This document shows, piece after piece, positions 1 to 64,000 of a DNA stretch of 64,000 bases. Numbering within the stretch: the first letter of the stretch is position 1; each line of letters begins with the position of its first letter. Under the pieces are notes generated by a model. The model made no database searches. It saw only the letters and a list, made by a program, of their open reading frames with translations, and was not told the origin of the DNA. This stretch comes from Candidatus Accumulibacter sp. UBA704 (lineage in GTDB: Bacteria > Pseudomonadota > Gammaproteobacteria > Burkholderiales > Rhodocyclaceae), in NCBI GenBank assembly GCA_002304785.1, contig DBMG01000053.1, forward strand, positions 40,227 through 104,226, read 5' to 3'. The position numbers and the translations under genes were made by a program.

Positions 1-311
1 GCCAGTTGCTTCTTGATTCTTACCAACTGGTCATACTCGCCGCGCAACAGCGTAAAACGCTCGCGCACCGGTTCGGCTTGCTTCCTCAGAACCTTGTCGA
101 GCGGCCGCGAAAAGGCCTTGGCCAGACGCTTGCGCTTCTTCGCGGGGGGAGAGGACTCGGGCGCAGCAGGGGCGGCACTCGCCGGCAATGCAGGTTTGGC
201 CTCGACGGGAGTCTCCGAAACGACCCGGGCGCGTGGTTTGCTGATCCGCTTTTTCGCCGCAGGTTCGACCACAACGGGCGACAAAGGGGGTGGAGACTTT
301 CTGACAACCAT
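1..311 (-). CDS. hypothetical protein, N-terminal part only (runs off the window start)
   Basis: Open frame from ATG at 311 to the window edge with no stop (MVVRKSPPPLSPVVVEPAAKKR...FTLLRGEYDQLVRIKKQLA). Pro/Ala/Lys-rich N-terminus. Absent from the ORF track because there is no stop in the window. No family recognised. Confidence 0.35.
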   Translation of the reverse strand, partial: MVVRKSPPPLSPVVVEPAAKKRISKPRARVVSETPVEAKPALPASAAPAAPESSPPAKKRKRLAKAFSRPLDKVLRKQAEPVRERFTLLRGEYDQLVRIKKQL

Positions 312-397
312 CGTTTTTCCTAATGAAATCACACGTACATATCAGTCTAGTGCAGAAATGTTACAAAAATGCGTCATGACGGAATATCCGTTTCACA

Positions 398-1534
398 TCA
401 GAACTCTCGCTCCTCCCGGAGCTCCATTCCCGGATCGCCCCGCTCGACGCGCACCTGCAACAGGCCAATCGTTCGCCCATCCTGCGTGCCGACGATAAAG
501 CGCCAGTCCCCCGGCTTCGGATTGAGCACCCAGGAGTAGCCGCGAAAGCCTCGTTCGCGACCACCCGTGCTGCGGAAACGGTCGCGATACACGAGCCGCC
601 AGCCTCCGTTTTCCCTCACTTCCCAGCGATGCTCGAGGTCAGCCGCAACCCGCAGCGGAGCATAGACGGCTGACACCCCGTACAACCGCCCTCCTTCCGC
701 AACATGGACCACCGACGACTGATCTCGCCAAAACTGCCACGGTGAAGCCTGTTCGACCCGCAGGAGGAAACGATCACCCGCCCGCTCGAAATCATGGCCA
801 ATCGCCATGTCGCGCTTGACCAGTGGAACCGGCGCGATCATGCCGAGATTCCAGGCCAGCAGCAATGTCACGGCGATTCCCCACGCGGGCAGGATGCGGC
901 CTGGCCGACCGGGCGCCATCAGGCGCAGCCCGTGCGCCAGCACGACCCCGGTCATCGTCGAGGCATAGAACCACAGGGGATCAAGGCTTCCGGCCAGATG
1001 CGGCAACACGAAATTCAGGAGCAGGATGGCATTGAGGGCAAATAGCGACCACGTCAGGGTGAAACGCCTCCCGTAACGGTCGCCAGCGAATTCGTTGGCC
1101 ACCAGCAACCCGCCGAGCACGGCCGCCGTCAGCCACGAACCGAGGTGCCCGGAACTCCTGAAATACAGGATGAACAGCGCGGAAAAAACGCCTCCGTAGA
1201 AGAACTGGATGAGCAGATACGGCGCTTGCCATATCAGCCGCGCGATTTTCCCGCGCAATCGATCGGCCGGAGGAGGAGGCGTTTTCTCCTGCAAATGGCG
1301 CCACGCCAGCCACAACGCAAAAATGGCCGCGCCGAACAGATAACCGCCCAGGCGCCAGAAGTCCAGCACGGTGACGCGCTGCCCGATGGTCAGCGCGTCC
1401 GCGACAAAACCGGTAAAAAAGGCGGCTACGGGGTAAAAACGCCGAAGTAGTTTCACGAAGCGAGAAGCGCTGAGAATACGTGACGAGACGCGTATCTTAA
1501 CGCCGACGGTGCGTTTCAGACGCCTTGTGCTCAC
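398..1534 (-). CDS. polytopic membrane protein with DUF2914-like C-terminal beta-rich domain
   Basis: 378-aa ORF with several hydrophobic helices. The C-terminus (HRWEVRENGGWRLVYRDRFRSTGGRERGFRGYSW...GDWRFIVGTQDGRTIG) resembles DUF2914. GTG start at 1534; an alternative GTG at 1456 is possible. Confidence 0.6.
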   Translation of the reverse strand: MSTRRLKRTVGVKIRVSSRILSASRFVKLLRRFYPVAAFFTGFVADALTIGQRVTVLDFWRLGGYLFGAAIFALWLAWRHLQEKTPPPPADRLRGKIARLIWQAPYLLIQFFYGGVFSALFILYFRSSGHLGSWLTAAVLGGLLVANEFAGDRYGRRFTLTWSLFALNAILLLNFVLPHLAGSLDPLWFYASTMTGVVLAHGLRLMAPGRPGRILPAWGIAVTLLLAWNLGMIAPVPLVKRDMAIGHDFERAGDRFLLRVEQASPWQFWRDQSSVVHVAEGGRLYGVSAVYAPLRVAADLEHRWEVRENGGWRLVYRDRFRSTGGRERGFRGYSWVLNPKPGDWRFIVGTQDGRTIGLLQVRVERGDPGMELREEREF

Positions 1535-1643
1535 CGGCAGGTACGGATGGAAACTTCACTCCCCTTTTAGGATGGCATATGCCAAAATTCGACTGCGCCT
1601 GTCCATGCCATCCTTCAACCCGCATTCCCACCTCATTCAAGCC

Positions 1644-2507
1644 ATGGCCCTCAACACGATAGAAATCACCCTAGTGGTCGAGAATGAAACACCGCCCGAC
1701 CTGATCGCCGAACACGGCTTCGCCGCCTGGATCGAAACGGGCGGCGAGTGTTTCCTATTCGATACCGGACAGGGAACGGCCCTCGAACACAACGCCCGTG
1801 TTCTCGACATCGATCTGGGAAAGGCGGCGATGCTGATCCTTAGCCACGGCCATTACGACCACACCGGAGGCATTCCGGCGTTTCTGGCGGCCAACGCCCA
1901 TGCGCCGGTGATCTACGGAAAAGGCGCGACGACCTGCCGCTACAGTTGCCATCCCGAGCAGGCGCCCAGGCAGTCCGGCATCGTTCCCGCGGTTCTGCAG
2001 GAACTCGATGCGTTACCCGCCGGGCGGCGCATCGAACTCGACGCACACCGCTACCTCAGGCCGTGCATCGGCGTTACCGGCCCGATCCCGCGAATCACCC
2101 CGTTCGAGGACACCGGCGGACCGTTCTACCTCGATGCGAACAAGGCACGGCCCGATCTCATCAACGACGATCTCTCTTTGTGGTTCGAGACAACCGAAGG
2201 CCTGGTCATCCTGACGGGCTGCTGCCACTCGGGATTGATCAATACGATCAGCCATATCCGCAGGATCTCCGGAATCGAGCGGGTGCATGGAATCATCGGC
2301 GGGCTGCACCTGCTGAATGCCGGCGAGGAACGCCTGCAGGCAACGCGGAAGTTCCTCGCCGAGTGTCGTCCGGACTTCCTGATTCCCTGCCATTGCACCG
2401 GAGCGCTCGTCGCCGAGCGGCTACAACGGGAATTCGGCGAAGCGATGGTCACGCCCGGCAGGGCCGGGCAGAAAATAACCATTGGTACGCTACGGCCGGA
2501 AGGTTGA
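1644..2507 (+). CDS. MBL-fold metallo-hydrolase
   Basis: HGHYDHTGG metal-binding motif. Start moved to ATG 1644 (MALNTIEITLVVENE) inside the 1509..2507 ORF. Confidence 0.8.
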   Translation: MALNTIEITLVVENETPPDLIAEHGFAAWIETGGECFLFDTGQGTALEHNARVLDIDLGKAAMLILSHGHYDHTGGIPAFLAANAHAPVIYGKGATTCRYSCHPEQAPRQSGIVPAVLQELDALPAGRRIELDAHRYLRPCIGVTGPIPRITPFEDTGGPFYLDANKARPDLINDDLSLWFETTEGLVILTGCCHSGLINTISHIRRISGIERVHGIIGGLHLLNAGEERLQATRKFLAECRPDFLIPCHCTGALVAERLQREFGEAMVTPGRAGQKITIGTLRPEG

Positions 2508-2518
2508 GGCGTGGTCGA

Positions 2519-3580
2519 TCAGCACCCGCTGAGCGATTTTTTCTTGAAGTCATTCTGCAAGCGCTCGCGAATAGTCGTCGCCTCGTCGCTCTCCAGGTAG
2601 GCCCGCGTCGTCGGTGGAACGTAGTCGGCAAGGCCGGCAAAATCGCCCTTGCCGACCAGCTCGCGCACTTTGGAAGCGCTGATCACGCCGGTTTCCGCCT
2701 GCTTGCGTTCGATGATTTCGAGCTCGATGCCGTGCGCCGGCAGGATTCGCTGCATGGCCATGTTATAGCCTCCGGTCAGCGGGCAGTTCGGCTCGGTACC
2801 AACGAACCGCCGCGTGATACCGAAGAATGGGGCAATCTTCGAGGCAAACAGGGTCACGTCGAGTTCCATCTGGATGCGCGCCACGGGGTCGTCTTTCTTA
2901 AGGAAATAGGTCGGGAAGGTCGCTCCGCTGACGATATAGCGCGAGGTATCGAGTTGGATGACGTTGGCCAGATGGCGCACACCTTGCTCGACCAGGCGGT
3001 AACGAACCTCGAAAGGAAATACCGAACGGTCTTCCTTGACGACGAAAATGTACAGATTGTCCACCCGCTGTGCCGCGCTCTCGATCAGGTAGAGGTGCCC
3101 GTTGGTAAACGGGTTGCAGTTCACCACCACGGCGCCGTTCAGCCCCGGCCGAACCAGATCCTTGTTTGATTCCAGCCATTTGGAAAGCCCCTTGCCGTAT
3201 TCAAGCAAGGCCACTTTCTCCTGGGCAGCGAGCAAGGAGAAGTTCAGCGCCTGAAACGAGAAAACGAACTCCGGCTTGGTATAAACGAAAAGGGATTCGT
3301 GCCCGGCGCGCTGGCCGCTCATCACGAGTTCGGTAACCAGTTCCCCCAGCACAGCGCCACCTTGATGCTCCGGCGCCACGGCCAGCATTTTCAGGATGTT
3401 GCCGGCGCGCGAACCGGTCGCCACGAGCTGTTCGTTCTCGTAGATACCGTACATGACATCCACGCCCTCCTCGAACGCCAGGCCGCTGGCCTCGATCAAG
3501 GAACGCGCCATCTTGCGCTCGGAGTTAAGTGCCAATTCAACGATCACGATGTCGCTCCCTCTATCGTCCAAAGCGTTCAT
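2519..3580 (-). CDS. citC: [citrate (pro-3S)-lyase] ligase-like protein (GNAT N-domain plus cytidylyltransferase-like domain)
   Basis: 353-aa ORF. NCNPFTNGHLYLIE nucleotidyltransferase motif and overall CitC-family layout. Confidence 0.75.
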   Translation of the reverse strand: MNALDDRGSDIVIVELALNSERKMARSLIEASGLAFEEGVDVMYGIYENEQLVATGSRAGNILKMLAVAPEHQGGAVLGELVTELVMSGQRAGHESLFVYTKPEFVFSFQALNFSLLAAQEKVALLEYGKGLSKWLESNKDLVRPGLNGAVVVNCNPFTNGHLYLIESAAQRVDNLYIFVVKEDRSVFPFEVRYRLVEQGVRHLANVIQLDTSRYIVSGATFPTYFLKKDDPVARIQMELDVTLFASKIAPFFGITRRFVGTEPNCPLTGGYNMAMQRILPAHGIELEIIERKQAETGVISASKVRELVGKGDFAGLADYVPPTTRAYLESDEATTIRERLQNDFKKKSLSGC

Positions 3581-3819
3581 GTGATTCTACCAGCCGCAAC
3601 ACCAGGCCGAACCCAGACATGGAAACTCTCGTCGCATCCGCTGAACCGGCCCCCGCTATCTTGCTGCTTCCGATGCGCGAATCTTCTCGATTAAGACTGA
3701 GTTAAGAATCGGCTGCTTAAATGCGAGCACCCGGAGTGATCCTCAACCCACCTCGACCACACGAAAGACAGGCCGGGACAAAACAACAACGGACTTCGCC
3801 ACCGTTCCTGGAGCTTTCA

Positions 3820-5829
3820 ATGCCTTTCGCCCGCCACAGCCAGCTTCGCTATCTGTCCATCATTCTAATGGTATGGCTTGGTGTGTTCCTCCTGACACGC
3901 GGCGTACTGCTGGCATCGCATCTGGCGGAAGCGGAAGTCGGCATTTCCGGTCTCTTGCGTATTTTTGGCGTCGGTCTCATCTACGACCTGGGCTTCCTTC
4001 TGTATGCGACCTTGCCGCTGTCCCTCTATCTGCTACTGTGCCCAATGGGCCTTTGGCAACGGAAGTGGCACCAGAGGGCACTGCGCGTATTCCTCGGGTT
4101 GATGCTGTTCGTCATGCTGTTCACGGCCGCGGCGGAATGGTTCTTCTGGGACGAATTCGGGGTGCGCTTCAACTTCATCGCGGTGGATTATCTGGTGTAT
4201 TCGAAGGAGGTCATCAACAATATCCTCGAGTCGTACCCGATCTATCCGATACTCGCTGGGCTGGCCATCGCGGCCACAGGAATGGCCGCTGCGCTGAATA
4301 AGTCTCTCGATGCCGCTTTCACCGCTCCGCCATTGCCGCGAACTCTTGCATGGCCGACACTTGCCGGCGTGCTGTTGGCGGCGGGAGTCAGCGGCGCTTT
4401 GCTCGGGCAGAATTTTCCGCGCGGCCTGGGAGGCAACGCTTACCACAGCGAACTGGCGAGCAACGGTCCGTTCCAGTTTTTCGCCGCGTTTCGCAACAAC
4501 GAACTGGATTACCGGCAGTTCTATGCCACGCTGCCTGAAAACCGTGTCGCGGAACTGCTGCGCGGCGAGGTCGCAGAACCCAACGCCCGTTTCATCGGCA
4601 GCGACCCCGAGGATATCCGCCGGGTGATCAATAACCCCGGACAGGCACGGAAGATGAACGTCGTGCTGGTCACCATTGAAAGCCTCAGCGCCAAATATCT
4701 CGGCAGCTTCGGCGACACCCGCGGCCTGACTCCCAATCTCGACGAGCTGCGTAAACACAGCCTGTTCTTCACCAACTTCTACGCCACCGGCACGCGCACC
4801 GATCGCGGACTCGAGGCGATTACGCTCTCCGTTCCCCCGACCCCTGGCCGCTCGATCGTCAAGAGAATCGGGCGGGAAACCGGTTATGCCAGTCTCGGCC
4901 AACAGTTCAACGCGATGGGATACGACAGCGTGTTCATCTATGGAGGACGCGGCTACTTCGACAATATGAATGCATTCTTCTCCGGCAACGGATACCGCAT
5001 CGTCGACCAGAGCAGCGTTGCCGACGCGGATATGGCGTTCCAGAACGCTTGGGGCATGTCGGACGAAGACATCTACAAACAGACGCTGAAGGTGGCCGAC
5101 GCCGATCACGCGGCGGGCAAGCCTTTCTTCCTGCAGCTGATGACCACCTCCAACCACCGCCCCTATACCTATCCGGGAGGACGCATCGACATCCCCTCCG
5201 GCCAGGGACGCGAAGGCGCCGTGAAATATACCGACCACGCGATCGGCCAGTTCCTCGCCCAAGCGCGGGAGAAACCCTGGTTCGACACGACCGTTTTCAT
5301 CTTCGTCGCCGATCACACGGCAGGCAGCGCCGGCAAAGAGGATCTGCCGGTCGCCAACTACCATATCCCCTTGTTCGTCTATGCCCCGGCATTCATCCAG
5401 CCGCGCGAGGTGTCCATCGTTGCGAGCCAGATCGATGTGGCTCCTACCCTGCTGGGTCTGCTCAATTTCAATTACACATCGACTTTCTTCGGCCGCAACA
5501 TGCTGAGGGAAGACGCGCCCACCGGACGTGCCGTGATCGGCAACTATCAGCACCTGGGGCTGTTCGACGGCACCAGCCTGGCAATTCTCAGCCCGAGACG
5601 GGCAATGCGTCGACACGACGACGCACTGGGTTCAAGCCACGAAGTCCGCTCGAATAGCGGCGATCCGCTCCTGCAGCGCGATATCGCCTACTACCAGGGC
5701 GCGAGCCATCACTTCCGGAAAGGTCTGCTGGCCTGGCGCCCTGATTCCGGAGCCCAGACCCTGCTGACCCACGTCAATCCACCGCCAGCAGCCGTGGATC
5801 TTCCGGCCGCCGCGGCTTCCGGAACGTAG
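3820..5829 (+). CDS. LTA synthase / phosphoglycerol-transferase family protein (membrane-anchored sulfatase fold)
   Basis: N-terminal transmembrane helices followed by an alkaline-phosphatase-superfamily domain (VVLVTIESLSAKYLG, MTTSNHRPY, ADHTAG). ATG 3820 is preceded by GGAG. Confidence 0.8.
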   Translation: MPFARHSQLRYLSIILMVWLGVFLLTRGVLLASHLAEAEVGISGLLRIFGVGLIYDLGFLLYATLPLSLYLLLCPMGLWQRKWHQRALRVFLGLMLFVMLFTAAAEWFFWDEFGVRFNFIAVDYLVYSKEVINNILESYPIYPILAGLAIAATGMAAALNKSLDAAFTAPPLPRTLAWPTLAGVLLAAGVSGALLGQNFPRGLGGNAYHSELASNGPFQFFAAFRNNELDYRQFYATLPENRVAELLRGEVAEPNARFIGSDPEDIRRVINNPGQARKMNVVLVTIESLSAKYLGSFGDTRGLTPNLDELRKHSLFFTNFYATGTRTDRGLEAITLSVPPTPGRSIVKRIGRETGYASLGQQFNAMGYDSVFIYGGRGYFDNMNAFFSGNGYRIVDQSSVADADMAFQNAWGMSDEDIYKQTLKVADADHAAGKPFFLQLMTTSNHRPYTYPGGRIDIPSGQGREGAVKYTDHAIGQFLAQAREKPWFDTTVFIFVADHTAGSAGKEDLPVANYHIPLFVYAPAFIQPREVSIVASQIDVAPTLLGLLNFNYTSTFFGRNMLREDAPTGRAVIGNYQHLGLFDGTSLAILSPRRAMRRHDDALGSSHEVRSNSGDPLLQRDIAYYQGASHHFRKGLLAWRPDSGAQTLLTHVNPPPAAVDLPAAAASGT

Positions 5830-5845
5830 AAACCAGTCATCCTGA

Positions 5846-6325
5846 AGACAAACGCTGGCCACGTCATTCCGACATAAGCGGGAATGCAGAGGTGCGCCAC
5901 CGGATTCTGCGCCAAGCAGGCGGTCATTCCGCAGGCGGCACTGGCGACCGTCGGCTTTCTCCTCAGCCTCACGATTTCCAGATTCCGCCTCTGGCGTCGC
6001 CCGTTGGGCTATCTGGCGCTGGCCCGGCGGACAAGCCTCCGCCGGGTTTTCCTTGCTCGCCCTCCGCTTCGTCCTGCGCGGCCGACGCCCGCGCGCGCCT
6101 CTCGTCGTTCCCGGTGCAGCGCGCGGAATGGGCACGCTGTTCTCAGCCGGGCCCGTGCTGCAGGGCGCCCATTTTCTCTCGCACAATGTGTGGACGTTGC
6201 TGTTTGACTGGACGATCTGCCCGCTGCTCTACCTGTGGATTCTCTACCGCGACCCGCAGAACCAGTGCGTGAAACGGGAAAGGTCAGCGCAAGGCCAACG
6301 ATTGACGACCAACGAACAAAACTGA
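5846..6325 (+). pseudogene. remnant of a PAP2-family membrane phosphatase (C-terminal third only, no usable start, catalytic His replaced)
   Basis: Frame 2 reads ...RWPGGQASAGFSLLALRF...GAHFLSHNVWTLLFDW. This matches the PSGH and SRxxxxxHxxxD regions of PAP2 phosphatases, but with PGGQ in place of PSGH. The first start codon in this frame (TTG 6053) lies downstream of that motif, and the N-terminal two thirds are missing. Confidence 0.35.
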
Positions 6326-6355
6326 TTCGTTCCGGGCATCCCGGCCACACATGGC

Positions 6356-7306
6356 TCAGATCACGTAATCCTCGCCCGCAACGGCTTCGTTTCTGAGAAT
6401 TTCGGTGATTTTCTGTTCGGCCAGTCCGGGCACGAGCTTCTGGATCAGGTCGTAAGCATAGCTGCGCAGATAGACGCCGCGACGCACGGCCAGACGCGTG
6501 GTATTCGGAACAAAAAGGTGCGGGACATCCAGGAGAACCAGGTTGCTGTCGCGTTCCGGGTTGTAGGCCATCGAAGCGATGATGCCGATGCCCAGCCCGA
6601 TATCGACGTAGGTCTTGATCACATCGGCGTCGATGGCCGAAAGAACGATGTCGGGCAATAGTCCCTCTTCGGCAAAACGGCGATCGATGTTCGCCCGCCC
6701 GGTGAAACCTTCGTGGTAGGTAACGATCGGGGATTCCGCGATATCGGCCAACGTAATGTTCTCCAGCTCCGTCAGCGGGTGGCCACGCTGGACGATCACG
6801 GCGTGATGCCAAGTGTAATAGGCAAAGGTAGCAATTTCCGGAACGTTGGCCAGCCACTCCGTAGCGATGGCGATATCGGCCTCACCGGCGATCAGCATCT
6901 CGGCGATTTCCTTCGGGCTGCCCTGGTGCAGGACCAGATGGACCTTCGGGTACTCCGCCTTGAACCGTTTAATTACTTCCGGCAATGCGTAGCGTGCCTG
7001 GGTATGCGTGGTGGCGATTACCAGGTTTCCGGTTTTGCGGCTGGAGAAATGGTCGGCAATGCTGCGCACGTTCTGGGTATCGAGCAGGATGCGCTCGACG
7101 ACGGTCAGCACTTCCTTGCCCGGCTCGGTAAGGCCGAGCAGCCGCTTGCCACGGCGCACGAAGATCTCGACCCCGAGTTCATCTTCGAGATCCTTGATGT
7201 GTTTGGAAACACCAGGCTGAGAGGTGAACAGCGTATTGGCTACCGTCGTCAGGTTGAAGTCCTGGCGTACCGCCTCTCGAAGGATGCGCAGTTGCTGGAA
7301 ATTCAT
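6356..7306 (-). CDS. cysB: LysR-family transcriptional regulator, CysB/Cbl type
   Basis: N-terminus MNFQQLRILREAVRQDFNLTTVANTLFTSQPGVSKHIKDLEDELGVEIF parallels the CysB HTH region. Adjacent to a sulfate-binding protein gene. Confidence 0.85.
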   Translation of the reverse strand: MNFQQLRILREAVRQDFNLTTVANTLFTSQPGVSKHIKDLEDELGVEIFVRRGKRLLGLTEPGKEVLTVVERILLDTQNVRSIADHFSSRKTGNLVIATTHTQARYALPEVIKRFKAEYPKVHLVLHQGSPKEIAEMLIAGEADIAIATEWLANVPEIATFAYYTWHHAVIVQRGHPLTELENITLADIAESPIVTYHEGFTGRANIDRRFAEEGLLPDIVLSAIDADVIKTYVDIGLGIGIIASMAYNPERDSNLVLLDVPHLFVPNTTRLAVRRGVYLRSYAYDLIQKLVPGLAEQKITEILRNEAVAGEDYVI

Positions 7307-7333
7307 GTCCGCTCCTCGCCTCCCCGTACCCGG

Positions 7334-8344
7334 TTACCGCCCGGCTCCGTAAATCTGGTCGAACGTGCCGCCGTCGGCGAAATGCGTTTTCTGTGCCTTC
7401 TCCCAGCCGCCGAAGACGTCGTCAATGGTGATCAGGTTGACCTTGGCGAACTGTTTGGCGTACTTCGCGGCCACCTTCTGGTCTCGCGGACGATAGTAGT
7501 GTTTGGCGGCAAGTTCCTGCGCTTCGGGGGAATAGAGATACTCGAGATAGGCTTCAGCGACCTTGCGCGTGCCGCGCTTGTCGACGGTCTTGTCGACCAC
7601 CGACACCGGCGGTTCGGCGAGGATCGACAGTGACGGCGTAACGATGTCAAACTTCTCCGGCCCCAGTTCCTTGACCGCCAGGTAGGCTTCATTCTCCCAG
7701 GCCAACAGGACGTCGCCGATGCCGCGTTCGGTGAAGGTGGTGGTCGCGCCGCGCGCACCGGAATCCAGCACCTTGACGTTCTTGAAGATCTTGCCGACGA
7801 ACTCCTTGGCCTTCTCGTCGTTGCCACCCGGTTGTATCAGCGCGTAGGCCCAGGCTGTCAGGTAGTTCCAGCGGGCGCCACCGGAGGTCTTCGGGTTCGG
7901 TGTGACGATACCGATGCCGGGCTTGACGAGATCGTCCCAATCCTTGATCTGTTTGGGATTGCCCTTGCGTACCAGGAAGACGATGGTCGACGTATAGGGC
8001 GAGGCGTTCTGCGGCAGGCGTTTCTGCCAGTTTTCCGGAATCAGGTTCTTGGTGGCGAGCGCACCGACGTCATAGGCCAGAGCAAGGGTGACGACATCGG
8101 CATCCAGCCCATCGATGACGCTGCGCGCCTGCTTGCCCGAGCCGCCGTGTGACTGGTTGATGGTGACCTTCTCGTTGGCCTTGCCCTGCCAGTATTTCGC
8201 GAAGGCGGCGTTGTATTCCTGATAGAACTCTCGCGTCGGATCATAGGAGACGTTAAGCAGCGAGGTATCGGCGCGTGCGGAAGCCGTGGCAGCGGCAAAG
8301 GCGAGGCCCAAGGCCAGGCCAGTCAAAAGTTTGCGGAACGACAT
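7334..8344 (-). CDS. sbp: sulfate/thiosulfate ABC transporter substrate-binding protein
   Basis: Signal peptide [23 protein letters not shown] followed by [13 protein letters not shown], typical of Sbp/CysP. ATG 8344 has GGAGA upstream. Confidence 0.85.
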
Positions 8345-8498
8345 CGGGATTCTCCTTCGATAAATGACAGGCCCGAGTCTAGGCAATCACCTCCACAACC
8401 CAAACGACTTAATGTTTATTAGCTTATTCGCCGGTCTTGCATATTCTTAAAACCAAAGGTTATTAGAAATAGATGAATTGGCGTAATCGAGGAATATA

Positions 8499-8828
8499 TC
8501 AACGGGAATGACGGATTTCGTAGCCGGATCCGCGCAACAGTTCGATAGCTTGTTCTAGTTTGCGCTGTCTCTGGATCTGGCGGTTGCCGAGAGTCAACCG
8601 TGGCACTCCCGATAACGCGCAACCATGGCTCTCCAGCCAGGTATTGATGAGGTCGAGACTCTTCCGGCCAATACCCGGCGCACGCTCGATGACCCGGATA
8701 TCCAATGCGGCAATCTCCTGAGGGGAAATACTGGCCTTGTTCAACAGCAGGCGCAACGCGTTTCGCTGACGTGTCGGCAAAACGGTCGCTTCCGATTCAC
8801 CACCGGGCGGAAGTTTGCGGTCGGACAT
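8499..8828 (-). CDS. small stand-alone RNA polymerase alpha-CTD-like helix-hairpin-helix protein
   Basis: LPTRQRNALRLL...EIAAL...ERAPGIGRKSLDLINTWLESHGCALSG aligns by eye with RpoA CTD (LTVRSANCLK...[24 protein letters not shown]). GAAGGAG lies 7 nt upstream of the ATG. The gene sits in an AT-rich islet. Confidence 0.6.
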   Translation of the reverse strand: MSDRKLPPGGESEATVLPTRQRNALRLLLNKASISPQEIAALDIRVIERAPGIGRKSLDLINTWLESHGCALSGVPRLTLGNRQIQRQRKLEQAIELLRGSGYEIRHSR

Positions 8829-9137
8829 GACGGACGCTCCTTCGGCAACAGGCCGCGCAGGCCGGAAAATTCGATCCCATCAAAGAGCCAAACAGGATTC
8901 TGGGGCGCCAGCATAGACATAACGGCGGAGGCAACCAACGAATGAATCCTGATATCGAAATCTGTCGTGCGAATAAAGATCCTTATTCCCGCCGGGGTTG
9001 AAGGCTTTATTCAAGCGCCAAGTCGCGCAACCAGACATTTTGATATATCCAAATAATTATTAGTTCGTTCCAAAAAACACTTTACAAATATAAGGTTGAG
9101 GCCAAGACATCGCCCAATTCGAGAGCAACGAACAATC

Positions 9138-10346
9138 ATGGACATTACGCAGACCTATCCGAACCCTGCCGGACATCCGGGTTCGGGCATTCTTGCCCGC
9201 CTGCTGGCACCTTTCTGGAAGGAACAGGCGACGGCGACGATTGCCAACTCCTCCGGCAACTTTCGCAGAGAAGCGCATATCGAAGAGCGGCACGATGCCG
9301 TCGGCTCAACGGCCGAAGCCCCGGCCCTTTTTTCCCTGCACGGCATCGGCAAGACGTTCAACGGCGGGGTAAGGGCGCTGCACGGCATCGATCTGGACAT
9401 TCGCGAAGGCGAAATCTTCGGCATCATCGGTCGCAGCGGCGCGGGGAAAAGCACGCTGATACGCACGCTGAACCAACTGGAACGTCCGACCGAAGGCCGC
9501 GTTCATTTCGAAGGCCGCGATCTGCTGGCGCTCGACGCCGCCGGACTGCGCCAGGTGCGGCGGCGCATCGGGATGATCTTCCAGCATTTCAACCTGCTGT
9601 CCTCGCGCACTGTCGCCGGCAACATCGCCCTGCCCCTTGAACTGGCCGGAGCGCCGGGAGAAGACATCAAACGTCGCGTCGACGAACTGCTCGACCTCGT
9701 CGGCCTCACGGAACAGCGCGATCGCCACCCGAACCAGATCAGCGGCGGACAAAAGCAACGTGTAGGTATCGCCCGCGCGCTGGCCACCGAGCCGCGCGTT
9801 CTGCTGTGCGACGAAGCCACCTCCGCACTCGATCCAGAGACGACCCAGTCGATTCTCGGCCTGCTCGCCGATATCAACCAACGGCTCGGTCTGACCATCG
9901 TCCTGATCACGCACCAGATGCAGGTCATCAAGGCGGTCGCCCATCGGGTCGCCGTGTTGGAGAACGGCCATCTCGCCGAACTCGGCGCGGTCGCCGACAT
10001 CTTCACCGCGCCGAAGCAGCCAATCACGCGCACCCTGCTGCAGGAGGTGATCGGCAACGAAATTCCGCCGGGCGTTCGTGACAGGGCGGCGCGTTTGCTC
10101 GCCAGCGGAGAAGGCCGCATCTGGCGCCTCGGCTTCCGCGGGGAGAGCGTGGACCGGCCGGCGCTGACCGAAGCGGCGGAACGCTTCGGGCTGAAGATCA
10201 ATCTGTTGCACGGCTATATCGACGAGATCCAGGGCACTCCGTTCGGCTCCCTCGTCGTCGCCGCCAGCGGCACGGCCGAGGCGATCGAGGCAGCGGAAAC
10301 GTTCATCCGTAGCCAGGAAATCTCGCTCGAGGAGATCAGGCTATGA
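9138..10346 (+). CDS. metN: methionine ABC transporter ATP-binding protein
   Basis: Walker [10 protein letters not shown], signature LSGGQKQRV and a C-terminal NIL domain. Stop overlaps the metI start. The start is uncertain: ATG 9138 leaves a 63-codon N-terminal extension. Confidence 0.85.
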
Positions 10347-10996
10347 GCCCCGAACTGCTCCGTCTGTTTCAAACGTCGCTGCTCGAAACCCTCTGGATGG
10401 TCGGCGTCTCGGGCGCCATCGGGACGGTGGTCGGACTGCCGCTCGGCGTCCTGCTGGTCATCACCGATCACAACGGTCTGCTGCAGAACCGTCCGCTGAA
10501 TCGGGTGCTCGGTATCGTTGCCAACGCCGTGCGTTCAACGCCGTTCATCATCCTGCTGGTGGCCGTCATACCGCTGACCCGCCTGATTGTCGGAACCTCC
10601 ATCGGCACCTCGGCGGCGATCGTCCCGCTGGCCATCGCGGCGATTCCGTTCATTGCCCGCCTCGTCGAGACCGCCCTGCGCGAGGTCGACCGCGGTTTGA
10701 TCGAGGCCTTGCAGGCGATGGGCGCGACGCCATGGCAGATCATTCGCACGGTGCTGATTCCGGAAGCCCTGCCCGGCATCGTCGCCGGACTGACGATCAC
10801 GCTGGTCAGCCTGATCGGCCATTCCGCGATGGCCGGCGCCGTCGGCGGCGGCGGACTCGGCGACCTCGGCATCCGCTACGGTTACCAGCGCTTCCTGCCC
10901 GAAGTCATGACGCTGGTGGTGCTCGTGCTGATCGTCCTCGTCCAGATCGTCCAGTCCGCCGGTGACCGCCTGGCACGGCGCATCAGCCATCGTTAG
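10343..10996 (+). CDS. metI: methionine ABC transporter permease
   Basis: 217-aa polytopic permease immediately after metN with a 4-nt overlap. Confidence 0.9.
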
Positions 10997-11033
10997 TTTT
11001 CACCCCCCAACAAATTCCCAAGGAGAAACTCAA

Positions 11034-11834
11034 ATGCACATTTCAAAACTGGTACGCGGCCTGCTCGCCGCTGTGGCTATCGTATCGTTTTCCGCCCACG
11101 CGGCACTCAGCGAAGACAAGCCGTTGCGCATCGGCGTAACCGCCGGGCCGCACGCGCAGATTTTCGAATTCGTCAAGAAAATCGCCGAGAAGGATGGCCT
11201 GAAACTCCAGATCGTCGAGTTTTCGGACTACGTGCAGCCGAACGCCGCGCTGGCGGCCGGCGACCTCGACGTGAACAGCTATCAGCACCAGCCCTACCTC
11301 GACAACGCCAACAAGGACCGCGGCTACAACCTCGTCTCCATCGGCCAGACGATCATCTTCCCGATCGGGCTCTATTCGAAGAAGTTCAAGTCGCTCGACC
11401 AAATCCCCAACGGCGCGCGGCTCGCCCTGCCCAACGACCCGACCAATGGCGGGCGGGTTCTGTTGCTGTTGCAATCGAAAGGATTGGTCAAACTCAAGCC
11501 GGAAGCGGGCCTCAAGGCAACCCCGCTGGATGTCGTGGATAACCCGAAGAAACTCAAGTTCATCGAACTCGACGCCGCCCAGCTGCCGCGCGCTCTCGAC
11601 GATGCGGATGTGGCCGCCGTCAATACCAACTACGCCATCCAGGCGGGCCTCTTGCCGTCCCGCGACGCCATCGCCATCGAAAGCCTGAAGTCGCCGTACG
11701 CCAACGTGATCGCCGTGCGGGCCGCCGACAAGGACAGCGCCGTGCTAAAGAAATTGCTCAAGGCCTACCAGAACGATCAGGTCAAGCAGTTCATCAAGAC
11801 CGAGTTCAGGGACTCCGTCTTCGCCACCTGGTAA
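11034..11834 (+). CDS. metQ: MetQ/NlpA-family methionine-binding lipoprotein
   Basis: Signal peptide MHISKLVRGLLAAVAIVSFSAHA. MetQ-like body. AGGAGA RBS before ATG 11034. Confidence 0.9.
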   Translation: MHISKLVRGLLAAVAIVSFSAHAALSEDKPLRIGVTAGPHAQIFEFVKKIAEKDGLKLQIVEFSDYVQPNAALAAGDLDVNSYQHQPYLDNANKDRGYNLVSIGQTIIFPIGLYSKKFKSLDQIPNGARLALPNDPTNGGRVLLLLQSKGLVKLKPEAGLKATPLDVVDNPKKLKFIELDAAQLPRALDDADVAAVNTNYAIQAGLLPSRDAIAIESLKSPYANVIAVRAADKDSAVLKKLLKAYQNDQVKQFIKTEFRDSVFATW

Positions 11835-11858
11835 GCAAATCGCCAAGAGCACCTCACG

Positions 11859-12944
11859 ATGAGTACTCCCGACTGGATCCGCGTGCAGCCCGGCGCCGCG
11901 AACTACTACGCATACGCCGGCGCACTGGATCAGATCGAGCAATTCCACCCATCCGGCGCCTTGAAGCGCGTGCTCTGGATCGGGGGCAAACGGGCGCAGG
12001 CGGCCGCCGCGCCCTACCTGCCTCCTCTTTTCCACGACTCCCGTTCCATTCGCGAGACGTTCTCCGGACATTGCTCTGAAAATGCCGTATCCCGTTACGT
12101 CCAACTCGGCCACGACGCGGACCTGATCATCGGCATCGGGGGCGGTTCGGTCCTCGATACGGCCAAGGCGGTTGCCCATCGCCTCGGCAAGCCATTCGTC
12201 GCCATTCCGACCATCGCCGCCACCTGTGCCGCCTGGACCCCGCTTTCGGTGTGGTACGACGATCACGGCAAGGCGCTGGGCTACGAGCTGTTCCCTCAGG
12301 CCAGCCGCCTGGTCCTGGTCGAACCGCGCATTCTTCTTGCCGCGCCACCCGACTACCTGCGCGCCGGCATCGGCGACACGCTGGCCAAGTGGTACGAAGC
12401 TCGCGTCCTGTGCGAAGCGGAGACATCGTTACCGCTGACGGCCCAGATCGGGCTCTCGGTCGCCCGGCAAATTCGCGACATCCTGATCGAGGACGGGCCG
12501 GCGGCGCTGGCCGCCGTGGCCAGTGGCAAATTGAGCGACAGTTTTCTGCGGGCGGTCGATGCCATCATTGCCGGTGGCGGTCTGGTCGGCGGACTCGGCG
12601 AACGCCATACCCGGCTTGCTGCCGCGCACTCGATCCACAACGGTTTGACCGTGCTGCCTGAAACCGCAGGATTTCTGCACGGAGCCAAGGTAGCCTACGG
12701 AATCCTCGTGCAACTCGCACTGGAAGAACGGCGCGACGAACTAGGCCATCTGGACGCGGCGCTCAAGGCACTGGGAATTCCTCGACGGCTGGCGGATCTG
12801 GATGTCGACATCGGACAAACCGAGCGCATCAATGCCTTCATCGCGCACACCTTGCGCAGCGGAGAATCCATCCATTTCCTGCCCGGGAAAATTGACAGTG
12901 CCCGCTTGCGGCAGGCGCTGACAACGGTTGAAACGCTGTCCTGA
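11859..12944 (+). CDS. iron-containing alcohol dehydrogenase family protein (glycerol-dehydrogenase-like)
   Basis: GGGSVLDTAKAVA motif and conserved His cluster (AAHSIHNG). Lies 24 nt after metQ. Confidence 0.8.
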   Translation: MSTPDWIRVQPGAANYYAYAGALDQIEQFHPSGALKRVLWIGGKRAQAAAAPYLPPLFHDSRSIRETFSGHCSENAVSRYVQLGHDADLIIGIGGGSVLDTAKAVAHRLGKPFVAIPTIAATCAAWTPLSVWYDDHGKALGYELFPQASRLVLVEPRILLAAPPDYLRAGIGDTLAKWYEARVLCEAETSLPLTAQIGLSVARQIRDILIEDGPAALAAVASGKLSDSFLRAVDAIIAGGGLVGGLGERHTRLAAAHSIHNGLTVLPETAGFLHGAKVAYGILVQLALEERRDELGHLDAALKALGIPRRLADLDVDIGQTERINAFIAHTLRSGESIHFLPGKIDSARLRQALTTVETLS

Positions 12945-13162
12945 CGGCTGATTGGAAGACAGCAGTGAATCACTGCGACCACAACGGTACGCGTACTTTC
13001 CATCCGGCGATGACGCGCTGACCCGCTTCGTTATTGTCGCCTCCGAGCCCCTCCAAGACATTGAAATAAGCCAGAAGCCGCGGACTACGCCTCTGATTGA
13101 ACTTTTGTAGGCGAGAGGATGTCGGACGCTTCGGTTCGTATTTTTCACCATAAGAAACGACG

Positions 13163-13190
13163 TTGCATCTTGTGAAATACACGATACAAT
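13163..13190 (+). promoter_or_regulatory. candidate sigma70 promoter for the PDH operon (TTGCAT-16 nt-TACAAT)
   Basis: TTGCAT at 13163-13168 and TACAAT at 13185-13190, about 100 nt upstream of the aceE ATG. Confidence 0.35.
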
Positions 13191-13291
13191 CGCAAAGCAA
13201 CCCCAGCCAGAACAAGGCCGTTTCACTCTTGCGGCATTCATCTACAATGAATCCGTTGCAAGCCAATCATCTGCTGACCAGGAGGCAAGTC

Positions 13292-15985
13292 ATGGCATCA
13301 ATTTCAGAACAATACCAACCCCTTGCGAAAGACGATTCAGACCCTCAGGAAACGCTTGAATGGCTGGGAGCTCTTGCCGGCGTCATCGAAAACGAAGGTT
13401 CCGATCGCGCCCACTTTCTGATCGAGCAATTGATTGCCCAGGCGCGCGAAGAAGGCATCGATATTCCTTACAGCGCCACCACCGAATACGTCAATACCAT
13501 TCCGGTCGAACGCCAGCCGATCTATCCCGGCGATGCGAGCATGGAAATCCGCATCCGCAACTTTATCCGCTGGAACGCCATGGCCATGGTCGTGCGCGCC
13601 AACCGCAACACCAACGTCGGCGGGCATATTGCCTCCTTCGCCTCGTCGGCAGCGCTTTACGAGGTTGGATTCAACTGGTTCTGGCGCGCGCCCAGCGAAA
13701 AGCACGGCGGAGACCTGATCTTCTTCCAGGGCCATTCGATTCCGGGCGTTTATTCCCGCGCTTTCCAGCTCGGGCAACTGACCGAGGAACAACTGAATAA
13801 TTTCCGCCAGGAAGTGGGCGACAACGGCCTGTCGTCGTACCCCCACCCCTGGCTGATGCCCGACTTCTGGCAATTCCCGACCGTGTCGATGGGCCTCGGA
13901 CCGATTCAGGCCATCTACCAGGCCCGCTTCATGCGTTACATGGAAAGCCGCGGCGCGATCGAGGCCCAGGACCGCAAGGTGTGGGCTTTCCTTGGCGACG
14001 GCGAAACCGACGAAGTCGAATCGCTGGGCGCCATCGGCATGGCCGCGCGTGAAAAACTCGACAACCTGATCTTCGTCATCAACTGTAACCTGCAGCGCCT
14101 CGACGGTCCTGTGCGCGGTAACGGCAAGATCATCCAGGATCTCGAAGGTGAATTCCGCGGCGCCGGCTGGAACGTGATCAAGCTGGTCTGGGGTCGCCAC
14201 TGGGACGTGCTGTTCGAGCGCGACAAGAAGGGCCTGCTGAAGAAGCGCATGATGGAATGCGTCGACGGCGAATACCAGACCTTCAAAGCCAAGAACGGCG
14301 CCTACGTGCGCGAGAAATTTTTCAACACACCTGAGCTCAAGGAACTCGTTGCCGACTGGACGGATGCCGACATCTGGCTGCTCAATCGCGGCGGCCACGA
14401 CATCTTCAAGATCTACAGCGCGTTCAAGGCTGCCGTTGAACACAAGGGCCAGCCGACGCTGATCCTGGCCAAGACGGTCAAGGGTTACGGCATGGGCGAG
14501 GCCGGCGAGGCGATGAACATCTCGCACCAGCAGAAGAAGCTCGACCGCGCCGCGCTGATAGGCTTCCGCGACCGCTTCAAGCTGCCGATCACAGACGACC
14601 AGATCGAAACGCTGCCCTACCTCAAGTTCGAGGAAGGTTCGGACGAACTCGCCTACATGCGCGAGCGCCGCGCCGCCCTCGGCGGCAACCTGCCGCAACG
14701 GCGTCGTTCGGCTGCTCCGCTCGAGATTCCGCCGCTCTCTTCCTTCGAACCCCTGCTGCGCGCTTCCGGCGAGGGTCGCGAGGTATCGACCACGATGTCC
14801 ATCGTGCGCGCCCTGAACATCATGCTCAAGGACAAGAACATCGGCCGCCACGTTGTACCCATCGTTCCGGACGAATCACGCACCTTCGGCATGGAAGGCC
14901 TGTTCCGCCAGATCGGCATCTGGAACCAGCAGGGCCAGAAATACCTGCCGGAGGATCATGACCAGTTGATGTTCTACAAGGAATCGAAGACCGGCCAGGT
15001 ACTGCAGGAAGGCATCAACGAAGCCGGCGCGATGAGCGACTGGATCGCCGCTGCGACGTCCTACTCGGTGCACGGGGTGCAGATGATCCCGTTCTACATC
15101 TGCTATTCGATGTTCGGCTTCCAGCGCACCATGGACCTGTGTTGGGCGGCGGGCGACCAGCGCGCCCGCGGCTTCCTGGTCGGCGGAACGGCCGGGCGCA
15201 CCACGCTCAACGGCGAGGGACTGCAGCATCAGGACGGCCACTCGCTGATCCTCTCGGGCCTGATCCCCAACTGCATCAGCTACGACCCGACCTTCTCCTA
15301 CGAGGTCGCGGTGATCATGCAAGAGGGCATGCGCCGCATGTTCCAGGAACAGGAGGACGTCTACTACTACCTGACGGTGATGAACGAGAACTACGAGCAT
15401 CCCGAAATGCCGCAGGGCGCCGAAAAGGACATCATCAAGGGCATGTACCTGTTCCGCAAGGGCGCCAAGGGCAAGGGCAAGCAGCCCGCGCCGCGCGTGC
15501 AGCTGCTCGGTTCTGGCACCATCTTCCGCGAAGTCATCGCGGCCGCCGATCTGCTCAAGAGCGACTGGGGCATCGATGCGGACCTGTGGGGCTGCCCGAG
15601 CTTCAACGAACTGGCACGCGATGGCAACGATGCCGCGCGCCGGAGCATGCTACACCCCTCGGAAAAACCGAAACAGAGCCATGTCGAACGCTGCCTGGGC
15701 AACACCCAAGGGCCGATCGTCGCCGCCAGTGATTACGTCCGGCTCTATGCAGAACAGATCCGTCCGTTCATCAACCGCCGCTACGTCACGCTCGGAACCG
15801 ATGGATTCGGCCGCTCCGACACTCGCGAGGCCCTGCGCCATTTCTTCGAGGTCGATCGCCGCTGGATCACGGTCGCGGCGCTAAAAGCACTCGCCGACGA
15901 GGGTACCATCGACCGCAGCAAAGTCGCCGAAGCGATCGTCAAGTACGGCATCGACATCAACAAACCGAACCCGATGACGGTCTAA
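13292..15985 (+). CDS. aceE: pyruvate dehydrogenase E1 component (homodimeric type)
   Basis: About 897 aa from ATG 13292, with AGGAGG RBS at 13280-13285. AceE-type sequence throughout. Confidence 0.95.
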   Translation: MASISEQYQPLAKDDSDPQETLEWLGALAGVIENEGSDRAHFLIEQLIAQAREEGIDIPYSATTEYVNTIPVERQPIYPGDASMEIRIRNFIRWNAMAMVVRANRNTNVGGHIASFASSAALYEVGFNWFWRAPSEKHGGDLIFFQGHSIPGVYSRAFQLGQLTEEQLNNFRQEVGDNGLSSYPHPWLMPDFWQFPTVSMGLGPIQAIYQARFMRYMESRGAIEAQDRKVWAFLGDGETDEVESLGAIGMAAREKLDNLIFVINCNLQRLDGPVRGNGKIIQDLEGEFRGAGWNVIKLVWGRHWDVLFERDKKGLLKKRMMECVDGEYQTFKAKNGAYVREKFFNTPELKELVADWTDADIWLLNRGGHDIFKIYSAFKAAVEHKGQPTLILAKTVKGYGMGEAGEAMNISHQQKKLDRAALIGFRDRFKLPITDDQIETLPYLKFEEGSDELAYMRERRAALGGNLPQRRRSAAPLEIPPLSSFEPLLRASGEGREVSTTMSIVRALNIMLKDKNIGRHVVPIVPDESRTFGMEGLFRQIGIWNQQGQKYLPEDHDQLMFYKESKTGQVLQEGINEAGAMSDWIAAATSYSVHGVQMIPFYICYSMFGFQRTMDLCWAAGDQRARGFLVGGTAGRTTLNGEGLQHQDGHSLILSGLIPNCISYDPTFSYEVAVIMQEGMRRMFQEQEDVYYYLTVMNENYEHPEMPQGAEKDIIKGMYLFRKGAKGKGKQPAPRVQLLGSGTIFREVIAAADLLKSDWGIDADLWGCPSFNELARDGNDAARRSMLHPSEKPKQSHVERCLGNTQGPIVAASDYVRLYAEQIRPFINRRYVTLGTDGFGRSDTREALRHFFEVDRRWITVAALKALADEGTIDRSKVAEAIVKYGIDINKPNPMTV

Positions 15986-15997
15986 AGGAGCGATTTC

Positions 15998-17305
15998 ATG
16001 AGTCAAGCAATAGAAGTCAAAGTCCCTGACATCGGCGGTTTCAGTCTCATCCCGGTCATCGAACTGTGCGTCAAGGTCGGCGACAGCGTCGAAGCCGACG
16101 CGCCGCTGATCACCCTCGAATCCGAAAAGGCCACGATGGACGTCCCGGCGCCGAAAGCCGGCATTGTCAAGGAACTGCGCGTCGGACTCGGCGACCGCGT
16201 GTCCGAAGGCACCGTCATCGCCCTGATCGAACCGGCAAGCGCCGAAGCGCCGGTTCAGGAAAAGCAGGAAGCTGCAGCGGTTGCTCCGTCCCAAGCGGCA
16301 GCGCCCGTCCTTCCCACTCCACCCACGCCGCAGACTCCGCGCGAGCCGATTCCGGCTCCGCGCACCTCGCAGCCGGCAGAACGCCAGTTTGACGGCAAGG
16401 CCCACGCCAGTCCCTCGGTACGCCTGTTCGCCCGGGAACTGGGTGTCGACCTGACCAAGGTTCCAGCCACCGGCCCCAAGGGACGCATCCTCAAGGAAGA
16501 CGTGACCGCCTTCGTCAAGGGCGTCATGCAGGCCGGCGTCGTTCCGGGCGCGGCCCCCAGCCTCGGGGGCGGCCTCGACCTGCTGCCGTGGCCGAAAGTC
16601 GATTTCGAGAAATTCGGTGCGATCGAGGTCCAGCCGCTGTCGCGCATCAAGAAGATTTCCGGGCAGAACCTGGCCCGCAACTGGGTCATGATCCCGGCGG
16701 TCACCTACCACGAGGACGCCGACATCACCGATCTGGAAGCCTTCCGCCTCGCGCTGAACAAGGAGAACGAGAAGAGCGGCGCCAAGGTCACCATGCTCGC
16801 CTTCCTGATCAAGGCTTGCGAACTGGCGCTGAAAAAATTCCCGGAGTTCAACAGCTCGCTGGACGGCGAAAACCTGGTGCTGAAGAAGTATTTCAACATC
16901 GCCTTCGCCGCTGACACGCCGAATGGCCTGGTCGTGCCGGTAATCAAGAACGTCGACCGCAAATCGGTCAGCCAGATCGCCGTCGAATGCGGCGAACTGG
17001 CGAAGAAGGCTCGCGACGGCAAGCTCGGCCCGGCGGAAATGACCGGCGCCTGCTTTACCATCTCCAGCGTCGGCGGCATCGGCGGCACGGCATTCTCGCC
17101 GATCGTCAATGCGCCGGAAGTGGCCATCCTCGGCGTGAGCAAGTCGGTGATGAAACCGGTGTGGAACGGCAGTGAATTCGTCCCGCGCCTGATGTTGCCG
17201 CTGTCGCTGTCGGCTGACCACCGCGTCATCGACGGCGCGCTGGCCACCCGCTTCAACGTCTATATCGCGCAATTGCTGGCCGACATGCGCCGCGCGCTGG
17301 TTTGA
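15998..17305 (+). CDS. aceF: dihydrolipoyllysine-residue acetyltransferase E2 (single lipoyl domain)
   Basis: Lipoyl motif ESEKATMDVP, E3-binding domain, and catalytic DHRVIDG. Confidence 0.95.
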   Translation: MSQAIEVKVPDIGGFSLIPVIELCVKVGDSVEADAPLITLESEKATMDVPAPKAGIVKELRVGLGDRVSEGTVIALIEPASAEAPVQEKQEAAAVAPSQAAAPVLPTPPTPQTPREPIPAPRTSQPAERQFDGKAHASPSVRLFARELGVDLTKVPATGPKGRILKEDVTAFVKGVMQAGVVPGAAPSLGGGLDLLPWPKVDFEKFGAIEVQPLSRIKKISGQNLARNWVMIPAVTYHEDADITDLEAFRLALNKENEKSGAKVTMLAFLIKACELALKKFPEFNSSLDGENLVLKKYFNIAFAADTPNGLVVPVIKNVDRKSVSQIAVECGELAKKARDGKLGPAEMTGACFTISSVGGIGGTAFSPIVNAPEVAILGVSKSVMKPVWNGSEFVPRLMLPLSLSADHRVIDGALATRFNVYIAQLLADMRRALV

Positions 17306-17318
17306 TCGGGAGACAGGA

Positions 17319-19154
17319 ATGAGCCAGATCATTGAAGTCAAAGTCCCCGATATCGGCGATTTCAAGAACGTCCCGATCATCGACATCGCCGTCAAGGTGG
17401 GCGATTCGGTCACCACCGAAGAAGCCTTGATGACCCTCGAATCGGACAAGGCAACCATCGACGTCCCGAGTCCGTGTGACGGCGTCATCAAGGAAATCAC
17501 CGTCAAGGTGGGCGACAAGGTCTCCGAGGGCAGCATCATCGCCCGCATCGACGCAGCGGCGTCAGCGGCGTCAGCGGCGGCGGAAGCGCAACCGGCCGTG
17601 GCCACGCCTACCGCCGTAACGCCCGCGCCACCAGCCGGCAAGCCCGAGGGTACGGCCAGTGCCGTCGCGCCGGCGGCGGCTGCGCAAGCCGGACAGTTCT
17701 CCGGCAAGGCCGATGTCGAATGCGAGATGCTCGTCCTCGGCGCCGGCCCCGGCGGCTATTCGGCGGCCTTCCGTTCCGCCGACCTGGGGATGAAGACAGT
17801 CATCGTCGAACGCTACGCCACGCTCGGCGGCGTGTGCCTCAACGTCGGGTGCATCCCCTCTAAAGCCCTGCTGCACGTCGCCGCAGTCATGGAAGAAGCC
17901 GAACACATGGCGGAAACCGGGGTGACGTTCGCCCCTCCGCAGATCGACATCGACAAGCTGCGCGCGCACAAGGCCAAGGTGGTCGGCAAGCTGACCACCG
18001 GCCTGGCCGGCATGGCCAAGGCACGCAAGGTGGATATCGTCCGCGGCTACGGCAGTTTCCTCGACGCCAATCATGTGGAAGTCGAGGTGACCGATGGCAA
18101 GGGACAGGAAAAAACCGGCCAGAGGAAAATCATCCGTTTCCAGAAGTGCATCATCGCTGCCGGCAGTTCGCCGGTACACCTCCCGTTCATCCCGCAGGAC
18201 CCGCGCGTCGTCGACTCGACCGGGGCGCTGGAGTTGCGCTTCGTGCCGAAGAAACTGCTGGTCATCGGCGGCGGCATCATCGGCCTGGAAATGGCCACGG
18301 TCTATTCGCTCCTGGGCGCCCGCGTCGACGTCGTGGAAATGCTCGACGCCCTGATGCAGGGCCCCGACCGCGACGCCGTCAAGGTCTGGGAAAAGCAGAA
18401 TACGCACCGCTTCGACTCGGTCATGCTGAAGACCCGCACCGTGGCGGTCGACGCCCGCGATAGCGGACTGTACGTCAAGTTCGAAGGGGAGAACGCCCCG
18501 GCGGATGCCGTCCGCTATGACATGATCCTGCAATCGGCAGGCCGCGTGCCGAACGGCAAGAAGATCGCCGCGGAAAAGGCGGGCGTCACGGTATCCGAAC
18601 GGGGATTCATCGCGGCGGATAACCAGATGCGCACCAACGTGCCGCACATCTTTGCCATCGGCGACATCGTCGGCAACCCGATGCTGGCGCACAAGGCAGT
18701 CCACGAGGGGCATGTCGCCGCCGAAGTTGCGGCCGGACAGAAGACGGCATTCGAGGCGACGGTCATCCCCGGCGTGGCCTACACCCATCCGGAAGTAGCC
18801 TGGGTCGGGTACACCGAGGCCCAGGCAGCCAAGGAAGGTCGCGCCGTGGAAATTGCCAAGTTCCCGTGGGCGGCCTCCGGCCGGGCCATCGCCAACGGTG
18901 CAGAGTACGGTTTCACCAAGTTGATCTTCGACGCCTCGGAAGACGGCGGACACCGCATCATCGGCGGCGCCATCGTCGGCCCGGCGGCCGGCGACATGAT
19001 CGGCGAAATCTGCCTGGCCATCGAGATGGGCTGTGATGAGGTGGATATCGGCAAGACCATCCATCCGCACCCGACGCTCGGCGAAAGCATCGGCATGGCG
19101 GCCGAAGTCGCGCACGGCACCTGCACCGACCTGCCGCCCATCAGGAAGAAGTAG
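17319..19154 (+). CDS. lpdA: dihydrolipoyl dehydrogenase E3 with N-terminal lipoyl domain
   Basis: N-terminal ESDKATIDVP lipoyl domain, Ala/Pro linker, GAGPGGY FAD motif, and redox-active CLNVGC. Confidence 0.95.
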   Translation: MSQIIEVKVPDIGDFKNVPIIDIAVKVGDSVTTEEALMTLESDKATIDVPSPCDGVIKEITVKVGDKVSEGSIIARIDAAASAASAAAEAQPAVATPTAVTPAPPAGKPEGTASAVAPAAAAQAGQFSGKADVECEMLVLGAGPGGYSAAFRSADLGMKTVIVERYATLGGVCLNVGCIPSKALLHVAAVMEEAEHMAETGVTFAPPQIDIDKLRAHKAKVVGKLTTGLAGMAKARKVDIVRGYGSFLDANHVEVEVTDGKGQEKTGQRKIIRFQKCIIAAGSSPVHLPFIPQDPRVVDSTGALELRFVPKKLLVIGGGIIGLEMATVYSLLGARVDVVEMLDALMQGPDRDAVKVWEKQNTHRFDSVMLKTRTVAVDARDSGLYVKFEGENAPADAVRYDMILQSAGRVPNGKKIAAEKAGVTVSERGFIAADNQMRTNVPHIFAIGDIVGNPMLAHKAVHEGHVAAEVAAGQKTAFEATVIPGVAYTHPEVAWVGYTEAQAAKEGRAVEIAKFPWAASGRAIANGAEYGFTKLIFDASEDGGHRIIGGAIVGPAAGDMIGEICLAIEMGCDEVDIGKTIHPHPTLGESIGMAAEVAHGTCTDLPPIRKK

Positions 19155-19173
19155 AACGGGAAGCGATAAGGAA

Positions 19174-19200
19174 AGGGGAAGCCGGCAGAGGACTTCCCCT
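19174..19200 (+). terminator. stem-loop downstream of lpd (weak intrinsic terminator candidate)
   Basis: AGGGGAAG (19174-19181) pairs with CTTCCCCT (19193-19200) across an 11-nt loop. The downstream tract is C/T-rich rather than a clean T-run. Confidence 0.3.
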
Positions 19201-19283
19201 CCTTCTACCCCCCTTGATTCCAAAAGGATTGTTTCGGCCTCCGGTTTTGGTCATAATGCCCGATCTTCTCCGGAATCATCGCC

Positions 19284-20942
19284 ATGGCATCCTCTCGCCC
19301 GAACGTCATAGATGATCGTATCCATGTCCTGCGAACGCGTTGGGACAACTACGTCAATGCCGGATCTTTCGATCGCTTCATCGAATTCACCGTAACCGTC
19401 AATAGCCTGGCCGAGCACTTCAACCGAATGCGCCTCCCCGGGTTGGTCAGGATGTGCGAGGGGCTGGAAAATCTGGCACTCGCGCGACTGGGAACGCAAG
19501 CGTCGCATCCGATCGCCAATCGGGATATCGCGCTCTTGCAACGCCAGGTCGAGACCCTGCTGGCTGCCGTGCGCACCTCGCGCTTGGTGGCGCCCGAACG
19601 GCGCACCGAAGAACCGGCGGAAGCAGTCGGCAATCTCGAATGGATCAAGCCGCGCCTGGTGTGGCTGGTCGTCGCACCCGAAATGCATGAGATGGCCAAC
19701 GCGCTGCGCCAGCAGATCGATTTCTACGGCTTTCTGACTGCGGAAATTGGATGGGAGGAACAACTCCCGGACAGCGAAACGCCGCTGGCCGTGCTGTGCA
19801 TTCCCGGCCGGGAAAGCGCCGAGATCGAACATCGGAAGATCGCCGAGATACGCGGCGCTTGCCCGGCCAGCCAGATGATTTACCTGGGAGTTCATCCCGC
19901 CCTCGACAATATCGTCGCTCTGATGCGTTCCGGGATCGACCTCACCATCCCGATCGAGGAGGGGACGACCATGGTCCTCAATTGCGTCCTCGATCTCGTC
20001 CAGAACTTCGAGCCGGAGAAGTACCGCGTTCTGGTCGTCGAGGATTCGCTGGTCGCGGTGACGCTGATCCAGCGCACTCTGTCGGAACATGGCATCGATA
20101 GTCGCGCCATCCGCGACCCGGGCCGCTTGCTCGACGAACTGCAGTGCTACCGTCCCGACCTGATCCTGATGGACATGCACATGCCGCGCTTCAACGGCGT
20201 CGAGGCCACCCGCGTGCTGCGCCAGATGTCGGCCTACCGCTCGCTGCCGATCGTTTACCTGTCCAGCGAATCCGATGTCGGGATGCAGGTCGAGGCGTTG
20301 CGTCTCGGCGGCGACCAGTTTCTCAACAAGCCGTTCAATCCGGTGTTGCTGGCCGCCGTGATCAAGACCAAGATCGAGCGCTTCCGGGAAACCCAACGCT
20401 CATCCCGGCACGACGGCCTGACCGGACTGCTCAATCACACGGCAGCGAAGTCGATGCTCAAGGCGATGGTGGACAATATGACGCCGTCGCGCATGCTGAC
20501 GGTGGCCATGATCGACATCGACCATTTCAAGTCGATCAACGACACCTTCGGCCACCCGGTCGGCGATCAGGTTATTCGCGGCCTGGCCTGGCTGCTCAAG
20601 GGACGGCTGCGTTCCTCCGACCTGATCGGCCGATACGGCGGCGAGGAATTCCTGGTGGCCCTGCCCGACATCTCGCCGGCTCAGGCGCGCGCGGTAATCG
20701 AACGCATCCGCGAGGATTTCTCTTCGTTGCCGCATGCGCACTCCAAGGGCGCCCTGTTCTCAACATTCAGTGCCGGCATTGCTTCCTGGCCGGAATTCGA
20801 TTCGCCACAGAACTTGACCGAAGCCGCAGACTTTGCTCTGCTCGAAGCCAAGCAGCACGGCCGCAACCGGGTCAGGCAGGCGTTGGCAACGGATGAAGAC
20901 TTCCGCGCCCTGCAACCCTATCTCTTCCCGGAAAATTCCTGA
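19284..20942 (+). CDS. response-regulator diguanylate cyclase (N-terminal unknown region, degenerate receiver, REC, GGDEF)
   Basis: REC (VLVVEDS...DLILMDMHMP...NKP) and GGDEF domain with an intact GGEEF site (RYGGEEF). Confidence 0.85.
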   Translation: MASSRPNVIDDRIHVLRTRWDNYVNAGSFDRFIEFTVTVNSLAEHFNRMRLPGLVRMCEGLENLALARLGTQASHPIANRDIALLQRQVETLLAAVRTSRLVAPERRTEEPAEAVGNLEWIKPRLVWLVVAPEMHEMANALRQQIDFYGFLTAEIGWEEQLPDSETPLAVLCIPGRESAEIEHRKIAEIRGACPASQMIYLGVHPALDNIVALMRSGIDLTIPIEEGTTMVLNCVLDLVQNFEPEKYRVLVVEDSLVAVTLIQRTLSEHGIDSRAIRDPGRLLDELQCYRPDLILMDMHMPRFNGVEATRVLRQMSAYRSLPIVYLSSESDVGMQVEALRLGGDQFLNKPFNPVLLAAVIKTKIERFRETQRSSRHDGLTGLLNHTAAKSMLKAMVDNMTPSRMLTVAMIDIDHFKSINDTFGHPVGDQVIRGLAWLLKGRLRSSDLIGRYGGEEFLVALPDISPAQARAVIERIREDFSSLPHAHSKGALFSTFSAGIASWPEFDSPQNLTEAADFALLEAKQHGRNRVRQALATDEDFRALQPYLFPENS

Positions 20943-20972
20943 GCGGTTCCGGACGAGCGGCAAAATCGCCGG

Positions 20973-21347
20973 TCACGCAGCCAGGACACAGCCCCAGACG
21001 ACCACGACGTTGAGGAGCGCCAGAAATACCGCCGCACTGCCGATGTCCTTGGCCCGTTTCGACAGATGGTGTCGATCCAGCGACACGCGATCCACGACCG
21101 CCTCGATCGCCGAATTGATCAACTCGACGATCAGGACGAGTAGAACACTGGCGATCATCGCCGCCCGCCCGCCCCAGGGAACCGGCAGAACGAAGGATAG
21201 CGGAACCAGGAAGAGCGCCAGCAATACCTCCTGCCGGAAAGCGTCCTCGCACGTGTATGCCGCGCGCAATCCCGACATCGAATAATGCAGCGCGTTCCAC
21301 ACGCGACGCAGACCGGTTTTTCCCTTGAAAGGACTTTCTTCAGACAC
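20973..21347 (-). CDS. dgkA: diacylglycerol kinase
   Basis: 124 aa with DgkA-type motifs (ELINSAIEAVVDR). GTG start with AAGGAG 6 nt upstream. Confidence 0.9.
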   Translation of the reverse strand: MSEESPFKGKTGLRRVWNALHYSMSGLRAAYTCEDAFRQEVLLALFLVPLSFVLPVPWGGRAAMIASVLLVLIVELINSAIEAVVDRVSLDRHHLSKRAKDIGSAAVFLALLNVVVVWGCVLAA

Positions 21348-21441
21348 AAGATCTCCTTGCCGGATCGATTGCAGGCGGCAAGTATAGAAGTGAAAGGGGA
21401 AACGGGAAAGGCGAAACTGCCAGGGGGAAAGCCGCCCTGTT

Positions 21442-22605
21442 TCAAGGTTTGCGTTTCACGGACCTTCGGTCGCTGTCGGCGATCTTCCTGTACAACTCGG
21501 CCATCCGTCCCGCCAGCTCCTCGCCGGACCATTCGGCGGCATACGTCCGTGCTTCATCGGAGAGCCGGTGCCGAAGATTTCGGTCGTTCAACACTCGCGA
21601 CAATGCCAGCGAAAACGCATAAGGATTGGCATCCGGCACCAGCGCCCCACGACCGGCATTCAGGATATCGGCTGTTCCCATTTCGGCGAGCGCCACCACC
21701 GGCAGTCCGGTAGCCATGGCTTCCAGCAGAACCAGCCCCTGGGTTTCGGTGCGCGAGGCAAAAACGAAGACATCCGCCGCGGCGTAGCACGCCGGGAGTT
21801 CGGCATCACGGTCGAGATAGCCGATGAATCGCACACTACCGGCCAATCCCCGGTCACAAACAGACTGCCGCAGATTCGGCAGTGCCGGACCGTCCCCCGC
21901 GACAAGCAACAGCATGGCGGGAATCGTCTCGCGCATCTGTTCCGCCACATCCAAGAGAAACTCGATGTTTTTCTCGTGCGCCACTCGCCCGACATAGAGC
22001 GCGACCGGACGCGCCTCATCGACCCCGTATTTCGCCCGGAACCACTGCCGCGCGCCGTGCTGAGGCCTGTTCAGCGAGACTCCGGTCGGCAGGATGTGCT
22101 GCGGAGTCTTCACGCCGTATTCGGCCAGACGTCGGCTGATGGCGGCGGAAGGAACGATCACGGTATCCAGCGCGTTGCATTGGCGCCGCGAAAACGCCCG
22201 CGCCAGGCCTCTGAGCCACGGAGCGGGAACCAGCGGAACATAGTGGGCGAGATATTCTTCGAACAGCGTGTGGTAGGTCGCGACGACAGGAACACCACAG
22301 CGGCGCGCCGCATTTACCCCCGCGTAGTGGGCAACGAACGGAGTTTGCACATGCACGAGATCAACCCCTCCGCCAACCGCCGCAAGCACGGCATCATGCA
22401 TTTCGCGCCAGCGCACCAGCCGGTCTTCCGGGTCGCCGGGGACGCTGCGTGCCGGAACCCGGGTCACCCACGACTCATCGAAGCCACCGCCGTAGTCCGG
22501 GGCAACCAGCGACACCTCGATGCCATGCGCCAACAACGATTGTCGGTACGTGAGGATCGCCGTCGAGACGCCGTTGATACGCGGAAAGAACACGTCGGAA
22601 ACCAT
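21442..22605 (-). CDS. GT4-family glycosyltransferase (Agt-like candidate glycolipid synthase)
   Basis: GT-B fold signatures (FPRINGVST...; E-x7-E region TETQGLVLLEAMATGLPVV). ATG 22605 is 2 nt from the stop of the upstream phosphoesterase gene. Confidence 0.85.
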   Translation of the reverse strand: MVSDVFFPRINGVSTAILTYRQSLLAHGIEVSLVAPDYGGGFDESWVTRVPARSVPGDPEDRLVRWREMHDAVLAAVGGGVDLVHVQTPFVAHYAGVNAARRCGVPVVATYHTLFEEYLAHYVPLVPAPWLRGLARAFSRRQCNALDTVIVPSAAISRRLAEYGVKTPQHILPTGVSLNRPQHGARQWFRAKYGVDEARPVALYVGRVAHEKNIEFLLDVAEQMRETIPAMLLLVAGDGPALPNLRQSVCDRGLAGSVRFIGYLDRDAELPACYAAADVFVFASRTETQGLVLLEAMATGLPVVALAEMGTADILNAGRGALVPDANPYAFSLALSRVLNDRNLRHRLSDEARTYAAEWSGEELAGRMAELYRKIADSDRRSVKRKP

Positions 22606-22607
22606 CG

Positions 22608-23408
22608 TTACGCGCACGCCAGCACCTCCACCGCCCCGGACTTTCTCATATCTTTTTCGGCCGGCGGCTGCATGCCGCCCCACGAAATCAGTTCGAGGGT
22701 CCCGTCAAGGTGCTCGACGATCGCCGTGCAGCTATCGACCCAGTCCCCGCAATTGACATAAGCCATGCCATCGTCTCGTTCGCGGATCACGGCAAAATGA
22801 ATATGACCGCAGATGATGCCGTCCAGTCCGCGCTGCCGTGCCGCCCTGAGGGCTGTATCCTCAAAATCAAAGATGAACTGCAGAGCCTTCTTGACACGGC
22901 GCTTGGCATAACCGGCCAGGGACCAGTAGCACCGCATTCCAAAGCGGCGCCGCACCAGGGACAGCAGCGTATTCAGCTTGACCAGCCCGTCATACGCGAC
23001 GTCGCCGAGAATGGCGATCCAGCGATGGTGACGGGTAATCTGGTCGAACTCGTCGCCGTGCAACAACAGGAACCGCCGGCCGTCCGCCAAGGTGTGCACG
23101 TGCTCGCCGCAGATCTCGATGTCGCCAAAGGAGATATCGAGATAATCACGCAGCGCCTCGTCGTGATTTCCCGGGATGAACACCACGCGCTCACCGTGGC
23201 GGGCGCGGCGCAGGATCTTCTGCACGACGGTGTTCTGCGCGGGAGTCCACACGATATTTCGCCGCATGGCCCAGAAATCAACGATATCGCCGATGAGGAA
23301 GACATTCTCCGCAGTGTAGGTGCGCATGAAATCAAGCAGCCTCTCGGCTTGGCAGGCGCGCGTTCCCAGATGAATGTCGGAAAGAAAGATTGAGCGGACC
23401 TTGACCAT
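22608..23408 (-). CDS. LpxH-like metallophosphoesterase (PlcP-type phospholipase C candidate)
   Basis: Metallophosphoesterase motifs SDIHLG, GDIVDFW, GNHDE, HGDEFD, GHIH. These differ from canonical LpxH motifs. Translationally coupled to the GT4 gene. Confidence 0.8.
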   Translation of the reverse strand: MVKVRSIFLSDIHLGTRACQAERLLDFMRTYTAENVFLIGDIVDFWAMRRNIVWTPAQNTVVQKILRRARHGERVVFIPGNHDEALRDYLDISFGDIEICGEHVHTLADGRRFLLLHGDEFDQITRHHRWIAILGDVAYDGLVKLNTLLSLVRRRFGMRCYWSLAGYAKRRVKKALQFIFDFEDTALRAARQRGLDGIICGHIHFAVIRERDDGMAYVNCGDWVDSCTAIVEHLDGTLELISWGGMQPPAEKDMRKSGAVEVLACA

Positions 23409-23535
23409 GCCGCTATGGTGCGAGGCGTTCGTTACGGAAAGGTGTCATTGCGGTTACGGATTGGAGACTTCCTTCTCCCTCCCCCTTCTCCCTTCGCTAA
23501 AATAGCCGCTTTCCCCACCACACCGAAAAACCGCC

Positions 23536-24198
23536 ATGACCCAGGACGAAATGAAACAGGCCGTAGCCCGCGCCGCTCTCGAATACGTTGTCGAAGGCCG
23601 CATCATCGGCGTCGGAACAGGTTCCACTGCCCGGTTGTTCATCGAGGAACTGGCAACGTTGAAGGACCGCATCGCCGGTGCCGTGGCCAGTTCCGAGGAC
23701 ACCCGGCAACGATTGGAAGGCCACGGCATCCGGGTTTTCGATCTGAACGAGATCACCGACATGCCGGTTTACATCGACGGCGCCGACGAAATCACGCCCG
23801 AAATGCACATGATCAAAGGCGGCGGCGGCGCCCTGACACGCGAAAAAATCGTTTCCGCCGTGGCCGGCAAGTTCATCTGCATCGTCGACGGGACCAAGGT
23901 CGTCGACTACCTCGGCCGTTTTCCGTTGCCTGTCGAGGTCATCCCGATGGCCAGCGCCTACGTGGCGCGCGAACTGGTAAAAATGGGGGGCTCCCCGGCA
24001 GTGCGCGAGGGGTTCGTCACCGACAACGGCAACCTGATCCTCGACGTGAAGGGGCTGCAGATCCTCGATCCGGTCAATTTCGAAACGCGCCTCAACCAGA
24101 TCGCCGGCGTGGTGACCAACGGCCTGTTCGCCAACCGCCCGGCAGATGTCTGCCTGATCGGCACGCCCGAGGGTGTCCGAATGATGACCGCCGATTGA
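23536..24198 (+). CDS. rpiA: ribose-5-phosphate isomerase A
   Basis: 220 aa with GVGTGST and the DGADE motif. Confidence 0.95.
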
Positions 24199-24283
24199 AC
24201 CGGATGCAACAAATCTGTAACGTGGTGCCACTACACTCTCGGAACGAATCACTCACATGCGAAGACATTCTGGAGCCAGAGGC

Positions 24284-24991
24284 ATGAACGATCACCATAC
24301 GTCGAAGAATTTCGATCTCGAGTTGGAAAGCCTGCGCACCCGCGTCCTGCAGATGGGCGGCATGGCCGAGCAACAGGTGCATAAGGCAGTCGACGGGCTT
24401 TACAGCGGCAACAAGCAGCTTCTCGAAGAGGTCATCCGCGACGACGACCTCATCAACCAGATGGAAGTCGACATCGACGCCCTGTGCAACCAGATCATCG
24501 CCAAGCGTCAGCCGACGGCCATCGATCTGCGCATGATCGTCTCTGTGCTCAAGGCCATTTCCGACATCGAGCGGGTCGGCGACAAGGCGCGCAAGATTGC
24601 CCGACTCGGCATTTCGATCAGCAGTCAATCCGGAGGCCCGTTGAACGTCGAACTCAACCACATGACCGAAACGGCGCTGAAAATGCTGCGCCTGGCACTT
24701 GACGGGTTCGCGCGCCTGGATCTTGCGCTGGTCACCGAAGCCGTGCGCCTCGACGAGCAGGTGAATTCGGAATACCGCGGCATTGCCCGCCAGTTGATCA
24801 CCTACATGATGGAAGACCCGCGCACGATCACCCGCTCGCTGGACATCCTGACCATCGCCAAGGCCATCGAACGCATCGGCGATCACGCCACGAACATCGC
24901 CGAATACGTGGTGTATATGGTCAAGGGACTCAACGTGCGCCACGCCACCCCCGAAGAAGTCGAAGCCCAGCTGCGGAACGACGACAACTAG
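24284..24991 (+). CDS. phoU: phosphate signalling complex protein PhoU
   Basis: Two PhoU repeats (ERVGDKARKIA / ERIGDHATNIAE). ATG 24284 with GGAG upstream. Confidence 0.9.
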   Translation: MNDHHTSKNFDLELESLRTRVLQMGGMAEQQVHKAVDGLYSGNKQLLEEVIRDDDLINQMEVDIDALCNQIIAKRQPTAIDLRMIVSVLKAISDIERVGDKARKIARLGISISSQSGGPLNVELNHMTETALKMLRLALDGFARLDLALVTEAVRLDEQVNSEYRGIARQLITYMMEDPRTITRSLDILTIAKAIERIGDHATNIAEYVVYMVKGLNVRHATPEEVEAQLRNDDN

Positions 24992-25058
24992 GGAAGACAT
25001 TCGCTGCCGCATCTGCTGTAACTTGCGCGTCACCATCGTGTAACCCGCATCATCTACT

Positions 25059-25090
25059 GTTCCTCCTGCACGAAAACAGACAGGAGGAAC
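25059..25090 (+). promoter_or_regulatory. perfect 10-bp hairpin sequestering the Shine-Dalgarno of the downstream acyltransferase gene
   Basis: GTTCCTCCTG (25059-25068) pairs with CAGGAGGAAC (25081-25090) across a 12-nt loop. AGGAGG is at 25082-25087 and the ATG at 25092. Confidence 0.5.
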
Positions 25091-25091
25091 C

Positions 25092-25877
25092 ATGAAAAAG
25101 CGGCACGACAACGCATCACCCCTTTGCCCGGCGGAAACCCCCTCGGCGGGCTCCCATCACGCATCGCTATCGGTTGGACTGGCCATCAGTTCGCGCGAGA
25201 TCGAACTGGCGCAAAGACTTCGCTACCAGGTTTTTGCCGAAGAACTCGGGGCTCGATTGCTGTGCGCCACACCCCGCGTGGACCAAGACATCTTCGACCC
25301 CTTCTGCAAGCATCTGGTCGTGCGCGACAACAATTCCGGCGAGGTCGTCGGAACTTACCGGATTCTTCCGCCGGAAAACGCCAAGACCGCCGGCCGCAAT
25401 TACACGGAAGACGAGTTCGACATCACCCGCCTGCAGCACCTGCGACCGCACCTAGTCGAGGTCGGCCGTTCCTGCGTTCATCCCGATTACCGCACCGGTG
25501 CGACGATTGCCCTGCTCTGGACAGGGCTGGTCCGATACATGCTGCAAAATGGCCATGACTATCTGATCGGGTGCTGCAGCATCAGCATGGCCGACGGAGG
25601 ACATGCCGCAGCCAGCCTCTACTACCGCCTGCGCGAATACATGAGTCCCGTTGAATATCGGGTGTTCCCGCACTGCCCTCTTCCCCTGGAATCGCTGCGC
25701 CGTGACATACCGGCCGCCGTGCCTCCGTTGCTCAAGGGCTATCTGCGCGCCGGCGCCTCGATCTGCGGAAAACCGGCATGGGATCCAGACTTCAACACCG
25801 CCGACCTGCCGATTCTGCTGCACATGACGAACATCTCGGCGCGCTACGCCCGGCACTTCGTCAGACGCCAGCGCTGA
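25092..25877 (+). CDS. OlsB-like GNAT N-acyltransferase (acyl-amino-acid / ornithine-lipid type)
   Basis: RLRYQVFAEELGA..., GTYRILP and EVGRSCVHPDYR are typical of the OlsB/hemolysin-like Acetyltransf_5 family. Confidence 0.8.
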   Translation: MKKRHDNASPLCPAETPSAGSHHASLSVGLAISSREIELAQRLRYQVFAEELGARLLCATPRVDQDIFDPFCKHLVVRDNNSGEVVGTYRILPPENAKTAGRNYTEDEFDITRLQHLRPHLVEVGRSCVHPDYRTGATIALLWTGLVRYMLQNGHDYLIGCCSISMADGGHAAASLYYRLREYMSPVEYRVFPHCPLPLESLRRDIPAAVPPLLKGYLRAGASICGKPAWDPDFNTADLPILLHMTNISARYARHFVRRQR

Positions 25878-25978
25878 ACGCGCAAGCCGCGCGCAGCCTA
25901 CGATTTGGACCTTTTGTTGAGCCCCCGCTCCGAATCACGGGCGCGCGAGGCGGGGCCACGCGGATCTGGCGCCAGCAC

Positions 25979-26806
25979 TCAATACGCCATTTCCTTGAGT
26001 ATTTCACCTGTCTGGTAAACGTAATAGACAACCTTGTTCACCTTGAACGGGAGGTCATACTCGATCGTCGTGGTATCGCGGCGATCCTTGACCACCGGCA
26101 GAACCACGCTCCCACTGTCGCTGACGAGCCGTTCCCCGACGACATTCCCCACGAACAGGACGGAAACCTGATAATCCTTGAGTCGCTGGGCCGTCTCGGC
26201 CGACGCCGGTAGTTCCTGTGTGAAATAGAATTTGTTCCGGTCCAGGGTGAAGCTCCTTTCGACAAAGCCACTGTTGATCCGCACAGCCAGACCGAACACT
26301 TCACGCCGCGCTGCGGCGGCATCCTTCGCCGTCCCTGAATCCGCCGCAGAAGCCACAGGATACTCGCCGATGCCGCATGTCACGTAGCCATCGAGAAAGC
26401 CGGATGCCGGACATCCATACCCGGACTTCCCTCCGAAGACGTAGGCTTGCCTGTGCGCGCTGTATTGGGCGACAAGCCCCGGCACCCCGAAGGCATAGGA
26501 AGCTTTGGTGCTTATCGGCTTAAGCACTTTCTCGGTATCCGCCGCACGAGCCTTGAATTGCTCGTCGGACTCCGTTTTCCGCTTCTTGAGCGAGGCAACG
26601 CTGTTCTTGAACGCACCGAGAAACTTCCGGCTATCGACACCTTCGTAATTGGCCGGCAGCCGGTCACGCCCCTCCGGATAAGTCGGCAGTTGCCGGCCAT
26701 TCGTCGTTGCGCGAACCTGGCTTTTTTCCGCCGCCGATGCCGGAAGCATCAAACCGGCGGCCACGAACAACGCCGCTGGAAGGACAAGATTCATCGTTCG
26801 ATTCAT
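25979..26806 (-). CDS. secreted protein of unknown function
   Basis: Signal peptide MNRTMNLVLPAALFVAAGLMLPASAAE. GC3-biased frame. No family recognised. The ORF track starts at TTG 26815; ATG 26806 is preferred. Confidence 0.6.
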   Translation of the reverse strand: MNRTMNLVLPAALFVAAGLMLPASAAEKSQVRATTNGRQLPTYPEGRDRLPANYEGVDSRKFLGAFKNSVASLKKRKTESDEQFKARAADTEKVLKPISTKASYAFGVPGLVAQYSAHRQAYVFGGKSGYGCPASGFLDGYVTCGIGEYPVASAADSGTAKDAAAARREVFGLAVRINSGFVERSFTLDRNKFYFTQELPASAETAQRLKDYQVSVLFVGNVVGERLVSDSGSVVLPVVKDRRDTTTIEYDLPFKVNKVVYYVYQTGEILKEMAY

Positions 26807-26902
26807 TTTCGACAAGACAAGGACGATGCGCCGATCAAGCGCTCGAAACCGTTGAACGGACTCCGACGCCGCGGACCGGTCTCCCGGTATTTACCGGCCG
26901 CC

Positions 26903-27175
26903 TCATCTTCCGGGAGGCACGTACCCCTGCACCTGGTCGGCACCCTCGCCGAAGAAGTGCTTTTCGACCTGTTCGGCAAGATACTTGCGATGGGCCGCAT
27001 CCGCCAGATTGAGTCGGTTTTCGTTGATGATCATCGTCTGCATGCGAATCCACTGCTGCCAGGCCTCCTTGGAAACGTTCTCGAATATGCGCTTGCCGAG
27101 AGTTCCGGGATAAGGCGGAAAATCAAGCGCTTCCGCTTCGCGACCCAGTTTGATGCATTTGACCATTCGTGCCAT
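26903..27175 (-). CDS. yggX: Fe(2+)-trafficking / oxidative-damage protection protein
   Basis: [42 protein letters not shown] matches the YggX family. 90 aa from ATG 27175. Confidence 0.9.
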
Positions 27176-27221
27176 AAAAAACTCCATATGAATTAACAGT
27201 AGCGCCGCAAGCCTGCCAAAA

Positions 27222-28541
27222 CTACAGCATCTTGGTAAAGATCTTGGAGCGGCGTTGCAGGTTGTAGACCAATCGCTTTTCCTCCGGCAGTTCGGCCAAT
27301 GTCTGTTCGACGAAGCCACGCTCCCGGAACCAGTGTGCCGTCACCGTGGTGAGGATGAACAGGCGCTTGATACCAACTGCTCGCGCCCGCGTCTCGATGC
27401 GCCTGAGCAATTTCTCGCCGTAACCCCAACGGCGGTAGTTCGGATGCACCGCCACGCAGGCCAGTTCGGCCTGGTCGCCACCGTACGGGTACAGTGCCGC
27501 ACAACCGACGATCAGTCCATCGTGTTCGACCACCGAGAAACGTGTAATCTCGCGCTCGAGCAACTCCCGGGAACGGCGCACCAAGGTGCCGTTCTCTTCC
27601 AGCGGCTCGATCAACGCCACCAGGCCGCTGATGTCGTCCGGGCGAGCATCGCGCAAAATCTCCAGCGACTCGCGGGTAATGATCGTTCCGACGCCGTCGC
27701 GCGAAAAAAGTTCGAGCAGCAGCGTGCCGTCCTCGTTGAAACCGATCAGGTGCACCCGGCCGACGCCGGCCCGGCTGGCACGCACGGCGCAGGGCAGATA
27801 GCGCTTGAGATCCGGGGAAAGCCAGTTGCTCTCGGAAATCATCCGTTCGGCGGTATCAGCCGTCATCTCGTCGAGCAGTTTGCCCTGGCTGTCGGTCACG
27901 CCCTGGCTGTCGGTCAGGAAGATCAGTTTGTCGGCGCCGATGGCCGTGGCCGTCGCCTCGGCCACTTCCTCCATGGCCAGATTGAAGATTTCTCCGGTCG
28001 GACTGGCGCCAAGGCAGGAAAGAATCACGATATTTCCGATGCCCAGTTGAGCCCGTATTCCCTCGGCGTCGATCTTGCGCACCATGCCGGCGTACTGCAT
28101 GTCGACGCCGTCGATCACGCCGACCGGCTTGGCGGTAATGAAATTGCCGGCAACCACGCGAATCGTGCTGTTGGCCATTGGCGTATCGGGAAGCCCCTGC
28201 GACAGCAAGGCGTCGATCTCCAGATACACGCTGCCAACGGCATCGATGACGCAATCGAGCGTCGCCGCATCAGTCACCCGGTAGCCGGCGTGCGTCTTCG
28301 ATTCCAGACCTTTCTCGCGCAGTTCCTCCTCGATCTGCGGTCGCGCCCCATGTACCAGCACCAGGCGAACGCCCAGTGCCGCCAGCAGATTCGCGTCGTA
28401 CGCCAGCGTCCGCGCGAACGGCCCCGATATCGCCTTGCCGCCAAAGGCGATGACAAAGGTCTTGCCGCGAAAGAGATTGATATACGGAGCGACCGACCGG
28501 AATAGCGAGACGAATTGCGAAGCGCTCAAGGCATCGAACAT
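27222..28541 (-). CDS. argA: amino-acid N-acetyltransferase (N-acetylglutamate synthase)
   Basis: 439 aa with an amino-acid kinase fold followed by a GNAT domain. Confidence 0.9.
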
Positions 28542-28548
28542 GGTTGCA

Positions 28549-30057
28549 TCAATCCTTTCTTCTGTTTCTGGTTTTCTCGTTGCCGAGCGCCTGCTCCAGG
28601 CGTTCGCAGATGGTGCGCAGGATCTTCACCCGCGCATAGGACTTGTCGTTGGCCTCGACCAGGGTCCAGGGCGCCATTCCCGAACTCGTCCGGTCGACCA
28701 TGTCGCACACCGCGGCGTGATAGGCCGCACTCTTGTCCCGGTTGCGCCAATCCTCCTCGGTGATCTTGAAACGCTTGAACGCAATCTTCTCACGCTCCTT
28801 GAAGCGTCTCAATTGTTCCTTGTCACTGATTTGCAGCCAGAACTTGATGATGATCGCCCCGTCCTCGCGCAGTTCATGTTCGAAGTCGTTGATCTCCGTG
28901 TAGGCCCGCAACCAGTCGGCCTCGGTGCAGAATCCCTCGACGCGTTCGACCAGCACGCGACCGTACCAGGTGCGGTCGAAGATGGCCACCCGGCCGTTGC
29001 GCGGAACGTGTCGCCAGAAACGCCACATGTACGGCTGCGCGCGTTCCTCTTCGGTCGGCGCAGCCACCGGGACGATCTGGTATTGCCGCGCGTCGAGCGC
29101 CGCCGTCACCCGCCGGATGCTGCCGCCCTTGCCGGCGGCATCAGAACCTTCGAAGGCCAGGATCAGCGAGTGATTCCTGAACTCGGGGTGGCGGGCGAGT
29201 TCGGACAGCCGCCCCTGCCATTTGGCCAACTGCGTCTCATAATCCCTTTTCTCCAGCTTCAGCGTCAGGTCGAGGGCCGTCAGCACATCGAGGCTGTCGA
29301 TCTTCTGCGCGATCGGCGGCGCCACCGGGAAGTTCTGGTCGCGCGTATCGGCCAGTCGTTTCTGCAGGGCATCGAGCACGACCTTGCCGACAGTCAGCGA
29401 GCGGTAACGGTCATCCGTGCCTTCAACCACGATCCACGGCGCCCACGGCGTATTGGTCATGCGTAGCACGTGGCCGGCGGCCTCCTGCAGCTTGCCGTAG
29501 GTTTTCAGCCGCGCCCAGCTTTCCTTGGTCACCCTCCAAGCCGTGCGCGGGTCCTTTTCCAGCGCCTTAAGCCGCTGCCGCTGGCCATCGCGGGACAAGT
29601 GGAACCAGAATTTCAGGACCAGCGCCCCTTCGTTCACCAGCATGGCCTCGAAACGGTTGATCTGATCCATGCGCTGGTCGAGGTCGCCCTTCGAGAGATT
29701 CCCGGCAATCCGCTCGGCGATGGGGGTCGAATACCACGAACCGGCGAAGATGCCGATGCGCCCCTTGGGCGGTAATGCGCGCCAGAACCGCCACATGTAG
29801 GGATGTTCCCGCTCTTCATCCGAGGGGGTGGAAAACGCCAGCGTCGACAGAAAGCGCGGATCCATCCACTCGTAGAGCACGTTGATCGTCTCGCTCTTGC
29901 CCGCGCCATCTACGCCGCTGATCAGGATGACGACCGGAAACTTGCCGTTCTCGCGCAGATCGAATTGAGCGTCGAGCAGCCCCTCTCGCACCGTGGGCAC
30001 CTCCGCCCGGTACGTTTTCTTGTCGATCCTGTGTCCGAGTTCCGCCGATTCAAACAT
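28549..30057 (-). CDS. ppk2: two-domain PPK2 family polyphosphate:AMP/nucleotide phosphotransferase
   Basis: Two tandem PPK2 domains (GVDGAGKSE... and GSDAAGKGG... Walker A-like loops). About 500 aa, like PAP-type enzymes. Confidence 0.9.
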   Translation of the reverse strand: MFESAELGHRIDKKTYRAEVPTVREGLLDAQFDLRENGKFPVVILISGVDGAGKSETINVLYEWMDPRFLSTLAFSTPSDEEREHPYMWRFWRALPPKGRIGIFAGSWYSTPIAERIAGNLSKGDLDQRMDQINRFEAMLVNEGALVLKFWFHLSRDGQRQRLKALEKDPRTAWRVTKESWARLKTYGKLQEAAGHVLRMTNTPWAPWIVVEGTDDRYRSLTVGKVVLDALQKRLADTRDQNFPVAPPIAQKIDSLDVLTALDLTLKLEKRDYETQLAKWQGRLSELARHPEFRNHSLILAFEGSDAAGKGGSIRRVTAALDARQYQIVPVAAPTEEERAQPYMWRFWRHVPRNGRVAIFDRTWYGRVLVERVEGFCTEADWLRAYTEINDFEHELREDGAIIIKFWLQISDKEQLRRFKEREKIAFKRFKITEEDWRNRDKSAAYHAAVCDMVDRTSSGMAPWTLVEANDKSYARVKILRTICERLEQALGNEKTRNRRKD

Positions 30058-30814
30058 GACCCGCTTCTCCCCTGAAATCCCCCCATAAGCACTGGATCAC
30101 CGCCAGCGCCGCCAGCCCAGCCGTTTCCGTGCGCAGCACGCGCGGCCCGAGCCGAACCCCGACGAATCCGGCCTGGAGCGCCTGTTCCATCTCGTCGGGC
30201 GACAATCCACCCTCGGCGCCAATCAGCAACTCGATGCGCACGTTCCTTCCCGGTTGGGGAAGCGTGTCCATCGTAAATTCGGCGCCCGGAGCCAGCATCA
30301 GACGCAGCACACTCGTGCCCGTTGCGCTCTTCCCGAGCCAGTGCCGCAAATCTTCGATATCGCAGACCTCGGGAATGCGGTTGCGCCCGCACTGCTCGCA
30401 GGCCGAGGCCGCGACGCCGCGCCAATGTGCCGCCCGCTTGCGCGCCCGCTCGCCTTCCAGGCGGAGGACACTGCGCCGCGTGGCGACCGGCACGATGCGC
30501 GTCACGCCCAGCTCAACCGCCTTCTGCACTGTCAGATCCATCTTCTCGCCGGCCTGCAGCGCCTGCACCAGGGTGACATCGACCGGCGATTCACGCTCGC
30601 TGTCGCGCCATTCCAGCACGTCGGCTAGAGCCGTGTCGCGACCGGTCGACGAAATACAGCATGCATATTCGCCGCCCCGGCCATCGAACAGCACCACGCT
30701 GTCCCCGACTTTCAGACGCAGAACCCTCACGGCATGGCGGACTGCGTTCTCCGACAGTTCGACGCACGTGCCGACGGATAGAGGAGAAGGGCTGTGAAAG
30801 CGGGGGGAATTCAT
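30050..30814 (-). CDS. rsmE: 16S rRNA (uracil1498-N3)-methyltransferase
   Basis: 254 aa of the RsmE family. The 3-prime end overlaps the ppk2 start by 8 nt. Confidence 0.9.
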   Translation of the reverse strand: MNSPRFHSPSPLSVGTCVELSENAVRHAVRVLRLKVGDSVVLFDGRGGEYACCISSTGRDTALADVLEWRDSERESPVDVTLVQALQAGEKMDLTVQKAVELGVTRIVPVATRRSVLRLEGERARKRAAHWRGVAASACEQCGRNRIPEVCDIEDLRHWLGKSATGTSVLRLMLAPGAEFTMDTLPQPGRNVRIELLIGAEGGLSPDEMEQALQAGFVGVRLGPRVLRTETAGLAALAVIQCLWGDFRGEAGHV

Positions 30815-30874
30815 GGCTGTTATTATAGAAGCAACCGTCCCTCTACGCAGGCAACGCAGACAAAGGAGAACCGT

Positions 30875-31432
30875 ATGGCAGCCATCAGCCCCCCGGTATG
30901 CGACTTCGGCTGGAAAGCCCCCGATTTCGAGTTACCCGACACCGCCGGCAAGCGCTGGAACCTCGCTTCACTGAGCGGATCCAGCGGGTTGTTGCTGATG
31001 TTCATCTGCAACCACTGCCCCTACGTCATGTCGGTCATCGACCGCCTGTGCCGCGACGTGGCAGAAGTGCAACAGCTCGGCTTCGGCGTGGCGGCGATCA
31101 TGAGCAACGACACCGAAGCCTACCCGGACGATTCGTACGACAACATGCAGCGCATCGCCCGGCAATACGGATTTTCGTTCCCCTACCTGTTCGACGCCAC
31201 ACAAGCCGTGGCGCGCGCTTATGGCGCCGCCTGCACGCCCGACTTCTTCGGTTTCAACAGCAAAGGGGAACTGCAGTATCGCGGCCGTCTCGATTCCAGC
31301 GGCCGGTCGCCCGTGACTCCCGAGACGCGACGGGAACTGGTCGACGCCATGCAATTGATCGCCGCAACTGGCAAGGGACCGGAGCATCAGGTCGCCAGCA
31401 TCGGCTGCTCGATCAAGTGGAAGACTGCGTAG
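30875..31432 (+). CDS. thioredoxin-fold (AhpC/TSA-like) protein
   Basis: CNHCP (CxxC) motif. AAGGAG RBS before ATG 30875. Confidence 0.8.
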   Translation: MAAISPPVCDFGWKAPDFELPDTAGKRWNLASLSGSSGLLLMFICNHCPYVMSVIDRLCRDVAEVQQLGFGVAAIMSNDTEAYPDDSYDNMQRIARQYGFSFPYLFDATQAVARAYGAACTPDFFGFNSKGELQYRGRLDSSGRSPVTPETRRELVDAMQLIAATGKGPEHQVASIGCSIKWKTA

Positions 31433-31449
31433 CGTTCGTCGAATCCGCT

Positions 31450-33663
31450 TCAGGAATCCTGCAGAATGCTCAGTTCGTTGTTGGTGTGGCGCAGGCGAAT
31501 CGCCAGCATGCGCGCGAGCTTGGCCAGCAGGACCAGGGCAATCCGCTTGTGCTGCTCGGCCAGGTAGTTGAATTTTTCCATCGACAGCACGTACATATCG
31601 CAGTCGGTAATGGCGATGGCGTCGTTGCCGCGCGGACGATGATCTAGGAAAGCCAGCCCCCCGACAAAGTCCCCACGGCCGTAGGTGGCGATATGCTTCA
31701 GGGCGGAACTCCTCCCGATGCACCCCATGACCTTGACCTCCCCTTTGCGGATCAGGAAAAGATCGTCGCTGGGCTCGCCGCGCGCAAAGATCGTCTCGCC
31801 CGCCTTCCACGAACGCTTCTCCAGGCACGCTTCGAGATCCGTCAGCGTATCCGGCTTGCTGCCCTTGAACAGTTCGATTTCGTGAAGTTCCAGTGGCGGC
31901 AGATCCTCCGCCACGCGAGCGTTGTCCTCCCCGAGAATGCGCGCTTCGACCCATTCGATCGCCGCATGCAAGGTGGGAAGGTAAATGACCGTTTCCCCGT
32001 CGTCCTCCAGACCCGACAACTCCAGGAATTCGCGCAGGTTGCGTCCGTTCGGCATGCGCTCGCGCACCGTCGACAGAAGCAGCGGAACCTTGCGTTCCAT
32101 CAACGCGTCCCGCACCAGATTCAGAGTATGCGCTGCCGTCACATCTACCGATTGCACGCGCTGCAGGTCGAGTATCAGGTAACTGGTCGTCGATAATTCG
32201 GGTTCCAGCAACCGGTAGAGTTGCTGCGCCGTGCCGAAGAACAGGCTGCCCTGCAACTCGAAAATGACGGCCGACTGCCCTTTGGCCTCGAGAATGCGCA
32301 TTTCATGCTCGGGCCGATACCAGGTTGAAGTCCGTTCGCTGACGAAACTCTTGCGCCGCAGCACCACCCCGCCCACCTGCTCGCGCAGGAAAAGCACGAC
32401 CGACAGCACCACTCCGACTGCCGAGGCCGCAATCAGCCCGACCGTCAGCGCCACGCCGACCACAACGAGAACCACCGAAAAGTCGATCACCGTCGACGTC
32501 GACTCGAGAAAGCGCAGCGGGTCCGTGTCGATCATCCGAATCCCGACGACGATCAGGACACCGCTCAATGCCGCCACCGGAATCCAAGCGAAAAACATTC
32601 CCAGCACCAGCACTGCGACCACCGTCAGCACACCCTCGATGAAGCCGGAAATCCGTGTCTGGGCGCCACTCGCAAGATTGACCATGCTTGCGCCCATGGT
32701 CCCGGCCCCGGGCATGCCGCCGATGCCGCAAGAAACCACGTTGGCCAGGCCCTGCGCCGCCAGTTCGCGATCGGAGTCGTGCCGGCTGCGCGTCAGTTGA
32801 TCGAGGACGACGCAGGTCTTCAGGGTGTCGATGGAAAGCAGCGCCGCCAGCGTCAGCGCGCTGCCGACGAGCCCGGCGACCTGAGACAGTTGCAGCGCTC
32901 CGATCTGATTCCAGCGATCCGTTATGAGGCCGAAGTACCCGTCTCCGGAAGCCCGCAGCGTCCCGATAACCAGAGGGTTTCCCTCAAGTTCGAACAAGGC
33001 TGGATCGCCAGCAGCGACTCCGGCGAAGGCCAGCACCCCCGCGGCAAGGCCGACGATGGTGGCCGGTACGGCCTTGACGAAGCGGGACGAGACCAGCATG
33101 CCCGCCACCGTCACCCCGCCGATGAGCAACCCGCGCCAATCCCAGTGATGCGGCGTCATCAGGACCTCGATCCAGGCCGCGCCGGCCGGCGCTCCCGCAA
33201 ACTTGGGAATCTGGCTGCCGACGATGATCAGGCCGACGCCGCTCATATAGCCGCTGACGACGGGATAGGGAATGTACTTGATGAGCCGCCCGAAGCCGAG
33301 AAATCCGATCATCACCTGCAGCAATCCGGTCAGGATGCCCAGTACCGTCATCATCAGAACGATGCTGGCCGGATCGATCCCCTGGTGCGTCAGATCTATG
33401 GCGAAGGCCGAAAGCACGGCGGCCGCAGGCGCGCAGGGCGCACTGATCAGGCGGTCGGTCCCGCCGAATGTCGGCGCGACAAGCCCCAGCGCCATGGCTC
33501 CGAGAACTCCGGTCAAGGCTCCGAACGGCGCATAGTGCGGAGAGATGGCGGAATAAACGGTAACGCCGAAAGCGATAGCTGCGGGCAGGGCCACCAGCAT
33601 CGCGGCCAGTCCGCCCCAAAAATCGCCGGAGTGGCGCATCCAGGTACCCGAAAAATGGCGCAT
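31450..33663 (-). CDS. SulP-family anion transporter with STAS and C-terminal cyclic-nucleotide-binding domains
   Basis: Polytopic SulP core, then a STAS region (ILDLQRVQSVDVTAAHTL), then a CNB domain (FARGEPSDDLFLIRKGEVKV...GRGDFVGGLAFLD). Confidence 0.85.
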   Translation of the reverse strand: MRHFSGTWMRHSGDFWGGLAAMLVALPAAIAFGVTVYSAISPHYAPFGALTGVLGAMALGLVAPTFGGTDRLISAPCAPAAAVLSAFAIDLTHQGIDPASIVLMMTVLGILTGLLQVMIGFLGFGRLIKYIPYPVVSGYMSGVGLIIVGSQIPKFAGAPAGAAWIEVLMTPHHWDWRGLLIGGVTVAGMLVSSRFVKAVPATIVGLAAGVLAFAGVAAGDPALFELEGNPLVIGTLRASGDGYFGLITDRWNQIGALQLSQVAGLVGSALTLAALLSIDTLKTCVVLDQLTRSRHDSDRELAAQGLANVVSCGIGGMPGAGTMGASMVNLASGAQTRISGFIEGVLTVVAVLVLGMFFAWIPVAALSGVLIVVGIRMIDTDPLRFLESTSTVIDFSVVLVVVGVALTVGLIAASAVGVVLSVVLFLREQVGGVVLRRKSFVSERTSTWYRPEHEMRILEAKGQSAVIFELQGSLFFGTAQQLYRLLEPELSTTSYLILDLQRVQSVDVTAAHTLNLVRDALMERKVPLLLSTVRERMPNGRNLREFLELSGLEDDGETVIYLPTLHAAIEWVEARILGEDNARVAEDLPPLELHEIELFKGSKPDTLTDLEACLEKRSWKAGETIFARGEPSDDLFLIRKGEVKVMGCIGRSSALKHIATYGRGDFVGGLAFLDHRPRGNDAIAITDCDMYVLSMEKFNYLAEQHKRIALVLLAKLARMLAIRLRHTNNELSILQDS

Positions 33664-33837
33664 GACTCTCCTGTGCTATTCACTCGAGACGTGTCCGTCT
33701 TCGATCAGCATAAGCCTAACGCAATGCTGTGGAAAGCCGCTTATAATTGGATCGCCAAGGCGTTCGGGACATTTTCCCGGCCTGTTTGACGTACTTTGAG
33801 CTGGCTTTAACCGTTACACCACAGGAGAACCCGACCG

Positions 33838-36297
33838 ATGTCTGACACCAGCAAAAACAAAGTCGATGGCGCTGCGTTCCGTGCCGAAATTGACAAGAAA
33901 CTGCTCCACGCAGTCGCCGCCGAACCGGTCACGGCAAACACCAAGGAAATCTACAAGGCACTGGCGTTCGCGGCACGCGAGGAGCTGGCCAAGCGCTGGG
34001 TTCAGACACAGGTCGACGACCGGAGGAAAAAAACCCGCCGTATTTATTACATGTCGATGGAATTCCTGATCGGGCGCACCCTGGACAACGCCATCTCTGC
34101 GCTCGGCCTGCGCGAAAATGCCGCTGCGGCTTTTTCCGGCGTGGGCGGCCCGAGCCTGAACGAGATCATCGAATGCGAACCGGATGCCGCCCTTGGCAAC
34201 GGCGGCCTGGGACGACTTGCCGCCTGCTTCCTGGATTCGATGGCCACGCTGGAACTCCCCTCCTGGGGCTACGGCATGCGCTATGAATACGGGATGTTCG
34301 CCCAGTCAATCATCAACGGCGGCCAAGTGGAACACCCTGACTCCTGGCTGGTGGACGGCACTCCCTGGGAATTTCCACGGCCGGGGACGGTCTTCCCCGT
34401 GCGCTTCTGCGGTACGGCGGAACACCACGGCGAATGGGCCGAATGGAACGCCGCCGAGGCCGTCGAGGCGCGCGCCTACGACTATGTCATTCCAGGCCAC
34501 GGCACCGAACGGGTTAGCACCCTGCGCCTGTGGAAAGCCGGCGCACCCGCCCAGATCGACCTCAATGCCTTCAATTCCGGCGACTACGCACGTGCCGCCG
34601 AGTTCAAGAACCGGTTCGAGAACATTTCCTGGGTTCTCTACCCGAACGACAGCACCCCCGCCGGCCGCGAGTTGCGCCTGCGGCAGGAGTATTTCTTCGT
34701 ATCCGCGTCGCTGCAGGACATCCTGTTCCACCATCTGGAGGAACACGGTCACCTCAACAATCTGGCCGACCAGATCGCGATCCACCTCAACGACACGCAT
34801 CCGGCGATTGCCGTGGCCGAACTCATGCGCCTGCTGTGCGACGAATACGGCATGCTGTGGGGCGCCGCCTGGAGCCAGTGCAAGCGCATCTTCTCCTACA
34901 CCAACCACACGCTGATGCCGGAAGCTCTGGAAACCTGGCCGGTCAGTCTGGTGCACTATCTGCTACCGCGACACATGCGGATCATCTTCCGCATCAACCA
35001 GGAATTCCTGGCCGAAGTCGAACAGCGCTTCCCGGGGGACATCGACCTTATCCGCCGTGTCTCCCTGATCGACGATGGTGACGGCAGCGAAGACAGCAAG
35101 CGCGTGCGTATGGCACATCTGTGCATCGTCGGCAGCCATCGCATCAACGGAGTCTCGCAACTGCACTCCGACCTGATGGTCAAGACGATTTTTGCCGGAT
35201 TCGCCAAGCTCTTTCCGGAGCGCTTCCACAACAAGACCAACGGAGTCACTCCCCGCCGCTGGCTGGCGCAGGCCAACCCGAGTCTTTCGTCGCTGCTCGA
35301 CCAGCGCATCGGCCGGAACTGGCGGCTCAATCTCGACAAACTGCAGGAACTCCGCCCGCTGGCCAACGACGAAGAATTCCGTTCCGCTTTTGCGACGGCC
35401 AAGAGAAACAACAAGTCACGGCTGGCCGACTACGTCCGCCGCGAAACCGGGATCGTTCTCAACCCCGACAGCCTGTTCGACGTCCAGGTCAAGCGCATCC
35501 ATGAATACAAGCGGCAACTGCTCAACGTGCTGCACGTCATCACACGCTACAACGCCATCCTGCACGGTCTGGCCGACGATCTCGCCCCGCGCTGCGTGAT
35601 TTTCGCCGGCAAGGCCGCATCGGCGTATCACATGGCCAAGCAGATCATCCACCTGATCAACGATGTGGCCACCGTCATCAACAACGATCCGCGCGTGCAG
35701 GACAGGCTGAAGGTCGTCTTCGTACCGAACTACGGCGTGTCTGTCGCCGAACTGATAATGCCGGCTGCCGACCTTTCGGAACAGATATCCACTGCGGGGA
35801 CGGAAGCCTCGGGCACCGGCAATATGAAGTTCTCGCTGAATGGCGCGCTGACCATCGGCACGGAAGACGGCGCCAACATCGAGATCCGCGACAACGTGGG
35901 AGCGGACAACATCTTCATTTTCGGCAACAATGCCCAGCAGGTGGAAGCGCTTCGCCGGTCGGGATACGACCCCAGGGCCATCTATAACGGCGATTCGATG
36001 CTCAACGAGACGCTGAACAAGATCGATGGCGGCTTCTTCTCGCCGCAGGAACGCCGGCGCTACCACGACATCTTCAACAGCCTGGTCAACTACGGCGACC
36101 ATTACCTGTTGCTCGCCGATTATGCGGCTTATCTGGATGCCCAGAAGCGCGTTGACAGCCTCTACAAGACGGCTGGCGAATGGCAGCGCAAGGCCATTCT
36201 CAATGTCGCCGGAATGGGCCAGTTCTCCTCCGACCGGACCATCCGGGAGTACGCGGAAGACACCTGGAACCTCGGCCCATCCTTGAAGAAAGTCTGA
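33838..36297 (+). CDS. glgP: glycogen/maltodextrin phosphorylase
   Basis: 819 aa with the PLP site [20 protein letters not shown]. Confidence 0.95.
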
Positions 36298-36298
36298 C

Positions 36299-38491
36299 AT
36301 GCTGAGAAAACCCGAAGTTCTGGCCTTGTGCCGCGGCGAGCACGGCGATCCTTTCGCCGTGCTCGGAATGCACATCGACAGCAAAGGGAGACTCTGGTTG
36401 CGCACCATGCAGCCGGGCGCATCCGCCGTATTCGTCATCGAGGCGGAAAGCGGCAAGGAAGTACTGGAACTGTCCCAGCGCAAACTCGATGCCATCGATG
36501 GCCCCTCCGGCTTTTTTGAAGGATCGCTGCTGGGCCGCAACAAGCCCTTCCGCTATCGGCTCAAGATCGTCTGGCCGGGCGGCGTGCAGGAAACCGAGGA
36601 CCCCTACCGCTTTTCAACAATCATCGGCGACCTCGATGCCTGGCTGCTGGCCGAGGGCTCGCACCTCAGACCATACGAGCGCCTGGGAGCGCACCTGCGC
36701 GAAATCGACGGGGTCAAGGGCGCTACGTTTGCCGTCTGGGCACCCGACGCCCAGCGTGTCAGCGTCATTGGCGACTTCAACACCTGGGATGGTCGGCGTC
36801 ATCCGATGCGCCTGCGCCGCGAATGCGGCGTCTGGGAACTGTTCATCCCCGAGGTCAAGGCGGGGGCCTGTTACAAATTTGAAATCCGCTCCAAGGACGG
36901 GCGCATCCTGCCGCTGAAGGCCGACCCCTACGGTTTCGCCGCCGAACTCCGGCCTTCCACCGCGTCGGTCGTCCATGGCCTGCCGACAGTCGAACGGAGA
37001 AAGAGCATCGGCGCAGGCAGCCGCCTGGACTCGCCGGTCTCCATCTACGAAGTCCATCTGGGTTCCTGGCGCCGCACCGATGACGGCGGCTTCCTGAACT
37101 GGCAGCGCATTACCGAGACACTGATCCCCTATGCCATCGATCTCGGCTTCACGCACCTCGAACTGCTGCCCGTATCGGAACACCCCTTCGACGGCTCCTG
37201 GGGCTACCAGCCGTTGGGACTCTACGCACCGACCGCGCGCTTCGGCTCACCGGACGGGTTCCGGGATTTCGTGACGGCTTGTCATCGTGCCGGACTGGAA
37301 GTCATCGTTGACTGGGTTCCGGCGCATTTCCCGACCGACGAGCACGGCCTCGCCCGTTTCGACGGCCAAGCCCTGTACGAACACGCCGACCCGCGTGAAG
37401 GCATGCATCAGGACTGGGGAACGCTGATCTACAACTTCGGCAGACGCGAGGTCTTCAACTACTTGGTCGGCAACGCCCTGTTCTGGATCGAGCAATACGG
37501 GGTCGACGGCTTGCGCGTCGATGCCGTCGCCTCGATGCTGTACCGCGACTACAGCCGCAAACACGGCGAATGGATTCCGAACATCTACGGCGGACGGGAA
37601 AACCTCGAAGCGGTGCATTTCCTGCGCCGCATGAACGAGGTTCTCGGCCTGGAATGTCCCGGCGCCGCCACCTATGCCGAGGAATCGACCGCCTGGCCCG
37701 CCGTCAGCCGCCCTCCTTCGATGGGCGGACTCGGTTTCCATTACAAGTGGAACATGGGCTGGATGCACGACATCCTCGAATACATGCGGCACGACCCGAT
37801 CCATCGCCGTTACCACCACCACCAGTTGACCTTCGGCTTGCTCTACGCGTTCACCGAGAATTTCGTGCTCCCCTTGTCGCACGACGAAGTGGTACACGGC
37901 AAGGGTTCGCTGATCAACAAGATGGCGGGCGACTACTGGCAGAAATTCGCCAACCTGCGCGCCCTGTACGGCTTCATGTGGGCGCACCCCGGGAAGAAAC
38001 TGCTGTTCATGGGCGGAGAGTTTGCGCAGTGGAACGAGTGGAATGACGCCGCGTCGCTTGACTGGAACCTGCTCGATTTTCCGCAGCATGCGGGGGTTCA
38101 GAATCTCATCCGCGACCTCAACAAGCTCTACCGCAAGACGCCGGCGCTCCATGAGATCGATTTCGACCATCACGGTTTCGAGTGGATTTCGGCCAACGAT
38201 TCGGACAACTCGGTGATCGCCTTCCTGCGCCGCGGCAGGGACGCATCGCACGCCATGCTCTGCGTCTGCAACTTTACTCCGGTGGTGCGCCACGACTACC
38301 GGGTGGGTGCGCCAGGCCCCGGCATCTACCATGAACGACTGAACACCGATTCGCAGTACTACGGCGGCAGCAACGTCGGCAATCCCTTCGGCATGGTCGA
38401 TGCGGAACAGATTCCCTCGCACGGGCGCGAATGGTCGCTATCCCTGACCTTGCCGCCGTTGGCGACGGTGTTTCTGGAATGGGAACCCTGA
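36299..38491 (+). CDS. glgB: 1,4-alpha-glucan branching enzyme
   Basis: 730 aa with GH13 motifs ([17 protein letters not shown]). Starts 2 nt after the glgP stop. Confidence 0.95.
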
Positions 38492-40491
38492 ACACGGCAA
38501 GCGCATTGCAGGACGGCCGCCCCTGGCCGCTCGGCGCGCACTGGGACGGCGCCGGCGTTAACTTTGCCCTGTTCTCCGCGCACGCCGACCGTGTCGAGGT
38601 ATGCATATGGGAAGGGGACTCTATGCACACCTTTCCCTTGCCTGCTTGCACGGACCAGGTGTGGCACGGTTTTCTCCCCGGCGCAGCCCCCGGACTCTGC
38701 TACGCCTATCGCGTTTTCGGCCCCAGCGGGCCGGGGCACCGTTTCGATCCGCAACGACTGCTGGTCGACCCCTATGCCCGGGAACTGACCGGTACATTTT
38801 CCTGGGACCGGATGCTTCCGCCCGAACAGGGATTGCGCTCCCGTGTCGTCGCCCCGACCTTCGACTGGGGAGACGACGTTTCCCCCGCCACCCTGTGGGA
38901 AGATACGGTTCTCTACGAAATCCACGTCAAGGGGGCCACCCAACTCCATCCCGGCGTACCGGAAAACCTCCGTGGCACCTATGCCGGGCTGGCTTCTCCG
39001 GCCATGGTGGAGCATCTCCGGCGACTTGGCGTTACCGCCGTCAAACTCCTGCCGATCCACGGCTTCCTTGACGAGAGGCACCTCGTACAGCGCGGGTTGA
39101 CCAACTACTGGGGTTACAACACGCTGTCCTTCTTTGCCCCGGAAGCACGTTACGCATCGCGTACCGACGACCAGTCGCCGATCAACGAGTTTCGCTCAAT
39201 GGTGCGTTCGCTGCACGCGGCCGGGATCGAAGTCATTCTCGACGTCGTCTTCAACCATACCGCGGAGACGGATGAATTCGGCCCGACCCTGTCCTTCCGC
39301 GGCATCGACAATGCCAGCTACTACCGCCTCAAGAGCGACAACCCCACTCTCTACGAAAACCACAGCGGCTGTGGCAACACCTTCAATGTCGCTCATCCGC
39401 GCGTGCTCCAGCTGGTCATGGACTCCTTGCGTTACTGGGTCGAGGAAATGCATGTCGACGGCTTCCGCTTCGACCTGGCTGCCGCCCTGACCCGCGACAG
39501 CGCGTTCCTGGCTGCGATTGCGCAGGATCCGCTGCTCTCCCGTGTCAAACTGATCGCAGAACCCTGGGATCTCGGCCCGGACGGCTACCGCCTCGGCCGA
39601 TTCCCCCCGGGGTGGCGCGAATGGAACGATCGCTTCCGCGATGACGTCCGCGCCTTCTGGCTGACTGGCGAAGCCGGCATAGGCGCGCTGGCGCAACGCA
39701 TCGCCGGATCAAGCGAAATATTCCGCCACCACGGACGCAGTCCCACGGCCGGCATCAATTTCATCACCGCGCATGACGGCTTCACGCTGCGGGACCTGGT
39801 CAGCTACCGCCACAAACACAATGAACTGAACGGCGAAAGCAATCGCGACGGCCACGGGCACAACCTGTCCTGCAACTGCGGGAGGGAAGGCGAGAGCGTC
39901 GATCCGCAGATAGTGGAATACCGCCGCCGATTGCAGCGCGCCCTGCTCGCCACGCTGTTCTTCGGCCGGGGGGTGCCGATGTTGCAAGGCGGCGACGAAT
40001 TGGGCCGCACGCAAGCCGGCAACAACAACGCCTATTGCCAGGACAACCTCCTGACGTGGCTGGATTGGCCAAAGGCAGATGAAGAGCTCATCGCATACAC
40101 CGCCGGTCTGATCCGTATGCGCCGGCAATTCGCTCAATTGAAACGCGACGGCTGGCTGAGCGGCAAGACCGATGCCTCCGGGCAACGCGACGTCGTCTGG
40201 TGGCATCCGGACGGCCACGAAATGAATGGACATGACTGGAATTCCTCGCCCGGAACGCTGGGAATGCTTCTCGCACCGGCCCGACCGCACGACGCTCAAT
40301 CCGACAAACCGACTTCTGCAACGCTGCTAGCCCTCTTCAACCGCACCGCCGATACCGTCACCTTCAATCTTCCTCCCGGCGAGTGGCGGCTGCTCTGCGA
40401 CAGCCGCGCCGACGAGCCATTCGGCGAACACGCGTTCGATCATCAATGTCCCCAGGCAGGACGGAGCGTCCTGCTTCTTGCACGAGGCTGA
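38479..40491 (+). CDS. glgX: glycogen debranching enzyme
   Basis: GlgX-type N-terminus ([19 protein letters not shown]) and GH13 motifs ([13 protein letters not shown]). ATG 38479 overlaps the glgB stop. Confidence 0.9.
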
Positions 40492-40495
40492 CGCC

Positions 40496-42055
40496 ATGAC
40501 TTACCATCGACACAGCGGCATTCTGCTGCATCCCACGTCCCTCCCCGGCCCGCATGGATCCGGAGACCTCGGACCCGCCTCCTTTCATTTCGTCGACTGG
40601 CTGGTAGCCGCCGGCCAAACGCTCTGGCAGATACTTCCGCTCGGCGGTATCGGGCCGGGGAATTCTCCCTACATGAGTCCTTCAGCCTTCGCCGGCAACG
40701 AATTGCTGATCGACCTGGCCCGCCTGCGCAATGCCGGATGGCTGACGGATGCCGATATTGCGCCCGATCCACTGTTCAGGAAGGAACGCATCGATTACCC
40801 GTCGGTAAGGCCTTTCCGCATGTCACGACTGCGTCTTGCCGCAGAACGCTTCTTCGCCGATGCGCGCAAGGATGCCCACAAGGAATTCCTCGCCTTCTGC
40901 AAGGATGAATGCGACTGGCTCGAGGACTATGCCCTGTTCATGGCACTTGACCGGAAACTCGGCCCCTACGGCGCGGTTTGGCAGGATCTGCCTCCGGACC
41001 TCGCCCAACGAAAGACGAAGGCTTTGCGTGAAGCGGCCAGATCGCTGGCGGAAGAATGCAACTTCTGGAAATTCTGCCAATGGTGCTTCGACGAGCAATG
41101 GACAGCCCTCAAGCGCTATGCCAATGATCGCGGAGTTCGCATCGTTGGCGACATGCCCATTTTCGTTTCTGCCCACAGCGCCGACGTATGGGCTCATCAG
41201 CGACTGTTCGATCTGGACGGCAACGGGCGCCCGCGTGTCGTGGCCGGGGTTCCGCCCGACTATTTCAGCGCCACCGGGCAACGCTGGGGCAACCCGCTGT
41301 ACAAATGGGAAGAGCACTCAAGAGATTCGTATCAGTGGTGGGTCGAACGCATGCGCCGAACGTTGAAGCTGTGCGACATCGTGCGTATCGACCACTTCCG
41401 CGGCTTTGAATCCTATTGGGAGATACCCGCGCATGCCCCGACGGCTATCGACGGACAATGGATACCCGGCCCGGGACAGGAATTTTTCACCGAATTGCGC
41501 AAAACGCTCGGGTTGAAGAGCGGCAAGGAGCCGGGCTCTTTCAAGATACTTGCCGAGGATCTCGGAATCATCACCCCCAAAGTCACCGCCTTGCGCAAGG
41601 CCGCCGGATTCCCCGGCATGCGCATCCTGCAATTCGCCTTCGATGGCCACAGCGGCAACCCCTATCTGCCGCACAATTACGAGGCGAACACCGTTGTTTA
41701 CACAGGGACGCACGATAACGACACCACCTGCGGCTGGTGGGGGTCGTTGTCCGAGCAAGAAAAGGACTACATCCGGCGCTATCTGGGGATCGATGGCAAC
41801 ACCATCCACTGGGACATGATTCGCGCGGCATCAGCGTCGGTAGCGGCCGTATCGATCATCCCCATGCAGGATGTATTGGGACTGGATTCGTCGGCGCGCA
41901 TGAATCGGCCGGGCCTCACTGAAGGCTCATGGGAATGGCGATTCTCCTGGGATCAAACCGCCGCATGGCATGCTGAACGCATGGCTGAACTGGGGCGGCT
42001 GCACGGCCGGATCCCGCGTCGCAAGGCCGACGAGAACATTCCATTGGCACATTGA
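40496..42055 (+). CDS. malQ: 4-alpha-glucanotransferase (amylomaltase)
   Basis: HRHSGILLHPTSLPG N-terminus. GH77 motifs (RIDHFRGF, TGTHDNDT). Confidence 0.9.
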   Translation: MTYHRHSGILLHPTSLPGPHGSGDLGPASFHFVDWLVAAGQTLWQILPLGGIGPGNSPYMSPSAFAGNELLIDLARLRNAGWLTDADIAPDPLFRKERIDYPSVRPFRMSRLRLAAERFFADARKDAHKEFLAFCKDECDWLEDYALFMALDRKLGPYGAVWQDLPPDLAQRKTKALREAARSLAEECNFWKFCQWCFDEQWTALKRYANDRGVRIVGDMPIFVSAHSADVWAHQRLFDLDGNGRPRVVAGVPPDYFSATGQRWGNPLYKWEEHSRDSYQWWVERMRRTLKLCDIVRIDHFRGFESYWEIPAHAPTAIDGQWIPGPGQEFFTELRKTLGLKSGKEPGSFKILAEDLGIITPKVTALRKAAGFPGMRILQFAFDGHSGNPYLPHNYEANTVVYTGTHDNDTTCGWWGSLSEQEKDYIRRYLGIDGNTIHWDMIRAASASVAAVSIIPMQDVLGLDSSARMNRPGLTEGSWEWRFSWDQTAAWHAERMAELGRLHGRIPRRKADENIPLAH

Positions 42056-42165
42056 GCGTCAGGTCTCGGCAAGGATGAATCAGGCGAACGGCAGTGATAT
42101 GTAGTAGGATTCGACTGTAGGTCTCCATTTGGGATATTTTTATCCACTTCTTGAAAGGAACGATC

Positions 42166-42552
42166 ATGGCAGAAGCAAGTCCCAAAACTCCCAAGAAGGC
42201 AGCACCGAAAGCGACCAAAGCCGATGCCGCTGGCGCAAAGACCGAAACCAAGAAGGTAGTCGCCAAGGCGGCCCCCAAGAAGGCGGCGCCCGTTGCCGCA
42301 AGCAAGCCGGTTGCCGAGAAGAAACCCGCTGCGGTAAAGAAGCCCGCACCCGCCAAGGCGGCGGCCCCGCGCACGGCCGCCGAGAAGAAAGCTCCTGCAA
42401 GCGCCCGAATCGTTGGTGACGAGCAACGCTATCGCATGATTGCGGAGGCTGCCTACTACCGTGCCGAGAGCTGCCAGTTCAAGAGCGATCCCCTGCGTGA
42501 CTGGATTGAAGCCGAACGGGATATCGCGATCCTGCTCAGGGAAAGCGTGTAA
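42166..42552 (+). CDS. histone H1-like Lys/Ala/Pro-rich protein with C-terminal DUF2934 domain
   Basis: N-terminal KKAAPK/AKKPA repeats over about 85 aa. The C-terminus YRMIAEAAYYRAESCQFKSDPLRDWIEAERDI fits the DUF2934 pattern. AAGGAA RBS before ATG 42166. Confidence 0.7.
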   Translation: MAEASPKTPKKAAPKATKADAAGAKTETKKVVAKAAPKKAAPVAASKPVAEKKPAAVKKPAPAKAAAPRTAAEKKAPASARIVGDEQRYRMIAEAAYYRAESCQFKSDPLRDWIEAERDIAILLRESV

Positions 42553-42612
42553 CGCTGTTGCGCCGTACCGCGGCTTACGTCAAGCAACGACATAGGCACC
42601 CCACATAAGGCA

Positions 42613-42645
42613 AGAGCCCGGATTTCCGGGCTCTGCTCTTTGCTT
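42613..42645. terminator. bidirectional intrinsic terminator between convergent genes
   Basis: AGAGCCCGGA/TCCGGGCTCT stem (42613-42634) followed by a T-rich tract. Lies between the DUF2934 gene (+) and glgA (-). Confidence 0.6.
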
Positions 42646-42666
42646 CTCTGTCGTTCTGGCGCAATC

Positions 42667-44106
42667 TCACAGAGCCCTGTAAAGCTCCTCGTAGTGCATT
42701 GCCGAGTCGTCCCACGAAAAGTCCTGTAGCATGGCTCTTTTCTGCACCTTCAGCCACGCATCCTGATTGCCGTAAAACGCGCAGGCATCCCTGATGCGCG
42801 CGCCAAGCGCGTGGCGCGCGGCGTCATCGAAAATGAACCCGGTCGCCTTGTCGGCAGCCAGACTGTCGTCATTCACATCGACGACCGTATCGGCCAAACC
42901 ACCGACCCGGCGAACGAGCGGCAGCGTTCCATAACGCAGGGCATAGAGTTGGGTCAAGCCGCACGGTTCAAAGCGGGACGGCACCAGCAGGATATCGGCA
43001 CCCGCCATGAAGCGATGCGACATCGACTCGTCGTATCCGATATGAACGGCCACGTTTTCGGGATTGACCGAGGCCGCATAGCGGAAACCGGCCTCGAGAT
43101 CGCCGTCGCCCGTACCGAGCACGATCAGTTGAGCTCCCTCGCGTAGCAGCTCAGGCAAGGATGCCAGTAACAGGTCCATGCCCTTCTGCGAAGTCAACCG
43201 ACTGACAACGGCAAACAGCGGGCCGCGGGCCTCGGTCGACAGACCGAACTCGAGTTGGAGGGCTCGCTTGCAGATCTTTTTCCCTGCCACATCATCCACG
43301 GAATACGGACTGGCAATCCTGGCACTGGCCGGATTCCAGACCGCATAGTCGACACCGTTCAGAATGCCCGATAAGTCGCTGCCCCGGTCCCGCATCACTC
43401 CGTCGAGACCGCAACCGAACTCAGGAGTGCAAATCTCCCGAGCGTAGCTGGGACTCACCGTCGTAATCCGGCTTGAATACACCAGCCCGGCCTTCATGAA
43501 GGAGATCTTGCCGTGGAATTCCAGGCCATGCGGCGTCAACTTGCGCATCGGCAAGCCGAGTTCATGATGGCATTCCATCGGAAACATGCCGCGGAACGCG
43601 AGATTATGAACGGTAAAGACCGTCGGTGTCTTCAGGCCGGGATTCTGAGTAATATACGCTGGGGCCAGGCCGGCGTGCCAGTCGTGGGCATGCACGACGC
43701 CGGGCACCCAAACCGGATCGAGCTCGCCTGAAGCCAGGTGAGCGGCAACCCATCCCAGCAGTCCAAACCGGCGATGGTTGTCACTCCAGTCGTGCCCGTC
43801 GGGACCAACATACGGATTGCCCTCTCTCTGATACAGGAAAGGTGCCTCGATCACATAGGCGTGCAACCCGCTATCCGGCAACTTGCCTAGACTGAGAGTC
43901 ACGACAGCCGCCCCGAACACCGGGCCGATCTGCATGACGGGTTTCAGCCCGACGATCCCGTTGAGAACACCGGGCAGACCAGGCAACAGGACACGCACGT
44001 CCAGCCCGCGCTTGGCGAGCGCCGGCGGCAGCGAGCCGACCACGTCGGCCAGCCCGCCGGTCTTGACCAGAGGAAAGATTTCCGAAGCTACGTGAAGTAT
44101 TCGCAT
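42667..44106 (-). CDS. glgA: glycogen synthase (ADP-glucose type)
   Basis: [24 protein letters not shown]-terminus. 479 aa. Confidence 0.95.
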
Positions 44107-44131
44107 TTATAAGTACTGGGTTAAGTAGGAA

Positions 44132-45403
44132 TCAGCGCAACCGATCGAGCATCTGGCGTGTTACCAGAGTGATGCCGTTATCGGTTCGCCGGAATCGGCG
44201 CGCATCCTCCGAAGGATCCTCCCCAATAACCATTCCCGCAGGAATGCTCACTCCATGATCAACGATGCACCGGTTCAGGCGTGCCCCGCGACCGATATCG
44301 ACATCGGGCAGCAACACCGACCAGTTGACCTTGGCATAGGAATGCACGCGGCAGGACGAGAACAGCAGCGATCGGTTCAGTTCGCCGGAAATAATGCACC
44401 CTCCGGAAACGTTCGATTCGATCGCCACGCCATGGCGATCGATCTGGTTGTGCACGAATTTCGCTGGTGGCAGCTGTTGCTGGTAAGTCCACACCGGCCA
44501 GCCGCGGTCGTAGAGATTCAATGCGGGAACGGTCGCCGTCAGGTCGATGTTGGCTTCCCAATAGGCATCGACAGTCCCGGCATCGCGCCAGTAGTGTTCC
44601 TTGTCCGGCGTTTCATCCGGCGCATGTACGCAGCTGCGATCAAAGGAATGCGCATAGGCGCAGCCATTTCTCACCGCCTGCGGAATGATGTCCTTGCCAA
44701 AATCATGGCTGGACGTCGGATCGGCAATGTCGCGCATCAATTCGTTGTAGAGATATTTCGCGTTGAAGATGTAAATCCCCATGCTGCACAGCGAACTGTC
44801 GGGCTTTCCTGGCATTGGCGGCGGATCAGCAGGCTTTTCCACGAAATCCGTAATCCGGTTGCTACCGTCGACGGCCATGACGCCGAACCCTTTGGCATCC
44901 TTGCGCGGAACTTCAATGCACGCAATCGAGCACTCCGCCCCGCTTTCAACATGATCGACGAGCATGGCCGCGTAGTTCATTTTGTATACGTGGTCGCCAG
45001 CGAGAATCAGGACGTACTGAGGCGAAGGCTGGTAGGTCTCGAGGATATCGATGTTCTGGTACACCGCATCGGCCGTACCGCGATACCAGGACTCCTCGTC
45101 CACGCGCTGCTGCGCGGGCAGCAGATCGACGAACTCGTTGTTCTCGCCACGCAGGAAACCCCATCCACGCTGAATGTGGCGCAACAGGCTGTGCGACTTG
45201 TACTGGGTCACCACACCGATCCGCCGGATGCCGGAATTGACGCAGTTGGACATGGCAAAATCAACGATGCGGTACTTGCCCCCGAAATAGACGGCGGGTT
45301 TCGCGCGGCGATCGGTCAGCTCGTACAGCCGGCTTCCCCGGCCTCCCGCCAGAACCAGCGCAACCGTTCTGCCAGGCAACTGAAAAGTTCTTCTTTCTAT
45401 CAT
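44132..45403 (-). CDS. glgC: glucose-1-phosphate adenylyltransferase
   Basis: [21 protein letters not shown] motif. 423 aa. Confidence 0.95.
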
Positions 45404-45465
45404 TTTGCCACTCTCCTTTTAATCGCTGATCGAATTCTCACTCTCAACTGACACGGTAGCCGCAA

Positions 45466-47157
<1,692 letters not shown>

Positions 47158-48786
47158 CTATTTCCGACAATAAGCCAACAAAGCCTGTGTCGAACCATCG
47201 AACGCAGAAGCGAGCGCAGGATCATCGAAGGCTGGAAGTATCCTGCTGGCCACCGCCTTGCCGAGTTCCACCCCCCACTGATCGAAAGAATTGATGCCCC
47301 ACACGGCGCCTTGAACAAACACTTTGTGCTCGTAGAGCGCCACCAGGGAACCTAGGGTTCCCGGAGCAAGGGTCTTCAAAAGCAGCGTCGAGGATGGCTG
47401 GTTGCCGGCAAAAACGCGGTGAGGCAATAGATCGGCGACCTCTTCGGGAGCCACTGACTCCTTCTCCATGCTCTCGCGCACCTCGCTTTCGGTCTTGCCA
47501 AAAGCCAGGGCCGAACTCTGGGCGAAGCAATTGGACAGAAGCGCTTCCTGATGTCCAGGCAGCGGATAATCCGAGCGCACCGAAGCGATGAAATCACAGG
47601 GCACAATACGCCCGCCCTGGTGCAGCAACTGGAAGAACGCATGCTGCCCGTTGTTGCCGAGTTCCCCCCAGACGATCGGGCAGGTCGCACAATCCACCGG
47701 GTCTCCGGCGATACTGACAGACTTGCCGTTGCTCTCCATCTCGAGTTGCTGCAGGAAGGAGGGAAGATACTTGAGCGATTCGTTGTAGGGCAGCACCGCG
47801 TTGGTTGTCGCCCCGAGGAAATTCGTGTTCCAGATGCCGATCAACCCCATGATCACCGGCAGGTTCTGCGCGAACGGTGCCGTTCTGAAATGCTCGTCCA
47901 TGCGTTCGGCGCCGCGCAGCATCTCGTCAAAAGCATGCGGTCCGATGGCGATCATCAGCGCCAGGCCAACTGCCGACCATAACGAATAGCGTCCTCCGAC
48001 CCAATCCCATATGGGAAAAACCCGATCCCGCGACACGCCAAACGCCGCGGCCCGCTCGGGTCTGCTGGAGACTGCGGCAAAATGATTGGCGAGATTGACT
48101 TCGTCGCCCAGGTTGCTCTTCAACCAGTTGCGCGCCGTCTCGGCGTTGACCATCGTTTCCTGAGTAGTGAATGTCTTGCTCACGACGATGAACAGCGTTG
48201 TACGCGGATCGAGCGTCTGCAGCAACGGCGCCAGCTGTGCTCCATCCAGGTTCGACACGTAATGCACCCTGAGGGTCGGATGGGCGAATGCACGCAATGC
48301 CTGGTTCATCATCTTCGGTCCGAGATCGGAACCGCCTATGCCGATATTCACGACATCGCGTATTGCCATTCCGTGGTGACCATGACACTTCCCCGCGCGC
48401 AGCAACTCGGCAAATTCTGCCATCCGCTTACGCGTTGCCAGGACATCGGCCATCACATCGAACTGTCCGTTCGGAAATGGCGCAGAAAACCGCCGCAAGG
48501 CCACATGCAGAACAGAACGCCCTTCGCTGACGTTGATACGGTCGCCGGCAAACATGCGCTCGATCCATTCGGGCAAAAACGCCTCACCGGCCAGCTTGAC
48601 CAGCCGGCCGAGCGTTTCCCGGGTCAGACGCTGCTTCGAGAAGTCGTAGAGGATATCGTCAAACGAAAGGCTGAGTGATCCGGCACGTTCCGGGTCGCCG
48701 GCAAAAAGATCGCGAAGATGGGTCTTTTCCATTTCCTGGCGATGAGCACAAAGATCCGCCCATGTCCGCGAGGCCGTAATTGTCAT
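47158..48786 (-). CDS. pgi: glucose-6-phosphate isomerase
   Basis: 542 aa. PGI signatures (IGIGGSDLGP; GVELGK). Confidence 0.95.
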   Translation of the reverse strand: MTITASRTWADLCAHRQEMEKTHLRDLFAGDPERAGSLSLSFDDILYDFSKQRLTRETLGRLVKLAGEAFLPEWIERMFAGDRINVSEGRSVLHVALRRFSAPFPNGQFDVMADVLATRKRMAEFAELLRAGKCHGHHGMAIRDVVNIGIGGSDLGPKMMNQALRAFAHPTLRVHYVSNLDGAQLAPLLQTLDPRTTLFIVVSKTFTTQETMVNAETARNWLKSNLGDEVNLANHFAAVSSRPERAAAFGVSRDRVFPIWDWVGGRYSLWSAVGLALMIAIGPHAFDEMLRGAERMDEHFRTAPFAQNLPVIMGLIGIWNTNFLGATTNAVLPYNESLKYLPSFLQQLEMESNGKSVSIAGDPVDCATCPIVWGELGNNGQHAFFQLLHQGGRIVPCDFIASVRSDYPLPGHQEALLSNCFAQSSALAFGKTESEVRESMEKESVAPEEVADLLPHRVFAGNQPSSTLLLKTLAPGTLGSLVALYEHKVFVQGAVWGINSFDQWGVELGKAVASRILPAFDDPALASAFDGSTQALLAYCRK

Positions 48787-49256
48787 TTTGGCAACCTCCG
48801 ATGTTTTTCTTGATGGTTCTCGGCCAGTGGCTGTAAGCCGCTGAGAATAACGAATCTGAACCTATTCTATGCCTAATGTTCGTCATTCCGCGACTCTTGA
48901 ATCATAAATTTATTTGCGTCAAAATCGCTCGGATTGCATAGCCCTGTCCCCTTCGCAGCGCTCCGGGGAACGCCATAACGGAAGGCAACGCGGCGCCCTC
49001 GCCGCATGCGCCAAAAAGAAGCAGGCGCGGACTGGAAAAATGTGCCGACTTACCGCATAATATCGGTCCCAAATTGGTGATTCAGACCCCCCTGATTCGA
49101 GGGGAATTCGTGCCTCTGTGGTTTGCACTGCAGCCATAAACAACCCGAAAGCTGCGATTTGATTGCCTATCGGCATCCGGCTCCAAGGAATGACCCGGCT
49201 TGCGCCACATGCACGATTGTCATTGTGTTGTCCGGTTTTTTTAACGAGGAAGGTGA

Positions 49257-50261
<1,005 letters not shown>

Positions 50262-50271
50262 CACCGGGCAA

Positions 50272-50298
50272 AAGGGCACTGCAAGGTGCCCTTTTTTT
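50272..50298 (+). terminator. canonical rho-independent terminator/attenuator between gap and pgk
   Basis: AAGGGCAC (50272-50279) pairs with GTGCCCTT (50286-50293) across a 6-nt loop. A run of 7 T ends at 50298. Confidence 0.65.
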
Positions 50299-50327
50299 GT
50301 CTTCAATTCCCGAAAGAGAGCATTGCC

Positions 50328-51497
50328 ATGACTTTCAAGCGTCTTACCGATCTCGACGTGTCCGGCAAGCGGGTGTTCATCCGCGCCGACCTCAATGTCC
50401 CGCAGGACGACAACCTCGCCATCACCGATGACACGCGCATCCGCGCCGCGCTGCCCGGCATCCAGTACGCCCTGTCCAAGGGTGCGGCGGTGATGGTCAC
50501 CTCGCACCTCGGCCGTCCGACCGAAGGCGAATTCAAACCCGAAGACTCGCTCGCCCCGGTCGCCAAGCGCATGTCCGAACTGCTCGGCAAGGAAGTCCGC
50601 CTGGTGCAGAACTGGGTCGACGGCGGCTTCGAAGTGAAGGCCGGCGAAGTCGTCATGCTGGAAAACAGCCGTTGCAACAAGGGCGAGAAGAAGTGCAGCG
50701 ACGAGCTGTCGCAGAAGATGGCCGCCCTGTGCGATGTATGGGTAATGGACGCCTTCGGCACCGCGCACCGCGCCGAAGCCACCACCTACGGCATGGGCAA
50801 GTACGCCAAGATCGCCTGTGCCGGCCCCTGCGTGGCGTCCGAACTCGAAGCATTGACCAAGGCACTGGCCCAGCCGGCCCGTCCGATGGTCGCCATCGTC
50901 GGCGGCTCGAAGGTGTCCACCAAACTGACGGTACTCGAAAGCCTCTCCGCCAAGGTCGACCAACTGGTCGTCGGCGGCGGCATCGCCAACACCTTCCTGC
51001 TGGCCTCCGGCAAGAAGATCGGCAAGTCGCTGGCCGAAAAGGACCTCGTCGATCAGGCCAAGGCCGTGATGGCCAAGGTTCCGGTGCCGCTGCCGACCGA
51101 CGTCGTCTGCGCCAAGGAGTTTTCCGCCACCGCGCCGGCGACGATCAAGAGCGTCGACGACGTGGCCGACGACGACATGATCCTCGACATCGGCCCGCAG
51201 TCCGCCAAGGCGCTGGCCGAGATCATCGCCAAGGCCGGCACGGTGGTGTGGAACGGGCCAGTCGGCGTGTTCGAGATGGATGCGTTCGCCAACGGCACCA
51301 AGGAGCTGGCCAAGGCCGTCGCCGAATCGAAAGCCTTCACCCTCGCGGGTGGCGGCGACACCGTCTCGGCGATCAACGTCTTCAAGATCGAGGACAAGGT
51401 CGGCTATATCTCGACCGCCGGCGGTGCCTTCCTGGAGTTCCTCGAAGGCAAGCGCCTGCCTGCGGTGGATATCCTCGAATCGCGATTCAAGGATTGA
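50328..51497 (+). CDS. pgk: phosphoglycerate kinase
   Basis: RADLNVP, SHLGRP and GGGDT motifs. ATG 50328 ([11 protein letters not shown]). Confidence 0.95.
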
Positions 51498-51601
51498 TCC
51501 TTGTTCGATGCAGCCCGTCCCGGGTTGCGTCGCTTCGTGACGCGGCACCACTATCGCTTGCAGCGAGAGAGGTGCCGCGACTTCTGGAAGGATTCGCACG
51601 G

Positions 51602-52384
51602 GTGGATGTCCATCTCTATTTCTCGCTTATTCCCGAAGCACTGATCGCCTCCAATCTGCCTCCGGAGAAATTCGGACAGTATTACGCTACAGGCAGCGGA
51701 TACAAGTCCAAAGGCCAATGCCTGTTCTTCGAGATATCCCGCGATTTCCGGAACGAGCATTTCGAAATAGCCACGGCCATCGAGAGATGCCGCCCCACTC
51801 CAAGCGGAACGCCCAAGCATTCGGTGTACCTTTCCGTCTATCGCGTGCTGGAGCATCTGCCCATCGAGGCGCTGGGAAAGCTTTATCTGACCACGTCCTA
51901 CGGGCACACACTGGGACTGGAACGCGGAGAGCTCCCCGAGGAGGGAGAATCCTGCCTGCACTTGTACCAGGACCTCGTTCCCGTCAACAGTCTGGTGGTA
52001 AGCAATCTCGGGCCTAAGACTTACTACGAGAGCGTGACTGTCAAGCCATCGAAATTCATCCGTTTTCCGGGGCTTTTCTTTGTCGAGCTCGAGCTCGGTG
52101 AACTGGCGACCGACCCGGCGAACGGAAAGGCCGAAACGCTGCCTTATCCGTTCGTCGATCATCTGCGCGAGACGCTGATGACGCTAAAACAGCCGTCAGG
52201 GGACAAACCCGGGGGAAAGGAGAGCAAGATGGTACACCGCGTGCATTCGCTCGAGTTTCCGTACAGCATGGTCAAAGGAGGATTCCATGTCGGCAACAGC
52301 TACGACATGGCTTTCTATCCGATGCCATCGCATCGCGAACTCAAGCAACGCCATGACCAATGGTGGCGATCGGCAAACATTTGA
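51602..52384 (+). CDS. hypothetical protein (about 260 aa) inserted between pgk and pyk
   Basis: This is the tail of the 50672..52384 track ORF once the out-of-frame overlap with pgk is removed. GTG 51602 has GGAAGGA 9 nt upstream. Third codon positions remain G/C-biased while overall GC looks lower than in the neighbours. No family recognised. Confidence 0.55.
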   Translation: MDVHLYFSLIPEALIASNLPPEKFGQYYATGSGYKSKGQCLFFEISRDFRNEHFEIATAIERCRPTPSGTPKHSVYLSVYRVLEHLPIEALGKLYLTTSYGHTLGLERGELPEEGESCLHLYQDLVPVNSLVVSNLGPKTYYESVTVKPSKFIRFPGLFFVELELGELATDPANGKAETLPYPFVDHLRETLMTLKQPSGDKPGGKESKMVHRVHSLEFPYSMVKGGFHVGNSYDMAFYPMPSHRELKQRHDQWWRSANI

Positions 52385-52561
52385 CAGTCTGTCGGAAGTG
52401 ACTCTCCGAACCGACGGACACCGGACGCGAAACTCAACGTTGCTTCAAAGCAGAATTTCAGCGCAAGAATCGGAAACGTTCATTATTACTCAACACAATT
52501 GCTCGATACTCATGCCGAACGATTGCCGAGCAAACCACTTAAACGACAATAAGGATCTCAC

Positions 52562-54001
52562 ATGGCCCGCCATACAAAAATAGTTGCCACTCTCGGCCCC
52601 GCCTCCAAAGACCCGCAGATCCTCGAGACATTGATTCGCACCGGGGTCGATGTCGTACGGCTCAATTTCTCGCACGGAAAGGCGGAAGACCATATTCAGC
52701 TGGCCGCGGAAGTCCGGCGAATCGCCGCCCGCGTCGGCCGTCCGATCGGCATTCTCGCCGACCTGCAGGGCCCGAAGATCCGTATCGGAAAATTCGAGGA
52801 AGGCAAGATTCACCTGGAAACGGGCGACCTTCTGATTCTCGACGCAAAGTGCGAACTCGGCAACCAGGAACGCGTCGGCCTCGACTACAAGGATTTGCCC
52901 GGTGATGTCAGCGCCGGGAACATTCTGCTGCTTGATGACGGTCGCATTGTCTTGGAAGTCGAGCAAGTCGTCGGCCACGAGATATTCACGGTCGTGCGCC
53001 ATGGCGGAATCCTGTCCAACAACAAGGGCATCAACCGCCAGGGCGGGGGGCTTTCGGCTCCCGCGCTGACCGCCAAGGACATGGACGACATCAAGACCGC
53101 GGCGCAGATCGGCGCCGACTTCCTGGCCATTTCCTTTCCCAAGAGCGCCTCCGACATGTACATGGCGCGCCAGTTGATGCTCGCCGCTGGCGGGCGCTCC
53201 CTGACCATCGCCAAGATCGAGCGTGTCGAAGCCGTTGCCGCTCTCGAAGAAATCCTCGACGCATCCGACGGCCTGATGGTGGCGCGCGGCGATCTCGCCG
53301 TGGAAGTCGGCGACGCGGCCGTTCCCGCCTTGCAGAAGCGGATGATTCGCATGGCCCGTGAAAAGAACAAGCTGGCGATCACCGCCACTCAGATGATGGA
53401 GTCGATGACCCATTCTCCGACACCCACGCGAGCAGAGGTTTCGGACGTGGCCAATGCCGTGCTGGACGGTACCGACGCCGTCATGCTTTCCGGGGAAACG
53501 GCAGCAGGCGAATTTCCGGTCGAAACGGTCGAAGCCATGGCGCGCATTTGCGAGGAAGCGGAAAAATCCCAGCCGATCACACTCGATCGCGGATTCCTCG
53601 ACCGCACGTTCACCCGCATCGATCAGTCGATTGCCATGGCCTCGCTCTTCGCGGCCTATCACCTCAACGTCAAGGCGGTTGCCGCCCTGACGACCACGGG
53701 CTCGACCGCCTTGTGGATGAGCCGCCTCAATTGCGGAATCCCCATCTTCGGACTGACTGAGGAACCTGCCGCACAATCGCGTATGACCCTGTTCCGCGAA
53801 GTGTTTCCCCTGCTCATGACCGACATGAACAATGACCGGGACATTCTGCGCCGCAACGCCGAGGAACGACTGTTGCAGGCCGGAGTGGTCGCCAAGGGCG
53901 ACCTCATCGTCCTGTCCTATGGCGACAAGATGGGCCAGAGCGGAGGAACCAATACGATGACCATCGTCCGGGTCGGAGATCTGGCGGCCACCAAACGATG
54001 A
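52562..54001 (+). CDS. pyk: pyruvate kinase
   Basis: TKIVATLGP, MVARGDLAVE. 479 aa. Confidence 0.95.
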   Translation: MARHTKIVATLGPASKDPQILETLIRTGVDVVRLNFSHGKAEDHIQLAAEVRRIAARVGRPIGILADLQGPKIRIGKFEEGKIHLETGDLLILDAKCELGNQERVGLDYKDLPGDVSAGNILLLDDGRIVLEVEQVVGHEIFTVVRHGGILSNNKGINRQGGGLSAPALTAKDMDDIKTAAQIGADFLAISFPKSASDMYMARQLMLAAGGRSLTIAKIERVEAVAALEEILDASDGLMVARGDLAVEVGDAAVPALQKRMIRMAREKNKLAITATQMMESMTHSPTPTRAEVSDVANAVLDGTDAVMLSGETAAGEFPVETVEAMARICEEAEKSQPITLDRGFLDRTFTRIDQSIAMASLFAAYHLNVKAVAALTTTGSTALWMSRLNCGIPIFGLTEEPAAQSRMTLFREVFPLLMTDMNNDRDILRRNAEERLLQAGVVAKGDLIVLSYGDKMGQSGGTNTMTIVRVGDLAATKR

Positions 54002-54117
54002 CGCGTTGAGTCGTCGCGGACTGTTGGCTAAGATGGTTCGAAGGACGGGTCCGTATCAAGCGAAAGGCGGACTCTCCCTTCGCCACAACTGTTTTTCATA
54101 ACCGGAAGGAGAAATCG

Positions 54118-55182
54118 ATGCCCCTCGTATCGCTGAGACAACTGCTCGACCATGCGGCCGAGTACGGCTATGGTCTGCCGGCCTTCAACGTGAACAACAT
54201 GGAACAGGTCTGGGCCATCGTCGATGCCGCCGCCGAACTCGACGCCCCGGTCATCATGCAGGCCTCGGCCGGCGCCCGCAAATACGCCGGCGAGCCGTTC
54301 CTGCGCCACCAGATCCTGGCCGCGCTGGAAGCCTACCCGAACATCCCGATCGTCATGCACCAGGACCACGGGCAATCGCCGGCCATCTGCATGGCCGCCA
54401 TCCGCTCCGGCTTCACCTCGGTGATGATGGACGGCTCGCTGGAGGCCGACGGCAAGTCGGTCGCTTCCTACGAATACAACGTCGCCACCACGCAGAAGGT
54501 GGTCGAGTTCTCACACGCCATCGGCGTGTCGGTGGAAGCCGAGCTCGGCGTGCTCGGCTCGCTGGAAACCATGAAGGGCGACAAGGAGGACGGCCACGGC
54601 GCGGAAGGCCACATGACGCGGGAGCAACTGCTCACCGACGTCGAACAGGCCGCCGACTTCGTCAAGCAGACGCAGTGCGACGCGCTGGCCATCGCCATCG
54701 GCACCTCGCACGGCGCCTACAAGTTCACCAAGAAGCCGACCGGCGACATCCTGGCCATCGACCGCATCAAGGAAATCCACGCGCGCATTCCCAACTGCCA
54801 CCTGGTGATGCACGGCTCGTCGTCGGTGCCGCAGGAGCTGCTAGCCGAGATCCGCGAGTTCGGCGGCGACATGAAGGAGACGTACGGCGTCCCGGTCGAG
54901 GAGATCGTCACCGGCATCAAGCACGGGGTGCGCAAGGTCAATATCGACACCGACATCCGCCTGGCCATGACCGGCGCGATCCGCCGCTACTTCGTCGAGA
55001 ACCCCGGCAAGTTCGATCCGCGCGACTACCTCAAGCCGGCACGCGAAGCCGCGCGCAAGATCGTCGTGGCCCGCCTGGAAGCCTTCGGCGCCGCCGGACA
55101 GGCCAGCAAGATCAAGCCCATCCCGCTCGACAAAATGGCCGAACGCTACAAAAAGGGGGAACTTGCGCAGGTCGTGCGCTGA
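54118..55182 (+). CDS. fba: class II fructose-bisphosphate aldolase (354-aa Calvin-cycle/CbbA-like subtype)
   Basis: [22 protein letters not shown] motifs. Confidence 0.95.
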
Positions 55183-55209
55183 CCAAATTCGGGCACTGAC
55201 CAGACCCAT

Positions 55210-55251
55210 GCCGCGATATCGGCGATTGATCCGGTATCGCGGCTTTTCTTT
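55210..55251 (+). terminator. strong intrinsic terminator after fba
   Basis: A 13-bp stem with one G.U pair (55210-55222 pairing with 55231-55243) followed by TTTTCTTT. Confidence 0.7.
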
Positions 55252-55329
55252 GTCGGAAGACCCGAATCTCTCCGCCCGCAACTGCTTTATAATTTGTTGT
55301 TTTTGCAAACCTCTTTTGGAATCGAAATC

Positions 55330-56268
55330 ATGACTCAAGCCCTGTACGAATCGTCCATCAAGAGCTTGCCCCTGCTCGGCCGCGGCAAGGTCCGCGACAT
55401 TTATGCGGTCGGCGACGACAAACTGCTGATCGTTACCAGCGACCGACTCTCGGCCTTTGACGTCATCCTGCCGAACCCGATCCCGGCCAAGGGCAAGGTG
55501 CTCACTCAACTGGCGAACTTCTGGTTCGACAAACTGGCGCACATCCTGCCCAACCAGTTGACCGGCATCGATCCGGAGAGCGTGGTCGCTGCCGACGAAC
55601 GCGAGCAGGTGCGCGGACGAAGCCTGGTCGTCAAGCGCCTGCGGCCATTGCCCATCGAAGCGGTAGTACGCGGCTATCTGATCGGCTCCGGGTGGAAGGA
55701 CTACCAGCAGACTGGCGCCGTGTGCGGCATCCAACTGCCGGCCGGCTTGCAACTGGCGGCCAAGCTGCCCGAACCCATCTTCACCCCGGCCACCAAGGCC
55801 GAGCAGGGCGAGCACGACGAGAATATCTCCTTCGAACTGGCACAGATCAACTGCGGCGCGGCGCTCTCCGACGTGCTTAAAGGCACCGGAAAGAACGGCG
55901 CGCAGATCGCCACCGAGGCCCGCAACGCCGCAATCGCCCTCTACACCACGGCGGCGGATTACGCACTGACCCGCGGCATCATCATCGCCGACACCAAGTT
56001 CGAGTTCGGCGTCGACGCAGCCGGCACGGTGCACCTCATCGACGAGGCGCTGACCCCCGATTCGTCGCGCTTCTGGCCGGCCGACTCGTACCGGGTCGGT
56101 AGCAATCCGCCTTCCTACGACAAGCAGTACGTGCGCGACCACCTGGAGACCCTCGACTGGAACAAGAAAGCGCCGGGCCCGTCGTTGCCGGCCGAGGTTG
56201 TTGCACGCACCAGCGCCAAGTACATCGAGGCTTACGAGCAACTAACCGGCAAGAAACTGGTCGATTGA
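55330..56268 (+). CDS. purC: phosphoribosylaminoimidazole-succinocarboxamide synthase
   Basis: [15 protein letters not shown] motifs. ATG 55330. Confidence 0.95.
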
Positions 56269-56290
56269 TCGTATAGCCGACACTCTTTTA

Positions 56291-56320
56291 CGGGCGGCTG
56301 CGGCCGCCCGCTTCTTTTCT
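56291..56320 (+). terminator. intrinsic terminator after purC
   Basis: An 8-bp all-GC stem CGGGCGGC/GCCGCCCG with loop TGCG, then CTTCTTTTCT. Confidence 0.65.
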
Positions 56321-56330
56321 GGAATTGACA

Positions 56331-58373
<2,043 letters not shown>

Positions 58374-58396
58374 CAGCCTTTCAGGAGGATTGCGCC

Positions 58397-58918
58397 ATGC
58401 TCGCCGCCCGCTTTTCTGTCCGTTTTGCCGTGCTCGGTATTTTCCTGGCATTTTCTTCGCTGGCCGCAGCCCAGACGACCTACCGCTGGCTCGACAAGGG
58501 GACAGGGCAAACCGTCTTCTCCGACCAACCTCCGCCACCGGGTACCAAAATCCTGGAAACGCGGGAAGGCCCGGCGGCGACGGATGATCGGCAATTGCCC
58601 TACGCCACGCGCCAGGCGGCAGAAAAATACCCGGTCATCCTGTACACCTCGGCCAACTGCGCGGAAGTATGCGCCAGCGCCCGCGCCTTGCTGAACGGCC
58701 GCGGCGTCCCGTTCTCGGAGAAGCTCCTGAAAAGCGAAGAGGAAATCGCCGAGATTTCGAAACAGATGGGCAACGATAGCTTCATACCGGGCTTGAAAGT
58801 CGGAACTCAGGCTTTCGCCGGATACGAGACAGGAGCATGGAACAACCTGCTCGATCTCGCCGGGTATCCAAAAACCGCGCCGTACGGAGCCAAGCGATCC
58901 GGCGCGTTCAGCCAATGA
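58397..58918 (+). CDS. DUF4124 plus glutaredoxin-like domain periplasmic protein
   Basis: Signal peptide, then YRWLDKGTGQTVFSDQPPP (DUF4124), then a glutaredoxin-like fold (VILYTSANCAEVC). Confidence 0.75.
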   Translation: MLAARFSVRFAVLGIFLAFSSLAAAQTTYRWLDKGTGQTVFSDQPPPPGTKILETREGPAATDDRQLPYATRQAAEKYPVILYTSANCAEVCASARALLNGRGVPFSEKLLKSEEEIAEISKQMGNDSFIPGLKVGTQAFAGYETGAWNNLLDLAGYPKTAPYGAKRSGAFSQ

Positions 58919-59682
58919 AGCTCGCCAGTTGGAACGTAAATTCGCTCAAGATCCGCCTGCCGCAACTCCTGGAGTGGCTAGCGTCCCGGCAGCCGGATGT
59001 GGTTTGCCTGCAGGAGACCAAGCTCGAAGATCAGAACTTCCCGCACTTGGAAATCGAGGCGGTCGGATACAAAGCCGCATTCTTCGGGCAGAAGACCTAC
59101 AACGGCGTGGCCCTGCTCTCACGATGCGGCTTGAGCGACATCGCGTGCGGCAACCCGCGTTTTCCGGACGAACAGAAGCGGCTGATCGCCGCCACCGTCG
59201 GGGCAACTCGGATCATCTGCGCCTACATGCCTAACGGACAGGCTGTCGGCAGCGACAAGTACGACTACAAGCTCGACTGGCTGCGAGCATTGACGGAATG
59301 GCTGCAGGATGAGATAGCCACCCACCCGGATCTTGTCCTGGCCGGTGATTTCAACATTGCCCCGGACGACCGCGACGTTTACGACCCCGCAGCCTGGGCC
59401 GGACAGATACTCTGTTCGGATGCGGAACGAACCGCCTTCCAGCGCCTCCTCGCGCTGGGCCTGAAGGACAGCTTCCGGCTCTTTGACCAGCCGGCAAAAA
59501 CGTATTCGTGGTGGGATTACCGGATGCTCGGCTTTCAGAAGAACAACGGCCTGCGCATCGACCACATCCTTCTGTCAACGCAACTCGCCGAACGTTGCGT
59601 CGCGGCCGGAGTCGACCGCGAAATGCGCAAACGCGAACGCCCGTCTGATCACGCTCCAGTGACGGCGGAAATCACCGGATAG
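58915..59682 (+). CDS. xthA: exodeoxyribonuclease III
   Basis: MKLASWNVNSLKIRL, CLQETK and SDHAPV motifs. ATGA overlap with the upstream stop. Confidence 0.9.
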   Translation: MKLASWNVNSLKIRLPQLLEWLASRQPDVVCLQETKLEDQNFPHLEIEAVGYKAAFFGQKTYNGVALLSRCGLSDIACGNPRFPDEQKRLIAATVGATRIICAYMPNGQAVGSDKYDYKLDWLRALTEWLQDEIATHPDLVLAGDFNIAPDDRDVYDPAAWAGQILCSDAERTAFQRLLALGLKDSFRLFDQPAKTYSWWDYRMLGFQKNNGLRIDHILLSTQLAERCVAAGVDREMRKRERPSDHAPVTAEITG

Positions 59683-59689
59683 CGCAGAC

Positions 59690-60547
59690 TCATTCCTTTG
59701 GGAAATCGGCCGCCCGAGCCACCGCTTCTCCAGCGCGGAATTCCTTGAGCAACGATTCCAGCCGTGCCGTGGAAACATCGAATGCGGCATTGCCGAGCAG
59801 CAAGTGGCTCGGCGGATTTGGCAACTTTACGGCGTCGACGATGGCCTTCACCGCACGCACCGGATCACCGGGCTGCTTGCCCGAGTACGCACGCAACTGC
59901 TCGCGTTTGACCCCGGAGGTTGTCGCATAGTCCTCTATGTGCAATGGACTTTCATTGGCGGAGCGCCCGGCCCAGTCGGTACGGAATCCGCTCGGCTCCA
60001 CAACGATGACCTTGATGCCCAGAGGCTCCACTTCAAGGGCCAGCGATCCGGACAACCCTTCGACCGCGAACTTGGTGGCGCAGTAGTAACCCAACCCCGG
60101 GAAGGAATTGATGCCGGCAAGCGAAGCGATGTTGATGATAAAACCGCTGCGTTGCTGACGCATGCCGGGCAGCACGGCCTGGGTCATGCGGCCGAGAGCA
60201 AACACATTGACGTCGAACATCCGCCGCACCTCGGTTTCTTCGCTCTCCTCGACGGCGCCGAAATAGCCGATGCCGGCGTTGTTGACCAGCACATCGATGC
60301 GCCCGAAGCGGTCATGGGCCGCCTTGACCGCCGCGTCGATCTGCGCGTTGTCGGTCACGTCGAGCTTGAGAACAAGCGCCCCTTCGGAAGCCGAGAATTC
60401 CTTCAGATCCTCCGGCTTGCGCGCCGTCACGACGGCACGGTAACCGCACGCCAGCACATGCCGCGCCAGATCACGCCCGAAACCGGTGGAACAACCGGTA
60501 ATGAACCACACGAGGCTTTCGCCAACCCCTGGATTGCCATTCACCAT
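59690..60547 (-). CDS. SDR-family oxidoreductase
   Basis: TGCSTGFG cofactor motif, NNAG, and the YxxxK catalytic motif (YCATK). Confidence 0.9.
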   Translation of the reverse strand: MVNGNPGVGESLVWFITGCSTGFGRDLARHVLACGYRAVVTARKPEDLKEFSASEGALVLKLDVTDNAQIDAAVKAAHDRFGRIDVLVNNAGIGYFGAVEESEETEVRRMFDVNVFALGRMTQAVLPGMRQQRSGFIINIASLAGINSFPGLGYYCATKFAVEGLSGSLALEVEPLGIKVIVVEPSGFRTDWAGRSANESPLHIEDYATTSGVKREQLRAYSGKQPGDPVRAVKAIVDAVKLPNPPSHLLLGNAAFDVSTARLESLLKEFRAGEAVARAADFPKE

Positions 60548-60582
60548 TCTTGTCTCCTCAGCAGTATTTTTGAAACAATGTT

Positions 60583-61374
60583 TTATTTTACTGCGCTGCT
60601 TGCCGTGTTAGCCAGACGAATGTAATCGGAAAGAGGCAGTTCCTCGGCCCTTGCCGTGGGCGAAATATTGAGGTGTACGAACAAGGCATCGTCGACGATA
60701 CCCTTGAGGTTGTTGCGCAGCATCTTGCGCCGCTGGCCGAACGCCGCAGCCACCAGAGCGGCAAACCGCGCCTCGTCGCGTACCGTCAGATCCTCGGGAG
60801 CGCGCGGAATCAGTCGCACCACGGCGGAATCCACTTTTGGCGCCGGATCGAACGATTCCGGCGGTACGTCGAGCAACCAGTCCATCATGAAGCGGTATTG
60901 CAGCATCACGGAGAGCCGCCCGTAGTCGGCCGTTCCCGGCTCTGCCACCATGCGCTCGACGACTTCCTTCTGCAGCATGAAATGCATGTCGAAGACGCTG
61001 TCGGCGAACTGCGCCAGGTGGAACAGCAAAGGCGTGGAGATGTTGTAAGGCAAATTGCCGACCACATGCAGTTTCTGCCCGGGTTGCCCAACCAATCCGC
61101 CAAAATCGAAGGCCAGCGCGTCTCCTTCGTGGATCGTTAGTTTTTCGGCAGAATAACGTTGCCGCAACCGGGCCACGATATCGCGATCAATTTCGACCAC
61201 ATGCAGGTGGTCGAGTCGTTGCAGCAACGGTTCGGTGAGAGCCCCTAGGCCCGGTCCGATTTCGACGACCAGATCGTCACGCCGCGGCGCCACCGCACCG
61301 ACAATCTCACCAATCACCTGCGCATCGATCAGGAAATTCTGCCCAAAACGCTTGCGCGCAACATGCTTGCTCAT
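60583..61374 (-). CDS. rsmA: 16S rRNA (adenine1518-N6/adenine1519-N6)-dimethyltransferase
   Basis: [26 protein letters not shown] motifs. Confidence 0.95.
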
Positions 61375-61543
61375 GCCTTACACCTCGACTCAAGCGTTTC
61401 AGTGCAGGCTAACCTGCGCCAGCAGGTTACGCCGGAGCTAAAGCGTTTGCGAGCTACGTGTTTGCTCATTCCGAGAACCTGAATCCAAACCCTTCAGTGC
61501 AGGCTAATCTGCGCCAGCAAGTTGCCCCAGAGCTGAAGCTTTT
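61354..61543 (-). repeat. two tandem 95-bp repeat units at the pdxA-rsmA junction
   Basis: 61449-61543 against 61354-61448 gives 72/95 identical in a gapless alignment. 61345-61353 begins a third, partial copy inside rsmA. Confidence 0.85.
61371..61469 (-). CDS. mini-ORF b (32 codons, [32 protein letters not shown])
   Basis: Its ATG overlaps the stop of mini-ORF a, and its TGA overlaps the rsmA ATG. The first 10 codons encode the RsmA N-terminus with only synonymous differences. Confidence 0.45.
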
Positions 61544-61546
61544 CAT
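61466..61546 (-). CDS. mini-ORF a (26 codons, [26 protein letters not shown])
   Basis: Its ATG overlaps the pdxA TGA, and its TGA overlaps the ATG of mini-ORF b. It shares the core [15 protein letters not shown] with mini-ORF b. Confidence 0.4.
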   Translation of the reverse strand: MKSFSSGATCWRRLACTEGFGFRFSE

Positions 61547-62553
61547 TGGCGCACTCCGGCGCGGTTTGCCATCTCGATGGCCTGATCGACGGCGACGAAG
61601 AGGCTGCCCGGGTCGGCGCGACCGGTACCGGCCAGTTCAAGCGCAGTTCCATGGTCCACTGAGGTCCGGATGATCGGCAGGCCAAGCGTGACATTGATGC
61701 CGTTGCCGAAGGTGGCGTATTTGAGCGCGGTCAATCCCTGGTCATGGTACATGGCCAGCACGCAGTCGCCCTGCGCCAGCATCGGCGGCGTGAACATCGT
61801 GTCGGCGGGCAGCGGGCCGACGAGCAACATCCCTTCCGCGCGCAATTTCTCGAGCACGGGTGAAATCACCTCGATCTCCTCGTTTCCAAGGTACCCCCCC
61901 TCACCGGCATGAGGATTAAGTCCGGCAACAAGAATGCGCGGCCGGGCGATCCCATACTTTCGGTACATCTCTTCATGCAGGATGCGCAGCGTCTGTTCCA
62001 ACGATTCCCGGGTAATCGCGGCAGAAACCTCCTTCAACGGCAAGTGCGTGGTCGCCAGAGCCACCCGAAGCTCGCCGCCGGCAAGCATCATGACGACACG
62101 GTGCGTATGAGTCCTTTCGGCCAGATATTCAGTGTGACCCGTGAACGGTATGCCGCTATCGTTGATGACACCTTTATGCACTGGAGCCGTCACCATCGCC
62201 GCGAATTCGCCGGACTGGCACCCCACCAGCGCTCGGTCAAGCAAACGCAGCACGTAGGCGGCATTGGCCGGATCGAGCCGGCCGGGAACCGACAAGGTAG
62301 CGAGCGGAAGATGCAGAATATCCAGGGTTCCGGCTTGCGGGGCGCTATCCGGATCCCAGTCGCGCAGAGCAACGCGCGCATGCAGCATCGCTGCCCGCTC
62401 CGCTATCATCTTCCGGTCACCGAGAACGACGATGCGCGCAATCGTCCCGATAGAGTCGCCGCGCCCCGTTTGCTCGGCCAGCCGCAGGCAGAGTTCCGGC
62501 CCGATTCCTGCGGGCTCCCCGGAAGTCACCGCAATCACCGGCATGGTGCCCAC
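61543..62553 (-). CDS. pdxA: 4-hydroxythreonine-4-phosphate dehydrogenase
   Basis: TSGEPAGIGPEL, GHTEYL motifs. GTG 62553; an alternative ATG is at 62544. Confidence 0.9.
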   Translation of the reverse strand: MGTMPVIAVTSGEPAGIGPELCLRLAEQTGRGDSIGTIARIVVLGDRKMIAERAAMLHARVALRDWDPDSAPQAGTLDILHLPLATLSVPGRLDPANAAYVLRLLDRALVGCQSGEFAAMVTAPVHKGVINDSGIPFTGHTEYLAERTHTHRVVMMLAGGELRVALATTHLPLKEVSAAITRESLEQTLRILHEEMYRKYGIARPRILVAGLNPHAGEGGYLGNEEIEVISPVLEKLRAEGMLLVGPLPADTMFTPPMLAQGDCVLAMYHDQGLTALKYATFGNGINVTLGLPIIRTSVDHGTALELAGTGRADPGSLFVAVDQAIEMANRAGVRQ

Positions 62554-62555
62554 AC

Positions 62556-63869
62556 TCAGCGATCTTCCAGACGCACTTCGACGTAGGCCCGATCGCGCGC
62601 CTGACGCAGCCAGTCCTGATAGGCCTCGTCGAGCTTGCGCTCACGCAGTGCTTGGCGCGCCGCTGCCTTCTGACGATCAGCGGATACGTCCTGCACCCGC
62701 CGCTCGAGCACTTCGATCAAGTGGTAGCCAAACGGCGATTTGACGGGACGACTGACTTCGCCCGGCTTCAAGTCATTCATCGCACGCTCGAACTCGGGAA
62801 CGGTATCGCCTGGATAGATCCACCCTAGGTCGCCTCCTTTCGTTGCCGACCCGTCCTGCGAATGGCTCCGGGCCAGTTCCGCGAATTTTTCTCCGTGCCT
62901 GATGCGGTCGTAGAGTCCTTCCATCTTGTGCAGAGCTTCCGATTCCGAAACGATCTCATTGACCTTGATCAGGATATGGCGGACATGCGTCTGCTGCACG
63001 GCGGGAAGACCACCCCCTCCCCCCCGCTTGGCCACCAGTTTGACGATATGGAAGCCATTCGGGCTGCGCAGGAGCGGTGCGACCTCCCCTGGTTTCAGCT
63101 TGACGACGACTTCAGAAAAGATAGTCGGCAGGCGGTCGAGTGGACGCATGCCCAGGCTACCTCCCTGCAAACCGTCCGGCGCATCGGAATAGGCGGCGGC
63201 GAGTTGGGAGAAATTCTCTCCCTTAACGGCACGATCCAGCACCTGATCCGCCTTGGCCTTGAGTCCGCTGATCTGTTCCGGACTGGCCGATTCGGGGGCG
63301 CGCAGCAGGATGTGGGCGACTTCGTACTCTTCACTGGCCCCGGCCTTGGCCGATTCTCCGCTCAGGTAGTTTTCGATCTCGCCTTCCGAAATGGCGATCT
63401 TGCTTTCCACCTCGCGCTCACGAACGCGGGCAATGGTCATTTCATTGCGGATATCCTCGCGGAATTTGTCAAACGCCACGCCGTCCTTTTGCAGAGCCTC
63501 GCGGAATTGCGCCATGGTCATTTTGTTGCCTGCGGCGATGCGCTGCAGGGCCTGGTCGAGTTGCACGTCGTCGATGCGCAACCCGATATCGCGCGCATGC
63601 TGCAACTGCACTTTGTCCATGATCAGGCGTTCCAGCATCTGCCGTTCCAGTACGTCGCGCGGTGGCAGCGGCGTCCCTTGGCGCCGCAATTGGCTGATCG
63701 CAACGCCAAGGCCAGAGCGCAGTTCATGCAAGGTAATCACTTCGTCGTTGACCACCGCCACGATGCGGTCGACCGGAACGGGTTCGCTATTGGCTCGCCG
63801 AGCCGTCTGCGCCGAAGCGACTGCCGACAGGCAGAAGAACAGCAGGACGATTCGCAGCAAAGATGTCAT
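62556..63869 (-). CDS. surA: periplasmic chaperone / peptidyl-prolyl isomerase SurA
   Basis: Signal peptide and two parvulin domains. Conserved position between lptD and pdxA. Confidence 0.95.
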   Translation of the reverse strand: MTSLLRIVLLFFCLSAVASAQTARRANSEPVPVDRIVAVVNDEVITLHELRSGLGVAISQLRRQGTPLPPRDVLERQMLERLIMDKVQLQHARDIGLRIDDVQLDQALQRIAAGNKMTMAQFREALQKDGVAFDKFREDIRNEMTIARVREREVESKIAISEGEIENYLSGESAKAGASEEYEVAHILLRAPESASPEQISGLKAKADQVLDRAVKGENFSQLAAAYSDAPDGLQGGSLGMRPLDRLPTIFSEVVVKLKPGEVAPLLRSPNGFHIVKLVAKRGGGGGLPAVQQTHVRHILIKVNEIVSESEALHKMEGLYDRIRHGEKFAELARSHSQDGSATKGGDLGWIYPGDTVPEFERAMNDLKPGEVSRPVKSPFGYHLIEVLERRVQDVSADRQKAAARQALRERKLDEAYQDWLRQARDRAYVEVRLEDR

Positions 63870-63878
63870 GTAATTTCC

Positions 63879-64000
63879 CTATTCATCAAAAACGGAACCG
63901 TCGCCCGGATCGCCGATCAGGCTGTAACCCTGGATATTCCTCTTGAGCAGATTCAACGGACTCGAACCGATGCGACCAAGACCGCTCAGTTCCAACTGGA
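63879..64000 (-). CDS. lptD: LPS-assembly protein LptD, C-terminal end only (runs off the window end)
   Basis: Minus-strand frame reads ...QLELSGLGRIGSSPLNLLKRNIQGYSLIGDPGDGSVFDE-stop. Conserved synteny lptD-surA-pdxA-rsmA. Confidence 0.7.
   Translation of the reverse strand, partial: QLELSGLGRIGSSPLNLLKRNIQGYSLIGDPGDGSVFDE

Follow-up and report, generated by a model that had tools for sequence, protein, structure and literature searches.

Tandem mini-ORF units at the pdxA-rsmA junction of a Propionivibrio-related lineage and their possible role in translational coupling

In the window (the whole stretch of 64 kb that was analysed), pdxA and rsmA/ksgA are held apart on the minus strand by two mini-ORFs lying in a tandem repeat. 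The question is whether such a lengthened junction still couples translation of rsmA to that of pdxA, or is only tolerated between them. The reading preferred here, with a probability of about 0.6, is that a locus-specific stackable cassette lengthens the junction while keeping translational coupling. From the sequence we infer that the mini-ORFs are translated and that rsmA would depend on them. Coordinates of all features are collected in Table 1.

Anatomy of the junction and its repeat

Gene identities proposed in the first-pass annotation hold, with profile scores of 417.8 bits for PdxA (TIGR00557) and 282.5 bits for RsmA/KsgA (TIGR00755), and with SurA encoded upstream of pdxA. The gene order surA-pdxA-rsmA is conserved among relatives. 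Three ATGA stop/start overlaps link pdxA to ORF a, ORF a to ORF b, and ORF b to rsmA; the pdxA stop TGA at 61545-61543 is overlapped by the ATG of ORF a, and the ATG of rsmA is at 61374. These coordinates and the mini-ORF lengths of 26 and 32 aa agree with those first annotated. The peptides (MKSFSSGATCWR... and MSKHVAR...) had no Pfam or NCBIfam match, and neither a sigma-70-like promoter nor an intrinsic terminator was predicted in 61100-61900.

Table 1. Features of the pdxA-rsmA junction (positions in the window)
Feature	Position	Strand	Remarks
pdxA, 4-hydroxythreonine-4-phosphate dehydrogenase	61543..62553	(-)	ORF list; PF04166 and TIGR00557 above cut-off
ORF a, 26 codons + stop	61466..61546	(-)	ATGA overlap at each end
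ORF b, 32 codons + stop	61371..61469	(-)	ATG overlaps ORF a stop; TGA overlaps rsmA ATG
rsmA/ksgA, 16S rRNA A1518/A1519 dimethyltransferase	60583..61374	(-)	PF00398 and TIGR00755 above cut-off
ATGA overlaps	61546-61543, 61469-61466, 61374-61371	(-)	also present in orthologous units
Unit A, 77 nt	61470..61546	(-)	B-type unit without head codons 2-7; alignment and unit table
Unit B, 95 nt	61375..61469	(-)	30-nt copy of rsmA 5' end + 65-nt interior
ORF b head	61440..61469	(-)	copy of rsmA nt 1-30, 10 residues
Core hairpin, unit A (predicted)	61502..61528	(-)	stem weakened by a wobble pair and two mismatches; motif match 61493-61519
Core hairpin, unit B (predicted)	61407..61433	(-)	GGC.GUAACCUGC-UGGC-GCAGGUUAGCC, 11 bp; RNAalifold columns 37-63
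Segment X, unit A	61487..61501	(-)	predicted pairing with ORF b nt 22-35 (61435-61448)
Segment X, unit B (ORF b codons 22-26)	61392..61406	(-)	5' arm of predicted helix enclosing rsmA SD and AUG
3' arm of segment X helix, rsmA nt 22-35 (codons 8-12)	61340..61353	(-)	
rsmA Shine-Dalgarno (SD) GAGGUG	61381..61386	(-)	anti-SD duplex -7.2 kcal/mol; within predicted hairpin
Segment of B-allele (L111/L081-like) ancestry	minimal 61348..61439; maximal 61325-61451	(-)	mismatch map

The 95-bp period reported earlier was reproduced, as 61449-61543 and 61354-61448 match without gaps at 72/95 positions, while the runner-up 95-nt match anywhere in the window (other offsets of 30-300) reaches 53/95. An independent repeat search recovered the same 95-nt pair at 76%, and the repeat is far above chance level. 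Tandem Repeats Finder (minimum score 30) did not call the junction repeat because of its strong divergence and a copy number below 2.2. A third copy begins with the first 30 nt of rsmA, as had been noted at first pass.

Each copy was also said to be read in a different frame and yet to stay open. The absolute frames do differ, but homologous positions share codon phase (one codon begins at 61543, another at 61448), since 95 equals -1 modulo 3 and every ATGA moves the frame by -1 as well. The open frames and the second and third ATGA were thus inherited with the unit. Lying 95 nt apart, the ATGAs at 61469 and 61374 occupy the same repeat position and are not independent coincidences.

Unit A begins at the ancestral pdxA/rsmA ATGA. 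ORF a corresponds to ORF b with codons 2-7 removed (18 nt, deleted in frame), and a peptide beginning FSSG[A/V] is common to both. Within a unit, the head is followed by a conserved hairpin and then by a stretch (segment X in Table 1) whose complement lies in codons ~7-11 of the next ORF. The ORF b head of the window is identical to the genuine rsmA head of the sister lineage L105, and in the same way the ORF b head of L081 equals the rsmA head of L084. Two candidate origins were rejected: inverted copying of rsmA nt 19-62 into the 65-nt interior (p about 0.03-0.5 in local alignment against shuffles), and collinear direct copying of rsmA nt 31-80 plus the pdxA 3' end (p about 0.04-1).

An assembly artefact is ruled out, as the junction is reproduced in two other assemblies. 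Logan assembly L094 matches the window without difference over 2604 nt. In the JGI metagenome contig L093 the 301-nt junction is identical to that of the window, with 147 differing positions outside it in an ungapped comparison of the 3.8-kb locus.

Distribution among relatives and origin of the two-unit state

In most Rhodocyclaceae, pdxA and rsmA overlap by -4 nt (ATGA), so ATGA coupling is the ancestral state. The start codon of ORF a is the ancestral pdxA/rsmA reinitiation site, which fits coupling. Units were seen solely at pdxA-rsmA and in one Propionivibrio-related sub-clade, and relatives with 88-100% RsmA identity carry no unit, A only, B only, or A+B. Many close relatives have no unit, either lost or never gained. 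The same 77-nt unit A is the sole unit of L105-L110, and orthologous 95-nt units are present in L081/L111, L082, L084, L001, and L083; in L001 and L083 the downstream ATGA overlap is retained and the upstream one is not. With none, one, or two units in relatives, the junction is a local variant of a known trick and reveals no new mechanism.

The window itself is a mosaic of an A-only (L105-like) backbone and a B-type (L111/L081-like) segment. In the mismatch map against L105, mismatches lie at rsmA nt 9-27 and the next one at nt 135; against L111, there is a single mismatch in rsmA nt 1-50, and mismatches are dense thereafter. As a recombinant of two single-unit alleles, the two-unit state is recent, and the intactness of a recent array says little about selection.

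Coupling and its alternatives

With the stop of each mini-ORF overlapping the following start, ribosomes can probably be handed along. Termination-reinitiation coupling requires overlaps or very short gaps (PMC10666635; PMC6728339), and a downstream gene can receive ribosomes from a short ORF, according to PMC12548453. At this junction, ribosomes leaving pdxA would reinitiate on ORF a, terminate on the ATG of ORF b, and reinitiate there. On ORF b they would melt the hairpin that buries the SD and AUG of rsmA, and termination on the rsmA ATG would be followed by another reinitiation. A cassette opening with the rsmA start codon and a copy of its 5' end inherits the ancestral reinitiation context, and it ends 3n-1 nt downstream in an ATGA on the next start. 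By this design an added unit could lengthen the junction by 77 or 95 nt and leave rsmA coupled to pdxA. Gain, loss, and concatenation of units would come about by recombination between the repeated heads.

Frames were compared in nine distinct unit sequences of four diverged types (T1, L084, A, and T2), namely window A, window B, L081/L111, L082, L084, L105-type A, L001, and L083. The first-pass annotation had proposed to look for broken frames or lost ATGA junctions in orthologous repeats; in all nine, the frame of the unit holds an open ORF that terminates exactly at an ATGA shared with the following start. In each of the seven tabulated units, the terminal stop is the only one in the ORF frame, and the other two sense frames carry 1-4 stops; frames of the L105 A unit and the L111 B unit were read directly from the sequence. 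The B unit stays 95 nt long in every lineage that has one, and its ORF b always has 32 codons.

The most serious alternative, clearly less probable than the coupled cassette, is a neutral structural polymorphism, i.e., a scar left by duplication and recombination where the junction can accommodate extra sequence. The ORFs would be open by inherited frame and stop, the units would be too young or too few to have decayed, and rsmA would be translated mainly from its own SD with the mini-ORFs incidental. The patchy distribution of units among close relatives (88-98% RsmA identity) and the recent mosaic in the window agree with this. Ancestry also accounts for the head differences: all six that separate the head of ORF b from that of rsmA are synonymous, but they are a legacy of a sister lineage and no evidence of selection. 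Peptide-level purifying selection on the ORF b head was dropped for the same reason, as the head with its apparently ORF-b-specific codons (GCT, AGT, and AGG), GCT included, is the genuine rsmA head of L105.

Against neutrality, the 23-nt tails are only 8-13/23 identical between types (T1, L084/A, and T2), yet show neither an indel nor an in-frame stop. The chance of such a tail staying stop-free by luck is high, and with only four diverged unit types the case for selected frame and length is thin. All codon positions of the 42-nt core are conserved across lineages with RsmA proteins ~79% identical. The predicted helix between segment X and rsmA (alignment columns 64-78 with 117-130) is 97.6% paired and kept intact by two compensatory pairs, whereas slid partners taken as a control are 24-56% paired. 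In the window, the corresponding hairpin has a predicted energy of -32.8 kcal/mol (z = -3.69) and makes up 75% of the ensemble. Its 5' arm falls inside ORF b, a predicted layout consistent with coupling. The sequestering hairpin beats shuffles in T1 units only; A units (that of L105 included), L084, and L001 have z of -1.4 to 0.05, and the unit A fold of segment X with ORF b is no stabler than shuffled sequence (z = 0.05). Taken as a whole, the 251-nt region shows no unusual structure (z = -1.33), in line with neutrality.

Shine-Dalgarno strength is divided by unit type. In B and T2 tails the SDs are strong (-7.2 to -8.1 kcal/mol), so rsmA could initiate unaided there, as under neutrality. A and L084 tails offer no usable SD, with pairing of -2.6 to -3.8 kcal/mol; without the ORF, rsmA would have a weak start and be separated from the pdxA stop by 73-91 nt. 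Pairing at unit-free ancestral overlapped junctions is similarly weak (-3.3 to -3.8 kcal/mol), and this likeness fits coupling. ORF a has a GGAG within the pdxA 3' end (-6.1 kcal/mol). Other betaproteobacteria have pdxA-rsmA gaps of 25-135 nt with no bridging ORF, so coupling is not obligatory for rsmA, again in line with a neutral scar. The original statement that the junction is still coupled and not a neutral spacer is supported in part, in that orthologous units are intact; its frame argument was wrong, and the recent array of the window and the unbridged gaps elsewhere weaken it.

It is rather unlikely that the junction is a regulatory leader, either an attenuator-like 1:2 / 2:3 switch, in which translation of ORF b would toggle segment X between the ORF b head and rsmA codons 7-11, or a site of RsmA/KsgA autoregulation at the invariant hairpin. 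The two mutually exclusive folds (head:X and X:rsmA) are predicted to be close in energy, ~4-10 kcal/mol apart in 5/6 genomes and near-equal in L083, and the preferred one varies by lineage, with head:X as the MFE in L084. This alternative pairing, however, follows automatically once the head is duplicated. The core stem is invariant across all B units while neighbouring synonymous sites vary, which would suit a binding site, but a stem with no variation has no covariation support. The core hairpin may resemble helix 45 of 16S rRNA (GUAACC...GGUUAG) and was considered, then set aside, as a candidate mimic for KsgA autoregulation; van Gemen and co-workers are said to have found in 1989 that E. 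coli KsgA binds and represses its own mRNA. Erm paralogues are controlled by leader-peptide attenuation, and in the profile search RsmA also matched Erm models. On the other side, the ORF b peptide past residue 10 (residues 11-32) changes mostly non-synonymously (S/F, V/I, R/G, A/V, T/A, and L/F), and the unit is missing from many close relatives. Rfam gave no match overlapping 61340-61546 at E up to 10 (60500-62600 scanned) and nothing at gathering score in the whole window, and the window holds no 16S rRNA for comparison.

It is doubtful, too, that the coupled cassette is more than a passive bridge and works as a valve that tunes translation of the 16S rRNA dimethyltransferase. If it did, RsmA synthesis would be scaled down with each extra unit by a reinitiation efficiency below 1, and RsmA output would reflect ribosome traffic or the RsmA level through a head:X/X:rsmA switch or through the invariant hairpin being bound by RsmA. 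Copy-number change by recombination (none, A, B, or A+B) would then set, heritably, the gain on a ribosome-biogenesis factor.

A mobile element of the MIRU kind, inserting at start codons with a coupled ORF of its own, is very improbable. The architecture is of the MIRU type (as described in PMC12548453 and PMC3184786), and unrelated palindromic elements have entered the same junction in L095, L001, and L083. A dispersed element was nevertheless rejected on the confinement to pdxA-rsmA of both the core motif (no other site in the 64-kb window with up to 3 mismatches; 3/3 matches among 241 million metagenome records) and the head copies (in unit-bearing loci always exactly 95 nt upstream of the rsmA head, and nowhere else). 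Moreover, the unit opens with 30 nt that are conserved N-terminal codons of rsmA itself, found also in unit-free lineages, and the flanking direct repeat has 30 nt, not 4.

Meaning and comparison with known systems

If the relay works, a coupled junction can be expanded in modules built from the start region of the downstream gene with coupling unbroken, and recombination can stack such modules or take them out. The natural allelic series in close relatives (none, 77-nt, 95-nt, and both) is unusually clean, in genomes with 94-100% RsmA identity. It suits measuring how far reinitiation efficiency depends on how many stop/start hand-overs there are and what a helix sequestering the ribosome-binding site contributes to coupling, and it bears on how MIRU-like architectures may arise without a mobile element.

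Short leader ORFs are also found before genes of other rRNA adenine dimethyltransferases. The erm leader-peptide attenuators, as commonly described, share this arrangement with the pdxA-rsmA junction, together with alternative pairings that can hide the SD and AUG. They have ligand-dependent stalling, and the likeness lies in the layout of ORF and pairings; unlike in erm, the leader stop overlaps the start codon here, and many close relatives are leaderless.

Termination-reinitiation at ATGA/TGATG overlaps (Huber et al. 2019, PMC6728339; PMC10666635) uses the same 4-nt ATGA, here three times in succession. The known cases join two full-length genes, whereas two of the three partners here are ORFs of 26 and 32 codons that belong to no recognisable protein family and would act as spacers only. 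In coupling by RNA unfolding (rpmI-rplT and MS2 coat-lysis, reviewed in PMC12548453), the downstream SD/AUG lies in a helix with one arm in the upstream ORF, as predicted here, and with the arm so placed upstream translation should open the helix. The pdxA-rsmA helix differs in being thermodynamically convincing for T1-type B units only, and it arises incidentally from the repeat, since the duplicated head is what segment X is complementary to. A short ORF solely to bring a ribosome to the next gene is likewise found in ribosome-delivering uORFs and synthetic bicistronic designs (refs 75 and 78 of PMC12548453); the junction described here differs in being natural and tandemly iterated, with a copy number that varies between close relatives.

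Judged by architecture, the closest analogue is the mycobacterial MIRU (Supply et al. 1997, as summarised in PMC12548453 and PMC3184786). MIRUs are described there as intergenic units of 40-100 bp that frequently occur in tandem; each has internal inverted repeats, and its ORF overlaps both neighbours at -4 nt. They occupy about 40-50 loci per genome, are thought to be mobile, and have 4-nt direct repeats. With its ORF coupled at -4 nt to both flanking genes, a MIRU insertion barely affects downstream expression, according to the same papers. The pdxA-rsmA units are alike in being short, intercistronic, tandem, and variable in copy number, with internal inverted repeats and a small -4-nt coupled ORF. 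Unlike the dispersed MIRUs, they are confined to one junction in the window and in the metagenome records, open with a 30-nt copy of the 5' end of the downstream gene, and belong to a betaproteobacterial (Propionivibrio-related) group, in which they would spread by homologous recombination between repeated heads.

Anatomy of the junction and origin of its units

All three flanking genes, PdxA, RsmA/KsgA and SurA, pass curated cut-offs. The first-pass annotation had described a chain of stop/start overlaps through pdxA, ORF a, ORF b and rsmA on a 95-nt repeat, and both its coordinates and the ungapped period-95 match of 72/95 were reproduced. Over all offsets from 30 to 300 in the whole 64-kb window, the best competing 95-nt match was <=53/95. 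The repeat pair was also recovered by a separate repeat search of the window and was not called by TRF. The two-unit junction is real: a Logan assembly made from a public run matches the window without a difference over 2.6 kb, and a JGI metagenome contig, with differences elsewhere, carries an identical 301-nt junction.

Features of the pdxA-rsmA junction in the window and in other loci (L-numbers, other genomic or metagenomic pdxA-rsmA loci)
Feature	Coordinates	Strand	Remark
pdxA stop TGA	61545-61543	minus	
ORF a, 26 codons	ATG at 61546	minus	
ORF b, 32 codons	ATG at 61469	minus	ATG overlapped by ORF a TGA
rsmA ATG	61374	minus	overlapped by ORF b TGA
adh_short short-chain dehydrogenase	59690-60547	minus	35 nt downstream of rsmA; same order in close relatives
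Antisense stop-free frame	61363-61482 (39 aa); 61458-61673 (71 aa)	plus	across both units
Palindromic MITE/REP-like insertion	L095:1314-1500		187 nt
REP-like palindromes	L083 (reverse complement) 3686-3790; L001:2336-2406		in pdxA stop-ORF b spacer
Unrelated 21-25-codon ORFs	L039/L040:2431-2496; L059:2424-2501; L060:2428-2499		across pdxA-rsmA gap

The 5' end of the unit is a copy of rsmA nt 1-30 (the head), and the N-terminus of ORF b is that of RsmA. ORF a corresponds to the ORF b unit minus codons 2-7, which gives 77 nt instead of 95, and a peptide beginning FSSG[A/V] is common to both. Two of the ATGAs, at 61469 and 61374, represent one repeat position; the third, at 61546, is the pdxA/rsmA overlap of the ancestral junction. 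The suggestion of copies that all remain open although their reading frames differ did not hold: with a period of -1 mod 3 and a frame shift of -1 at every ATGA, homologous positions have the same codon phase. By sequence comparison, derivation from rsmA is demonstrable for the 30-nt head only; for the 65-nt interior, significance was not robust either as an inverted or as a collinear direct copy of neighbouring sequence.

An antisense frame is stop-free in 7/7 unit sequences, which probably just reflects GC-rich sequence facing an open frame. The gene after rsmA is not apaG/apaH, unlike in the E. coli operon.

Distribution and history of the units

In an RsmA scan of species-representative genomes, most Rhodocyclaceae had a plain 4-nt ATGA pdxA/rsmA overlap. 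The proteins closest to the window RsmA carry the name Propionivibrio. The units are confined to one sub-clade and always lie at the pdxA-rsmA junction.

Junction architectures and RsmA identity to the window
Architecture	Loci	RsmA identity
A+B	window, L093, L094	100%
Single 77-nt A unit	L105-L110	97.7%
pdxA-ATGA-ORFb-ATGA-rsmA, one B unit	L081/L111	94%
pdxA-ATGA-ORFb-ATGA-rsmA, one B unit	L084	92%
pdxA-ATGA-ORFb-ATGA-rsmA, one B unit	L082	88%
pdxA stop, 71-107-nt spacer containing REP-like palindromes, then SD, ORF b and ATGA-rsmA	L001, L083	~79% (L001)
Unit-free junction	L085-L090	88-90%
Unit-free junction	L091, L104	88%
Unit-free junction	L098	80%

Only unit-bearing loci have the rsmA head repeated ahead of rsmA, at a distance of always exactly 95 nt; the best background head match was 10-16/24. 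The unit is locus-specific and not a dispersed element, since its conserved core motif does not occur outside this junction in the 64-kb window and all matches in the metagenome collection (3/3) are at pdxA-rsmA.

The genuine rsmA head of L105 (single A unit) equals the ORF b head of the window, rare GCT codon included. The window rsmA differs from that of L105 at nt 9, 12, 15, 18, 24 and 27 and next at nt 135, while with L111 (one B unit) there is one difference in nt 1-50 and differences are dense from nt 51. In pdxA, mismatches per 100 nt are 2-13 vs L105 and 12-32 vs L111. By these mismatch patterns, the window is an L105-like backbone into which about 92-127 nt of L111-like sequence is set (the B interior and rsmA up to nt 30-50). 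In an equivalent reading, L105 would be a deletion derivative that arose through recombination between the two heads. The tail of copy A is nearest to that of L084 (17/23, vs 11/23 for copy B). It follows from the mosaic history that the A+B state arose recently and that the head differences between ORF b and rsmA, all synonymous (6/6), go back to two functional rsmA alleles; selection on the ORF b peptide, considered from these differences, was dropped for that reason.

Other sequences occupy this junction as well. Propionivibrio sp. GCA_049316945.1 (L095) has an unrelated insertion (CCACCGCAAAGGCGCAAAGG...CCTTTGCGCCTTTGCGGTGG) and lacks the mini-ORF unit, and the short-read contigs L096 and L097 end inside an insertion of this type, 51 nt upstream of rsmA. 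In L001 and L083, with spacer palindromes such as GGGTGCGAAACGCAACGCGTTGCGCACC, ORF b has its own SD and the overlap with pdxA is lost. The pdxA-rsmA distance is about 790-920 nt in L017, L021, L022 and L034 and 531 nt in L026, gene-sized insertions carried by Rhodocyclales and Gallionellaceae-like loci. Insertions seem to recur at this junction. Unrelated ORFs span the gap in two Thiobacillus loci, one Nitrosomonas and one Cellvibrionaceae, that of Nitrosomonas ending in a GTGA overlap with rsmA; the sister loci L030, L032 and L042 have similar gaps without such an ORF.

Constraint, predicted structure and proposed coupling

In 7/7 tabulated units the ORF frame has a terminal stop only, inside the ATGA on the next start, vs 1-4 stops in the other two sense frames; read directly, the L105 and L111 units are also open and ATGA-ended. 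The B unit is 95 nt long in all lineages, without indels though tails of different types are only 8-13/23 identical. Its 42-nt core shows 35-41/42 identity between B units across all codon positions, and its amino-acid changes are mostly non-synonymous, which points to constraint at the nucleotide and not the peptide level.

From six B units with their rsmA starts, RNAalifold predicted an invariant 11-bp hairpin and a 14-bp helix of unit columns 64-78 with rsmA nt 22-35, enclosing the rsmA SD and AUG. The helix has two compensatory pairs (A-U/G-C and C-G/U-A) and is 97.6% paired, vs 24-56% with slid partners; in the window it reaches -32.8 kcal/mol (z = -3.69, 75% of the ensemble). This topology did not exceed shuffles in stability for the unit A-ORF b pair or for L105, L001 and L084. 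A competing fold of the ORF b head with the 5' arm of the helix (ORF b codons 22-26) is within about 4-10 kcal/mol in 5/6 genomes; in L083 the two folds are near-equal, and in L084 the competing one is the MFE. Predicted SD pairing is strong after B and T2 tails (T2 being the L001/L083 type; -7.2 to -8.1 kcal/mol) and weak after A and L084 tails (-2.6 to -3.8 kcal/mol), similar to unit-free junctions (-3.3 to -3.8 kcal/mol).

The best-supported reading, with a probability of about 0.6, is a stackable translational-coupling cassette. Translation of ORF a would be close to unavoidable, because its start has the codon and context of ancestral rsmA reinitiation. The ATGA at each unit end would hand the ribosome on to the next start, and in B units the ribosome in transit would also melt the helix hiding the rsmA SD. 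PMC10666635 and PMC6728339 state that termination-reinitiation coupling requires overlaps or very short gaps, and PMC12548453 that a downstream gene can receive its ribosomes from a short ORF. An untranslated spacer of 73-168 nt would be expected to uncouple rsmA, and the mini-ORFs would not.

Several points speak against such a cassette: there are just four diverged unit types, the strong SDs of B and T2 tails would permit independent initiation, gaps of 25-135 nt without a bridging ORF occur in other lineages, and units are absent from many close relatives. A neutral scar is possible but rather unlikely. A regulatory leader or autoregulatory site is improbable, and a MIRU-like mobile element is very improbable.

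Comparison with known systems

The ribosome scanning section of PMC12548453 describes downstream genes of coupled pairs as more kasugamycin-resistant. The last gene of the relay, ksgA/rsmA, is the determinant of kasugamycin sensitivity, and this link may be coincidence.

Mycobacterial MIRUs, according to PMC12548453 and PMC3184786, are intercistronic units of 40-100 bp, often tandem, variable in copy number and with internal inverted repeats, whose ORF shows -4 nt coupling with the neighbouring genes. The MIRU is the closest counterpart of the pdxA-rsmA unit, which would work like one. The unit is not a member of the MIRU family; dispersal, which defines a MIRU, is lacking, and its head is taken from the 5' end of the target gene itself. 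Both textbook models of coupling, reinitiation and RNA unfolding, would be joined in this unit. The junctions offer no new principle but a natural allelic series suited to the study of reinitiation.

Follow-up and report, generated by a model that had tools for sequence, protein, structure and literature searches.

Genomic islands in the 3′ ends of tRNA genes and SXT/R391 elements in the 5′ end of prfC rebuild the gene that they enter with a replacement terminus. Single-strand transposons of the IS200/IS605 type, PATEs and REP/REPIN elements carry a subterminal hairpin and an adjacent short target-complementary stretch, and they insert 3′ of a short motif. Mycobacterial interspersed repetitive units (MIRUs) are described as short (tens of nt), tandem-prone repeats in the intercistronic regions of operons that are apparently mobile (Supply et al. 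1997 Mol Microbiol 26:991; summary in the review PMC12548453). In the account given by this review, the stop codon of the MIRU ORF overlaps the downstream start with a spacing of -4, which is thought to permit insertion with minimal effect on expression (PMC12548453).

We analysed a stretch of Rhodocyclaceae DNA of 64,000 nucleotides (the window) that carries two mini-ORFs, a and b, between pdxA and rsmA. These mini-ORFs run through two repeated units that resemble MIRUs: the units are short, tandem-prone, intercistronic within an operon and apparently mobile, and their ORFs overlap the flanking genes, so that location and overlap both agree. With regard to size and dispersal (tandem units of ~46-101 bp at many loci in the case of MIRUs), two tandem 95-nt units are present here and no other copy occurs in the 64-kb window. 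The host phyla differ, with Rhodocyclaceae-type Betaproteobacteria versus Actinobacteria, and the likeness is one of description. Furthermore, the units studied here are inserted 10-18 codons inside a gene or before its stop, and they have two copies of the gene terminus, an inverted target copy and a conserved hairpin; to our knowledge, the MIRU description includes none of these four features.

As with the gene-rebuilding integrative elements, the target stays functional, its native terminus is displaced and the two terminus copies differ as if one were foreign. However, those elements span kilobases and bring their own integrase, whereas the whole unit here measures ~95 nt and its copies are matched to different genes. 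A hairpin next to a target-complementary stretch is shared with the IS200/IS605 group, as is insertion directly 3′ of a short motif, here a T-run (...GTTTT|). In contrast to that group, the complementary stretch comprises 9-16 nt instead of 4, long flanking duplications are present, the GTAG motif is absent, and strand bias is lacking, as a single gene cluster (L108) holds units in both orientations. Also, IS200/IS605 and REP elements are defined together with a cognate HUH transposase (TnpA, RAYT), whereas the present unit is known from its own sequence alone. Finally, the arrangement recalls upstream ORFs and leader peptides that couple translation, with a short ORF in ATGA overlap and the SD and AUG of the main gene in a predicted helix; here, however, an insertion gave rise to the ORF, which starts with a duplicate of the N-terminus of the gene itself, and there is neither terminator nor attenuator. 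Beyond MIRUs, we found no described element with long gene-end duplications in the literature.

Layout of the pdxA-rsmA junction

On the minus strand the order is pdxA, mini-ORF a, mini-ORF b, rsmA, with ATGA overlaps at all three junctions (Table 1). In relatives in which the site is empty, the TGA of pdxA overlaps the ATG of rsmA directly. A repeat search detected a tandem direct repeat of two 95-nt copies with 76% identity (61345-61439 and 61440-61534); Tandem Repeats Finder reported no array in the window, as the copies are too diverged. Each unit consists, in this order, of the displaced codons 1-10 of rsmA, a 40-nt hairpin core, a 9-nt stretch named X′, a 16-nt linker with an SD sequence and a second copy of the rsmA start. 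This second copy is continuous with the gene body and now provides the real start. X′, which measures 9-16 nt across the family, is reverse-complementary to the end of the target.

Table 1. Features of the pdxA-rsmA junction, in positions of the window
Feature	Position	Strand	Remarks
pdxA	61543..62553	minus	TGA stop overlaps ATG of mini-ORF a
mini-ORF a, 26 aa	61466..61546	minus	putative relay ORF; belongs to unit a, which is older and decayed
remnant of the oldest displaced rsmA start (ATGAAAAGCTTC)	61535..61546	minus	18-nt in-frame deletion and R-to-S exchange relative to L082/L095
hairpin core, unit a	61495..61534	minus	weakened stem AACTTGC / GCAGATT; 65 bits with covariance model R1
X′ of unit a (AAGGGTTTG) and 16-nt linker	61470..61494	minus	
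mini-ORF b, 32 aa	61371..61469	minus	putative relay ORF through unit b; TGA overlaps rsmA ATG
middle copy of rsmA codons 1-10, start of mini-ORF b	61440..61469	minus	local lineage allele AAA CAC GTA GCT CGC AAA CGC
hairpin core, unit b (AGCTCCGGCG-TAACCTGC-TGGC-GCAGGTTA-GCCTGCACTG)	61400..61439	minus	81 bits with covariance model R1
X′ of unit b (AAACGCTTG)	61391..61399	minus	reverse complement of rsmA codons 8-10 (CAAGCGTTT, 61345-61354)
linker of unit b	61375..61390	minus	SD-like GAGGTG; resembles the pdxA 3′ end of L082
functional copy of rsmA codons 1-10 (dupB)	61345..61374	minus	allele AAG CAT GTT GCG CGC AAG CGT, common to all b units
predicted long RNA helix	61339..61407	minus	3′ end of core b and X′ pair with rsmA codons 7-12; encloses rsmA SD and AUG
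rsmA (ksgA), 16S rRNA dimethyltransferase	60583..61374	minus	

The two units are not equivalent. For unit b together with the rsmA start region a fold of -48.1 kcal/mol is predicted (z = -2.67), which encloses SD and AUG, whereas the fold of unit a is no better than that of shuffled sequence (z = +0.11). Mini-ORF a, which begins with the oldest displaced copy, is decaying, as it has lost six codons and acquired the R-to-S exchange. Unit a has its orthologue in L095, which carries a single unit. The linkers of a and b are unlike, and so are their nearest relatives (L095 for a, L082/L088 for b). No terminator-like or promoter-like site was found in 61100-61900; in the absence of a terminator the junction does not have the make-up of a transcription attenuator with a leader peptide. 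An Rfam search of 60900-62000 gave no family match (best scores of 11-22 bits versus thresholds of 50-120).

Units at other gene ends and alleles among relatives

The core is also present at the 5′ end of ruvC (L086) and at the 3′ end of argF (L083, L085), flanked in each case by two copies of the respective gene end. In a dcw cluster (L092/L108) units are located at the 3′ ends of mraY and ftsW (two units in the latter) and at the 5′ end of murG, each with a duplicated terminus; the four units of L108 lie, in both orientations, within 3.1 kb (7291-10347), and there are none elsewhere in its 20 kb. L092 belongs to assembly GCA_041488395.1. Like pdxA-rsmA, the mraY-murD, ftsW-murG and argF-argG junctions that hold units lie between co-oriented operon genes. 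In every unit of the 5′ type an open frame runs up to or into the real start codon, and every unit of the 3′ type has an ORF that bridges to the next gene; the overlaps are TTGA at ruvC and ATGA or 8 nt in L092. The polarity is uniform: in 9 of 9 cases the unit has the gene body on its 3′ side. Six mini-ORFs that are linked to rsmA comprise exactly 32 codons each. This sample is small, with about ten distinct units, and since it was collected with one degenerate pattern and one peptide search, its ascertainment favours conserved cores. Of the eleven matches of the pattern in metagenomes, four (L081, L084, L087, L091) were due to chance. Covariance model R1 yielded no extra copies in the 64-kb window, in ~65 loci or in the rest of L108, and nothing meaningful was obtained when the core was compared with plasmids and phages (blastn) and with viral contigs (pattern scan).

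Among close relatives with the same synteny, the rsmA site is empty in L096-L107. In L095, which belongs to assembly GCA_041739735.1, it holds a but not b; in L082, L088 and L090 it holds b but not a, and in L001 and L089 a variant unit. Ordered by rsmA identity, the carriers of b (the window and L088, 81%) bracket lineages that do not have it. Presence and absence at orthologous sites, together with copies in six different genes, correspond to what is generally expected of a mobile element. Between the window and L088, 19% of the sites in the flanking genes differ (43% of third positions) and 5 of 30 in the displaced copy, compared to 3 of 96 in core, linker and functional copy (p = 1e-5), with borders that are sharp to within 9 nt. 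The same pattern is seen between L001 and L089 (1/96, p = 7e-5). The displaced copy is the allele of the local lineage, and the functional copy is a distinct allele travelling with the insert. Between L088 and L090 the unit differs more (5/126) than the flanks (0.9%), and this excess in the unit is not simply explained by recent transfer.

A highly conserved unit between flanks that are not conserved could also be an old, vertically inherited cis-regulatory leader of rsmA, i.e. a structured RNA with an upstream ORF that controls the translation of rsmA, such as an operator of KsgA autoregulation, which is kept by strong selection on nucleotides and has repeatedly been lost, in a precise manner, by recombination between the direct copies. 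The few variable sites of unit b cluster in the 3 nt between SD and ATG, X′ co-varies with the functional copy between two groups of units, and the stable predicted fold around SD and AUG fits such a leader as well; moreover, some alleles of empty sites (L098: AAA CAT ATA ... AAG CGT) resemble hybrids of dupA and dupB, and ksgA of E. coli is reportedly subject to translational autoregulation. However, the same core and architecture recur at the 5′ and 3′ ends of unrelated genes, which an operator specific for rsmA cannot explain. The displaced copy would have to be under peptide-level selection, for which there is no rationale and which the out-of-frame mraY copy (see below) contradicts. A regulatory RNA would not usually keep each nucleotide of its loop unchanged, and Rfam contains no match. 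We consider a leader of this type unlikely.

Source of the synonymous differences between copies

A sequence-only reading of the junction had interpreted the differences between the repeat copies as a coding-selection signature and both copies as being, or having recently been, translated. Its codon comparison is largely reproduced. Codons 1-10 of mini-ORF b and rsmA differ at six positions (AAA/AAG, CAC/CAT, GTA/GTT, GCT/GCG, AAA/AAG, CGC/CGT), all of them third positions and synonymous, and the 15-codon stretch common to both mini-ORFs contains five synonymous third-position differences and GTA/GCA (V/A). One of these five, TTT/TTC, is a real difference but had been assigned to the core, whereas it lies in the duplicated rsmA codon 10; in the linker our recount gives 12 differing positions of 23 instead of 14. 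In the hairpin core proper, four of the five differences between a and b are at third positions. The probability that six of six differences fall into one phase by chance is 0.0014, and that of at least five of six is 0.018: the periodic signal of the duplicated rsmA start exceeds chance and that of the core is marginal.

Pooled over the duplicate copies of seven units in six genes, the differences at first, second and third codon positions number 11, 5 and 42, with 43 synonymous versus 6 non-synonymous codon changes. The synonymous-only pattern is thus not peculiar to rsmA but is also found between the duplicated ends of ruvC, murG, argF, mraY and ftsW. The mraY duplicate is out of frame with the local relay ORF and yet belongs to the pooled synonymous set. 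In the murG copies 14 of 17 third positions are changed, while the proteins differ by one substitution (M/L) and an indel of one codon (Ser2); the longest identical run of the two copies, read by eye, is ~8 nt. In relatives with an empty site the native rsmA starts carry the same synonymous polymorphisms. Each copy forms the start of a functional rsmA from a different lineage, or did so before the insertion, and this accounts for the pattern. The coding-selection signature therefore holds for the 10-codon stretch, but its source is the functional rsmA starts of other lineages and not the mini-peptides.

Six of six and five of six synonymous differences, open frames chained by ATGA overlaps and the uniform length of the six rsmA-linked mini-ORFs would be in line with micropeptides that carry a C-x5-C pair and Arg residues, bind metal or RNA and are both under purifying selection. 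The open, chained frames indeed make translation plausible, but the peptide-level constraint that had been claimed for the 15-codon core does not hold. Between orthologous units the core shows no change at any of the three codon positions, with 0 of 15 third positions altered versus ~43% expected between these diverged hosts (p = 2e-4). Differences between the two groups of units are mainly at codon positions 1 and 2 (3, 2 and 1 at positions 1 to 3), and the codon-position spectrum over the family, which the sequence-only reading had proposed as a check, is 14, 17 and 14 for the core in 14 copies and hence not periodic. The C-x5-C pair described for the conserved core is missing from the murG copy, which reads SSDITRKKRALVSTE and has neither Cys nor Trp. 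At 3′-end insertions it is the opposite strand of the core that is read in the relay ORF, and mini-ORF a tolerates its 6-codon deletion. A concatenated-peptide query of the core peptides against 5.8 billion protein clusters returned 14 candidates and one hit (P0001), itself a relay ORF. The hairpin, on the other hand, has 92.9% of its cells paired compared to 25-58% in slid controls; in four pairs both partners are changed, and the observed covariation score is attained in 0 of 500 shuffles. Compensatory changes in an RNA structure, which the earlier interpretation had named as the alternative to coding, are thus seen in the core. In unit a of the window third positions account for four of the five private core changes (p about 0.045), which leaves a weak indication of coding constraint. 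The core does not show the amino-acid conservation with synonymous-enriched change that marks a functional micropeptide, and we regard selected micropeptides as very improbable.

The tandem arrangement with its 95-nt period could result from a plain local duplication of the junction by slippage or unequal crossing-over, as unequal recombination between direct copies can build arrays, and the codon pattern would then reflect chance and the constraint on rsmA. Since the core is also present in at least five further genes and in more than one genome (several in all), the two units differ in their linkers and closest relatives and Tandem Repeats Finder reports no array, there is very little room for this explanation. 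The plus strand has open frames at 61363-61482 and 61458-61673, and their wobble positions fall on those of the mini-ORFs on the minus strand, so periodicity alone cannot identify the coding strand; the changes in these frames are conservative ([T/A]PELK) and at 3′-end insertions the relay ORF uses the corresponding frame of the core, but in the window they run antisense to the operon with no promoter-like site and meet the same objections to peptide constraint in the core, which makes antisense coding as the origin of the periodicity hardly credible.

Other classes of repeats and structured elements were considered and rejected: a CRISPR-like repeat (copies not identical, wrong spacing), an integron attC site (too short, R''/R' boxes imperfect), a TR/VR pair of a DGR (differences not adenine-specific), hammerhead or other ribozymes (no Rfam match) and a DNA uptake sequence, which would leave the duplications unexplained.

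Proposed origin of the mini-ORFs

We propose, with a probability of roughly 0.7, that the mini-ORFs are by-products of a small hairpin insertion that brings along a spare gene start, and that their synonymous pattern is inherited while the peptides are not selected. The pdxA-rsmA junction would have been struck twice by a small non-coding insertion unit of ~95 nt: unit a, which is common to the closest relative and now decaying, would have come first, and unit b would have been added later beside rsmA. The block from the core to the functional copy appears to move as one discrete unit. As the same block sequence is found in well-diverged genomes, the synonymous pattern represents standing divergence between real genes.

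The mini-ORFs would then be read-through products that extend from the displaced native start to the TGA overlapping the next ATG. A ribosome arriving from pdxA could translate a and then b, unwind the helix over the SD and AUG of rsmA and re-initiate on rsmA; owing to such relay re-initiation the insertion would cost the operon little. By analogy with the proposal made for mycobacterial MIRUs, the mini-ORFs most likely serve as relay ORFs that keep translational coupling.

With regard to the mode of spread, the unit may be a miniature homing cassette: a non-autonomous element of ~95 nt, composed of the hairpin, the guide-like X′ and a replacement terminus, which passes between distant genomes to the same gene. 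At an essential gene's end it would integrate directly behind the sequence that it matches, leave the gene intact and displace the native terminus. The murG copies, with their short identical runs, are so diverged that they argue against entry by homologous recombination and for a targeted, possibly base-pair-guided, mechanism. The sharp borders of unit b in several lineages and the same polarity in 9 of 9 cases also suggest a cassette of this kind. We put it forward tentatively, as a possibility with clearly less than even odds.

A clean, periodic, synonymous-only signature usually counts as proof of a real small ORF, and the pdxA-rsmA locus is a counter-example. Displaced and imported termini carry a fossil coding signature, which would mislead dN/dS, PhyloCSF or RNAcode when applied to paralogous copies. 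The units form a family of tiny insertions in Betaproteobacteria that is apparently undescribed. They are lodged within the termini of essential genes (rsmA, ruvC, murG, ftsW, mraY, argF) and do not inactivate them; instead, they rebuild the gene terminus and chain relay ORFs that should keep translational coupling. If the unit is guide-directed, it would offer a minimal natural example of a scar-tolerant, site-specific insertion system.

Organization of the pdxA-rsmA junction

The host operon of the region is surA-pdxA-rsmA on the minus strand, and RsmA homologues place the host, which is Propionivibrio-like, in the Rhodocyclaceae. Two tandem inserts, unit a and unit b, separate pdxA from rsmA; a repeat search of the window detected them as a tandem direct repeat (95 nt × 2, 76% identity), and a scan of positions 61100-61900 found no promoter-like or terminator-like sites around them. 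Each is traversed by a small frame (mini-ORF a or b), and at all three junctions between pdxA and rsmA a TGA stop overlaps the following ATG. In the table, the displaced copy is the native gene terminus, the functional copy is the second terminus joined to the gene body, and X' is a short reverse complement of the target gene end.

Features of the pdxA-rsmA junction and parts of its inserted units, in window coordinates
Feature	Positions	Strand	Remarks
pdxA	61543-62553	minus	first in order pdxA, mini-ORF a, mini-ORF b, rsmA
mini-ORF a	61466-61546	minus	26 aa
mini-ORF b	61371-61469	minus	32 aa
rsmA	60583-61374	minus	last of the four
unit a	61470-61546	minus	plan as unit b; displaced copy shortened to ATGAAAAGCTTC
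unit b displaced copy	61440-61469	minus	rsmA codons 1-10
unit b core	61400-61439	minus	40 nt, hairpin-forming, AGCTCCGGCG-TAACCTGC-TGGC-GCAGGTTA-GCCTGCACTG
unit b X'	61391-61399	minus	AAACGCTTG, reverse complement of rsmA codons 8-10 (CAAGCGTTT)
unit b linker	61375-61390	minus	16 nt, contains GAGGTG
unit b functional copy	61345-61374	minus	rsmA codons 1-10, the present real start

In 9/9 cases the unit is followed on its 3′ side by the gene body, and X' matches the end of the copy attached to this body over 9-16 nt (9/9). Across all loci compared, insertion usually took place right after a T-run preceded by a C/G-rich stretch (insertion point marked by a slash: rsmA CGTTTT/GG, ruvC GGTTTT/GG, argF GGTTTT/(C)GG, ftsW GATTTT/C, murG ATTTTT/), which from these sequences may be a target motif; the mraY site shows no obvious fit. 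The linkers of rsmA unit b (AGTCGAGGTGTGCGGC in L082; window 61375-61390) and of a murG unit in an unrelated genome (AGTGCGGAGGTGTGCC; L092 3348-3363) are alike, so that either the SD-bearing linker would belong to the element or both converged on GGAGGTG.

Two rsmA alleles and the synonymous signature

Codon comparisons of the window copies confirmed the observation made in the sequence-only reading, which had taken the codon-periodic divergence as a sign of selection on peptides of 26-32 aa. On recounting, all six differences between the first 10 codons of mini-ORF b and rsmA are third-position and synonymous, and the 15 codons shared by the mini-ORFs differ by five synonymous third-position changes and one V/A exchange; the linker differs between the units as well, at 12 rather than 14 of 23 positions. 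Open frames on the plus strand (61363-61482 and 61458-61673) run antisense across both units with wobble positions that coincide with those of the mini-ORFs, and periodicity alone therefore cannot identify the coding strand. At 3′-end insertions (argF, ftsW) the translated frame of the core is that of these antisense frames.

Relatives with 88-92% identical RsmA and equal gene order fall into three groups. L096-L104 have an empty site with an overlap of pdxA TGA and rsmA ATG (CCAATGAGC), and the more distant L105 to L107 are empty as well. L095 carries a single unit orthologous to unit a, with an identical linker (…CTCTCGGAATG) and two rsmA-start copies that differ at only 1/30 positions. L082, L088 and L090 carry unit b only. 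By rsmA body identity L095, L096 and L098 are closest to the window (86-87%) and L088 is farthest (81%); unit b is common to the window and L088, not to the closer lineages.

Three side observations concern these sites. L088 and L090 are 99% identical in pdxA and rsmA (12 differences/1270 nt), and their unit plus displaced copy (unit at ~790-900 and ~2460-2560, respectively) differs at 5/126 positions (p = 0.0075), which could reflect local hypermutability, unit-allele exchange or mixed-strain assembly. In L001 (~3800-3905) and L089 a spacer of ~100 nt, upstream of the mini-ORF, separates pdxA from the displaced rsmA start; it contains a GCGC-TTTTT-GCGC hairpin, after this ATTAG…CTAAAC, and also an SD-plus-ATG context of which the linker has a second copy. 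By its sequence the spacer looks like an older, decayed unit, and tandem re-insertion at this site may therefore be common. At the empty site of L002 (~2960-3011; 77% RsmA identity) a 10-codon ORF, ATGAGCTTAAACCAAGCCTCCCTTGATGACTAA, overlaps the rsmA start (ATGACTAAGCAC…); like rsmA of the window clade it opens with ATGAGC, and it may have been left behind when the region was rearranged earlier.

The window and L088 diverge by 19% in the flanking genes (by 43% at third positions), and the displaced copy is gene-like (5/30 differences, 4 at third positions). From the core through X' and linker to the functional copy only 3/96 positions differ (p = 1e-5), and divergence returns within 9 nt on both sides of this block. 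L001 and L089 show the same pattern (1/96, p = 7e-5). Where no unit is present, the native rsmA start varies at the very sites named in the sequence-only reading (AAA/AAG, CAC/CAT, ATA/ATG/GTC, CGC/CGT). The displaced copy in each genome resembles the local rsmA allele (window middle copy versus L096 native start: 2/30 positions, manual count), and the functional copy is one separate allele common to all b units (AAG CAT GTT GCG CGC AAG CGT). This argues that the window's two copies are rsmA alleles of two lineages, diverged under ordinary purifying selection and later juxtaposed. The pattern extends beyond rsmA: paired copies of seven units in six genes differ at 11, 5 and 42 first, second and third codon positions, and of their codon changes 43 are synonymous and 6 non-synonymous. 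The displaced mraY copy retains a perfect VRFWIITMLLVLLGLATLKLR and stop although the local relay ORF reads another frame, so selection on the mini-ORF cannot explain this case. Judged from their sequences, displaced copies decay over time: the oldest one of the window has lost 18 nt and exchanged R for S, and that of L090 has K3E.

The core and its occurrence in other genes

On the sequence evidence, the core is constrained as a nucleic acid and not as a peptide. Among orthologous b units 0/15 core third positions differ, where ~6 would be expected under peptide-only constraint (p = 2e-4). Core differences between the two groups of rsmA units number 3, 2 and 1 by codon position, and the minimum changes by phase in 14 copies are 14, 17 and 14. 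A third-position excess is found only in the private changes of the decaying unit a (4/5, p about 0.045) and is gone once the linker is included (5/11). The hairpin covaries (CCTGC/GCAGG, CTTGC/GCAAG and the murG version), with 92.9% of cells paired, 4 pairs with double changes and a score reached by 0/500 shuffles. The murG core has an altered stem (…TAACGCGC-AAAAAAC-GCGCATTA…) and reads SSDITRKKRALVSTE, so that neither C-x5-C nor Trp is conserved and the proposed C-x5-C motif of a selected peptide finds no support. The coding signature is genuine in the duplicated stretch and the ORFs are probably translated, but selection for the 26-32-aa peptides is not supported.

A degenerate core pattern gave seven true matches in metagenome contigs. 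Four are pdxA-rsmA junctions with one unit apiece (L082, L088, L090, L089); L001, from the genome scan, resembles L089. In L086 the unit lies at the start of ruvC, whose codons 1-15 are present in a copy that continues into the core (…GTGF/SSDISCWRRLVCTE…); the frame closes with a TGA that overlaps the genuine start codon, TTG. In L083 and L085 it lies at the argF end; the core, antisense to argF, is placed between a complete C-terminus and another copy of it (NRLHVQKALMEYLLLGRIETK and stop) that adjoins argG. A core-peptide search led to P0001, a 'hypothetical protein' of 80 aa from a dcw cluster (L092/L108) in which units occupy the 3′ ends of mraY and ftsW (a tandem pair at ftsW) and the 5′ end of murG; the small ORFs between these genes all overlap their neighbours by 4-8 nt. 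The core was found each time with duplicated gene ends (rsmA, ruvC, argF, mraY, ftsW, murG). At the murC position (L108 11422-12942) a 506 aa gene has no precomputed Pfam match though all its neighbours have one, and may be interrupted or extended.

The murG functional and displaced copies differ at 14/17 third positions (GC3 about 53% versus 72%, manual count), which leaves too little identity for homologous recombination. This and the sharp borders with a unit-specific allele in several diverged hosts point to core, X', linker and functional copy as a discrete mobile unit. Alternatively, an old insertion under strong nucleotide-level selection could have been lost several times when its direct copies recombined with each other. 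As this alternative would have it, what little variation unit b shows is concentrated in the 3 nt that separate SD from ATG, L088 and L090 are more divergent in the unit than in the flanks, and some empty-site alleles resemble hybrids of both copies; but it leaves unexplained the mraY displaced copy and the presence of the core in unrelated genes, and we consider it unlikely. For the mobile unit, X' would pair with the target end and could act as its guide, by analogy with IS200/IS605 elements, in which guide sequences adjoin hairpins. In one cluster both orientations occur, and no enzyme was found; both points speak against a simple model of single-strand transposition. Like certain large integrative elements, the unit restores the gene that it has entered, though it is a hundredth of their size and lacks an integrase.

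Mini-ORFs as putative relays

The predicted fold of unit b with the rsmA start (-48.1 kcal/mol, z = -2.67) comprises the core hairpin and a long helix that encloses SD and AUG, one strand being the core 3′ end with X' and the other rsmA codons 7-12; the fold of unit a is no more stable than those of shuffled sequences. In all 5′-type units the frame that begins at the displaced start stays open until a stop codon that overlaps the real start codon (unit length 95 nt in three cases and 125 nt in one, each 2 mod 3; 124 nt at murG, where the overlap is of 8 nt), and all 3′-type units have an ORF from at or just after the real stop to at or in the next gene's start.

MIRU is the closest known counterpart: as described in PMC12548453, which cites Supply et al. 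1997, it too lies between cistrons, tends to form tandems and seems to be mobile, and its ORF has -4 coupling. Set against that account, the unit differs in host group, insertion inside a gene end with the terminus rebuilt, the inverted target copy and the conserved hairpin. The account also gives a proposed role of the MIRU ORFs in translational coupling. The mini-ORFs are probably likewise translated as relays that would preserve such coupling across the insert, and we infer that the constraint on them lies in frame and register, not in peptide sequence.
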